NCBI GenBank assembly: GCA_964016885.1
Contig: OZ024747.1
Coordinates: 4,960,001 to 5,024,000, forward strand
Reading direction: 5' to 3'
Source of the DNA: Eledone cirrhosa
Taxonomy: Eukaryota
DNA length: 64,000 nt
Shown: positions 1-64,000 of the stretch, piece after piece
How the letters are laid out: every line of letters starts with the position of its first letter
Numbering within the stretch: the stretch's first letter is position 1
The notes under the pieces: generated by a model
Seen by the model: the letters and a program-made list of their open reading frames with translations, nothing else
Databases searched by the model: none
What the model was told of the DNA's origin: nothing
Position numbers and translations under genes: made by a program

Positions 1-323
1 AGAAGAAGAAGAAGAAGAAGAAGAAGAAGAAGAAGAAGAAGAAGAAGAGCATCACAGGCTCTTCTCTCAGAATCTTTTGTCGTAACCAAACACAAACAGA
101 GCATGCGCCGATCAACATGTCTCCTGATAGCCTCGTGTTAGTGTAAAGACACGCCCCAGTAACTCTGCCTGCTGCTATGCTAATTAATCTGGAACTGGTA
201 TTAACACCAAACGTACTTCTATTGACATAACCAGCAGAGTTAAAACAAACTGCAAGCTAACCAGTTTCTCAGTGTCCCATACCAGCAAACCTAGACCATG
301 ACATACATAGGGACATAACTGAA

Positions 324-1299
<976 letters not shown>

Positions 1300-1415
1300 C
1301 CAATCAAGAAGAATGGCAGCCATGTATTTATACGTAATGACATGTTTATTTTAACTACACCCTATCCTACCTTGATTTTCTACATTGAAATCATTAGTTT
1401 TTGTAGATGTAGTCG

Positions 1416-1450
<35 letters not shown>

Positions 1451-1871
1451 GCTGTTGTTGTTGTTGCTGTTGTTGTTGTTGTTGTTTAGTCCTGGGTCAA
1501 CTCCTGGGTTAACGATGTTCCAATGATAGCCAAAGATGATCAAGCAGGTGTCTTTATTTAGATGGTAGAGTGTGATTTTGAGGAAGATGTGGTTGCTATT
1601 TCTAGTTGTTCAAGTGGTTAGATAGGGATTACCTCGTTGATTGTGTTGTCGATGTTGCTGTCATTGTTGTTTAGCCACAGATCAGCTCTGATCGATCGGA
1701 AACACACGCAAGAAACGACATTCACACTTAAAGTAATCTAACTCTTTACACCAAGGGCTGACAACTGTGCATAAAGCGTCTACCAAATAAACTACACATA
1801 CAGACATGTTTTATGTGTATATATATATATATATATATGTGTGTGTATATATATATGTGTGTGTGTATATG

Positions 1872-1919
<48 letters not shown>

Positions 1920-1934
1920 GTGTATATATATATT

Positions 1935-2050
1935 AGATAGGGTGTGGTAAAAACCAGCTAAACCATAACCCACCAGAGTACTCGGTACTTGGAGTAGTGG
2001 GTAATATGAAAACATTCAGGACCCTGACGGCTGAGCTGGATCCTGGATCT

Positions 2051-2055
<5 letters not shown>
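1935..2055 (-). mobile_element. Old, diverged family H copy
   Basis: gtgtggtaaaaaccag...ccataacccaccagagtactc...gtgggtaata...gacggctgagct, between (AT)n tracts. Confidence 0.6.
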
Positions 2056-2111
<56 letters not shown>

Positions 2112-2289
2112 TATGGAAAGATCCATGATGAAAGGTAAAGTTAACCTCAGTGGGATTTGAACTTAGACCATAAAGGGCCGTAACTCTTTGCTGCAAAGCA
2201 TGGCGTCAGACCTTCTACCGATACTGCCAATCCACCATATAATGAGTAGGAAAAAGGTGTCAAAATATAACCATTATATTTATACACGT

Positions 2290-2514
2290 GAGGGCGGTGG
2301 GTTGGCAGTATCGCTAGAGCGTCAGACACCATGCTTTTCAGCATAGAGTTACGCCCCTTACGGTCTAAGTTCAAATCCCGCTGAGGTTAACTTTACCTTT
2401 CATCCTTACGGGGTTGATGATAAAATAAAGCACCAGAAACGTACTGGGGTCGATTTTATCGACCTTCCCCTCCCCCCAAATTACTGGCCTTGTGCCTATA
2501 CTAGAAATCATTAT
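2290..2514 (+). mobile_element. tRNA-derived SINE family A, full length (head-to-head partial copy at 2122-2240)
   Basis: A box tggcagtatcg, B box gttcaaatcc, body tttcatccttacggggt...aaataaag.accag, tail ggccttgtgcctatactagaaatcattat. Confidence 0.85.
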
Positions 2515-2611
2515 ATTTATACACGTGTAACGCGCGTTTCGTGATTGATCAGCTCAAGGTGCGTTGAATATCGATCGCGCTTGATTCATATATATGTATG
2601 TAAGCATGGAC

Positions 2612-2656
<45 letters not shown>

Positions 2657-4107
2657 AGATTGTATGTATATGTGTGTGTGTCTACATAAGTTTGATGGTG
2701 AGTCTAATTATTATTAGTTGTGACATCGTATAACGTTAATTTCACATCCTAATGTTAATTTTCGGTGTCTGAAATATCAACAAAAAATAATAAGAATAAA
2801 AAATAAATATTTTGTTTAAATAAAAAGAAAGTAAAAAAAAACCAATCAATGCATTAAAATAATTAGAAAAATAAAATAAAATAAAATAAAACTGAAATAA
2901 CAGAAAATAAAAGAAAGAGAAAGAATAAGCAAGGTAACAATGACATTTTCAAGAAATAAATTTTCCTCGAATTTCTTTAAAACTGTTTCTCTCTCCCCCC
3001 ACCTCATTCTCGAATTGAATTTTACCAAGTAAAGTAATATCTTAAAATAAATCAGATTTGTTTGATTGTTTGGTGTTGTTTTAGAGTGGAGAGGGTAGTT
3101 CTGGTTGTGATATGGTGAGAGGGGTGTAGGTTGGAAGAGGAGATATTTCGTGAAGAAAGAAATTGCATTTTAGTTTAAATTAAGAAAGTCGATCCCCAGA
3201 ATAAATTCCGCTAAAATTATTCTGTCAGAAAGATTTCGAAAGTATCGCGTTGAAAACGCATCAACAGGAAACAATTTCTACTCTCAGAGAGGGGGGGGGG
3301 GGGGGGACAACGGCAACACCATCAATAAGAACTGCAAGAAAAACAGTAACATAGGCTACAGCAGGGCAGCTCTCAGAATAATGAAGGATATGTCTTCGTC
3401 ATCAGTACCAGGAACCGACGACCAGCGTTGAGACCACGTCTACCTAAGACTAACAGTAACTTATATCACCACCCGATTGTCTTACAGCCATGAGGATGTC
3501 ATCAAAAATGAACAGGGGTTATAAGGGGTTATAAATTGTATGTATGTTTATGTATATATAAATATATGTGTATATGTACGTATACGTGTATTTACATATA
3601 TATATACAGCTCCTGTTTTGTTGGGGTTTTATGTGCTGCTGAAGTCCTACTCCCCTCCTTACAAGTCCAGGGTCTGGTGAGGGACTCAGTTCAGTCGTCG
3701 CTCACTCAAAAGTCAATCAGGTTGTACTATGTTACCTGGTATCAGTAGCAGACAGACGCCCTACCTGACCAGGTATTCGTATTACAACCCAGCAAAACAC
3801 TGGTAGCATATGTGAAATGTGAAATGAAGTGCTTTCGAAACAAGGATGCACATACGTTGTATTCGTCAGGCTCCATGCTCAGTTCTATCACTGTGGTCTA
3901 CGACTGATGTTCTGTTTTCGTTAGCTTCAAGTACTGATTACAAACTAGTTCATCAAATTAGAAAATCTTGCACTAGACTTATCCTTGTCACCTATATATA
4001 ATCTGGTGTAGGGTTTCACACATACACATACACACAGACACAAACACACGCAAACACACACACACATATATATACATACATATATACATACATATATACA
4101 TACATAT

Positions 4108-4198
<91 letters not shown>

Positions 4199-4560
4199 AT
4201 CTGGGATAAGGATTGACAAAACATCGTTGTAGAGAAAGAATGTTCAGTAGTGACTCTACCAAACACTGAACGGGTTATGGTAAAGGTGAGAGGTGGGGAG
4301 AGAAGCATTAAGATCTGTGTAGTTATCTGGGGTAAATAATACTGATAACTCGTTACTGTGTCAACATACCGTGTCAACACACCCCTATCACACTGAGATA
4401 TATATGTCGATAGCAGCGCTATAGTTAGGGACTGTTGATGGTGATCACTGCGATAAGGGAGGAGGAGGAGGAGGAGGAGGAGGAGGAGGAGGAGAAGAAG
4501 AAGAAGAAGAAGAAGAAGAAGAAGAAGAAGAAGAAGAAGAAGAAGAAGAAGAAGAAGAAG

Positions 4561-4595
<35 letters not shown>

Positions 4596-4651
4596 CTTTC
4601 CTTCATCTTTATTACCAAATAAACTTATACGTCAGCATATATTCTCAATTG

Positions 4652-4691
<40 letters not shown>

Positions 4692-4868
4692 TTGTGTACG
4701 GTGCGACTGTTATCGTAATCATCGCTGTTGTTGTTGTTGTTGTTGCTGTTGTTTTTTCTGCTCTTGCTGTTATTTGACGCAAGACGACATTTCGCAATGA
4801 AAATAATAGAAAGAAATCAAAATGAATATATAGACATATTGAAACTTCGTGCATACATACATGAATGA

Positions 4869-4916
<48 letters not shown>

Positions 4917-5168
4917 ATATATATATATATATGTATATTATATTATATATATATTATATATATATATGTATATTATATATATATATATGTATGTAATTAT
5001 CTACATATAGCAGCAATAAAACCAAACCAAAACTCAACTGTACACCGGGCTGATAATTTATCCATGTCTGCCTAAACAAAGAAAGCCATTTACATATAAT
5101 GGCAAACACACTCAAGCACATAAGCCTCATCATATACATATATATGCACACACACACACGCGCGCACG

Positions 5169-5214
<46 letters not shown>

Positions 5215-5702
5215 CACACACACACCCGACTACACAACCACACATACGTAGAGTCATGGACGTATGTGAACCTCAACACATCCCCTACCTTAAGATGTCG
5301 TCTAGTTTATATAGCAAATGTCTGCTGTTGTGGAATAAATACAACTAAAAGCTGCTTGATATTGTTAATGTCATGTTAACATTTACAAACTTTCCTATGC
5401 ATGACAAGTTAACATAATACAAATACATATTCTGCAAATATATACAAGTTAGAAAAATAAAATAAATCTACTAACCCTTAATTTAATTTGAAATTTATGT
5501 AACATGGTCATTAGTAAGTTTTATAAATCACTTCATATATATAGATAGATATATATACATATGTGTGTGTGCGCGCGCGCGAGTGTGTGTATGTATATAT
5601 ATATATAGAGAGAGAGAGAGAGCGAGAGAGCGAGCGCGAGAGAGAGAATAAGAAAATACGAAGTAGTTTCAGATGTTAAAGTCCTTTATTGATAAGGCTG
5701 TG

Positions 5703-5758
<56 letters not shown>

Positions 5759-6220
5759 ATATACTTGCAGTGATACCCGGTGTTACCTAGTTGTCGACTA
5801 TATAGAAACAACCTTATTATATCAGGGGAGTGGCACTCTAAGAGCCACTCTCCCACACCTGGTGATTTTTCCTTGCATTGCTTTTGAGAGGAAGCAGATA
5901 TTTCTGAGATTTGGTGACGTTTCCTGAAATTTACTTTGATAAATGCTCACGTAACTAATTTTGAAAACATTCTCCCCAGTTGTTGTTACCCAAAAGAAGC
6001 CGAGAGGGTATTCTGGGGGACTGCAATGGGAGAGCTGAGTGACATTTTGAAAGAAACATTCTAAATGTGCACAGAACAGTGGAAGGAACCTAGTTTCAAG
6101 AGTATTAGAATTGTAACACGTTAAGTACGAAGGAGTTTTCCCAGCCTAACGTCAGATACCTTTTCGACTGACCTCGTACATATATTTACATTATGCATAT
6201 ATATATATATATATAGATAA

Positions 6221-6381
6221 TAGGGACAAGTAAGACGCCGACGGCTGAGCTCAAGCCGTTTCGACGGCTGAGCTCAAGCCGTCGGGGTCTTACTTGTTCC
6301 TATTACCCACGCTACTACCCTAAGTATTGAGTACTTTGGTGCGTTATGGTCCACCTGGTTCCTTACCACATTTCCTTCGTT
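6221..6381 (+). mobile_element. Family H copy with collapsed centre
   Basis: Same arms and tail; the central hairpin is deleted or rearranged. Confidence 0.85.
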
Positions 6382-6557
6382 ATATATAGAGATAGATAGA
6401 TAGATAGATAGATGTGTGCGTGTCTGTGTGTGTCTGTGTGGTTGTCTGTATGCGTGCATATGTGTGTATGCGTGTGCATACATAAATATATGTATATAGG
6501 TATACATATATATATATGCATATATGTATATATATATTTGTGTGTAACGTGTGCATT

Positions 6558-6631
<74 letters not shown>

Positions 6632-6656
6632 TATATATATATATATTCATACATAC

Positions 6657-6743
<87 letters not shown>

Positions 6744-7179
6744 TATACACGTGTATATACATACTATATGCATATCACCCATAGAGTGCTTATTATTTAT
6801 TATTCGTAACCAGTTTCTATGGCTGTTAGTTAAAATGAAATAACTGGCAGGCGTACGACGTAAACGTCTTAATAGTAAACAGTAGTAATAACTGCTGTGT
6901 ATGATATTACATATGTTTTTCTCTTTCTTTTCCCATACGCCAGACTTTCCACTTGGTTTAGTAAATGTTGGTTAGCGAAAAAGCCACTTTAACAGCGCTA
7001 CCGTTCATTGTTAATGATTCTCATCTTCGAACCTCCAGCTGTAATCTAAACATCTATTTCCTTACTTAGCCAATCTTCTCTATCTATGTTGCCGCCATTG
7101 CCATCGCAGCCATTTTTTTTTTTTTGTTTGTTTACATCTGTATCTATCAATGTATTTATCTCACACACTTTCACTTTCG

Positions 7180-7393
<214 letters not shown>

Positions 7394-7671
7394 TTACTAT
7401 CTTTCATACTTATGTTAGATTTATATATATATAGAGAGAGAGATATATATATATATATAGGAACGATCGACTTTCGCCAAATCGGACCAAGGAAACAATG
7501 TTTCCATTGGTCTTTCCAATTGCTAAAACTATCTATCGGTCGCAACTCCAGGTAGAAGGAGCAACGTGAAATAAAGTGTCTTGCTCAAGGACATAACGCA
7601 TATATATATATGTATATATATGTATGCATGTATATATATATATATGTATATATATATGTATATATATACGC

Positions 7672-7763
<92 letters not shown>

Positions 7764-7813
7764 GTATATATATGTATGTATGTTATGTATGTATGTGTAT
7801 GTATGTATGTATG

Positions 7814-7849
<36 letters not shown>

Positions 7850-7871
7850 TGTATGTATGTATGTATGTATA

Positions 7872-7907
<36 letters not shown>

Positions 7908-7969
7908 TGTATGTATGTATGTATGTATGTATATTTATATGTATGTATGTATGTATATATATATATATG

Positions 7970-8005
<36 letters not shown>

Positions 8006-8198
8006 CATGAATGTATGTATGTATGTATATGTTTCGTTATCTATCTATCTATTTCTATCTCCCACTCACCCTCTCCCCATATATATATATGCGTGTGTGT
8101 GTGTGTGTGTATACATATGCATTTTATATATCGTACTTTTTCGCCTCCCCTCTCTCCCTCTCTCTCACCCCTCTCTCTCTCTCTCTTTATCTATATCT

Positions 8199-8256
<58 letters not shown>

Positions 8257-8385
8257 ACTCACTATATTTCTATCTACTATATCTATGTTTGTCTTATTTC
8301 TTTCCTATTTCTGTCTGTCAACAATTTAATGTGTTATGTGTACCATTATCCATATCCTGCTATGTGTGTGTGTTTGTGTGTATAT

Positions 8386-8447
<62 letters not shown>

Positions 8448-8927
8448 CTCTGTGTGTGATGTGTTATATGTACCATTATTCATATCCTGCTATATATATG
8501 TGTGTATGGATGTGTTTGTGTGTATATGTATGTGTATATTTATATATATATGTATGTGTCTATGTGAGATGTGTTATATGTATGGTATCGATGTCCGGGG
8601 GTTGGTGGTAGTGCTGGATGTTGTTCATTATCGTCTGCTAATATATACATGATATCAACACGATCAAGAAACCGTATCTTCATTTAAAATAGTGAAAGCG
8701 ACGTCCAATAGGTGTTAGCATTAATTAATTGGCAAACAGTACACTTCAACGCACATCATTTACTTTGCTATCGACTAAATAAAGCTTAATATATTTCTCT
8801 CTCTCTATCTCTCTCTCTCTCCGTCTTTATATATATATACGGAGAGAGATAGAAAGATGGGGAGAAAAAAAATATATATATATATACAAAGATACATACA
8901 CGCACGCACACATACACATACAGACAT

Positions 8928-9017
<90 letters not shown>

Positions 9018-9184
9018 CAATTTCTGGCAATTTCTGAAAAGCTAAAGAAATGAGCAGATAGTTTTGGCTTTTCAAGAGTAGCAACAGTCATTTATTAGAA
9101 AACGAAAGACTGATTGATTTAGACTTAAATAAATCTTGCAAAAATTAGCAATTGGTAATAAAAACATATTGCAATGAATCTTCT

Positions 9185-9432
9185 ACCTGTGACAGCTCAC
9201 ACCTATGCAGGTCTAGCTGGCCTCCCCCAAGGTATATTTCGTTGAAGGTGTCTTGGGTGATTTAATCATAAGGATCCCAGTCCTATCATCTCATTTCTAC
9301 AGCTGAGTAAACTGGAGCAACGTGAAATAAAGTGTCTTGCTCAAGGAAACAACACATCACCCGGTCCGAGAATTTAACTCACAAACTTTCGAATGAAACC
9401 CAATGCTCTAACCACTAAGCCATGCGCCTTCA
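9185..9432 (-). mobile_element. tRNA-derived CORE-like SINE
   Basis: Minus strand tgaaggcgcatggcttagtggttagagc...ccttgagcaagacactttatttcacgttgctccagtttactcagctgtagaaatgag. Confidence 0.8.
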
Positions 9433-9453
9433 TTTTTATTATTATTATTATTA

Positions 9454-10816
9454 CAGTTGCATTTATCTTGCTTTATGTTCATACGAGTTTTCACCAAGTC
9501 ACAACCAGTGTATGTCAACATACATACACACACATGCATCTTTAGGTGTTTAGATTTGTGACGTTCTTATATTGGCAGAATCTTCCTTAGTATATGGGCT
9601 GTTCCCATTAGTACTATCTTTTGTATTTCTTCTATACGCGGGTTTCCTGGGATTTGCGATAAGGTATCATTCCTAGAGCACCTACAACGACTGGTATTGT
9701 TTTAGTTCTCAATTTCCACATATTTCCAATTTTCTATCTCAAGGTCCTTTTACTTGCTCAATTTTTCAAATGTTTTTATAGATACATTCTTGTCTATTGG
9801 AACAGACATATCAATTAGCATCATACTCTCTTTTTAAAGTCCTTCAGTATTATATCAGGTCTATTTGCATCTATTGTTCGGTCTGTTTGGATGCTAAAGT
9901 TCCACAAGATTGAGATGTCATCTTTTTCAAGTACGGGATGTGGTTGATGCTCCCACCAATTCTTTTGATGGGGCAGGTCAAAAGGCTTACCCATTATCCA
10001 ATGTATGTATTGTGCAGCTCTGTCGTGCCTGTTTAGGTATTCGGTTAGAGCTATAGGACAGCACATTAAAATTATATGATCAATGGTCTCTGGTTGTTTT
10101 TTACATACACGGCATAATGGATTGCATCCATTTTTTTATTATGTTGGCTTGGTAATTTTTTGTTGGCAGACACTGATCTTGTGCTGATATAACCAGTCCT
10201 TCAGTCTCCGATTTCAGTCCAGAGGATGCCAACCACTGATGGGTTAAAGTTTTGTCAACATCAGGATTGTTAGCTCTTTCTGGGTATTTTCCATACAGAG
10301 GCTTTTCTTGCCATTTCTTAGCCAGTTTCTGTAGCAGTTCTTTCTTTGCAGTTACTTTTACCTGCTTTGCTTTTTCTGTGTTTTTCATTTCAGCAGTAAA
10401 TGGAACTTCTGAAATTTGTAGTTCATTAGTGCATCTTTTGTAATGGAGTATGATCTTTTGATGCTTTCGTGTTTCAAAACGAGTTTGATCATCCAATCAT
10501 GTGATTCCCTTAGATATGTAGATAATCCAATCGTTGCAGTTTTCAACGCAATATCTAACTGGATTAACCCACGTCCTCCTTCTTTCCTAGAGAGACATAT
10601 TCTATCTGTATCTGCCTTAGGGTGATGCATTCTGTGCATGGTTAAGACTTTTCAAATTTTTGTATCGAGCCTACGGACCTCTGTGCTTGACCAGTTGATG
10701 ACATTGTAACTGTAGGTTACTACTGGTATGGCAAGCGTGTTTATGGCATCGATACTGTTCCGTGCATTCAATTCCGTTCTTAATATTGCTCTTACTCTGC
10801 GGTAACATCCCTTCCT
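9454..10816 (-). mobile_element. 5'-truncated R4/Dong-type non-LTR retrotransposon (RLE endonuclease), degenerate
   Basis: HHPKADTDRICLSRKEGGRGLI, WLASSGLKSETEGLVISAQDQ, CCHC remnant, YLNRHD, NRPDIILKD and VVGALG occur across frameshifts. It is flanked on both sides by (TAA)n, the known Dong/R4 target type. Confidence 0.88.
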
Positions 10817-10840
10817 TTATTATTATTGTTATTATTATTA

Positions 10841-11340
10841 TGAGGATTGCCCCGCCCTCTTCCTTTAGCCGGGAAGGGCAGGCAGTTTTTATCTGTCTGG
10901 TGGCCATGGCGAAAGAGATAGTATGGTGGACACGTTTGAAAGGGCTGAAGACGAGCACTTACCTCTTCGGTGATGCCCTGATTAACTTTTTCAAATTTCA
11001 TTTGAAAAGGAAAATCAGGGTAGAGAGAGAAGTGCTCTCTTCCCAGCATTTTGTTGAGAGATGCAAGAATGGCCCGAGTGAATGGGCCTACTCTGAGTAT
11101 GTGTCTGTAAATTAAAGGTGGAAAACTGGGAGAGGGCACTTGCCCTGGTGGTCAGGGTCACTGTGGCTTTTTAATGGGCTTTCTCCACGAATGTCCCTCG
11201 GAAGTCTCCCCCGTATTGGGGAATTTTTCATTGTTATTTTTTGTTTTTTACACGCAGAAATGCCCATTTGTACCGTCCTGTATTGTCCTGTACTGTCCTT
11301 AATGTCTATTTTATGTAAACCCTTGTGGTTAATAAAGAAA

Positions 11341-11342
<2 letters not shown>
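10841..11342 (+). mobile_element. 3' end of a non-LTR retrotransposon (Tx1/L1-like ORF2 C-terminus + 3' UTR)
   Basis: LVAMAKEIVWWTRLKG...FFKFHLKRKIRVER is followed by a UTR ending ccttgtggttAATAAAgaaat + (TTA)n. Confidence 0.6.
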
Positions 11343-11402
<60 letters not shown>

Positions 11403-11848
11403 TTGTAAGCTTTGTACGAAGTAGGTCTCGAGTGAACTCAGAAGAGAAAGGGTCGAAATTCTGGCAATCCAATACGATGGACTGAAACTTTGTATATTGA
11501 CATGGAAGAGACGAGAGACAAAGTTAATCTCGACTATGTTTGAACACAGTGGACAGATAACTGGAACAAATGCCACGGGATGCTATTATCTAAGATTCTG
11601 TCATGTCTGACACCTGCTATTTCTATCCAATCTTACAAATTTTACTTTTGACAGCTGAGGTGAATTTTCCCAAGCGTTTTGTAAGATACTGCAGGTATCT
11701 TCGTTACACCAATCCATAAATAGGTACCGTAAGATACCTTAATACCACTAGCTCAATGATGCTACTGAATAGTGTTAATCCAGCTGTTATAGGGTAGCAG
11801 AAACACTATATATATATAGAGAGAGTATATATATATATATATATCAGT

Positions 11849-11889
11849 CCGAGCTGAAGATCCGCATAAGGTGAAACAATTGTTCTCGG
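11849..11889 (+). ncRNA. Minimal type-I hammerhead ribozyme motif in a 78-bp element (11845-11922) between (AT)n tracts
   Basis: ccgag-CTGAAGA-tcc gcataa ggt-GAAA-caattg-TT-ctcgg. Stem I is 5 bp, stem III is palindromic (acaattgt), and stem II is weak. Confidence 0.72.
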
Positions 11890-11922
11890 TATGGTGAACT
11901 AACTGTTGTGTGTGTTACTACT

Positions 11923-11972
<50 letters not shown>

Positions 11973-12944
11973 CAGGAAAGTAGAAGCGGGGGCAGAGAGG
12001 GGTATTGGAAGAGAGTTCGTAGATATAGAGAGGGGGAGAAATGAGAGTAAATGTGAAAAGATATATATGTATGTATGTGTGTAAATGTGTCAATGCACAC
12101 TCACATTTGTGTGTGTGTTTCTGTGTGTTTAGCATGTGTGTGTGTGTCTATGTGTGCATATGTTAGAATGCCTTAGTAAGAATGTGTTTTATATACTTTG
12201 TGTATGTACGCATTGTGTGTGTGTATGTGCATGTGTATATGAATATGTGAATGTGTGTATGTGTGATGTGTGTATGTGCATGTGTATATGAATATATGTA
12301 TGTGTTTGTGTGATGTATGTTTGTGTTTGTGTATGTGTGTGTGTTTGTGTGTATGTGTCATGTATGTTCGTGTTTGTGTTTGTGTGTGTGTATGTGTCAT
12401 ATATGTTTGTGTATGTGTGTATGTATGTGTATATGTATGTTTGTTTGTGTGTGTGTATGTATCCTGTATGTTTGTGTATGTGTTTGCGTGTGTGCTTGTG
12501 TATGTGTGATCTGTGTATGTGTATGTGTTTGTGTGTATGTGTTTGTGTGTGTGTTTGTGTATGTGTGATGTGTGTATGTGTATGTGTGTATGTGTTTGTG
12601 TGTATGTGTGTAAAGACATAAAACATTCTTGATTGATTAAATGAAGAATCTGTCGTTATGTTTTTTACCTTAATGAATCAAGACTTCAAACAACAGAACA
12701 CAACATTCCCTCACACACTCACACACACATTCACACAGTCACACTAACACAGAAACAGACATACACAGTCATATATATATACAGTAATACACATACACAC
12801 ACATACACACACACACACACTTTTTATCCACTCCCCTCCCTCAGAATCTGTCCATAGATTACAATTTCTTTTCCTCTGTTCTCACCCTTCCTCCATTATC
12901 ACACTGTCACCTCTTCATCTCTTTTTCCTGTTTCTAATCACTAA

Positions 12945-14010
12945 AATGGTTTCTAATTCAGGCACGACGCCAAAGTATTGGTGGAGGGGAGACTGGATTC
13001 TATGGACCCCAGTACTTCACTGATATTTTATTTTATTGATTCCGGAAAGAGGAAAAAATGTTGGTTTTAGTAGGATTTAAACTCAGAACGTGAAAGGTTG
13101 GAAAAAATGCTGCAAAATATTTTGTTCAACATTTTAATAGTTGTACCATTCTCCCGCTCTTTTAATTTTAAATGTTTCTACTTTTGGCACAAGGCCAGCA
13201 ATTATCCCAGTGCATTAATGGTACTTTATTTTATCGACCCCGTAAGGATGAAAGGCAAAGTTAATCTCGGCGTTATAATGGAGGTGTACATGAAAACATA
13301 TACGATAGGTTTATGTATAATGGTTTCAGATTTGGGTGCAAGGCCATCGATTGAGGGAGGAGGGGCGAATAAATAGACCTCAGGGAATTACTCGTACTTT
13401 ATTTTGTTGATTCCCTAAGGATGAAATGCAAAGCTAATCTCTGCGGAATCTGGAGAGTTACGTCCCTTTACGAGGTCAAATCCCACCGAGGTTAACTTTG
13501 CTATTCATTCTTTCGGGATCGATAAAATAAATCCTGCTGGGGTCAACCTTGTATGTCTTCCTTTCTAGTTCCAAAAAATAGGGTACCAGTCATATATTGG
13601 GGATAGTATAACCGACTATACCAACCGCTAACCTTTCTGGCCTTGCCTCATCTATGTAAGAAAGCATTGTACTTATAGAGCTGTGACTCCTGGGGGGAGT
13701 CGTAGTGACTCAGTATTGTCATTCGTCGTTTCAAGGACTTTTTTCTTACCAAGTAGAGCCCTTCTTCTCACCAGGTCTAAATATAACAGATTTCTTCCAG
13801 AGAAGGATAGAGAGTGAGTGAATTGAAGTGAGATAGAGATATAGAGGAGGTATCTACCCCCAATACAAGACTGGTACATTTCTATCGACCTTGAATGGAT
13901 GAAATTAAAGTTGACCTCGGCGGGTTTTGAACTCAGGGAGAAGAGATCCTGAACGAATACTGCAAAGCTTACTATCCGTCCTTCTAACGTCTCTGTTTAT
14001 TTGTCGTCTT
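12945..14010. mobile_element. Cluster of about 5 degenerate SINE family A copies in both orientations
   Basis: Repeated ggcacaaggccagc / atcgaccccgtaaggatgaaaggcaaagttaa motifs. Confidence 0.75.
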
Positions 14011-15686
14011 AGAAAGCATTAAAATAATTAAAAATTAGAGGAGGCGAAAATGTGAAAACATTAGACCAAATGGCTTTTATATTTAGTTACATTTTTTTTA
14101 AAACTTCTGGGATTGATTTCTTAGCATATCAAAGTTGATCATCTTCTTTTTATAATGCCTAATTTCAATAACAGTCAAATACTAAGGCAGATTATATCGA
14201 TACTAGCCACATCATTAAATATCTGCTGCGGTTTTCTGTCGGTTTTAAATTATTCAGAATTCTACATTTGTATTTTAATGTTACAATTTTTTTATATTTT
14301 ATTTATATCCTATATATGTATCAGAGTAATTTTTCAATTATTTTTTTTTCTTGTTATATATATATATATATATTTATTTATTCATTTATATATATATATA
14401 TATATATACATGCATAAATTTACCTATATGCGTGGGTGTATGTGTGAATGAATGTGTGTTTGTGTCCCTCTGTCTACTTAGCCATTCCCAGTTCATCTAT
14501 CCTTCTAGATATCTATTTATCTCTTTAACTACATATAGTAGCATAAACAAAACTATACTTAAAAAAAATATATAGTTAAACGAAAGGGAAAAAACAGCAA
14601 CGTTAGATTCATCACAATAACGACGCTTATTATACATCAAACACATATAGAGTTCTCGCCCAGTAAACAGCCATCAATTCATATACGTGCAGATGTAAAT
14701 ATATACACAACAGGCATGAAAAAACATGGCTGCTGTTATGTGTAGTTTTTGATCACGCCATGATGGAAATTGTGCTACAAGATAGAAATTAGCGGGAAAG
14801 CGATCGTTTCAATCATTGGCAAGAACAAAAAATTGCAAATTTCATTCCTTTTCCCTTCGGGCATCCATCTTTATTAACAAACAGATCAATGATTGAGTGT
14901 ATGTATGTATGTATGTATGTATGTATGTATGTATGTATGTATGTATGTATGTATGTATGTATGTATGTATGTATGTATATTCGTATGTAAGTATGTATGT
15001 ATGTAAGAATGTATGTATGTATGTATATTCGTATATAAGTATGTATGTATGTAAGAATGTATATATGTATGCTTGCATGTATGTTTATGTATGTACACAT
15101 GTATGAATGTATGTATATACGTATGTATGTATGCTTTCATGTATATTTATGTATGTACACATGTATGCTTGTATGTATTAAAATACGAATGTATATAGAT
15201 ATATATGTATATATATGCATGTGTATGTATGTATATATTTATGTACGTATATAGGCGAATGTATATATATATATATTGTGCCTATGTATGTACATAAATA
15301 TGTGAATGGATACGTATGTGGGTGTGTGGGTGATGATAAACCAACGTATATGCAGGTACACATGCATATGTAGACGTATACATGCATATGTAGACGTATA
15401 CATGTATGTGTAGACGTATACATGCATGTGTAGACGTAGGCGTACATGTGTACACGTAGGCGTGCATGAATATATAAAATACGGTCGAATTCGTAGTCTA
15501 CTGTTAAAGGAATTTTCCATGCCTCCATGAGATCACCAGTCAAATCCCACTGCATAACATCCTAGGTTATTGTCTATGGTCATCTATTGTTATGTACTCC
15601 TACGGTGTATTTATTTGCTACATGTTATGTCTGATGATATAAAGCATGAGTTGTAAGCCTTAGAATTAGATCTAAAGGCGGTGAAA

Positions 15687-16643
15687 TAGCAAAATCGTTA
15701 GAACGTCAGACAGAATGGTAGAGTCGTTAAACGTCTGATAGAATGGCAGAGTGGTTAGAACGTCTGATAGAATGGTAGAGTCGTTATAACGTCTGATAGA
15801 ATGGTAGAGTCGTTAGAACGTCAGATAGAATGGCAGAGTGGTTAGAACGTCAGATAGAATGGCAGAGTGGTTAGAACGTCAGGTAGAATGGCAGAGTGGT
15901 TAGAACGTCAGGTAGAATGGCAGAGTGGTTAGAACGTCAGATAGAATGGCAGAGTGGTTAGAACGTCAGATAGAATGGCAGAGTGGTTAGAACGTCAGAT
16001 AGAATGGCAGAGTGGTTAGAACGTCAGATAGAATGGCAGAGTGGTTAGAACGTCAGATAGAATGGCAGAGTGGTTAGAACGTCAGGTAGAATGGCAGAGT
16101 GGTTAGAACGTCAGATAGAATGGCAGAGTGGTTAGAACGTCAGATAGAATGGCAGAGTGGTTAGAACGTCAGATAGAATGGCAGAGTCGTTAGAACGTCA
16201 GATAGAATGGCAGAGTGGTTAGAATGTCAGATAGAATGGCAGAGTGGTTAGAACGTCAGATAGAATGGCAGAGTGGTTAGAACGTCAGATAGAATGACAG
16301 AGTGGTTAGAACGTCAGATAGAATGGCAGAGTGGTTAGAACGTCAGATAGAATGGTAGAGTGGTTAGAACGTCAGATAGAATGGCAGAGTGGTTAGAACG
16401 TCAGATAGAATGGCAGAGTGGTTAGAACGTCAGATAGAATGGCAGAGTGGTTAGAACGTCAGATAGAATGGCAGAGTGGTTAGAACGTCAGATAGAATGG
16501 CAGAGTGGTTAGAACGTCAGATAGAATGGCAGAGTGGTTAGAACGTCAGATAGAATGGCAGAGTGGTTAGAACGTCAGATAGAATGGCAGAGTGGTTAGA
16601 ACGTCAGATAGAATGGCAGAGTGGTTAGAACGTCAGATAGAAT
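15687..16643 (+). repeat. 29-bp minisatellite (~33 units) inside a SINE head
   Basis: Unit agaatggcagagtggttagaacgtcagat. The SINE starts at ~15676 and its body resumes at 16644-16760. Confidence 0.95.
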
Positions 16644-17507
16644 TCTTTTGCGATATTTGTGTCGGCTCTCTCTTCTCTGCATTCAAAATCCCACCGAGGT
16701 CAAATTTGCCTTTCATCCATTCTCGATTGATAAACAACTACCAGTCTAGTACTGCGGTTGATTCTTCCTCTATATCACTTTCTCTCTTCCTCTCTCTTAT
16801 ATTTTATCCTTCTATGGAAGAAATCTGCTGTATTCAGACCTGGATAGAAGGAAGGCTCCACCAGGTTTTAAAGTGCATAGAAGCGCCGTATGCCACTACG
16901 GCACCCCTTCGACACCATCAGGAATTACCAAATCATATAGACATTAGATCTAAAGTTAACACGTTTATCTTTAGTTGACGACAGTTCCTTAATCTGAGGA
17001 AGTGTATGGGGAATTGACAGTTGTAGTATTTGTCCTTTACTTCAAAAGAAATTGAACGAAGGATTTCTATGAGATCATCTAAAAGATATTTTCATTAACC
17101 ACCTGAATGTACCACCTTAAGAAATGCCTCATCTTTACAACGGAGTTTATTTCAATTTATTTCAATTCCTTTATTTTTAACATTGTCAATTGACTAATGT
17201 TCGTAAAGCGTCGGTTTGGTTTGTTACAAGCAGATGTTAATCGTTGCCTAGTAATTTATATATATATAATTATTAAAGCCAAACCAGGTAGCGACGTTTC
17301 GTTAGTCCCGAGGACCAAACCAACTTGTTCAATCTGTGTCGATGGAAGTTTTCCGGCTCATTTTCATCAGCACAAATTGTATAAATTGGTCCTCCGGACT
17401 AACCAAACGAACGCACCTGGTATGGCGTCGTTGGAGAAACTGGCCTTAATAATTATTTCCAAACTCGCCCTATGGACTTGAGTTGCTCCGTACCTTGAAT
17501 ATCTTTA

Positions 17508-17936
<429 letters not shown>

Positions 17937-17940
17937 TATA

Positions 17941-18148
17941 TAGGAACGAGTAGGACCCCGACGGCTGAGCTCAAGCCGTTTCGACGGCTAATTCTGGACT
18001 AAATTAGTCCAGAATTAGCCGTCGAAACGGCTTGAGCTCAGCCGTCGGGGTCCTACTCGTTCCTATTACCCACTCTACTACCCTAAGTATTGAGTACTTT
18101 GGTGCGTTATGGTCCACCTGGTTCGTTCCTTACCACATTTCCTCCGTT
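17941..18148 (+). mobile_element. ~200-bp hairpin mini-element (family H): 125-bp palindrome + 83-bp tail
   Basis: Palindrome centred at 18003, then tail tacccactctactaccctaagtattgagtactttggtgcgttatggtcc.... (AT)n flanks both sides. Confidence 0.9.
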
Positions 18149-18174
18149 ATATATATATATATATATATATATAA

Positions 18175-18209
<35 letters not shown>

Positions 18210-18215
18210 GAGAGA

Positions 18216-18299
<84 letters not shown>

Positions 18300-18628
18300 T
18301 TATTTTATTTATTTATTCTTTATTTGAACGAGATTTGGATGCTATTTCTGTCAGTTAAGTGAACGCGGAGAAACTTCTCGATCGCTTGTTTGTGAATATG
18401 CGTGTGGATGTGCTTAGAGTGAGACATGGAGAACGATTCTATAATGAATCAGCTCTCAGGATAATTGGAAAGATTCTCACAATGAATGTAAATGTTGATG
18501 GTGTTTGTGCTTGATTAGCACTATTCCGTTGGGGTACTGGGGTACTGGGGTGTGTATGTAAAAGATGTAGAGCTGCTTTAATGAGTTTTACCTACACACT
18601 CTCGCACATGCATACATATGTGCGTATA

Positions 18629-18749
<121 letters not shown>

Positions 18750-18760
18750 ATATATGTATG

Positions 18761-18807
<47 letters not shown>

Positions 18808-18978
18808 ATTTGTGTGTGCGATTGTAAAGTACATACATACACGTATACTTGTATATATACACATTATTCGTATCTCTCATCTATATATACGTACGTGAAA
18901 ATAAGAAATCAATATTTTTCTAAATATGAGAGTTTTTCCTTCTCTCATTGTGTATATATGTGTGTGTGTGTGTGTGTA

Positions 18979-19010
<32 letters not shown>

Positions 19011-19453
19011 CATATGAAGTTATTCTCTTATTCTTTTATTGGTTTCAGTCAATAGAATTAGGTCGTGGCCAAGCTGTAGCATCCCCTTAAAGTATCTGTA
19101 GGCTACCATATTTATTTCATGTCTTGAACAAATTTTATCGATGTCTATTATATATTTATATAATAGTGACATAACATATGCACAAATGATTCAACACATT
19201 GGTATTTTCCGAAGTTTCTACATTCAACATAGTCATGTATTGTGTTCTTTCTTTAGGTTATACTATATTCCAAACATTCGAAATCTATAGAGTTAGCTAT
19301 AGATTTTTTTCAGCCAACACTCTAAAATAGAGAGATGTAAACAGCTATATATATATATACATAAACATATATATACATAAACATATATACAACACCAGTT
19401 ATATATATATATATATATATATACAAAAACATATACATATATACAACCCCAGT

Positions 19454-19485
<32 letters not shown>

Positions 19486-19629
19486 GGTGTACATATATAT
19501 ATCTATATATATATAGGTGTTTGCAACTATTATATAGTGTTGGGTAAAAAAATATCTCTAGATATACTCTAGAGTACAGCACAACATTAAAATGGAATAC
19601 ACATAAAGCAGAATGAAATTATATGCTGA

Positions 19630-20510
19630 TGTACGTATATATACATATATCTACATGTATATATATGTTTATGTACGTATACATATATCTACATGTATAT
19701 ATATGTTTATGTACGTATATATACATATATCTACATGTATATATATGTTTATGTACGTATATATACATATATCTACATGTATATATATGTTTATGTACGT
19801 ATATATACATATATCTGCATGTATATATATGTTTATGTACGTATATATACATATATCTACATGTATATATATGTTTATGTACGTATACATATATCTACAT
19901 GTATATATATGTTTATGTACGTATATATACATATATCTACATGTATATATATGTTTATGTACGTATACATATATCTACACATACATATATATGTTTATGT
20001 ACGTATATATACATATATCTACATGTAGATATATGTTTATGTACGTATACATATATCTACATGTAGATATATGTTTATGTAAGTATATATACATATATCT
20101 ACATGTAGATATATGTTTATGTACGTATACATATATCTACATGTATATATATGTTTATGTACGTATATACATATATCTACACATACATATATATGTTTAT
20201 GTACGTATATATACATATATCTACATGTAGATATATGTTTATGTACGTATATACATACATCTACATGTATATATATGTTTATGTAGGTATATATACATAT
20301 ATCTACATGTATATATATGTTTATGTACGTATATACATATATCTACATGTATATATATATATGTTTATGTAGGTATATATACATATATCTACATGTATAT
20401 ATATATATGTTTATGTAGGTAGATACATATATCTACATGTATATATATATATGTTTATGTAGGTATATACATATATCTACATGTATATATATATGTTTAT
20501 GTAGGTATAT
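19630..20510. repeat. ~36-42-bp AT-rich minisatellite
   Basis: Unit ~tatatgtttatgtacgtatatatacatatatctacatgta. Confidence 0.9.
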
Positions 20511-20621
20511 ACGAGCAGAAAGACCAAGTGTGACATCACCAGCAGAGATTTTTATATATATTTATATTTTCGTTAATGATGTGTTTATGAGAAAACGAGA
20601 GAGAGTGTGTATATATATATA

Positions 20622-20712
<91 letters not shown>

Positions 20713-20742
20713 TATATTTATATATATATATATGTATATTTA

Positions 20743-20846
<104 letters not shown>

Positions 20847-20956
20847 CATACACACACACACATATATATATATGTGTGTGTCTATCTGTATGTGAGAGTG
20901 ACTGTGTATGTCTGTGTGCGTCTGTGTGTATGTATATATATATGTGTATATGTTTA

Positions 20957-21004
<48 letters not shown>

Positions 21005-21128
21005 TATATATAACTAAAGTGTATGTGGAGAATTATATATATATTATTTATATCTATATTTATATATATATATTTATCTATATATAAATATATAGGGAGA
21101 GATAGATAGACATAGAGAGAGAGTGAGT

Positions 21129-21190
<62 letters not shown>

Positions 21191-21901
21191 GAGCGAGAGA
21201 GAATGGATAGATACATGTATGTATATAGTTCTGCGACCTCTACCTCACATTTGATCCTCTTTTATATAAACATTTACATTTGATTCTGAGTGACTCCACA
21301 TCCTTATACAGCGTCTGTCTTTCACTCCACACTGATACTCCCCCTTACATTCATTTTGAATCATATATAGCGTTTCTATTCAACCTATCTCTGCACAGAG
21401 CCCCCTCCTTATACACACACAGATACACATACACACACACACAGACACATACACACAGAGACACATACACACACACAGAGACACACATACACACACAGAC
21501 ACACACACACAGATACACACACACACATGTACACACACACATGCACTCATCAGCGACAATATAGAGATGTATAGAGAAGTGTTTAATGATGACATAGGAG
21601 GCCTTCTCTGCTCGTCATCTCCTCTTGTTAGAAGTCAATAGGTCTTGTTGGATTTAAGCAAGAATAGACGCTAATCAGACATTGTCGTGTAACTCTGAGT
21701 ACGGTGACTCAAAAAATGGTGTGTATGTGTGTGGTGGGAGTGTTTGTGCGTTGTGTGTGTGTGTATATGAGTGTTTGTGTGTGTTTGTGTGTGTGTGTCT
21801 TTGCGTATGTGTGGGTCTCTGAACGCGAGTGTGCGAATATATATATATATATATATATACAATATATTAATAAATGGAAACTATATTTATAAAACCATAT
21901 T

Positions 21902-21967
21902 TATTTTATTATACATATTTCAAGGGCAACCAAGGCAAATTATGGTGTGCTTTCATCAAATAAAATA
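21902..21967 (-). ncRNA. Degenerate hammerhead of the same family as 31111
   Basis: Minus strand tattttat-TTGATGA-...-GAAA-tatgta-TA-ataaaata, with a C3U core change. Confidence 0.6.
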
Positions 21968-22214
21968 CAGATTTGTTTTATAAATAAATATTGACATACC
22001 CGGAAAAAAAGACAACATATATATATATATATACACACATACATATATGTATATATATATATATATATTTCAAACTATTGCATAATTAAACAAGATATCA
22101 TCAGGAAAGGCGTTTCCTGATGTTAGCTAATGTATTGGGTAGCTTATTAACCTTGGCTAACACCGATTGAACCCGGGATTCACACACGCGTGCGCGAGTA
22201 CACACTCAAACACG

Positions 22215-22247
<33 letters not shown>

Positions 22248-22419
22248 ATATTATTTATAGTTATATATACAATATATACAACTATAAACAGGAAAGGTCA
22301 GTAATTTATTACTACCTTATTACCAGTAAGAAAAATAGCTCAATGTAAATACATGAGATGTTTTACAGAGCAGGAATATAAATTACACAATAATCAAAAC
22401 TATGTTCAAATCATTTTAT

Positions 22420-22466
22420 TGCTAACAATCGTTTCTTCCAAACTTTCGTTTGGTATCCTCAGAGCA
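22420..22466 (-). ncRNA. Minimal type-I hammerhead ribozyme motif
   Basis: tgct-CTGAGGA-taccaaac gaaa gtttggaa-GAAA-cgattg-TT-agca, followed by AATAAA. Confidence 0.75.
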
Positions 22467-22829
22467 CTAGCAACGTTTGGACATATAATTAACTGCCTAT
22501 TCAACTGAACAATCATATAGATACATGGATATTAAAGTTGTCCACAACAGTTTCGTATTTACAGAGTGGATTGGATGTGACAGAGACTACAAGAGAATAG
22601 TATAATAATTAAAGCAGTATAGAGAGTGCAACTACGTTGTATGTCCTGTATATGCCTAACGTATTTGCACTCTCTATACTGCTTTAATTATTATACTATT
22701 CTCTTGTAATCTCTGTCATATCCATTCCACTCTGTAAATACGAAACTGTTGATGACAACATTAATATCCATGTATCTATATGATTGTTCAGTTTAATAGG
22801 AAGTTAATTATATGTCCAAACTTTGCTAG

Positions 22830-22876
22830 TGCTCCGAGGATACCAAACGAAAGTTTGGAAGAAACGATTGTCAGCA
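22830..22876 (+). ncRNA. Hammerhead motif, mirror copy with core mutation (CCGAGGA)
   Basis: tgct-CCGAGGA-stem II-GAAA-cgattg-TC-agca-ataaa. Confidence 0.65.
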
Positions 22877-22915
22877 ATAAAATGATTTGAACATAGTTTC
22901 GATTATTGTGTAATT

Positions 22916-22986
<71 letters not shown>

Positions 22987-23227
22987 ATATATATATGTAT
23001 GTATGTATTATATATACATACATACATATATATATATATATATTCAGACTCCCTGGCGAAAGGGATGTGGAAGGGCCTCTCTGAGAATTCAATAGGGTTC
23101 ATAGATCTCACTTCAATGGGGTGACATCAGAATTTCAAGATCCGCCCAATGGTTTATGTGTGGGTGCGTATTTATCTATCTATCTCTCTCTCTCTATCTA
23201 TCTCTAACAATATATATATATATATAA

Positions 23228-23311
<84 letters not shown>

Positions 23312-23342
23312 TACATATATATACATATATATATATATATAT

Positions 23343-23416
<74 letters not shown>

Positions 23417-23548
23417 GATTCTCTTTCAGAAGAGGCCCCAGCATGGTCACAGTCTAATAACTCTAAGCAGTAGAATAATTAAACAATGTGTGTTTGTGTG
23501 TATGTCTATGTGTATGTGTGTATGTGTGTGTGTATGTGTATGTGTGTA

Positions 23549-23581
<33 letters not shown>

Positions 23582-23793
23582 GTGTGTATGTGATGTGTAT
23601 GTGTGTATGCGATGTGTATGTGTATGTATGAAAGTATTCATTAATAAAGTCAGAAAGTAGGAGAGAAAAAGAGCGCAAAGTAGATTTGAGACAAAGAAAA
23701 TACCTAGAATAGGGTTTGTAAGCGATTCACAGCATATGTCATATAATGTGGTTCCCTCCATACATATACGTACGGACATATATATAATACACA

Positions 23794-23852
<59 letters not shown>

Positions 23853-23943
23853 CGTATGTGTATATGTATTAACATGTGTTGGTATGTGTATGCATACTTA
23901 CATATATATATATATATATGCTCATATAATATACATATTTATG

Positions 23944-23978
<35 letters not shown>

Positions 23979-24104
23979 ATATGAATATATATATATATGT
24001 ATATATGAATATATATATATATACATGTGTGTGTGTGTGTGTATGTACGTATGTCTATATATAAATATATATATATTTATATATATATGCATATGTATGT
24101 ATAA

Positions 24105-24140
<36 letters not shown>

Positions 24141-24749
24141 GTATAAATATATATACATGTATATATAGAGAGAGAGGGGGGATAAGAGCGGGAGGAAGAG
24201 GAACATAGAAAAAATGAGAGAGGGGGAGGGGGAGAAAGTCTGGTTATAATTGAAATGTTTACTCTTTACTTACATGTCTTTTATCAGTCGTCTGATAAAA
24301 GATATATTTGTTGTAGGAGGGGGTCCCTGTATCGTGTAAGCGTGCGAAGCACGTGCGAGGGGACAGCCAAGGTCCATCCCACCCCGTTCCTTAGCCAAAG
24401 GGGCTTTGCTATAGAATCCTTTGTCCTCAAAACCTAATTCTACCAATGTAGCAATCTAGTAGATTCTGCGAGTGTGTGTGTACACCCACTCATGTGTGCG
24501 CGCATCTCTGTGTTTGCGTGTGTTTTTATATTTGTTTCTGTGTAAGAAAATGCACATGCAGAGCATACACATTATACGCATAGGTAATAACAGTGATATA
24601 TATATATATATATATCATTGTGTGTGTTGGTATATATATATACACACATATATTTATACATACATACATATATACATATAAATATATATATATATATATG
24701 TATATATGTATATATGTATAAATATATGTGTGTATATATATACCAACAC

Positions 24750-24832
<83 letters not shown>

Positions 24833-24860
24833 TATATATATACCAACACATATATATATA

Positions 24861-25126
<266 letters not shown>

Positions 25127-25159
25127 ATTAAATACATACATATATAGATGTACACTTAG

Positions 25160-25214
<55 letters not shown>

Positions 25215-25272
25215 TGAATATCTGTCCTGAACAAAGGAAAGCTACTGAATCTCTGTCTCTTTATATATATAG

Positions 25273-25348
<76 letters not shown>

Positions 25349-25560
25349 ATCATTTCGTTATAGAAATGACTTGTACAGGACCAGAACTGTTTTATTTGTA
25401 AGAAATACATATAAACAAAATGACATGTGTGTATATATATGTGTTGATGAATATGTTATATATATGGAGGAGCCGTGTGTCTTTGTGTATATACACACAT
25501 ATATATATGCATATATATGTATATATATATATATGTATACACATTTGTGGGAATTGCCTG

Positions 25561-25594
<34 letters not shown>

Positions 25595-27136
25595 TGTATG
25601 TATGTATGTATGTATGTATGTATGTATATAGCTATATTTCCACTCACACTTAGGCGTGTGCAACGAGTCAACCGCACGTGCAACTAATTTACGACAGACA
25701 CATCATATTACCAACGGTATTTCATAGATAAATCCATCTTTCTACTCACCCTTTTCCCCTCTATCCCCTCCCCCCTCTTTTTATCTTCCGGTCCCATCTC
25801 CTCCTACCATACTCTATAATTACTTACCCTCTCCCATATCCTCCCAGCCTAAAATATACACCAGCATCCTCTTCAACAAAGCCATCCCCACCTCTAAAAC
25901 ATGCCCGCCACTAATCAACTTTTGAGAGAGAGCCCCCTCTGTGTTCGCTTGACCTGCTAGAAATATCTGCCAAATCTAGCTTAAATTACACCTTTTCCCT
26001 TAAACCGACTTAAACTGCCATAAACCGACTAAAACCGACTTAAAAACGAATAAGTTGAATAATGTTATACTAAGGTTCCATAAACATAGGAAAAAACACG
26101 TGATGGTCACGGCTAGAATGCTTTTGAGCGTGGGTTTTCTTAAAAAGGTCTAACCTATGTCTAAACGTTGAAGTAGCCTAGTGGTGGGTCCCGCTCCTGG
26201 ACAGGGTTACTCCAGGATACTCAGCTGCAAATGAGTACCAGTAATAACTGGGGAAGGAGACTCTTACTCTGAGTCGCTTAAGCCACGAAAACCAGGACAA
26301 ACATCGGTCTGGCGAGCGGCAGGGCTTGCGACAGACCTTAAACTATGGCTAAACACCACTAATATCAACAAGAACATCATTACCATCAACAATAAAATCT
26401 TAAAGGCCTTTTACCTTGTTACTTGACTTGCTAGTAATAGTAGGTAAATCTTCCTCTGATCACAACAATATCGTCTAAAGTTGGATAATATTCAGACACA
26501 ATGTCTGGATAAAAGATTTGGATGGTCATGGTAGGAATGCTTTTGATAAATAGGAACAACTAGAAATAGCAGCCATGCTTTCTTCAAATCCTCCTTTTCC
26601 TTCAAATTCAATAAGAATCGATAAGATCCCAGACTTCATTTGTTTATCGATGGTAGGGGTGGAAATCGTCAGATTCGACCAAGGAAACAAACTTTTCCAT
26701 TGGTCTTTCCAATTGCTAATGCTATCTAACAGTCACAATTCCTGACAAAAGGAACAGCCTGAAATAAAGTGTTTGCGGAAGGACATAGCGCATCGTTTAC
26801 TCTGAGAATCAAACTCACAACCTCACGATTGTGAATCCAATTATCTAACTACTAAGCCAACCCCCTTTACCAAATTACCTTACTTACTGTCTTAAATCAA
26901 TACAAATCTAATGGACAATGTGGCCCTTGATATACACAAACAAAGGATAATCAAAGCTAGAAACCTTTTAATCATAGGTTTTCTCTGTGATGGTTGATCT
27001 GGGGCTAAACAAGTACTATAGCAACAAACAGGAACATCTATACGGTCGTCATACCTGCTAGAAATAGTATCTAAATCCCACTCAAATTATACTGAAAACA
27101 AAATACTTTAGATAATGTAGTACTTTAATCCTTTGT

Positions 27137-27745
27137 TTCCCTGAGGCTCGGCCTCCGGATCTGCCAGCCACACCCATGTCGCTGCGGTTCCACCGTGGAC
27201 TCTTTCGACCTCCACCCGCTTTCCTGTCGCCACAGTGCCGGCCGAATTCCACGCCATGCTGCCCTCAACGAAGTCATTAAGCATGGCTTGGACGCTGCAG
27301 GCTTCCCTTCCCAGCTCGAGCCGGTGGGGCTGGATCGAGGGGACGGCAAAAGGCCAGATGGTATGAGCATCTTCCCGTTCCGCGGTGCCAAACCCCTCGT
27401 CTGGGATGCCACTTGCACCGACACTTTCTGCAGCCGCAACCTGGTGCAGTCTGCGACTGACCCAGGTTCTGCTTCGCGTGGGCTGAGGGGGCCAAACTCC
27501 TCAAATACCGGTTGCTCTCCGACAGCTTTGCGGTCGTACCCCTGGCACTGGAGACTTCTGGTGTCCTCGGCCCCAGGGCTATCTCCTTACTCACCTCCAT
27601 AGACGCTGGGCTGGGCAGCCGCAGGTGTGAGCCCCGCGAGTTGGAGTGGCTATTCCAGCGAGATCCCTCGCCGTCCTCCGTGTAAACGCCTTCTCCATTC
27701 TGTCTGCCGGGGCTGTAGGTGGGCCCCATCGCGTACCGTTGTAGT
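27137..27745 (+). pseudogene. CRE-type non-LTR retrotransposon 3' fragment: zinc knuckle + restriction-like endonuclease
   Basis: GC-rich island reading LRLGLRICQPHPCRCG...HPLSC...RHAALNEVI...EP...DGKRPDG...VWDATCTDT, then after a frameshift AEGAKLLKY...PLALETSGVLG...WLFQR. Confidence 0.85.
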
Positions 27746-29331
27746 TGTTGTAACAGAAAGAGGAAGACAACATCTAAACTAAAACTTTTCATTGTTACAT
27801 TAACCATTATGATACCATCCTTTGATCATATATTTGCTTGTTTATAACCAGCTTAGGGTTAAACAACAACAACAGCAACACTTATATCAACAACAACGCC
27901 AGCACTAACATCATTAACAGTATTGCACTATAGTCATCGCCATGGCAATCACCATCAACCATCACCATAACCATCACAGTCACTCCCTATAAAAACCCTT
28001 CAATTTACCGGCTTTCCTCCTACCCTATCCCCCCCCCCCCCGACATTCCGTTAATTTCACCTCTCACTATCATCTTCACGTCGCGGTCACAAACAGGCGC
28101 CAACTTAGGGTTTGATAAATAACTTAAATATGCTCCCACCACCACCACCACCACCACCATCACCACGAGCACCACCACCACCACCACCATCACCACCACC
28201 ACGAGCACCACCACCACCATCACCACCACCACGAGCACCACCACAAGCACCACCAGCACCATCACCACCATCACCACCACCACCACCACCACCACCATCA
28301 CTATCATCACCACCACAAGCACCACAAGCACCACCAACACCATCACCACCACAAGCACCACCAGTACCACCAGCACCACCTCTCCCGTTCTACCATCACC
28401 TCACCCCACTACCATCATCTGACAAAAGTGACAGTAACTTATACTCTTCCTTCCTAGCCCCTTCCATCCTTTTCCTGCAACACCCCCACCACACACTTAA
28501 CCCCTACCGCCCCCTAAACTTCCTATCTAAACATCTGGTAAGGCACACTTCTGTCGCGTACCAGCCGACAAAATTTGGGATATGACTGGCTAGAACCGGA
28601 TGGCAATAGGGATGGCGATGATGGCGGCGCTGGTTATGGTGGTGGTGGTGGTGGTGGTGGTGATGGTGGAGGTGATGGTGGTGGTGATGGTGGAGGTGGT
28701 GGTGGTGATGGTGGTGGCGCTGTTTAGGGTTTCAGGCTTCGGGTTATTAATGGTGGTGACGGTGGTGGTGGGGATGTTTGGAGTTAGTAATGGTGATGAT
28801 GATGGTGGTGATAGTTCGTGGTGGTGGTGGTGGTGGACGTAGTGGTGGTGGTGCTTGGTGTTAGTATTGATGGTGATGAGGCTGTAGTGGAGGTGATAGT
28901 TTCTACAAAAGGCACAAGGCCAGTATTTTGGCGAGTGGAAAAAGTCGATTAAATCGACCCAGTGTATTACTGGTACTTTATTTTATCGACTCTGTACGGA
29001 TAAGCGACAAAGTTAACCTCGGTGGGATTAAATAGCAATGATAATGGTAGAGAATAGGATGTGATTTAATGTGGATTCGGCTGCTATTTCTAGCGAGCAT
29101 GCAACATGCTTTTTTCTTTTGTTGGGTTGAATGATGTGGGTGGGGTAGAGATGGCGCGCTGGCAACGAATGTTTAATGGGAAAAGACTTAAGTTTAGGTA
29201 GGTTAAGACATATGGAATCCTACCCCTACTCAGAACATCTTCATGTCCCTTTCTTTAGTTCTTTGTCTCGAATTTTCTTCCTATAAACCTTCTTCGTCCC
29301 CCCACCACGCCGTAATCTACACTCTACGTTT

Positions 29332-29424
<93 letters not shown>

Positions 29425-29464
29425 CATACACACCCACACACATATATATTTCAATCTCTGTTCT

Positions 29465-29790
29465 TTTAAGATATATTTCTTTATTTGCCACAAGGGCGTA
29501 CAGAAATGGGACATTACAAGACGTTTTACATAAAATATAAAATCTTTAACAATAATAATGGATAACAATAGAATATATACAAAATAAAACAATCGAAATC
29601 CCCAATAGGGGGAAAAGTTACTGCGGGTTGTTTTACACCCCGTGGATAGAATAACCCTCAACACCAGGAACACGTTTTCTAGGTGTTTCCGTCTTCCCTC
29701 TGTTTGTCTTCCTCAACCTACAGGTTTAAATACAGAACCATTTTCGGCCCATTTTCGCCACATTCACCCACCGAATTTTGTTTTAAGATA
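29465..29790 (-). mobile_element. Related Tx1/L1-like 3' end
   Basis: The minus strand ends cccttgtggcaAATAAAgaaat, similar to the end of 10841-11342, and a short stretch resembles that element's ORF end. Confidence 0.5.
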
Positions 29791-29980
29791 GCGATCTAAT
29801 AGACATTATATATATATCCTCCGAATGAAACAGTTCTAGTCCTGTAGAAGCCATTTGTATATTAAATATTTATACTCTGTTATGTATTGAGTACCTTACT
29901 TACTGAGGTTACCCCCGACTGAACCCGGGCTGTTTACCTTTTACATACATACATACACACACACATACACACATATATAT

Positions 29981-30075
29981 AACGAAGGAATTGTGGTAAT
30001 GAACCAGATGGACCATAACGCACCAGAAATAGCCGTCGAAACGGCTTGAGCTCTGCCGTCGGGGTCATACTTGTT

Positions 30076-30079
<4 letters not shown>
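29981..30079 (-). mobile_element. Family H copy with one arm deleted
   Basis: The tail end is joined directly to the short arm at ...gcaccagaaatagcc.... Confidence 0.8.
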
Positions 30080-30138
<59 letters not shown>

Positions 30139-30730
30139 GTTATTCCGGGTTGATGATTTCTAATGAATGAAACAGTTCTAGTCCTGTAGAATCTCATCTA
30201 TATTAAAACTATATATATATATATATATATATAAAACATGAGAAGAAAGAGGAATACTGCGTGGTTGCACATGGGTTACATATTATAAAATTAGTCCCTC
30301 GTCAGTGATTTGCCAACCATCATTGGTATTTCATCGTATTAAAAATCATATACCTCAGGTTGGTGCGAGCAACTAAAAAAAGCTATTGGGACAAGTGAGT
30401 CGCGTAAAGCGAGTGAGACAAGTAAACAACATAGAAGGATATATATATAGACCAATCAAAATTGTTTTGATCACAAGAATTTTTTCATACATCTGGAGCC
30501 ACTTTTTTTACATAAAACAGGTAGAATTTCCAAAACTAATCAGATTAGAGCAAACATCACGGGCGCTCTATCTCAAAATTATTTTTGAAAAGCATTAGAA
30601 ATGCGCAACCGGTAAAAACTTAAAACCAAAACTGAATACTAACCAATACTATTACTAATTTTTACTTATTCCTAATTAAACTATTTTTCACTGGGAACAA
30701 TTTGTCAGTATTTTTTTTTTTTCCTTTTAG

Positions 30731-30796
<66 letters not shown>

Positions 30797-30799
<3 letters not shown>

Positions 30800-30996
30800 C
30801 GAGTAGGACCCCGACGGCTGAGTTCAAGCCGTTTCGACGGCTAATTCTGGACTAAAATTAGTCCAGAATTAGCCGTCGAAACGGCTTGAGCTCAGCCGTC
30901 GGGGTCCTACTCGTTCCTATTACCCACTCTACTACCCTAAGTATTGAGTACTTTGGTGCGTTATGGTCCATCTGGTTCCTTACCACATTTCCTTCG

Positions 30997-30998
<2 letters not shown>
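30797..30998 (+). mobile_element. Family H copy
   Basis: Nearly identical to 17941-18148. Confidence 0.9.
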
Positions 30999-31077
<79 letters not shown>

Positions 31078-31110
31078 TATGTATGTATGTAAAAAGTAAA
31101 CCAACTTTTG

Positions 31111-31171
31111 TATTTTATCTGATGAGAGCGTACCAAAATGTTGGTATCCTTGAAATATATATAATAAAATA
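31111..31171 (+). ncRNA. Minimal type-I hammerhead ribozyme motif
   Basis: tattttat-CTGATGA-gagcgtacca aaatgt tggtatcctt-GAAA-tatata-TA-ataaaata, with an 8-bp stem I. Confidence 0.82.
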
Positions 31172-31214
31172 AATATGATTTTATAAAGATTGCTTACATT
31201 TATTAATCTTATTG

Positions 31215-31276
<62 letters not shown>

Positions 31277-31283
31277 CATATAT

Positions 31284-31618
31284 ATATTACTTCAAAATAT
31301 TAATAAATATAGACATTCATGTGATCAAATATATTTCATTATACATATTTCAGAGATACCGAGCTATTTCAACAGTACGTCCTCATCAGATAAAATAAGT
31401 TGATGCCTGACATACCTTGACTATGTTGATGGTTATAATTTAGTCATTATAACCATCAACATAGTCAAGGTATGTGAAGCATCAACTTATGTCAGGCATC
31501 AACTTATTTTATCTGATGAGGACGTACTGTTGAAATAGCTCAGTATCTCTGAAATATGTATAATAAAATATATTTGATCACATGAATGTCTATATTTATT
31601 AATATTTTGAAGTAATAT
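31284..31618. mobile_element. ~335-bp fold-back palindrome with hammerheads at 31332-31397(-) and 31505-31570(+); tail to ~31670
   Basis: The arms are near-perfect reverse complements centred near 31441, with a small duplication in the right arm. Motif: [19 protein letters not shown] II-GAAA-tatgta-TA-ataaaata. Confidence 0.9.
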
Positions 31619-31764
31619 TAATAACTCCAGAAAACCTTTTACTGTAGAGTGCTTATAATCTATTGTGAAACTTTATTCATTGATTAATTCATTGAACCTT
31701 GTTAAACTTTTAATAATAATAATAATATATATATATATATAAAATTTGCTCCGAACGAAATACC

Positions 31765-31855
31765 CGTGTCTGAAAGAACCTGCAGCTGTAGAATCAGTCA
31801 GATCCATACAGGGACCATGTTTCGAGCTACCTGCCGGCGAAACAATTGTAACACG
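31765..31855 (+). ncRNA. Hammerhead-like motif with long stem II and a 1-nt core insertion
   Basis: cgtgt-CTGAAAGA-acctgcagctgtag...ctacctgccggc-GAAA-caattg-TA-acacg, followed by AATAAA. Confidence 0.62.
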
Positions 31856-31984
31856 CAATAAATTAAGTCCAGATGCATCACTGATTTTTCGTTTTCTTTA
31901 TAATATCTACACTCTACTCTGCTGAATATCGAGTGCTAATTTTGGCATACCGCCTATGGAAGCACCATAGCTACCATTATACAC

Positions 31985-32035
<51 letters not shown>

Positions 32036-32468
32036 ATAGATAGATATATATGTCGACAAAATGAAGTAGAAATGTAAAACCAGAAAAGGAAGAGCTACAA
32101 AAATCGATAGCCATTGAAGAGGTCACCCAATAATTATATTGTTGTCCCCAAATAGCCAATACTACAAGAAGTATTGAGTTAAATAAAATATATTTATTCA
32201 TGACTTCACTTTCAGAATTATAATTCCGTTTCTAACTATTTTTCTTTTCTTTTATCTATTTATTCTTTTTTATTTTCTGCAAAACTGAGATTTGAAAAGT
32301 CCCATTAGGATAGAAACTGTAATTTAACTCTGGTAGCCCAATGAACAAACAACTGTGCGTGTGTGTGTATGTGTGTGTATATGTGTGTGTGTTTGTGTTT
32401 GTGTGTGTGTGTGTGTATTTGTGTTGTGTGCGTGTGTGTATGTGTGTGTTTATATAAAATATATATAT

Positions 32469-32534
<66 letters not shown>

Positions 32535-32680
32535 TAGAACATGTCTATAGAATCACAAGATAAAATATATACTATTTCCTCCTCATGAATATGTAATGTA
32601 TATATATATATATATATAAATACATATGTATATATATATATATACATATATATATATACATGTATATATATATATATATG

Positions 32681-32801
<121 letters not shown>

Positions 32802-33099
32802 GTATGTATATGTATATAAGCATAAACATACTATTTTAATTATACACAATCTACACTCCCATCAAGTCTAGTTTTTCAGCCCCCATCAAGCCTATCTTTT
32901 TTTTTATATATATTAGTAGTCTGGGGAGGAGCTAAAAGAACCCTTTTTTTAATCAATTTATCGACATATGGTAAATACGGATATGATAATACAGCAGAGA
33001 GGCCTTATTAGACCTTATTACACAAACAGCCATGTTGTTGTTGTTGTTTAGAGAGCAACCGTCTGGTTGTTAAAACATAACGCTCCCTACATCTCTAAT

Positions 33100-33645
33100 T
33101 ACATATATACATAGTCACGTAACTATATATATAAATATAGTAACGTGTAACTACATATATACACAGTAACATAAATATATACATACATAGTAACCTAACT
33201 ATATATATAAATATAGTAACGTGTAACTACATATATACACAGTAACATAAATATATACATACATAGTAACCTAACTATATATATAAATATAGTAACGTGT
33301 AACTACATATATACACAGTAACATAAATATATACATACATAGTAACCTAACTATATATATATACATAGTAACGTGTAACTACATATATACACAGTAACAT
33401 AAATATATACATACATAGTAACCTAACTATATATATATATATAGTAACGTGTAACTACATATATACACAGTAACATAAATATATACATACATAGTAACCT
33501 AACTATATATATATATACATAGTAACGTGTAACTACATATATACACAGTAACATAAATATATATATACATAGTAACCTAACTATATATATACATAGTAAC
33601 GTATAACTACATATAGACATTTATACATAGTAACGCAACTACATG
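33100..33645. repeat. ~70-bp higher-order minisatellite built from agtaac subunits
   Basis: Repeats of atagtaacgtgtaactacatatatacacagtaacataaatatatacatacatagtaacctaactatatat. Confidence 0.9.
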
Positions 33646-33723
33646 TATATATATAGTATTTACACATATATATATATATATAGTAACACAATTATATATA
33701 TGTATATATATACATACACACAC

Positions 33724-33759
<36 letters not shown>

Positions 33760-33794
33760 ATATACATATATATAATTGCGTTACTATATATACA

Positions 33795-33945
33795 TGGACA
33801 CACTAGAAGAGGAAGACCAGGGTTAACGTATGTTGATGCCCTAAGGACAGACACTGGTCTGTTGGAGACGCAGGACATGGCAGCGATAATGAGGGACAGA
33901 GACCGCTGGAGAGAACTCGTCCATGGATCTCGGGAATTTTACCCG

Positions 33946-33947
<2 letters not shown>
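33795..33947 (+). mobile_element. RTE-clade LINE extreme 3' end
   Basis: GHTRRGRPGLTYVDALRTDTGL...MRDRDRWRELV is the typical RTE C-terminus. It sits within (AT)n. Confidence 0.75.
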
Positions 33948-33981
<34 letters not shown>

Positions 33982-34280
33982 GTTAAAAATGTACATCCAC
34001 ATATTTCTGGAGAATAGAGGAAAGGTGTTTCCTCAAAAACCAGTATGACTCTAAAAACCGGTTTGTCTGTGTGTTTACATACAGAATAGCTGGACACTCA
34101 CAGTAAAGTGACCAGTGAAAAACTCGGTACATCTACATATGTACACGTGTGTGTATTCATATGCATACTAGTATTTCAGTATACATATGTGGATGTACAT
34201 TTTTAACTTAATTGTTTAAGCGTCAGTCATACAAAAGTGAGTTACAAACGAAACGAAATTTAATTTCGTTTCGTTATTTG

Positions 34281-34356
<76 letters not shown>

Positions 34357-34487
34357 GATAAATCTACCAAGAGTTTACGGTAGTGTCCAATCCGTATGAA
34401 GAACTCAATGTATTCCGGATATCATGGAAAGAAGAGATGTAATGAAAATCCAATTTCGGTGAAAGATAAACGGTATACAGAGTCAAG

Positions 34488-34882
34488 ATAAAATATTAAA
34501 CAAATAATGAACAAACAATTCCTTATATTAAACAAAAAAAGTTCACTATTTAACGATCGTTTCTAGGGTATACATGTGTTATAATTGGTATGCATATTTA
34601 ACAGATCTATGTACAAAATTATACAAAATTATACAAATTATCAAGATTAAATATACATACCTAACTCATATATACGCCGTCTTCTGAAGACGGCGTATAT
34701 ATGAGTTAGGTATGTATATTTAATCTCGATAATTTGTATAATTTTGTATAATTTTGTACATAGATCTGTTAAATATGCATACCAATTATAACACATGTAT
34801 ACCCTAGAAACGATCTTTAAATAGTGAACTTTTTTTGTTTAATATAAGGAATTGTTTGTTCATTATTTGTTTAATATTTTAT
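34488..34882. mobile_element. 395-bp near-perfect palindrome centred on 34685; tail at 34354-34487
   Basis: The centre reads gccgtcttc-t-gaagacggc. I saw only two arm mismatches. GAAAcgatcgTT lies in the left arm on the minus strand, with a mutated mirror on the right. (AT)n flanks both sides. Confidence 0.92.
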
Positions 34883-35417
34883 ATATATATATATATATAT
34901 ACTATATAGTACCGCAACTCTATATATTCATAGTAATGCACTGTTAAAAGTACGTACAAGTGTGATGACATTGTCCGACATGTTTTGTCCAATGTCCTTA
35001 TATTCGTGATTTCTGATTATATTTCGAACATGATTTTATCCCCGCCTTCCTCTGTCTGGTGGTAAGTTGTGTAGTTGACCTTGATAACAGGATCGAGCAG
35101 AGAGTGTTTCCTCTCAGGACAAACCTTCAATTTCTTCAAATATCACTTGAGTAGGAAGTCGATTAATAGACAGGGATATGAGAGCCTCCCGTAAATTTTA
35201 AGAAAGGTGGCCTAAAGGGGGCAACATAGATGGCGGTAAATGTTCCCACCTAAGTAGCTATAGATGGGTGAAAAGACCTGGGAAAAAAATTGCATTTGGT
35301 ATTTTAAAGCAACCTGAGTTTCATTAGGTTTGGGGTTGTTTGAACTTACCCGCTATGGATTTATCCTGTTTCATAATTTGTTCTCTACTACTAGATCGTG
35401 GTAATATTATTTATTCA

Positions 35418-35805
35418 GAGGGGCGGTGGATTGGCAGTATCGGTAGAGGGTCGGACGCCATGCTTTCCAGCATAGTTACGTCCCTTTACGATCTGAGTTC
35501 AAATTCCGCCGAGGTTGACTTTGCTTTTCATCCTTACGGGGTCGATATAATAAAGTACCAGTAATACCCTGGAAATATTTGCTAGCCTTGTGCCTAAAGT
35601 AGAAACAATTATTTATTCATAGATTCCCATTGAAGTATCCTCGGTAGATTGGCAGTGTTGGTAGAACGTGTTTTCTGGGATATTGTTACGTTCTGAGTTC
35701 AAATCCCGCTGATAAAATAAAGTACCAGTAATGTACTGAGGTCAATTTAATCGACTTTCCCCTCCCCAAAATGATTGGCTGTGTGCCTAAATCAGAAACC
35801 ATTAT
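35418..35805 (+). mobile_element. Two tandem SINE family A copies
   Basis: Both align to 2290-2514. Confidence 0.82.
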
Positions 35806-36181
35806 TCTTCGTTCGCTGTGGCTTGTTTCTCGTCTTCCTATATATTTCGTTTTTCTACTGTTCCCAAACATTTGGGCTCTTGGGGCCAGTATCATAAATG
35901 GTTATTAGGATCTTCTCGAATCTATGGCATTCTTCAATTGTCCCCAAATGGAGGTCCCTCTCTATCAGGAGCAGATATAAATTATTTATATAATATGGAT
36001 ATATTTATTATTTTTATATGGAAGCCGCCATTTTCATCCTGTTATAGTAATGTCCTCCTTATCTGTCGACTTTGTGGCAAATAAAAGGTCTTCTTCTTCT
36101 TCTTCTTCTTCTTCTTCTTCTTCTTCTTCTTCTTCTTCTTCTTCTTCTTCACCATCATCACTACTACTACTAGCACCATAA

Positions 36182-36240
<59 letters not shown>

Positions 36241-36655
36241 CACCACGACTACCACCACTACTACTACTACTACCACCACCACCACCACCACCACCACTAC
36301 CACCACTACTACTCCCTCCACCACCACCACTACCACACACCACTACCACCACCACCACCACTACCACCACTACTACCACCACCACTACCACCACCACTAC
36401 CACCACTACTACCACCACCACCACCACCACTACTACTATGACTACTTCAACGTTTCCCCATCCTGATAAGATGTTAGTTGACAGTTATGTATAGAGTAGA
36501 GTAAGGGTTTTCACCCTGGTTACCCACCATACCCCGATGGGACCTGACCCAGTTTCTATTGAGTGCTGGGTGGGGTGGGTACTTAGAATGTTGAACAAAA
36601 ACTCACACATATACACTATATATATGTATATATATATATATATACTCTCTCTCTC

Positions 36656-36776
<121 letters not shown>

Positions 36777-36969
36777 GACATAAACCGAAGTTGTAGCTGC
36801 CATATATCATCACCAGCTACATACATACATGCATATATATATATATATATATGCATGTATCTATATACGTAAATTCATAAGTATATATTTATGTATGTAT
36901 GCACGCAAGCCTACTTGCATATATGCAAGTATGGTTGTATGTAAGCATGCATGCATGCATGCATGTTTG

Positions 36970-37000
<31 letters not shown>

Positions 37001-37510
37001 TCATGTATGCAGTTTTCATATATGAACAAAGTGCAAAAGAGAAGAAGAGAGAGAGACTATGAAAGATATATAGAGAGAGAGGAAGAGAGAGAAGAAGTAA
37101 GAGTAGCCTGGAGTGAACGTGAGTGAAAACCATTATAATGGAACTTTTTACCATTTGATAGCCATTTCCATTTAATAACCCCTACTGATAAACAATTTCC
37201 TTGTTTATATGTCAAGACCCTTTCTTTAAACAAATTACCGTACGTATAGTAGATGGAACAACACCGCTGTCACCGACCAACACCAGCGCCACCAGCGCCA
37301 CCACCACTATCTTCTAAAGTCTTCAGTAAAGAAATTGATCGTACTAGAATGTCCCAGAACGACAGACTTTGTGTTTATTTGGAATTGTGTATTATTCTTT
37401 GCGTTAAACGACAATCAAGGGAGATAATATTTCAACACTATACACCAGAGCGTTCCAATCTTTTCACACTTATTTCAAAAATACAATTTTCCGTGATACA
37501 TTAATACTTT

Positions 37511-37611
<101 letters not shown>

Positions 37612-40114
37612 TACCATTACATTATCGAAATTAAGAAATATACAATTAAATATCATATCATATAGCATTAGTCATGTATTTAATTCAACGCAAAGTTATC
37701 AAATCTCAAATATATATTTCACACCCATATATACTTTTACATTGACAGGAATTCACCAGATTTTCCTTAATTTCGTAACACATCTAGTAACTATCGGTGA
37801 CACATTAAAGTGTCACTACACACAGTTTAGGAGACATCAGATATAAACAAGCTAGAAAAAATCTGTTTTTTTTAAGACAATTGATGACAGTAACGTGCTT
37901 GTTTCAGTTTTACTTCTTCACGAACTTGGAGTTTTACGTAGAAATCGAATAAGTAAAAAGTGATGAACTAAAATCTGTATATCGAAATCAATACAGGTCG
38001 TACTCTTGTGCAGATTCCCTTGACTCTGTCACCATCCAATTCTATTGTAGGTCCCACTGCTTGTACAGATAACTTGACTGTCACCATCCAATTCTATTGT
38101 AGGTCCCTCTTGTGCAGATTCCTTGACTGTCACCATCCAATTCTATTGGTCATTATATTCGGTAGGTCAGAGTGATTGCAGATCTACTTGATACAGGTCT
38201 TCCTTTGCACAATATATGGGACGTGGAGAGAAGAGACTGGTATGTATGGGCGACTGCAAAATTGCTGATATGTGCCTCGAAGGGCAACTTTATAGGTGTA
38301 AATCCCATGGTCACTCGTGATCCAAGGGGCTCTTTATCTTAAGCAGTCAGTTGGCTAATAATATTCTCCTCAGTTGGCAAAATCAGAGTGATCAATATAT
38401 AGAAATCAAGGAATCTAGCAGAATCGATAACGAATGATGTTCCTTCTTCTATTCTTTCCTCATATTCTTCCACTTCATTCACATCTTTCTAACACAGCTT
38501 ATTATTTCATTTTTAAAAAATGACCCTTCCAACGCATCAGAATTCCTCTAACTTCACCTCAAGATACACGGGCATATTTGATTTTTACCAATTCACCTGA
38601 GGTTCAAGTGTGTCGATGTCAAATCAAAGCACTTAATCTGTAGAGAAAGAGTACACATTATAAAACTTCTCAGGGCCTCTGAGGGAAACAGAGTGAATGG
38701 GATGAAGTTACTCTCAGACAGGCGACTAATCCGAATTCTCACAAGGGAGTGAAATCTGTTAAATCCTCTCGAGAGTTGGGTAGTAGAAGTGTTAAATCCT
38801 AGGAGACTGATTAGTTTTATAAGCCAAGAGATGAGCAGAAAATGTCAACTGACTATATGTCGGTGGTCGGTTTAATAAACTATGTATTAGTTGTAGGTCT
38901 TGAAATACCAATGATAATGTGGTCTGATGGACCAAGAATTGGTCTTGTGCTAAACAATATATTGTATAATGTAGTTCTGTATAAACCTACAGTGATAGGA
39001 TGGTCACGTTTGGAATGTCTCTGACCACAACGTCTGCTAACTCACTCGGGACTAAACAACATTAACGTTACCATCAACATTATCAACAACATCATCATCA
39101 TCAACATTATCAACAACATCATCATCATCATAATCAACATCAACATTACTGAGTTCAAATCCCGCCGAGGTTAACTTTGCCTTTCATCCTTACGGGGTCG
39201 ATAAAATAAAGTACCAGTAATACACTGGGGTAATTGCTGGCCTTGTGCCTAAAGTAGAAACAATTATCATTATCGTTAACACCGTCATCATCATCATCAT
39301 CAATCGTCATCATCACCATCATCATCATCATCATTTCATTCAATCAGTCTTTACGATATCATAATCTCCGTATTTGTGGGTTAAGGTATAACAGAAAGGT
39401 TATATCAATAACATGCTAACCATCCATCCCAGTAATATATTGGGGATTTGGTTCTGTCATCAATTCCTGATAATATTCCTTCATATTCTTTATCCATTTT
39501 TTCTTGTATTCTTTCTCTTTATTCTCTTTTTATTCTGTACGTTTGAGTATTACATATCACTCCTCCGTCTTCTCCTTCTTCTTCTTCTGCTTATTCTTCT
39601 TCTTCTCCTCCTCCTTCTTCTTATTCTTCTCCTCCTCCCTCTCCTTCTTCTTCTTCTTCTCCTCCTCTTCCTTGTTCTTCTTCTTTTCTTCTCCGCTTCC
39701 TCCTTCTTCTTCTTCTTCTTCTCCTCCTCCCCCTCCTTCTTCTCCCCCCCTTCTTCTCCACCTCCCCCTTCTTCTTCTTCTTCTTCTTGTTCTTGTTCTT
39801 CTGCTTCTCCTCCCCCTTCCACTTCTCCTCCTCCTCCTCTTCCTTGTTGTTCTTCTTTTCTTCTCCGCTTCCTCCCCCTTCTTCTTCTTCTTCTTCTTCT
39901 TCTCCTCCTCTTCCTTGTTCTTCTTCTTCTTCTTCTTCTTCTTCTCCTTCTTCTTCTTCTTCGTCGTCGTCGTCACCAATCTCCAGCCGCCATCTTCCCT
40001 ACCACCACACAACTCACTGCAATAATAAATCAATTAAAATGAAAAAAAGACAAACTTCCAGTCTAGTAGACAGCATACAGCTGTCGGATGTTTATTAAAA
40101 AAATATACAATATA

Positions 40115-40204
<90 letters not shown>

Positions 40205-40664
40205 GAGCAGTGGGGTGGATTAGGCCTGGTGGTATATATTGGAGTTAAGGGAGATACATGTTTGTACTGACTAACGGAGGCATAGAGTTTCTGGACTCCC
40301 CCTTGAGGTTTTCAGGCAAATATTGAGGGAATCTGAGAAGACCAATTCAAGATTGGTTTTGAAATGTTTTCTGGACGTAAGCATATACAAATATATTTCG
40401 TGTCGGTCCTCCGTCGTTTGCGACGACGAGTGATCTACTTGATTCAATAAACGGAACAGTCTGCTTGTTTGATTGTGAAATTAACGAGTATATGATTCCA
40501 CAGACACGTGCACCCTTAGTTCTCAGGGAGATTCAGTGTGACATAATGTGTGACAAATCGAGTTATGATCTTACTATCGTCACCTGAACAACCTAACCAC
40601 TAAGCCATGCATCTTCTCCATGTATATACATACACACACACAAATAGCGTTAGCTCAACCGTCC

Positions 40665-40721
<57 letters not shown>

Positions 40722-40801
40722 TACTGTTCTATATTTTTGAGACGAGGAATTATTTACATTATATATATTGGACGGATAGGTGTCCTCATCTTGTTTTGTT
40801 A

Positions 40802-40845
40802 ACAACGTTTCGGCTGATGTACTCTCCAGCCTTCATCAGGTGTCC
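40802..40845 (-). ncRNA. Minimal PLE hammerhead in the inverted pseudo-LTR (mirror at 42163-42206 with CTGGTGA core)
   Basis: acac-CTGATGA-aggctg...cagcc-GAAACGTT-gt, with palindromic aacgtt in place of stem III. Confidence 0.75.
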
Positions 40846-40949
40846 TAGTGATGTTATTATTAACGTTTGTTCAGGTCACTGCCTAGAATTGTACTCGGTA
40901 TCTTGAGGTTAGTAACCCGCTTTTTAACCACTTTTTTCCCTGTGATTCT

Positions 40950-41954
40950 TTGATGAAAATGTTGACCTTCTGTGTAGAAACTACCTACTTCAGAATGGAC
41001 ACTGATATATATCGACAAGAGGAGGGTTTAGCTATGGGTTCGCCATTATCATCAATAATAGCCAATATATACATGGAATTCTTTGAGAATTTAGCTTTAG
41101 GATCAACACCACTAAAGCCAACCCTATGGCTTAGATATGTTGATCACACCTTCATACTCTGGCCCCACCAAGAAGAGGTCCAAGTACTGCTAGATCATGT
41201 GAATTCAATAAAGCCATCAATGCAGTTCACAATGGAAAAAGAAAAAGACAATCATCTAACATTACTGGATGTATTAATAACACGCACTGAGTATGGGTTC
41301 AAGACATCCGTATACGGCAAGCCAACCTTCACTGGACGATACCTCAACTACAATACTCACCATCCATACAGTGTAAAGAGAGGGATGGTTCAGTGCCTAA
41401 AACATCGAGCAAAGAATATAAGTAGCGATCCTGATACACATCACGAAGAAATGATCAAGCTAAGTAACAATTTGTTAAGCAACAACTATCCAATAAACAT
41501 ACTATCCACTCCAATTAGGAAGGGGAGAGAGGATGAAACCTTAAAATTGACCACAGTCTGTCTACCCTATGTAAAAGGCCTCTCAGAAAAGATACAAAAG
41601 ATATGCGGTCCATATGACATCAGGACAGTATTCAAGAGTAATACAACACTTCGCAAATATCTCCTTCGAGTAGAACTACCAATAGAAGAGAATATGACCA
41701 AAGACTGCGTGTACTCCATCCCAGGCAGTTGTGGTAGGTTATACAAAGGCGAAACAGGCCGCCCCCTCAAAATAAGGATAGAAGAACATAGTAAAGCTGT
41801 GACACGAGGAGAGATCGATAAATCGGGTATAGCTGATCATGTATGGAAAGACGGAAATCAACTTTCTCTGTGGGATGAAGTTAAAATAATAGACAGAGAA
41901 CACGACTGGAAAACACGAAAACTAAGAGGCAGCACATATGCTGGGACACAATAA
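40950..41954 (+). pseudogene. PLE reverse transcriptase (C-terminal part) + GIY-YIG endonuclease, inactivated
   Basis: YRQEEGLAMGSPLS (RT4), WLRYVDHTF (YVDD mutated to YVDH), LLDVLI, CVYSIPGSCGRLYKGETGRPLKIRIEEH (GIY-YIG). It is 5'-truncated and has a frameshift near the 3' end. Confidence 0.92.
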
Positions 41955-42269
41955 CCTCCTAAGCAGACCTAGTGCAGATATGAGTAGTATATGGGGACCG
42001 GTGTAGAGGGGTGATAGAACAATGTCAGTTTATAAGCCCTAAAAAATATAAAACGAATCACGGGAAAAAAAAAAGTGGTTAAAGAGCGGACTACTAACCT
42101 CAAGATACCGAGTACAATTCTAGGCAGTGACCTGAACAAACGTTACTAATAACATCACTAGGACACCTGGTGAAGGCTGGAGAGTACATCAGCCGAAACA
42201 TTGTGTTAACAACAAAACAAGATGAGGACACCTATCCGTCCAATATATATAATATATATATATATATAT

Positions 42270-42465
42270 AGGAAAAAGTATGACCCCGACGGCAGAGCTC
42301 AAGCCGTTTCGGCAGAGCTCAAGCCGTTTCTGGAAATAGCCGTCGAAACGGCTTGAGGTCTGCCGTCGGGGGTCATACTTTTTCCTATTTCCCACTCTAC
42401 TACCCTAAGTATTGAGTACTTTGGTGCGTTATGGCCCATCTGGTTCCTTACCACAATTCCTTTGT

Positions 42466-42466
<1 letters not shown>
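42270..42466 (+). mobile_element. Family H copy abutting the PLE 3' end
   Basis: Same arms and tail with an internal ~19-bp duplication. Confidence 0.88.
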
Positions 42467-42511
<45 letters not shown>

Positions 42512-43128
42512 ATTGGATGTATGTGTAAATGATTGTGGGTGGGTGTGTTTCTGTTCCCCGTGGATTGTGGGTTTATGTGTGTATGTGTGTATGTGTGAAT
42601 GATTGTGGGTGTGTTCGTCTCCGCGGGATTTTATGTGCCTGTTGCGTGTTTAAGTGTTTGGGTGTGTGTGTGTGTGTTATACATATGTGTGTGTGTATGT
42701 GTTTGTGTACATTTGTGGGTACATGTATGTATGTATGTGAATATATGTGTATACGTGTGTGTGTGTGTTAAATAAACTCTGTGATTGGCTGAATTATTGC
42801 TGACGTTAACAAGTTAAATTGCAGTAAATATTTCCGCCAGGAAACTTATTTTACTCGTCTCTATCGTTGAATCATTAGTTAGGAACATAACACAACCCAA
42901 CATAAAAAATATTGAGATTATATAATATATGTAAACATGCTATACACTCGCAAGCTAACTATAAAGCCATCGAACATACAAACAAGAAAACAATAGTAAT
43001 CTTCTTATTATTCCCGGGAAGGTCATGGAAGGAGAGTCATCAAACACTCCTTCCAGTGGATTCTGTCTGAAGCAGGCGTTTCCAGTTGGTCCGGTTTGAT
43101 CCCCAAGTGAGAGCAGCCAATAATATAA

Positions 43129-43346
43129 AGGACGATCGACTTTCGCCAAATCGGCCCGAGGGAACAATGTTTCCGTCGGTCTTTCCAATTGCTAATACTA
43201 TCTATTGGTCGCAACTCCAAGTAGAAGGAGCAACGTGAAATAAAGTGTCTTGCTCAAGGACATAACGCATCGCCTGGTCCAGGAATCGAACTCACAACCT
43301 TACGATTGCGAATCCAATTCTCTAACCACTCAGCCACACGCCTTCA
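43129..43346 (-). mobile_element. tRNA-derived SINE with the same head as 9185-9432 but a different tail (other copies 7459-7601, 26660-26860)
   Basis: Head gaaggcgtgtggctgagtggttagag...gagttcgattcc; tail ...ttggaaagacc...ttggcgaaagtcgatcg. Confidence 0.82.
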
Positions 43347-43496
43347 CAGAGCAGCCAAGATCAGGGATATTATCCAACCATCATGCTCAGGGTCTACCTC
43401 TCTGTCTCCTGCCGGTTCGTTTTGCCCATAAAATCTGTCCAGCGATTCTTTCCTGAGAAATTCTAACCACATGGCTGTAGTATTAAAGAAAGTCTT

Positions 43497-43569
43497 CATC
43501 TATGGTGGTGCTCGAACCCACTACTCTCAGATTAAGAGTCTCGTGGTCTACAGACTGAGCTGGGGTAGA
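43497..43569 (-). pseudogene. tRNA-Lys(CTT) pseudogene or tRNA-Lys-derived element
   Basis: Minus strand agctcagtctgtagaccacgagactCTTaatctgagagtagtgggttcgagcaccac matches eukaryotic tRNA-Lys(CTT). The D, T and acceptor stems contain mismatches. Confidence 0.8.
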
Positions 43570-43849
43570 GGGACAATCAAAAATCGAAAATTTAATCTAT
43601 CATGATTGTGTCACAGATATCCTTCTATAATTATAATTCATCGTACAACACAAAAAGTAAAATTAACATATTTCAATTGACTTTTGACAAAGTACCAACA
43701 TTTGATATTTGATAAGAAGGTTAATATTTTTAAAACATTCTTTTTAAACATTTTAAAATTACAACATTCTGAGAAATCCAGGCATATTTTTTGCTCAACT
43801 AGTTTAGTTCACTATTATTATATATTAAGGTTACTGTATTTCAGTATTA

Positions 43850-44290
43850 GTGGAGGTACATTGCCTAGTGGTAAGTGTGTTGGACTTACGGTCGTCATGA
43901 GTTCGATTCCTCGACTGGGCTCTGTGTTCTTGAGCAAAACACTTCATTTCTCGTCGCTCCAGTATACTCAGCTAACAATGAATACCAGCAGTGTCTGGGG
44001 GTTTAACCTTGCGATGGACTGGGGCCAGTAATACACTGGGGTCACTTTAATCGACTTTTCGCTCCTCCAAAATTAGAAACCATTATTAGTGTTGAAGGGC
44101 TGTGAATTGGCAGTATCGGTAGAGGGTCGGACGCCATGCGTTGACGCATAGAGTTACGGCCCTTGCCATTCTGAGTTCAAATTCCGCCGAGGTTAACTTT
44201 GCTTTTCATCCTTCCGGGGTCGATGGAATAAAGTACCAGTAATGCACTGGGTGATTGCTGGCCTTGTGCCAAAAGTAGAAACAAAATTAG
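43850..44290 (+). mobile_element. CORE-like tRNA SINE followed by SINE family A pieces
   Basis: ttgcctagtggt...gagttcgattcc...ttgagcaaaacactt, then family A from 44094. Confidence 0.75.
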
Positions 44291-45486
44291 TGTTGATGAT
44301 GATGGTGATATATATTGGTGGTAGTGGTATTAGTGTTGATGGTGGCGTTTATAATATTGGTTGTTGTGATATAGTATTGGTGGTAGTTGTGTCAGTGTTA
44401 GTAGTGTTGGTGTTACTAGTAGTGTTGGTGGTAGTGGTACCAATGATTGAGGCAAAGATAACATAGTTAATATGGAATCTGACAAGGTTCTATTGATTGT
44501 TCTTCAACGACAACCCTATCACCCTCCAAACCACCACCACCACCACCACCCACCATCAAAACCCTTTCCCCCACCAACATCCACAAACACCACCCACCAC
44601 CACCAACATCCTCTCCACCAACATCCAACACCCTCAACCACCACGAATCCTTCATATCAATAGTTACAACCATATCGAAACTATAAGTATTAAGGACAGA
44701 AACGAAATGAATGGGAGGGGCGAGAAACCGATGTTGTTGTGGCTAATTTTATGTTGTTGTTGTTGTTGTAGTGGTGGTGGTGGTGGTGGCGGTGTTCGTC
44801 GTCGTCGTCGTCGTCGTCGTGGTAGGGTGGAAGCAAAAATGATGGTTTTCTGGTCGATGTATGATGTCGGGTGAAATACGAGAATAGAGTTTGGTGAAGG
44901 ATTGAAGTGAGTCAAGACTCCAGCCCAGCTCAGATCTTGACCATTTCTTTAATGAAGCAGCTTACCAAACATTCGGAACACTATCCCTCACACCACCTCT
45001 ACTGAAACCATACCCCGACCCTACCAACACCACAGCCCGCCTCTACCAACACCACACCCCGCCAATCAAAACTTAAGAATATGCCTGTCAGCACAACGGC
45101 TATCGGTTCGATATTGACATTTTGAAGACAGCCACCGTCCACCAGTCACTTACTCTCCCTCCTCCACCATCACCACCACCACCACCACCGCTGACACCAC
45201 CACCACCACCACTACCGCCACCGCCACCACCACCGCTGACACCACCATCACCACGACTACCGCCACCACCACAGCTGACACCACCACCACCACCACCGCT
45301 AACACCACCACCACCACCACTACCACCACCACCACTACCACCACCGCTAACACCACCACCATCACCACCACCACCACCACCGCTGACACCACCACTACCG
45401 CCACCGCCACCACCACTATTCCGGTTGTAATTCTGTAAAATTATACATCTCACTCCCTCTCTCTCTCCCTCTCACCCATCTCACTC

Positions 45487-45549
<63 letters not shown>

Positions 45550-45734
45550 CTTTTCTTTCCTTCTTTCTTAAACAAGATGTTCTACTTTTTACTCTCCTCC
45601 TTCTCCCCTCCTCTTTCGTATTCGCCTCCTCCTCCTCCTTGTCTTCATACATAGCTCTATATTGTAATAATAGCAGGTTATTTCTGGAGATTAAGACATT
45701 CTCTATTATCTCATACCGTCATCTCTAAGACAAC

Positions 45735-46605
45735 ATCACTGCCACCACCACCACCACTGCCACCACCACCACCACTGCCACCACCACCACCACCACCACC
45801 ACTGCCACCATCACTGCCACCACCACCATCACTGCCACCACCACCACCACTGCCACCACCACCACTGCCACCATCACTGCCACCACCACCATCACTGCCA
45901 CCACCACCTCCACTGCCACTACCACTGCCACCACCACCACCACTGCCACCACCACCACCACTGCCACCACCACTGCCACCACCACCATCACTGCCACCAC
46001 CACCACCACTGCCACCACCACCACTGCCACCACCACCACTGCTACCACCACCATCACTGCCACCACCACCACCACTGCCACCACCACTGCTACCACCACC
46101 ACCACCGCCACCACCACCACCACTGCCACCACCACTGCCACCACCACCACCACTGCCACCACCACTGCCACCACCACCATCACTGCCACCACCACCATCA
46201 CTGCCACCACCACCACTGCCACCACCACCACCACTGCCACCACCACCACCACTGCCACCACCATCACTGCCACCACCACCACCACTGCCACCACCACCAC
46301 TGCTACCACCACCATCACTGCCACCACTACCACTGCCAACACCACCTCCTCCAACACTACCACCAACACTGCCAACACCACCTCCTCCAACACCACCACC
46401 AACACTGCCAACACCACCACCAACACTGCCAACACCACCTCCTCCAACACCACCACCAACACTGCCAACACCACCACCAACACTGCCAACACCACCTCCT
46501 CCTACACCACCACCAACACTGCCAACACCACCACCAACACTGCCAACACCACCACCAACACCACCACCAACACTGCCAACACCACCTCCTCCAACACTGC
46601 CACCA
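45735..46605. repeat. (CCA)n-derived compound repeat
   Basis: ccaccactg / ccaacactg units. Confidence 0.95.
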
Positions 46606-46918
46606 ATGTTGTTGGTTGTTTCTTTTCTGCTTCTCCCGCCCGTCAGTTGTCATCAAAGACAGGATAGCGTTTCTTCTACTAACTAGATATCTACATATAT
46701 ATATATACCTGTGTATACATACATGCACAGATATATATATATATAGATGTGTGTATACATACATACACACATACATATATACACATCTGACAACGTTCTC
46801 CTCTTTCTCTGACATATATGTACACATCCATTCAGCGTCACTTGATCATTGGAAAGACAAGAGATGTGTGTATGTATATATGTATATATGTATGTATATA
46901 TGTATATATGTATGTATG

Positions 46919-46949
<31 letters not shown>

Positions 46950-47004
46950 ATATGTATGTATATATGTATATATATATGTATATATATATATGTATATATG
47001 TATA

Positions 47005-47068
<64 letters not shown>

Positions 47069-47223
47069 TGTATGTATGTGTATGTATGTATATATGTATA
47101 TATATGTATGTATGTATATATGTATATATGTATATGTATGTAAGTATATATTTATGTATGTATGCAGGCATCGTGTGTGCGAATGTTAATATACATAAAT
47201 ATATACATATATATGTCTGTGTG

Positions 47224-47277
<54 letters not shown>

Positions 47278-48252
47278 TGTGTGTGAGTATATGTCTGCGT
47301 GCACCTGCGTTTAAATATATGAGCATGTGTGTGTATATGTCTGAGTGTATCTGCATGTGATTGTGTGTGTGAGTCTGCGTGTGTCTGTATGTGCATGTGC
47401 CTATGTATGTAGGTGTGTCTGCGTGTGTATGTGTCTGCGTGTGTATGTGTGTATGTGTGTATGTGTATATGTCTGTGTATATGTTTGTGTGTGATTTTCA
47501 GTCTTGCCTGAAACCATTTGGCACAGCTAATGGTTCTTGAGGACTGTTGAAATTATAGGGAAGTATCTACAGATGCTTTCCCCCTCCTTCTCCCCGTCTC
47601 TTCCTCCCTCTCTTCCTCCACCACCTCCGTCTCTTCCTCCGTCTCTTGGTCCGCTACCTCCCTCTCTTCCTCCGTCTCTTGGTCCGCTACCTCCCTCTCT
47701 TCCTCCGCTACCTCCCTCTCTTCCTCGGCCACCTCCCTCTCTTCCTCCGCCACCTCCGTCTCTTCCTCCGTCTCTTCCTCCGCCACCTCCCTCTCTTCCT
47801 CCGTCTCCTCCTCCGTCTCCTCCTCCGTCTCTTCCTCCACCACCTTGTCTCTTCCTCTGCCTCCTCCGTCTCTTCCTCAGCCTCCTCCATCTCTTCCTCC
47901 GTCTCTTCCTCCACCACCTCCGTCTCTTCCTCCGTCTCCTCCCTCTCTTCCTCTCTCTCCACCTCCACCCCTCCATCTCCTATTACTCCACCTTCCATTA
48001 CTCCTTCACCTCCACCTCTTCCTCTACTTTCAAATGTTCCTCCTCAACCACCTCATATCCCCCTCCCCTCCTTCCCCTCCTTCTCCTCCCATTCTCCTCC
48101 ACCTCCTCGTCCTCCATCTTCCTCTTCAATGTATCTCTGCTACTCTTTCTACCACGTCGTGGCCTTCATGCCTCACCAGCATCATTTTTTTTTATGAAAA
48201 AGAGGAAAAAGCAAAAATCTATCAAACTAAAACATGAATCGTAGAAACATAT

Positions 48253-49569
<1,317 letters not shown>

Positions 49570-49894
49570 CAAGGTGACTAACAGACTCCAGCAATGTCTT
49601 TAGACACCCTAAACAATATAGAAATCAAAATCATTGTACACGAAAGACAGTTACCTACTAATGTATTGAGTACATTTTTAACTGTGGTTACACCCCTATT
49701 TTCCTCGGGTTCTCCTTATATATGCGTGTATATATGTGTATGTGTGTATGTGTGTGTGTCTGTGGATGTGTGTTTCTGTGTGTGTGAATTTCGAATGTAA
49801 GTGTTACCTTAAAGTTACCTGCTTCAAAAAAAAGCTTTATTTTTAACTAAGAAAAATATTTATTCATTTAAGGTGTTCGCTCTGACATAGCTGT

Positions 49895-50080
49895 ATATAT
49901 AAGTATTAGTATATTGTATATCTAGCGATATAGGGTGCGTTTAAACAATTGCTTCTGCTGGACTCCGCTAGGTGGCGCTAGGTCACCAGCTTCCAAGATT
50001 CATACCTGAAGGTTTTCAAAATGTTTATTCATAAACATACCGTATATCGCTAGATATAGAACATACTCATATTTATCTAT
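49895..50080. mobile_element. Possible MITE: ~40-bp imperfect inverted repeats
   Basis: tatatctagcgatata (49917-49932) versus tatatcgctagatata (50043-50058), with similarity extending outward. Confidence 0.5.
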
Positions 50081-50412
50081 CTATATATTTATTTTATCAA
50101 TGTTTCGTTACATTCACAATATTGTTTCATATTCTGTATATTCTGTAGAAGTGTATGGTGAAGGGTAAGCCAGTGGAATGGTGTGTGTTGAAGGCCAGTA
50201 ACTACACAGTGATACCATCTCTCTTAATACTAAGTCTAGCAGACTAGAAACACAACTTGTACCATTATTAATATATTATATTCTTCTAAAATGTCAATGT
50301 CATTATTTAAGTACCATGATAATGACTCTAGTAGTCTATAAAACTGGGAAACAAACATAAAATATTTACACAATAATTATTTATAGATTGCTGTAATGAT
50401 GGCAGCGAATAA

Positions 50413-50446
<34 letters not shown>

Positions 50447-50627
50447 GGTGGTGGTGGTGGTGGTGGTGGTGGTGGTAGTGGTGGTGGTAGGAAAGTTTTC
50501 CCAGCAAGAAATGCCTGTTTTAGAAGATTCAAAAGTTTGGACTCCCATTAACTCGAACTCTTTATATATATATATATGTGTGTGTGTGTGTATACATATA
50601 TATATATATATATAAATATATATACAT

Positions 50628-50943
<316 letters not shown>

Positions 50944-51066
50944 ATATATATATATTAAAATAACAGATTAATGTTTAAGCGAAGAATCGGTGTTTTCACC
51001 CTTAACGGGATCTTATTTATCCTTATCGAGCCCTCTTTGGATTTCAATCTTCACATTTATTATTAT

Positions 51067-51125
<59 letters not shown>

Positions 51126-51126
<1 letters not shown>

Positions 51127-51181
51127 CCGCCTGATGAGGTCATAGCCATTCAATGGCTATCATCGAAATATATATAGCAGT
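51126..51181 (+). ncRNA. Minimal type-I hammerhead ribozyme motif in a ~100-bp element between (AT)n tracts
   Basis: accgc-CTGATGA-ggtcatagccat tca atggctatcatc-GAAA-tatata-TA-gcagt, followed by AATAAA. Confidence 0.8.
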
Positions 51182-51222
51182 AAATAAAGGATTATGAGTT
51201 CATGCAATTGACTTATGTTTCG

Positions 51223-51285
<63 letters not shown>

Positions 51286-51293
<8 letters not shown>

Positions 51294-51621
51294 AGATCAA
51301 AAGATGGTTAAAAGAGTTCCAAGTATTTTATTATGCGCATTTCAAAAACAAATATCATCATGGGATGATATCTGCGTTCTCATCAGATAAAATAGGGAGA
51401 CATGATATGAAGCTTAAAAAACAGTTGTGAATAGTGAAGTTTTAAATCAACATATGTTGATTTAAAACTTCACTATTCACAACTGTTTTTTAAGCTTCAT
51501 ATCATGTCTCCCTATTTTATCTGATGAGAACGCAGATATCATCCCATGATGATATTTGTTTTTGAAATGCGCATAATAAAATACTTGGAACTCTTTTAAC
51601 CATCTTTTGATCTTATATTAT
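51286..51621. mobile_element. 336-bp perfect palindrome with hammerheads at 51324-51394(-) and 51513-51583(+); tail at 51622-51708
   Basis: Loop-less centre caacatatgttg (51453/51454). Motif: tattttat-CTGATGA-gaacgcagatatcatc ccat gatgatatttgttttt-GAAA-tgcgca-TA-ataaaata. Confidence 0.93.
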
Positions 51622-51873
51622 TTATACTCCAGTCCTACAAACTGTAGAGTGCTACTTATCCGATATTTGCATTGCTTTATTGTGCTACAATAAAACTCCC
51701 CTCTACATTATATATATATATATATAAAACGTAATGAAGGAGTAACCAATCGTCCTTGTTTTATTTTATCTTACTATATTACACTCTGTCTAGCTCTACA
51801 CCTCGACACAGAAGTGAACCTAAACATCGAGTGCTCACCCGGGTGAACCTACAGTAACTCCAAGTTACATTCC

Positions 51874-51905
<32 letters not shown>

Positions 51906-51907
<2 letters not shown>

Positions 51908-52094
51908 CAGAAGAAATGTGGTAAGGAACCAGGTGGACCATAACGCACCAAAGTACTCAATACTTAGGGTAGTAGAGTGGGTAATAGGAACCAGTAAGAC
52001 CCCGACGGCTGAGCTCAAGCCGTTTCGACGGCTAATTCTGGACTGAATTAGCTGTCGAAACGGCTTGAGCTCAGCCGTCGGGGTCTTACTGGTT

Positions 52095-52097
<3 letters not shown>
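51906..52097 (-). mobile_element. Family H copy
   Basis: Same arms and tail; centre gctaattctggactgaattagc. Confidence 0.9.
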
Positions 52098-52138
<41 letters not shown>

Positions 52139-53729
52139 GAGAAAGAGGTAATAGGAGATTATATAGATGTATGTATATATATGTGTGTTTGTGCGTATGT
52201 ATGTACGTTCGTTTTATATATGTATGTCTGTATAAGAGGCACCAACACTATTTGTGTTGATGATATTAAAATATCAAAGGTTTTTGACATCACCAACTGT
52301 TCTGCTGATACCATAAACATAGAGAAGGACCCCCATACACCATACGACTGAACTGATAAAAACAACATTCAATTCAGTGTCGGAATGTTTGAAGCACTTC
52401 GTTATCAACACGGTAACACATTGCAGCTGGGTTACTCAGGGCCAGAAGAAGCTGCAACAGTAAATATACTATCTGTACATGACCCAGTAACGATATTGAG
52501 AAATAACACGTTTCAAGTTTATATTATCATGATGGCAACAACTTATATACGATTGTTATCTCACTCTGATTCTATGGAAACCGTTTCGTCTCAATAATCT
52601 GGATTACCATTCATGGATAAATGATTTTCATTAAAGTAATTAACACAAGTGACTCGGAAATGAGTTTACTTAAAACTGGTGGAAGAGAGAGGGATAGATG
52701 TATTCAAGCCGAGGATTTGACCATGTGTGCAACAGAGCCGACTACATTAAAGACATCCAAAGACCAGGTAGTTAAACCAAGTGGTGGTTTATGTCTCCTA
52801 GCGAAACAGGTCAGAGCGGGATTTGAACTCAATATTCAAAGAACCAGAACAAAGGACCTTGTCTGACATTCTAACGATACTTCTAGTCCTTTATAGTGCT
52901 GTCCTATGTAGATGACAGAAAAAGTCAACATCCGACAGATTTAAACTCAGAATTCAAGAAGCCGGAATAAATATTGAATGCCTAGTTTTAAAGATTTTAG
53001 TCATGAACCAACCAAATAAATTAGTTCCAAACCAACCAAGCAACAGATCGAATACAACCTAGTACATCACCATCTATATACACCACCACATCTGATCGTA
53101 ATATACAGCACTACCACCACCACCACCACTACTACAATCTCCACAACCATTCCCGCCACCATCCCAACCATAGGGGCCAGCTCCAACGTCGGCAACACCA
53201 CCATAACATCAATCGCCACCGCCATTACAACAATAACTTTAAAAAAACAACTACCACCACAGCCACCACCAACACCACCAACACCACCACCCCAAACACT
53301 ACACCACCACCACACCCACTCTCACTACAACCACTACCATCACCCATACTACAACCCCAACAACCACCACCACCACCATCACCCATACTACAACCCCAAT
53401 AACTACACCACCACCATCACCCATACTACAACCCCAATAACTACACCACCACCATCACCCATGCTACAACCCCAACCACTACACCACCACAACTACCAAC
53501 ACCCATACTACAACCCGAACCACTACCACAACCACCACCACCATCACCCATACTACAACCCCAACCACTACACCACCACCACCACCATCACCCATGCTAC
53601 AACCCCAACCACTACGATCAATAAACTTAACGTCCCTGATAAGTTTCCCAGAATGATCTCATCACATCATATAAACGGTATTATGGATATCTTTGGATGA
53701 CTGACAATTCCATTTCGTCTCCTGCTGCT

Positions 53730-54605
53730 ACCACTACTACTACACCCACCACCACTACCACCACTACTACTACACCCACCACCACTACCACCACTACTAC
53801 TACACCCACCACCACTACCACCACTACCACCACCACTACCACTACTACCACTACCACCGCCACTACCACCACCACTACCACAACTATCACCACCAACACC
53901 ACTAACACCACCACCACCACCACCCCCATCACCACCACCACCATCACCGCCACCACCACCACCACCACTACCACAACTATCACCACCACTACCACTACCA
54001 CCAACACCACCACCACCACCACTACCATCACCACCACCACCATCACCACCACCACCATCAACACCACCACCACCACCACCAACACCACCACCACCACCAC
54101 TACCACAACTATCACCACCACTACCACTACCACCAACACCACCACCACCACCACTACCATCACCACCACCACCATCACCACCACCACCACCAACACCACC
54201 ACCATCACCAGCACCACCACTACCACCACCACTACCACTACTACCACTACCACCGCCACCACAACTATCACCACCACTATCACTACCACCAACACCACTA
54301 CCACCACCACCACCACCACCATCACCACCACCACGACCACCACCATCACCACCACCACCATCACCGCCACCACCACCACCACCATCACAACTATCACCAC
54401 CACTACCACTACCACCAACACCACCACCACCATCACCACCACCACCATCACCACCACCACCACCATCACCACTACCATCACCACCACTACCACCGCCACC
54501 ACAACTATCACCACCACTACCACTACCACCAACACCACCACCATCACCACCACCACCACTACCACAACTATCACCACTACTATCACCACCACCACCACCA
54601 CCACC
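53730..54605. repeat. (CCA)n-derived compound repeat
   Basis: Direct observation. Confidence 0.95.
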
Positions 54606-55014
54606 CAACCCGAGGTGCCATCACCACCACCTTTCTTCATGTTCACCACCATTCACACCACTTCCTTTCCTCTCCTGTCACAGTATTGAACCAACTAGAA
54701 AGGCTTCTACTAGGTCACCCAACCTATTAGAAATAACAGCCAATTATTCCCTCAAACCACACGTAACAGTTTCAGTATAGAACACATTTGATAATCTGGT
54801 CGTGGTTTCTCTCCAGAAAGCGTCCTTTCCGACGGCCATATAATATTGTTATAGAGACTTCCATAGCCTTCTCTTGAAACATTTCATAAATTTACGACAG
54901 TTTCGTTAGACTAACAAGAATGTTCCCTTCCTGTTAGAATAACTCCTCAGAATTAATCAAATTCGAAGACATGGATACCTTGCACGTTCTAACATTCCAG
55001 TATATATATATATA

Positions 55015-56240
55015 TATAAGAGAAAACACAGGTAAGCATTAAGAGAAGGATTTTATCCAGGTATTTACGACCGTTTCATTGGTAAGTGCAACCTTATATT
55101 GCTATACTGCAAATAGCAGCCACTGAATTATAATTGTTGTTCACGTCCAAATTTTCAAAATAGTGAGTAAGTTACTCTTGAAATAGTTCTGAATATTTAG
55201 AGAAAAACGTTTTTTTGGAATTGTATTTACTAGTATAGAGAGAGAGGAAGAGGAATTAGAAAGTGAGGGGGACAAACGGAATAGTATGGAGAGAGAGGAA
55301 GGGGGAGAAGAGTTAGGAAGTGGCAAACTGAGATGGAGGGAGGGGTAGAGGTTGAAGGATTCCTTGATCAGTTTTGATACGTAGACTTCATTTCGTCGAT
55401 TGTAGTGAGTTAAAGAGAATTAAATTGATCATAGTGGGAGGGAGGGAGAGAGAGGGGGGGATATAAAGAGATAAATATATATATAAAAAATAAAGATAAA
55501 AATAATAATGATAAAAATAAAAGTAAAGAAGGGGGAGAAAGAAGAAAAGAAAAGATAGCCAAAAAGGGGAGGGAAGAAAGGAAGAAAACGAAGAAATAGA
55601 AGAGGAATGAAGGAGAAGGGAGGGATATAGGTATTGGTTTTTTGTGGGTTTTTAAAGGGGTTAGATACAATAAGAGGGTATAAAGTCTAAGTATATGCAG
55701 TTTGTCAGTTGGTAGTAAGAGGTTAAGGGTTTGATTTGCACTTGTAGTGCGAAAAACTTTTCTTTGAGTCTATGGTTACAATAAATTGATCTTTCGATTT
55801 TATTGTTGAGTAACTTATTTTTCGAACTCAAAATGTGGAATAGCTCAAGGTCACATAATCGACAGCTTCTCATACCATTCCGATATGGGGGCGCATTCGA
55901 TAATTTTTCCACTTCAGGGTGTATTGATGGTTACTTTCCCTCAGTTGCCAGGTCTTGTTTGCAAGGGTAGTTACATAACGATGCTGGGAATGTTTCATTG
56001 CGTAACGGTGCGTAACGGTGTGTATACCAAGGTTGCACTTACCAATGAAACGGTCGTAAATACCTGGATGAAATCCTTCTCTTAATGCTTACCTGTGTTT
56101 TCTCTTTTATACTTTATACTCCAAGATTGAACGGAATTCTTATAAACTTGTGGAGTTACCCCTAACCGTACGTTGAAACCGTCCATGAAACTGGCTTTCT
56201 TAACCACGAACTGGATCACAATAAGCAATTTTCTGCTTCC

Positions 56241-56247
<7 letters not shown>
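55015..56247 (-). mobile_element. Second, unrelated Penelope-like element fragment with inverted pseudo-LTR and tail
   Basis: 55015-55095 is inverted at 56029-56111. The minus strand encodes a PLE endonuclease C-terminus. There is a 10-bp tandem duplication (cgtaacggtg, 56001-56020) at the inversion junction, and (AT)n flanks. Confidence 0.82.
55661..56000 (-). pseudogene. PLE GIY-YIG endonuclease C-terminus with CxxC...CxH motif, frameshifted
   Basis: TTLANKTWQLRESNHQYTLKWK / (frameshift) LSNAPPYRNGMRSCRLCDLELFHILSSKNKLLNNKIERSIYCNH resembles the C-terminal pattern of PLE endonucleases. Confidence 0.75.
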
Positions 56248-56298
<51 letters not shown>

Positions 56299-56551
56299 AA
56301 TGAGTTATATGGTTTGTTGATTATTATTGAGTTAATTTTATAACAGATTTGAAGCACTCTGCAGTGCCCTTATAATAGTATAAGCCCGCTAACGGCAAGT
56401 GAGGGATTCCTCAGAATATATATATATATATATATATATACACAATATTATTTCTATATTTATCGATTACCCGAAGAAAGAAGAACGACAATATAAATCT
56501 TAGCTGGATTTGACCCCAGATGAGAGAGAGAGAGAGAAGAAGAAGAAGAGG

Positions 56552-56621
<70 letters not shown>

Positions 56622-56937
56622 AGAGATAAATACATAGACACCTCAATGTATTTTATACGACATTGTAGAAAGTCTAAGCAATTCACGACCGACGACATCT
56701 TTTATCTGCTAAAATGATGGTAAATGAAGTTTAATCCCAGCTTAAATCCGAACATGTCTCTACATAAGTTTAGGAAATACTGTAATCGAGACGGATGTCT
56801 TCAGCTAATTAGTGATAAATATCAGCAGATATAATGGATTTGATACTTTTCCAAGGATATCTAAACTGTATCATAATATCTGATAAGATGGCTTCCGAAA
56901 AATTATCAGTCGATTAGGCCTGATGAGGTTATCACGA

Positions 56938-57050
<113 letters not shown>

Positions 57051-57657
57051 GTGTGTGTGTGTGTTACTGTGTGTGTGAGTGAGTGTGTGTGTGTATGTGT
57101 TTGTTTGTGCTACTGTGTGTGTGTGTATGTATGCATGTACGTATGTGTGTATGTATGAATATGGTGCATGTAAGTATGTATATATGTATGTATGTACGCA
57201 AGTATGTGTGTATGTATGTACGTATGTATGTATGTATGTAGATATATATGTGTGTATGTATATATGTATGTATTCATTTATGTATCTATTTATGTCTGTC
57301 TGTATGTGTATGTATATATGCATGTATGTGTGTATGTGTACGTGTGAATGCATGTGTATGTATGTGTGTACGGGTGTATGCATGTGTATGTACATATTTA
57401 TTTATGCATATAAGTATGTATGCCAATATATTGTCATGTCAGAGATCTAATAACCAGAGTCCTGCTATTGGCAATCCTGTAAGCGAGATAGACTGGGGGG
57501 TGCGGCTTGTCACCCCGGGCCCTATTCTCTTCCTTTTGTTGTTTAATTTAATCTTTCCTTTTAATTCTTTTCTTTATCTTCTATTTTTTAACTTCTTATT
57601 GCGTTTTATTTTTTTTCTGGCTAAATTAGAAACAATTTTAATGATGATCAGGTTAGG

Positions 57658-57843
57658 CTTCTACCTGCTACTGGTACCATGTAACCCACTACAACCTGCT
57701 TCATGGTCGAATGGTCAGCAACTAAACTAGCTTCCCTACTAGATCTTGGTATAGTCAGGTCAGTCTTCTACCTGCTACTGGTACCATGTAACCCACTACA
57801 ACCTGCTTCATGGTCGAGTGGTGAGTGACTAAACTGGCTTCCC
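57658..57843 (+). repeat. Direct duplication, period ~107 bp
   Basis: cttctacctgctactggtaccatgtaacccactacaacctgcttcatggtcga at 57658 and 57765. Confidence 0.9.
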
Positions 57844-57979
57844 CATCAGACCCTGGTCGGGTAATAAGGGCAAGTGGGACCCTAGCAACGCAAAAAACGA
57901 GAGCTGTTAAAAGCGTGGGGAATTCTTAAGAATCAACGGACATCCACTCTAACTATGGCTTCACCAACCCGCATTTCGG

Positions 57980-59120
57980 TTGATAAAATAAAGTACCAGT
58001 AATTCACTGGTTTGATTAAAGTACCAGTAATTCACTGGAGCCGATTAAATTGACTTTCCTCTTTTACCCCCTCTCAAAATTATTGACCTTGAGCTTAAAT
58101 AAGAAACCATTATTTATTCATAGCCGTAGATTGTTAGAATCGGTAGAATGTCGGATAATATGATTTGTGGCATATAGTTACGACCCTTTGCGTTTCGGTT
58201 CAAATTCCGCCACGGTTAGTTTTTTGCGCTTCATTCTTACGGGTTCGATGAAATACCAGTAATGCACTGGGGTCGATGTATTATTATTGTTGTGGGTTCT
58301 GTCGGGTTTGCGTTTGAAAGTAATGTCAAAACTTTGTTATTTTTTGTTTTGTTTTGTATTTTACTTGGTTTATTAGTGGTTTGTTTTAATTTTGTCCCCT
58401 AGATTAGAGACATATAAGGGTCAGGGCTCCTTCTAGGTTAATAACTCATGTTATGTTCGCATGAGGTTTGCTGATTGGATACGTGATAAAACCAGGTGAA
58501 ACAATCATTTTATTTTTTTTATCATTTTTTTTATATCACCAGAGGCAAGAATGTTGGCAAAACCAAGATGGCGGAAGTGGATATTCAGTCGTGACTTATA
58601 TACGATAGTATGACGTTGGCTGCAATTTAGGGGAAAAAATCAGAGGTTGGTGGCATGAATACTGCTTGTAATCTTTAGTTCCTCCCCCAGGGGCGCAGGC
58701 AGGGTTGTGGGAGTAAGAATTTCGTTTCGAAACCATGTTTTTCGATCCGGGTTCTATCCCAGCTGCGTGGCACTTTGGGCAAGTGCCCCTCGACCATAGC
58801 CTCGGGTTGTTCAATAAATTGTGAGAGAAATTTGATAGAGAGAAACACTGCACAGAAAACTTTTGTGTGTTGTATTTATTATTATTACTATATATAGGGC
58901 GGTGGATTGGCAGTATCGGTAGAGGGTCGGACGCCTTGTTTTGCAGCAAAGAGTTACGGCCCTTTATGATCTGAGTTCAAATCCCGTCGAGGTTAACTTT
59001 GCCTTTCATCCTTACGGGGTCGAAGATAAAGTACCAGTCACGCACTGGGGTCGATTTAATCGACTTTCCCCTCCCCAAAAATTGCTGGCCTTGTGCCTAT
59101 ATAAGAAACCATTATTATTA
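57980..59120 (+). mobile_element. SINE cluster: family A (57980-58285, 58896-59120) and a CORE-like SINE (58690-58860)
   Basis: A/B boxes, family A body, and gcactttgggcaagtg CORE-like segment. Confidence 0.75.
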
Positions 59121-59199
59121 CTATATATATATATATATATATATATACAAGTGTATCTGTTCGTATTTGTATCTGTATACATACATGTCTGTTTTGTTT

Positions 59200-59249
<50 letters not shown>

Positions 59250-59304
59250 AGTGTATCTGTTCGTATTTGTATCTGTATACATACATGTCTGTTTTGTTTT
59301 GTAC

Positions 59305-59339
<35 letters not shown>

Positions 59340-59515
59340 CATACGTGCCTGTTTTGTGTATATCGTTGTAAATCAGTGTTTACTTCCCAAAGAGAGAATT
59401 CTCTAAAACGTATCCTAACACATGGTAAAAATCATCTATTTCATAAATAGGGATCAATCAATAAAATATATAGATTGATATAATTGACTAAATCACTAGA
59501 AAGTGATGTTCCAGC

Positions 59516-59852
59516 ACATGACCGGATTTAATGGGGAGCAAAGGAGGCAATTGCCCCAGGTCCCTCCCGTGGAGGGGCGCGACACCAGCGACGGCAGTAG
59601 CAATTTATTTGAGCCTTCAGTTGTGCTTTTTAGTTTTAGGATGGTTAGACTTTTTTTTATTTAATACCTGTATGTATAACTTTTCAATTCCAATTACTTG
59701 CTCCATGTTGACTTTGATATATACAACTGGGTGTTTGCAGTGTATTCTAATTTCTAATGACTGAGCGCCCCCCATAAACCCCCTTCCCCATCCTCACTGC
59801 AAAAAAAAAATGAAGCGCCCCGGGGCCCCCCCAAAATCTAAATCCAACCTTG
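59516..59852. mobile_element. Possible degenerate hAT-like MITE
   Basis: Ends ...ccggattta / taaatccaacc with GC-rich gcccc subterminal motifs. Confidence 0.4.
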
Positions 59853-60249
59853 CTCCAACATACCGTCAAAGAGCATGCTCATATCAGGATATCTCTGCTG
59901 GTGTGTTTTCAGCGAGATCCTCTTACAAGTCTTATCGGAAATGGGTTAAAAAAGTTGACATAATGTACTAGAAAAAACAATAACAGTTCTATGTTTAGTC
60001 TTATCTATTTGTATATGTGTCGGCCTGCAGCCGACATTATTTGGGCTGGTCTAGTGATTTAAAAATATTCCTGCTACACCCCTACCCCTCGTTAGTGATT
60101 AGATTACCGGCGAGTAGGATAAAAACAATTTCAAAATTCTCTTAGGGGTAGCTTGAAGGAAATTTCATCTTACTCCCCGTAGTTTCATGATAATCCCTCA
60201 AATCATTCCCAAACTCATTCACCCTTTGTGACTAATAATGATGACAATA

Positions 60250-60395
60250 GTTTCTGATTTAGGCACAAGGTCAACAATTTGGGGGGAGGGGGAGGTCGAT
60301 TAAATCGACCCCGTAAGGATGAAAGGCAAAGCTAACCTCGGTGGGATTTAAACTTATAATGATTTTTATTTGTTTTTGTTGTTGTTTTCTTTTCT

Positions 60396-60427
<32 letters not shown>

Positions 60428-61460
60428 GGGTGGTGGATGATGGTGACGGTGGTGGTGGTGGTGGTGGTTGTGGATGGGTGGCATATTTAGAACGCAGAAC
60501 AAAAGCTTCACGTTATTTGTTGCAACTCTCTGGATTCTGAGTTATTAAATAAAAATTATTCCGAAGTCAGCTTTACCTTTTATCCTTCCAGTGTTGATAA
60601 AATAAAGTACCAGTCATATACAGGGTGGGGGATATAATCGACTTACCCCCTCCCACAAATTGCTGGCCTTGTGCATATATTAGAAACCTTTATTTTTATT
60701 ATTGTTGTTGCTTAAATGATAAAACTTCAAAGATTTATCTGATATTTTAATCCAGAACATAATACAAAGGTTAAAATGGGCGGTGTGGGTTAAAAATCCT
60801 GCGATTTACTGATATTTTTTTATCTTTTCACCTTTTAGGCTTGAATGTTTCTTGTGATTTATACAATAAATATATCGTGTGCTGTAAGCTTTAGTATTTA
60901 TCATTTGAGTTAAATCAGAGAGAGGTGAGTAATATGATCAGTGCAGGGGTAATCAAAAATGCCCCAGGGATAATATGAAATCAGGTTCAAGATGCTCCCG
61001 GGGGTAATAGGAAAGCAATTTCAGATTACTAGTCTTTACACCGTCTCCAATTAGTCAGTTTACAGCTGTGGATTCACTAGTAAAGTTTTATTTGAAATAG
61101 GGTTTCCACAAGAGTTCTTCACTCATGTTCAGCCTTGGCCCGAAAATAAATGCACACATCTATATGCAAATTGCGATAAAAAAAAGTGTAGATTATATCA
61201 ATGGAGAATTAACTTTTTCACAGACGCAGGCAAGGCTGTGTGGTTAAAGAGTTCACTTCTCAACCATGAGGTCTCAGACACAAAGCAGCGATTTTGTTGG
61301 AGGAGAAAGTCGATTAAATCGACTAGAGCGTTTGACTGGTATTTTATTTTATCGACTCCGAAAGGATTAAAAGCAACCTCAGCAGGATTTGAACCCAGAA
61401 TCTAGGAAGTCATAACTAAATGTTCTAAACTATTTTATCTGACGTTTTAACTAATCTGTC
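60250..61460. mobile_element. Further SINE family A copies (60250-60357 -, 60480-60700 +, 61283-61460 -); others at 28900-29030(-) and 39148-39269(+)
   Basis: All align to family A motifs. Confidence 0.7.
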
Positions 61461-61707
61461 AATAACACGAGAGGTGGAATAAAGATTATGAAGACAATAA
61501 TGATACGAGAGGGTGCTGTCGACCACTTAGCTTCAACGTCCGAATGAGCTATTTTCTTTCACGTAAACATCAAGTATTTATGATTTTGACCGAGCTTAGA
61601 AGCTTAGTGATGGGTAGGCTTTGCTACAAATAAATAAGTATTGATGTTCTCTCTCTTCCACTCACTGCCTCCGTATCTCACTCTCTCTATCTCTCACTAT
61701 TATAAAC

Positions 61708-61912
61708 AAACGGGGCCCACGCGGTGGCCGACTTGTGGCCCGGGTGGACAGAATAGAGCAGGCGTTTCCCGGAGAATGGTCAAGGAAACGCGTTGGAAGA
61801 GCTATTCCAGCTCACGGGGCTCACACCTGCGGGTAGCCAACTCCGTGCCAATAGCAGTGAGTAGGGAGGTAGTCCTAGGGCAAAGAACACCAGAAGTCTC
61901 CACTTTGGTAGA
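61708..61912 (-). mobile_element. Second CRE-type 3' fragment
   Basis: The reverse complement aligns to 27550-27735 (gagacttctggtgt...cgcaggtgtgagccccg...gggcccc). Confidence 0.8.
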
Positions 61913-62093
61913 CTGTCCTTGACTTTCAATTCAGTGACTTGACATAACAACAAAATCTTCAGTCGCGATCCAACAACATATTTAATCATAAATGGAATAT
62001 ATTTAGTAACATTATATATATTCATTAAAGCTCCATATCTCTACATCTCTACTTTACTCATTATATACATGCATTATACTTATACCTACGTAC

Positions 62094-62149
<56 letters not shown>

Positions 62150-62600
62150 CATATGTATATCGATATAAAATTGTATATATATAAATGTATATATATAAAT
62201 TTGAATATATATAATATATATAATATATATATATACATATATATAATACCGACTACCTACAATAAACAATACCTATTTCTCTTCCAGCTTCTACCAAATT
62301 GTCCCGCATCAAAACTGCTTCCGGCTTGAACATAGAGTTGACTCCATTATATCACCTGTTTGTTATTTATTACCAACTAACAACCAAATTCACAACCAAC
62401 ACTCAATTCACAACCAACTAACAACACCCAAAAATTATAAAATACACCAAGAATAAACACACAACAACAAAAATCTAAAGATGAGTGAAATAATAGCGGT
62501 AAGAAAGAAATGAAATACGAAAAAGTCAATACAAAAAAAAATTGAGACAGCGAGTAACAATGAGAAAGGAAAGTAAGAGACAGATGACAGAAAGAAAGGC

Positions 62601-62655
<55 letters not shown>

Positions 62656-63416
62656 AAGAAAAACAAACAAACAATTAAACAAACAAAAGAATGATGTAGG
62701 AGTCTAAAAAGAAAAAAAATTAAATTGATTGCAGCAAAAATATGAAGGAAGAATTATGGAATAATCTAAAAGGAAGCAGAGAGGAAATAAGGGACAGAAT
62801 GACAGAATATATTCTACAGAGAAAAAAAGAGTTATGCAATGATTTAAAAGAGAGGAAATAAGGGACAGGATGACAGAATGTATTCTGCAGAGAAAGGAAG
62901 AATTATGGAATAATTTAAAAGAGAGAAAATAAATGACAGGATGACAGATTGTATTCTACAGAGAAAAAAAAGAACAGGAACGAAAAACTTCCAAAAATGA
63001 AAAACAGAAAAAAAAAATTTAAAAAAAACTGCAAGGAAAGAAAGAATATTGACCCCTTTTTTTGATTTGTTAGAATATATTTCTGGAAACGATATTGAAA
63101 TTGTTTAAAGGCAACTAGTTGTCTTTATGTTAAGAATACAAAGACATCAAAGATTATAGAGAAGATAAAAAGGTGATGGCATATTGGACATTTTGGATGG
63201 CTACAATTCCGGTTATATAGCTTAATTCCGGTTATTTTAAACCCTATTTCCGGTAACTAAATATATAACTTCCGGGTCATTGAAATCTTATTTCCGATAA
63301 TAGCGAGATATAATTTCCGGCTTACTGAAATATTATTTCCGGTTTGTTTACAACTTCTCAAAATATAGACGTATAATAATAAATGAATTTCATTTTGAAC
63401 ATTTCAATGCCACCGG

Positions 63417-64000
<584 letters not shown>

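Follow-up and report, generated by a model that had tools for sequence, protein, structure and literature searches.

A lopsided fold-back family with probable half-hammerheads in (TA)n tracts of Eledone cirrhosa, likely derived from Penelope-like elements

Family H is a non-coding repeat of about 200 bp that occurs in the stretch of Eledone cirrhosa DNA analysed here (64,000 nucleotides, hereafter the window) as unequal inverted repeats set in (TA)n. The (TA)n flanks, two fixed 3' ends, variable junctions between the arms and haplotypes that match from one arm to the other make it very probable that these copies are severely 5'-truncated insertions of a Penelope-like element (PLE) in (TA)n. 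On the same grounds we favour, with less assurance, an origin of each copy from two cDNAs that were primed from both target strands at different start sites and then joined. The retro-origin proposed in the initial annotation of this DNA is therefore supported, although the route by which the inverted repeat forms appears to differ from the one suggested there.

In the focal copy, A (17941-18148), the inverted repeat spans 17940-18066 and its 63-nt arms are without a single difference, both carrying the motif GCCGTC-GAAA-CGGCT-TGAGCTC-AGCCG-TC-GGGG. A 21-nt arm motif had 14 matches in the 64-kb window when up to 3 mismatches were allowed, and none of 100 shuffles contained any. BLAST identified eight copies, which together occupy 1369 bp (2.1%) and are all flanked by TA runs. 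Copy B (17597..17787, minus strand) has a haplotype other than that of A and 4 arm differences, while copy C (30797..30998, plus strand) shares A's haplotype and, save one base in a run, its junction. The others, named by their first position, lie at 51906..52097 (minus), 42270..42466 (plus), 6218..6381 (plus), 29981..30078 (minus) and 1940..2056 (minus); the last is old and divergent, about 76-79% identical, with about 76% to copy A, and has a short arm of about 16 nt. Since arm differences range from 0 to 4 per copy and identity between copies from 74 to 95%, the sequences suggest that family H was inserted repeatedly over a long time. Copies A and B, of different haplotypes, are 150 bp apart within one TA tract (17597-18148), the (TA)n between them covering 17789..17942 and that on the right of A covering 18147..18173, which suggests that TA runs beside earlier copies serve as targets. 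The window is rich in microsatellites and also holds a minisatellite at 15697-16643 (29-nt period, 32.7 copies, 97% matches). An imperfect inverted repeat at 2127-2404 (280 nt, 79%), apparently two opposed SINE-like pieces, adjoins copy 1940.

Four public runs (X1, X4, X9 and X21) were aligned to 18002-18148, and read depth was left out as a measure of copy number. Run X1 placed 16,591 contigs and run X21 placed 23,210 reads on this interval, with the same two ends as in the window; family H is therefore a very abundant family rather than an assembly artefact, and the eight copies and great abundance announced by the initial annotation are both borne out. Runs X4 and X9 contributed 3 and 5 contigs only, and so provide no evidence for family H in other species. 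One copy per 8 kb, if typical, would correspond to the order of 10^5 copies, an extrapolation from a single window. In X21, 7220 read ends accumulate at 18013, at an AATT that is likely the restriction site of a RAD library, and these were excluded. No reverse transcriptase (RT) or endonuclease reading frame in the window could be tied to family H, the arm patterns had no match in metagenome, viral and prokaryote genome contigs, and no homologue was found for the translated arms. One match of a translated arm, to P0121, was dropped as a 24-fold repeat that sums weak matches.

The arms of family H are consistently unequal. Every copy reads (TA)n, a short arm running out to ...TTCCTAT, the junction, a long arm ending in ...CCTTCGT or a close variant, and (TA)n again. 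In copy A, the short arm (17940..18006, minus strand) passes from ...TTCCTAT into (AT)n at the presumed RT start site 1, the long arm (18004..18148, plus strand) ends at the presumed RT start site 2, and the tail present on one arm only measures 82 nt (18067..18148, plus strand). The excess of the long arm before (TA)n was 78-86 nt in all six copies with substantial overlapping arms, and copies 29981 and 1940 obey the long/short rule as judged by eye, so that one long and one short end were found in eight of eight copies (six measured, two by eye). If arms picked their sites at random, the calculated probability of eight mixed pairs would be 0.004. The public runs contain the same ends: loose ends behind 18066 enter (AT)n in 98 X1 contigs and 3570 X21 reads, and those behind 18122/18124 reach the end of the long arm and then (AT)n in X1, X21 and X9. 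Two fixed 3' ends thus enclose a tail of ~80 nt that is confined to one arm. The initial annotation had described a stereotyped palindrome; the inverted repeat is real, but it is not symmetric, since one arm is ~80 nt longer in every copy. The four other ORF-less fold-back families of the window are all lopsided as well, by 91-138 nt. The long/short asymmetry is the feature that identifies the element class, and by analogy it likely represents the PLE 'tail' that lies between two start sites of reverse transcription.

The arm itself is likely to be the 3' half of a hammerhead ribozyme, judging from its sequence. It contains a GAAA box, an A-U-closed helix III of 6 bp and GUC as the NUH site; in copy A the putative half, with GAAA, helix III around the palindromic TGAGCTCA and the GUC site, lies at 18024..18046 (plus strand), and its likely short-arm counterpart, recognized by sequence, at 17960..17982 (minus strand). 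The pattern Y-GAAA, an A-U-closed stem of at least 6 bp and UH, which was chosen once the sequence had been seen, was present in 20 of 5000 dinucleotide-shuffled versions of the arm, and in 75 of 5000 when the stem was set to at least 5 bp. The cited sections of PMC4209133 and PMC6765202 list a palindromic loop 3 and a C ahead of GAAA as traits of PLE hammerheads; helix III of family H exceeds the 1-2 bp that PMC4209133 gives as typical of animal PLE hammerheads. Among the best 40 of 128 variant rows from the reads, none falls in GAAA or GUC, and loop and distal positions vary. However, the arm folds no better than its shuffles (z 0.49), and the lowest-energy fold of copies A and C is a rival hairpin that buries GAAA, so the assignment made in the initial annotation stands as a likely one. 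Rfam returned no match in the window at the gathering score and, for two stretches at E up to 10, no hammerhead family and only sub-threshold matches, mostly to microRNA hairpins. This result is uninformative, because complete hammerhead motifs at 31119-31562 were missed too. CTGANGA is absent from all eight window copies on either strand; the copies themselves are therefore not ribozymes, and the reported lack of a CUGANGA core is confirmed.

Where the missing stem II would lie is indicated by the loose ends of the public runs. A C precedes GAAA in the arm, and the loose ends contain a complementary strand of 8 nt. The loose ends before 18004, of which 30 nt were displayed, share a continuation with ACCAGG. 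Ahead of ACCAGG, the consensus of 82 X1 contigs reads CTATTT (agreement 0.59), and one X9 contig reads GGCTATTT, about 30 nt upstream of 18004, which pairs with AAATAGCC just before GAAA. The two-contig consensus of X4 equals a tie-broken merge of the X1 and X9 strings at 29 of 30 places, compared by hand; the agreement implied by such a merge (0.717) fits the printed 0.72, and both X4 contigs therefore probably carry GGCTATTT. By hand deduction, one X4 contig combines the upstream GGCTATTT with the downstream allele AATTAGCC, though this contig may be chimeric. Because GGCTATTT in the loose ends complements AAATAGCC and also appears to occur with AATTAGCC in X4, the template itself probably encodes stem II, whose loop would measure about 33 nt, and the stem probably lies where the initial annotation had put it. 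On this reading of the loose ends, its likely 3' strand in copy A would be 18013..18023 (plus strand; AATTAGCCGTC, ending in C11.1). In the putative parent, CUGANGA would be positioned just past the 30-nt upstream continuation.

We also compared the points at which the arms meet, expressed as short/long arm start in copy A positions, with overlaps judged by eye. Copies A and C join at about 18004/18004 with a TTA overlap; in A the junction occupies 18001..18006 around a 3-nt unpaired centre, its presumed parental reading being taken from the loose ends. The arms of copy 51906 meet at about 18012/18006 without overlap or microhomology, those of B at about 18013/18010 with three unmatched bases, and those of 42270 at about 18010/18012 with a GA overlap, after a 20-nt tandem slip ahead of the junction. 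These five of the eight junctions lie at or just 5' of the likely stem II strand, 10-20 nt 5' of GAAA, and show 0-3 nt of microhomology. The junction of copy 6218 falls within helix III after a 23-nt tandem slip and that of 1940 near 18051/18035, just past the GUC site, while copy 29981 joins about 18009 to 18100, its otherwise non-overlapping arms (the short arm and the last ~49 nt of the tail) sharing CTGG. Altogether, seven distinct junctions were found among eight copies. The four differing centres quoted in the initial annotation do exist, and the location just 5' of GAAA holds for five copies but not for 6218, 1940 and 29981; mapping the fold-back points of the window's eight copies thus gives a cluster with three exceptions. 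Diagnostic alleles match between the arms in all six comparable copies, among which there are four haplotypes.

The public runs yielded 13 listed joints, which come without direction. Twelve connect opposite strands, and six connect 18004-18016 to the tail (18070-18105) in this manner. None of the 13 is near-symmetric, perhaps because hairpins are lost in such libraries. Four that end at 18060 were disregarded, since they likely reflect breaks in the alignment of a divergent subfamily. A third subfamily is common in the reads, with GGATC before TAGC, CG in loop 3 and GACTCT after GUC (variants at 18016, 18032-18033 and 18054-18059); the old copy 1940 resembles it.

These features may be explained as follows. 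A PLE GIY-YIG endonuclease would cut both strands within (TA)n, whereupon one target strand would prime at site 1 (TAT overlap with the target) and the other at site 2 (TA overlap). The element RNA would be uncleaved at GUC, because both arms cross this site. Synthesis of both cDNAs would end prematurely, in most cases no more than about 20 nt 5' of GAAA, at nested hairpins that probably stall the enzyme, so that the CUGANGA half would never be reached. The cDNA ends would then anneal via 0-6 nt or be end-joined, usually at a point inside the probable stem II, and fill-in would give a lopsided palindrome that is predicted to be catalytically dead in cis and to code for no protein. [quoted passage not shown] The available sections of Craig 2021 (PMC8557442) likewise describe PLE insertions with an inverted 5'-truncated copy, a tail often at one end only and a (TA)n bias. 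The tail of family H, at 82 nt against a published 30-40 nt, argues against the PLE reading. Further, it is possible, but rather doubtful, that PLE integration is strictly asymmetric, with a dimeric protein on uncleaved RNA using site 1 and site 2 and never the same site twice; the long/short rule was obeyed by 12 of 12 clear two-armed insertions from five families of the window.

The initial annotation had proposed instead that a single cDNA snaps back on the stem-II hairpin. In its fuller form, a cDNA that starts at the end of the tail folds back in or near stem II, copies itself as far as site 1 and is then joined. We consider this unlikely overall, although it accounts readily for the five near-symmetric junctions clustered 5' of GAAA, for haplotypes common to both arms in six of six copies and for the template-encoded stem visible in the loose ends, and palindromes at inverted PLE junctions have been interpreted as self-priming (Arkhipova 2013, PMC3846280, in the section cited). 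Indeed, five of eight junctions are, by analogy, equally expected from self-priming, which counts against two separately primed cDNAs. However, the three remaining junctions lie elsewhere, the window centres do not match the roughly 33-nt loop of the reads, and the varied junctions fall mostly on the 3' side of that loop. Copy 51906 has no pairing at the switch point, and self-copying gives no reason for second-strand synthesis always to stop at site 1. The short arm of copy 29981 cannot have been copied from its long arm unless part was deleted later. Because of this copy and because the central loop of copy 6218 is oriented as the short arm, priming from both target strands fits better, and the six listed joints that link 18004-18016 to the tail also speak for it. 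Non-overlapping arms could nevertheless result from later deletion, and matching arms from gene conversion. Nor does independent joining predict the common junction of A and C, which leaves room for a hot spot or for a palindromic unit that was recopied. Such recopying is the essence of a further proposal, that a few palindromic masters without the 5' ribozyme half are copied whole by PLE protein. Copies A and C lie at different sites with haplotype and junction in common, the upstream GGCTATTT (within the 30 nt displayed) could be the inverted arm of a master, and pLTR sequences alone are described as mobilisable in trans in the part of PMC3846280 cited; yet seven junctions differ among eight copies and, chimerism aside, GGCTATTT together with AATTAGCC in one X4 contig is not expected of a copied arm, making this proposal improbable as a general account.

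Two other possibilities concern the identity of the element rather than its joining. Family H might be PLE-derived while its GAAA...GUC region is a nest of AGCCGTC/ACGGCT repeats serving as another RNA signal, as in the 3' ends of Naiad PLEs, which lack canonical hammerheads (PMC8557442, sections cited). Both main haplotypes can form the hairpin AGCCGT-CGAA-ACGGCT without a mismatch, octopus Naiads insert into (TA)n and terminate in a stem and, after it, GTCGAAAC, and Naiad_Ovul is labelled 'HHR_half_core' in the Craig 2021 supplement. We find this very improbable, however, given the rarity by chance of the exact 3'-half pattern (20/5000, for a pattern chosen post hoc), the sparing of GAAA and GUC among the best 40 of 128 read variants, and the absence of the searched arm motifs from published Naiad sequences. 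A TA-targeting DNA transposon (MITE), a Helitron-type or tyrosine-recombinase element, or an assembly artefact is scarcely credible. Family H is indeed short and non-coding, with an inverted repeat and TA flanks, but terminal inverted repeats around a fixed interior were not found in its copies: the repeats are not terminal, their inner ends vary freely and one copy is without an inverted repeat. The variable 5' truncation largely refutes this class of explanation. Short reads and contigs from other runs also show both ends, and the copies span 0 to 4 arm differences with 74-95% mutual identity.

Neighbouring fold-backs in the window bear on the preferred reading of truncated PLE insertions joined from two cDNAs. 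Three of the four lopsided neighbour families have complete hammerhead motifs. With a descriptor scan, complete type I motifs were located in each arm of 31284-31618 and of 51289-51618, at 31119, and in one arm of 22380-22916, with 20-36 nt between the boxes. The elements at 31284-31727, 51289-51710 and 31088-31215 are related (ATTTTAT-CTGATGA, a 26-36-nt stem II, GAAA, a palindromic loop and ATAAAAT); those beginning at 31284 and 51289 are fold-backs, and the arms of the latter are 100% identical. The fold-back at 22245-22916 has 263-nt arms with a hammerhead-like motif, in which the right arm reads CCGAGGA vs CTGAGGA. Another, at 34355-34879 (34491-34879), has CTGAAGA at its centre; next come a 115-nt rod (-38.6 kcal/mol, z -6.2), GAAA, a CGATCG palindrome and TT. 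Its one-sided tail is 138 nt, and a hammerhead whose stem II is unusually long is a possible reading. The complete type I motifs and the CTGAAGA with its 115-nt rod indicate that long stem II inserts and junctions within the motif do occur here.

A PLE is also present at 40760-42251, where a 355-codon RT frame lies between inverted repeats with a hammerhead-like motif. The frame (40887-41954) matches Pfam RVT_1 at E 1.2e-6, just under the curated cut-off, and has a GIY-YIG-like end as judged by eye. The best named relative of an RT frame in the window comes from Octopus sinensis (72% identity). The arm asymmetry of this PLE is ambiguous. It adjoins family H copy 42270 over a short (TA)n run, but was not assigned as the partner of family H because the terminal repeats differ. 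Several smaller elements were seen as well. A short one at 22067-22200 has CTGATGA...GAAA-TATATA (minus strand), with a small fold-back immediately 5' of the box, and its other end resembles 29900-29940 (TGAACCCGGG in common). A single-arm element between TA runs at 51125-51227 starts 6 nt before CTGATGA and has a palindromic TATA helix III. Several families have a word resembling GAGTAC/GAGTGC close to their 3' ends (18085-18098, 42107-42117, 29881-29897, and about 31645 and 51645), possibly a protein-binding signal, or chance. Frames at 9821-10496 (minus) and 27129-27602 (plus) have the look of decayed non-LTR retrotransposon ends, with zinc-knuckle and nuclease-like motifs by eye.

In L1 twin priming, both target strands prime cDNAs, and joining at microhomology gives an inversion; there, the internal site to which the second primer anneals varies, and neither part repeats the other. 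Family H resembles this in its cDNA pair and microhomology join, but its starts are fixed and its arms usually overlap. With the endonuclease-bearing PLEs (Penelope/Poseidon, Neptune, Hydra; cited sections of PMC8557442, PMC3846280 and PMC11167929), family H shares an inverted truncated pLTR, a tail at one end, a (TA)n target without discernible duplication, microhomology junctions and a hammerhead-like motif shortly before the 3' end. Unlike them, it has no ORF between the arms, keeps only about 60 and 145 nt, has a tail longer than published and has its ribozyme motif cut. Minimal hammerheads that occur in pairs, on opposite strands and 100-700 bp from each other, are ascribed to truncated PLEs in the cited parts of Cervera and de la Pena 2014 (PMC4209133). 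The structure of family H is therefore of a known kind, with back-to-back motif copies, a truncated PLE and a palindromic loop 3 in common; however, in family H the junction lies within the motif, only 3' halves are left and helix III is 6 bp. Naiad PLEs, octopus included, share the (TA)n target, heavy 5' truncation and lack of a complete hammerhead (PMC8557442, sections cited). Copy A, with its identical arms, contrasts with the cephalopod Naiads, which are described there as old remnants. Five arm motifs of 9-12 nt had no match in the text of the Craig 2021 supplement, octopus Naiads included; an 8-mer of the arm had 5, and the 2 listed were unrelated. Non-LTR retrozymes, as portrayed in the sections cited of bioRxiv 10.64898/2026.07.22.740005, are likewise short, non-coding, hammerhead-associated and PLE-linked, but form head-to-tail tandems of complete ribozymes, whereas family H is inverted, dispersed and incomplete; no head-to-tail array with complete hammerheads was found among its eight copies. 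Literature coverage took in few subscription journals and neither Repbase nor Dfam, and within it no description of family H or of an obligate long/short rule was found.

Family H is an abundant, so far unnamed family, likely consisting of dead copies left over from PLE insertion. In O. vulgaris, 190 PLE families account for 6.83% of the genome (PMC13282606, section cited), and the passages cited from PMC8557442 and PMC11167929 treat the origin of PLE inverted repeats as an open question. Recognition of family H is useful in repeat annotation, where it could pass for a MITE or a microRNA hairpin. The element itself is ordinary, and its value lies rather in the data set that it provides: with its abundance, two fixed ends and short, varied junctions, priming from both strands and self-priming become separable by counting. 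Should PLE integration prove strictly asymmetric, stem II would act as a stop and the genome would fill with half-hammerheads, A and C may be among palindromes that are recopied whole, and hundreds of thousands of junctions would provide a read-out of the second half of the PLE cycle.
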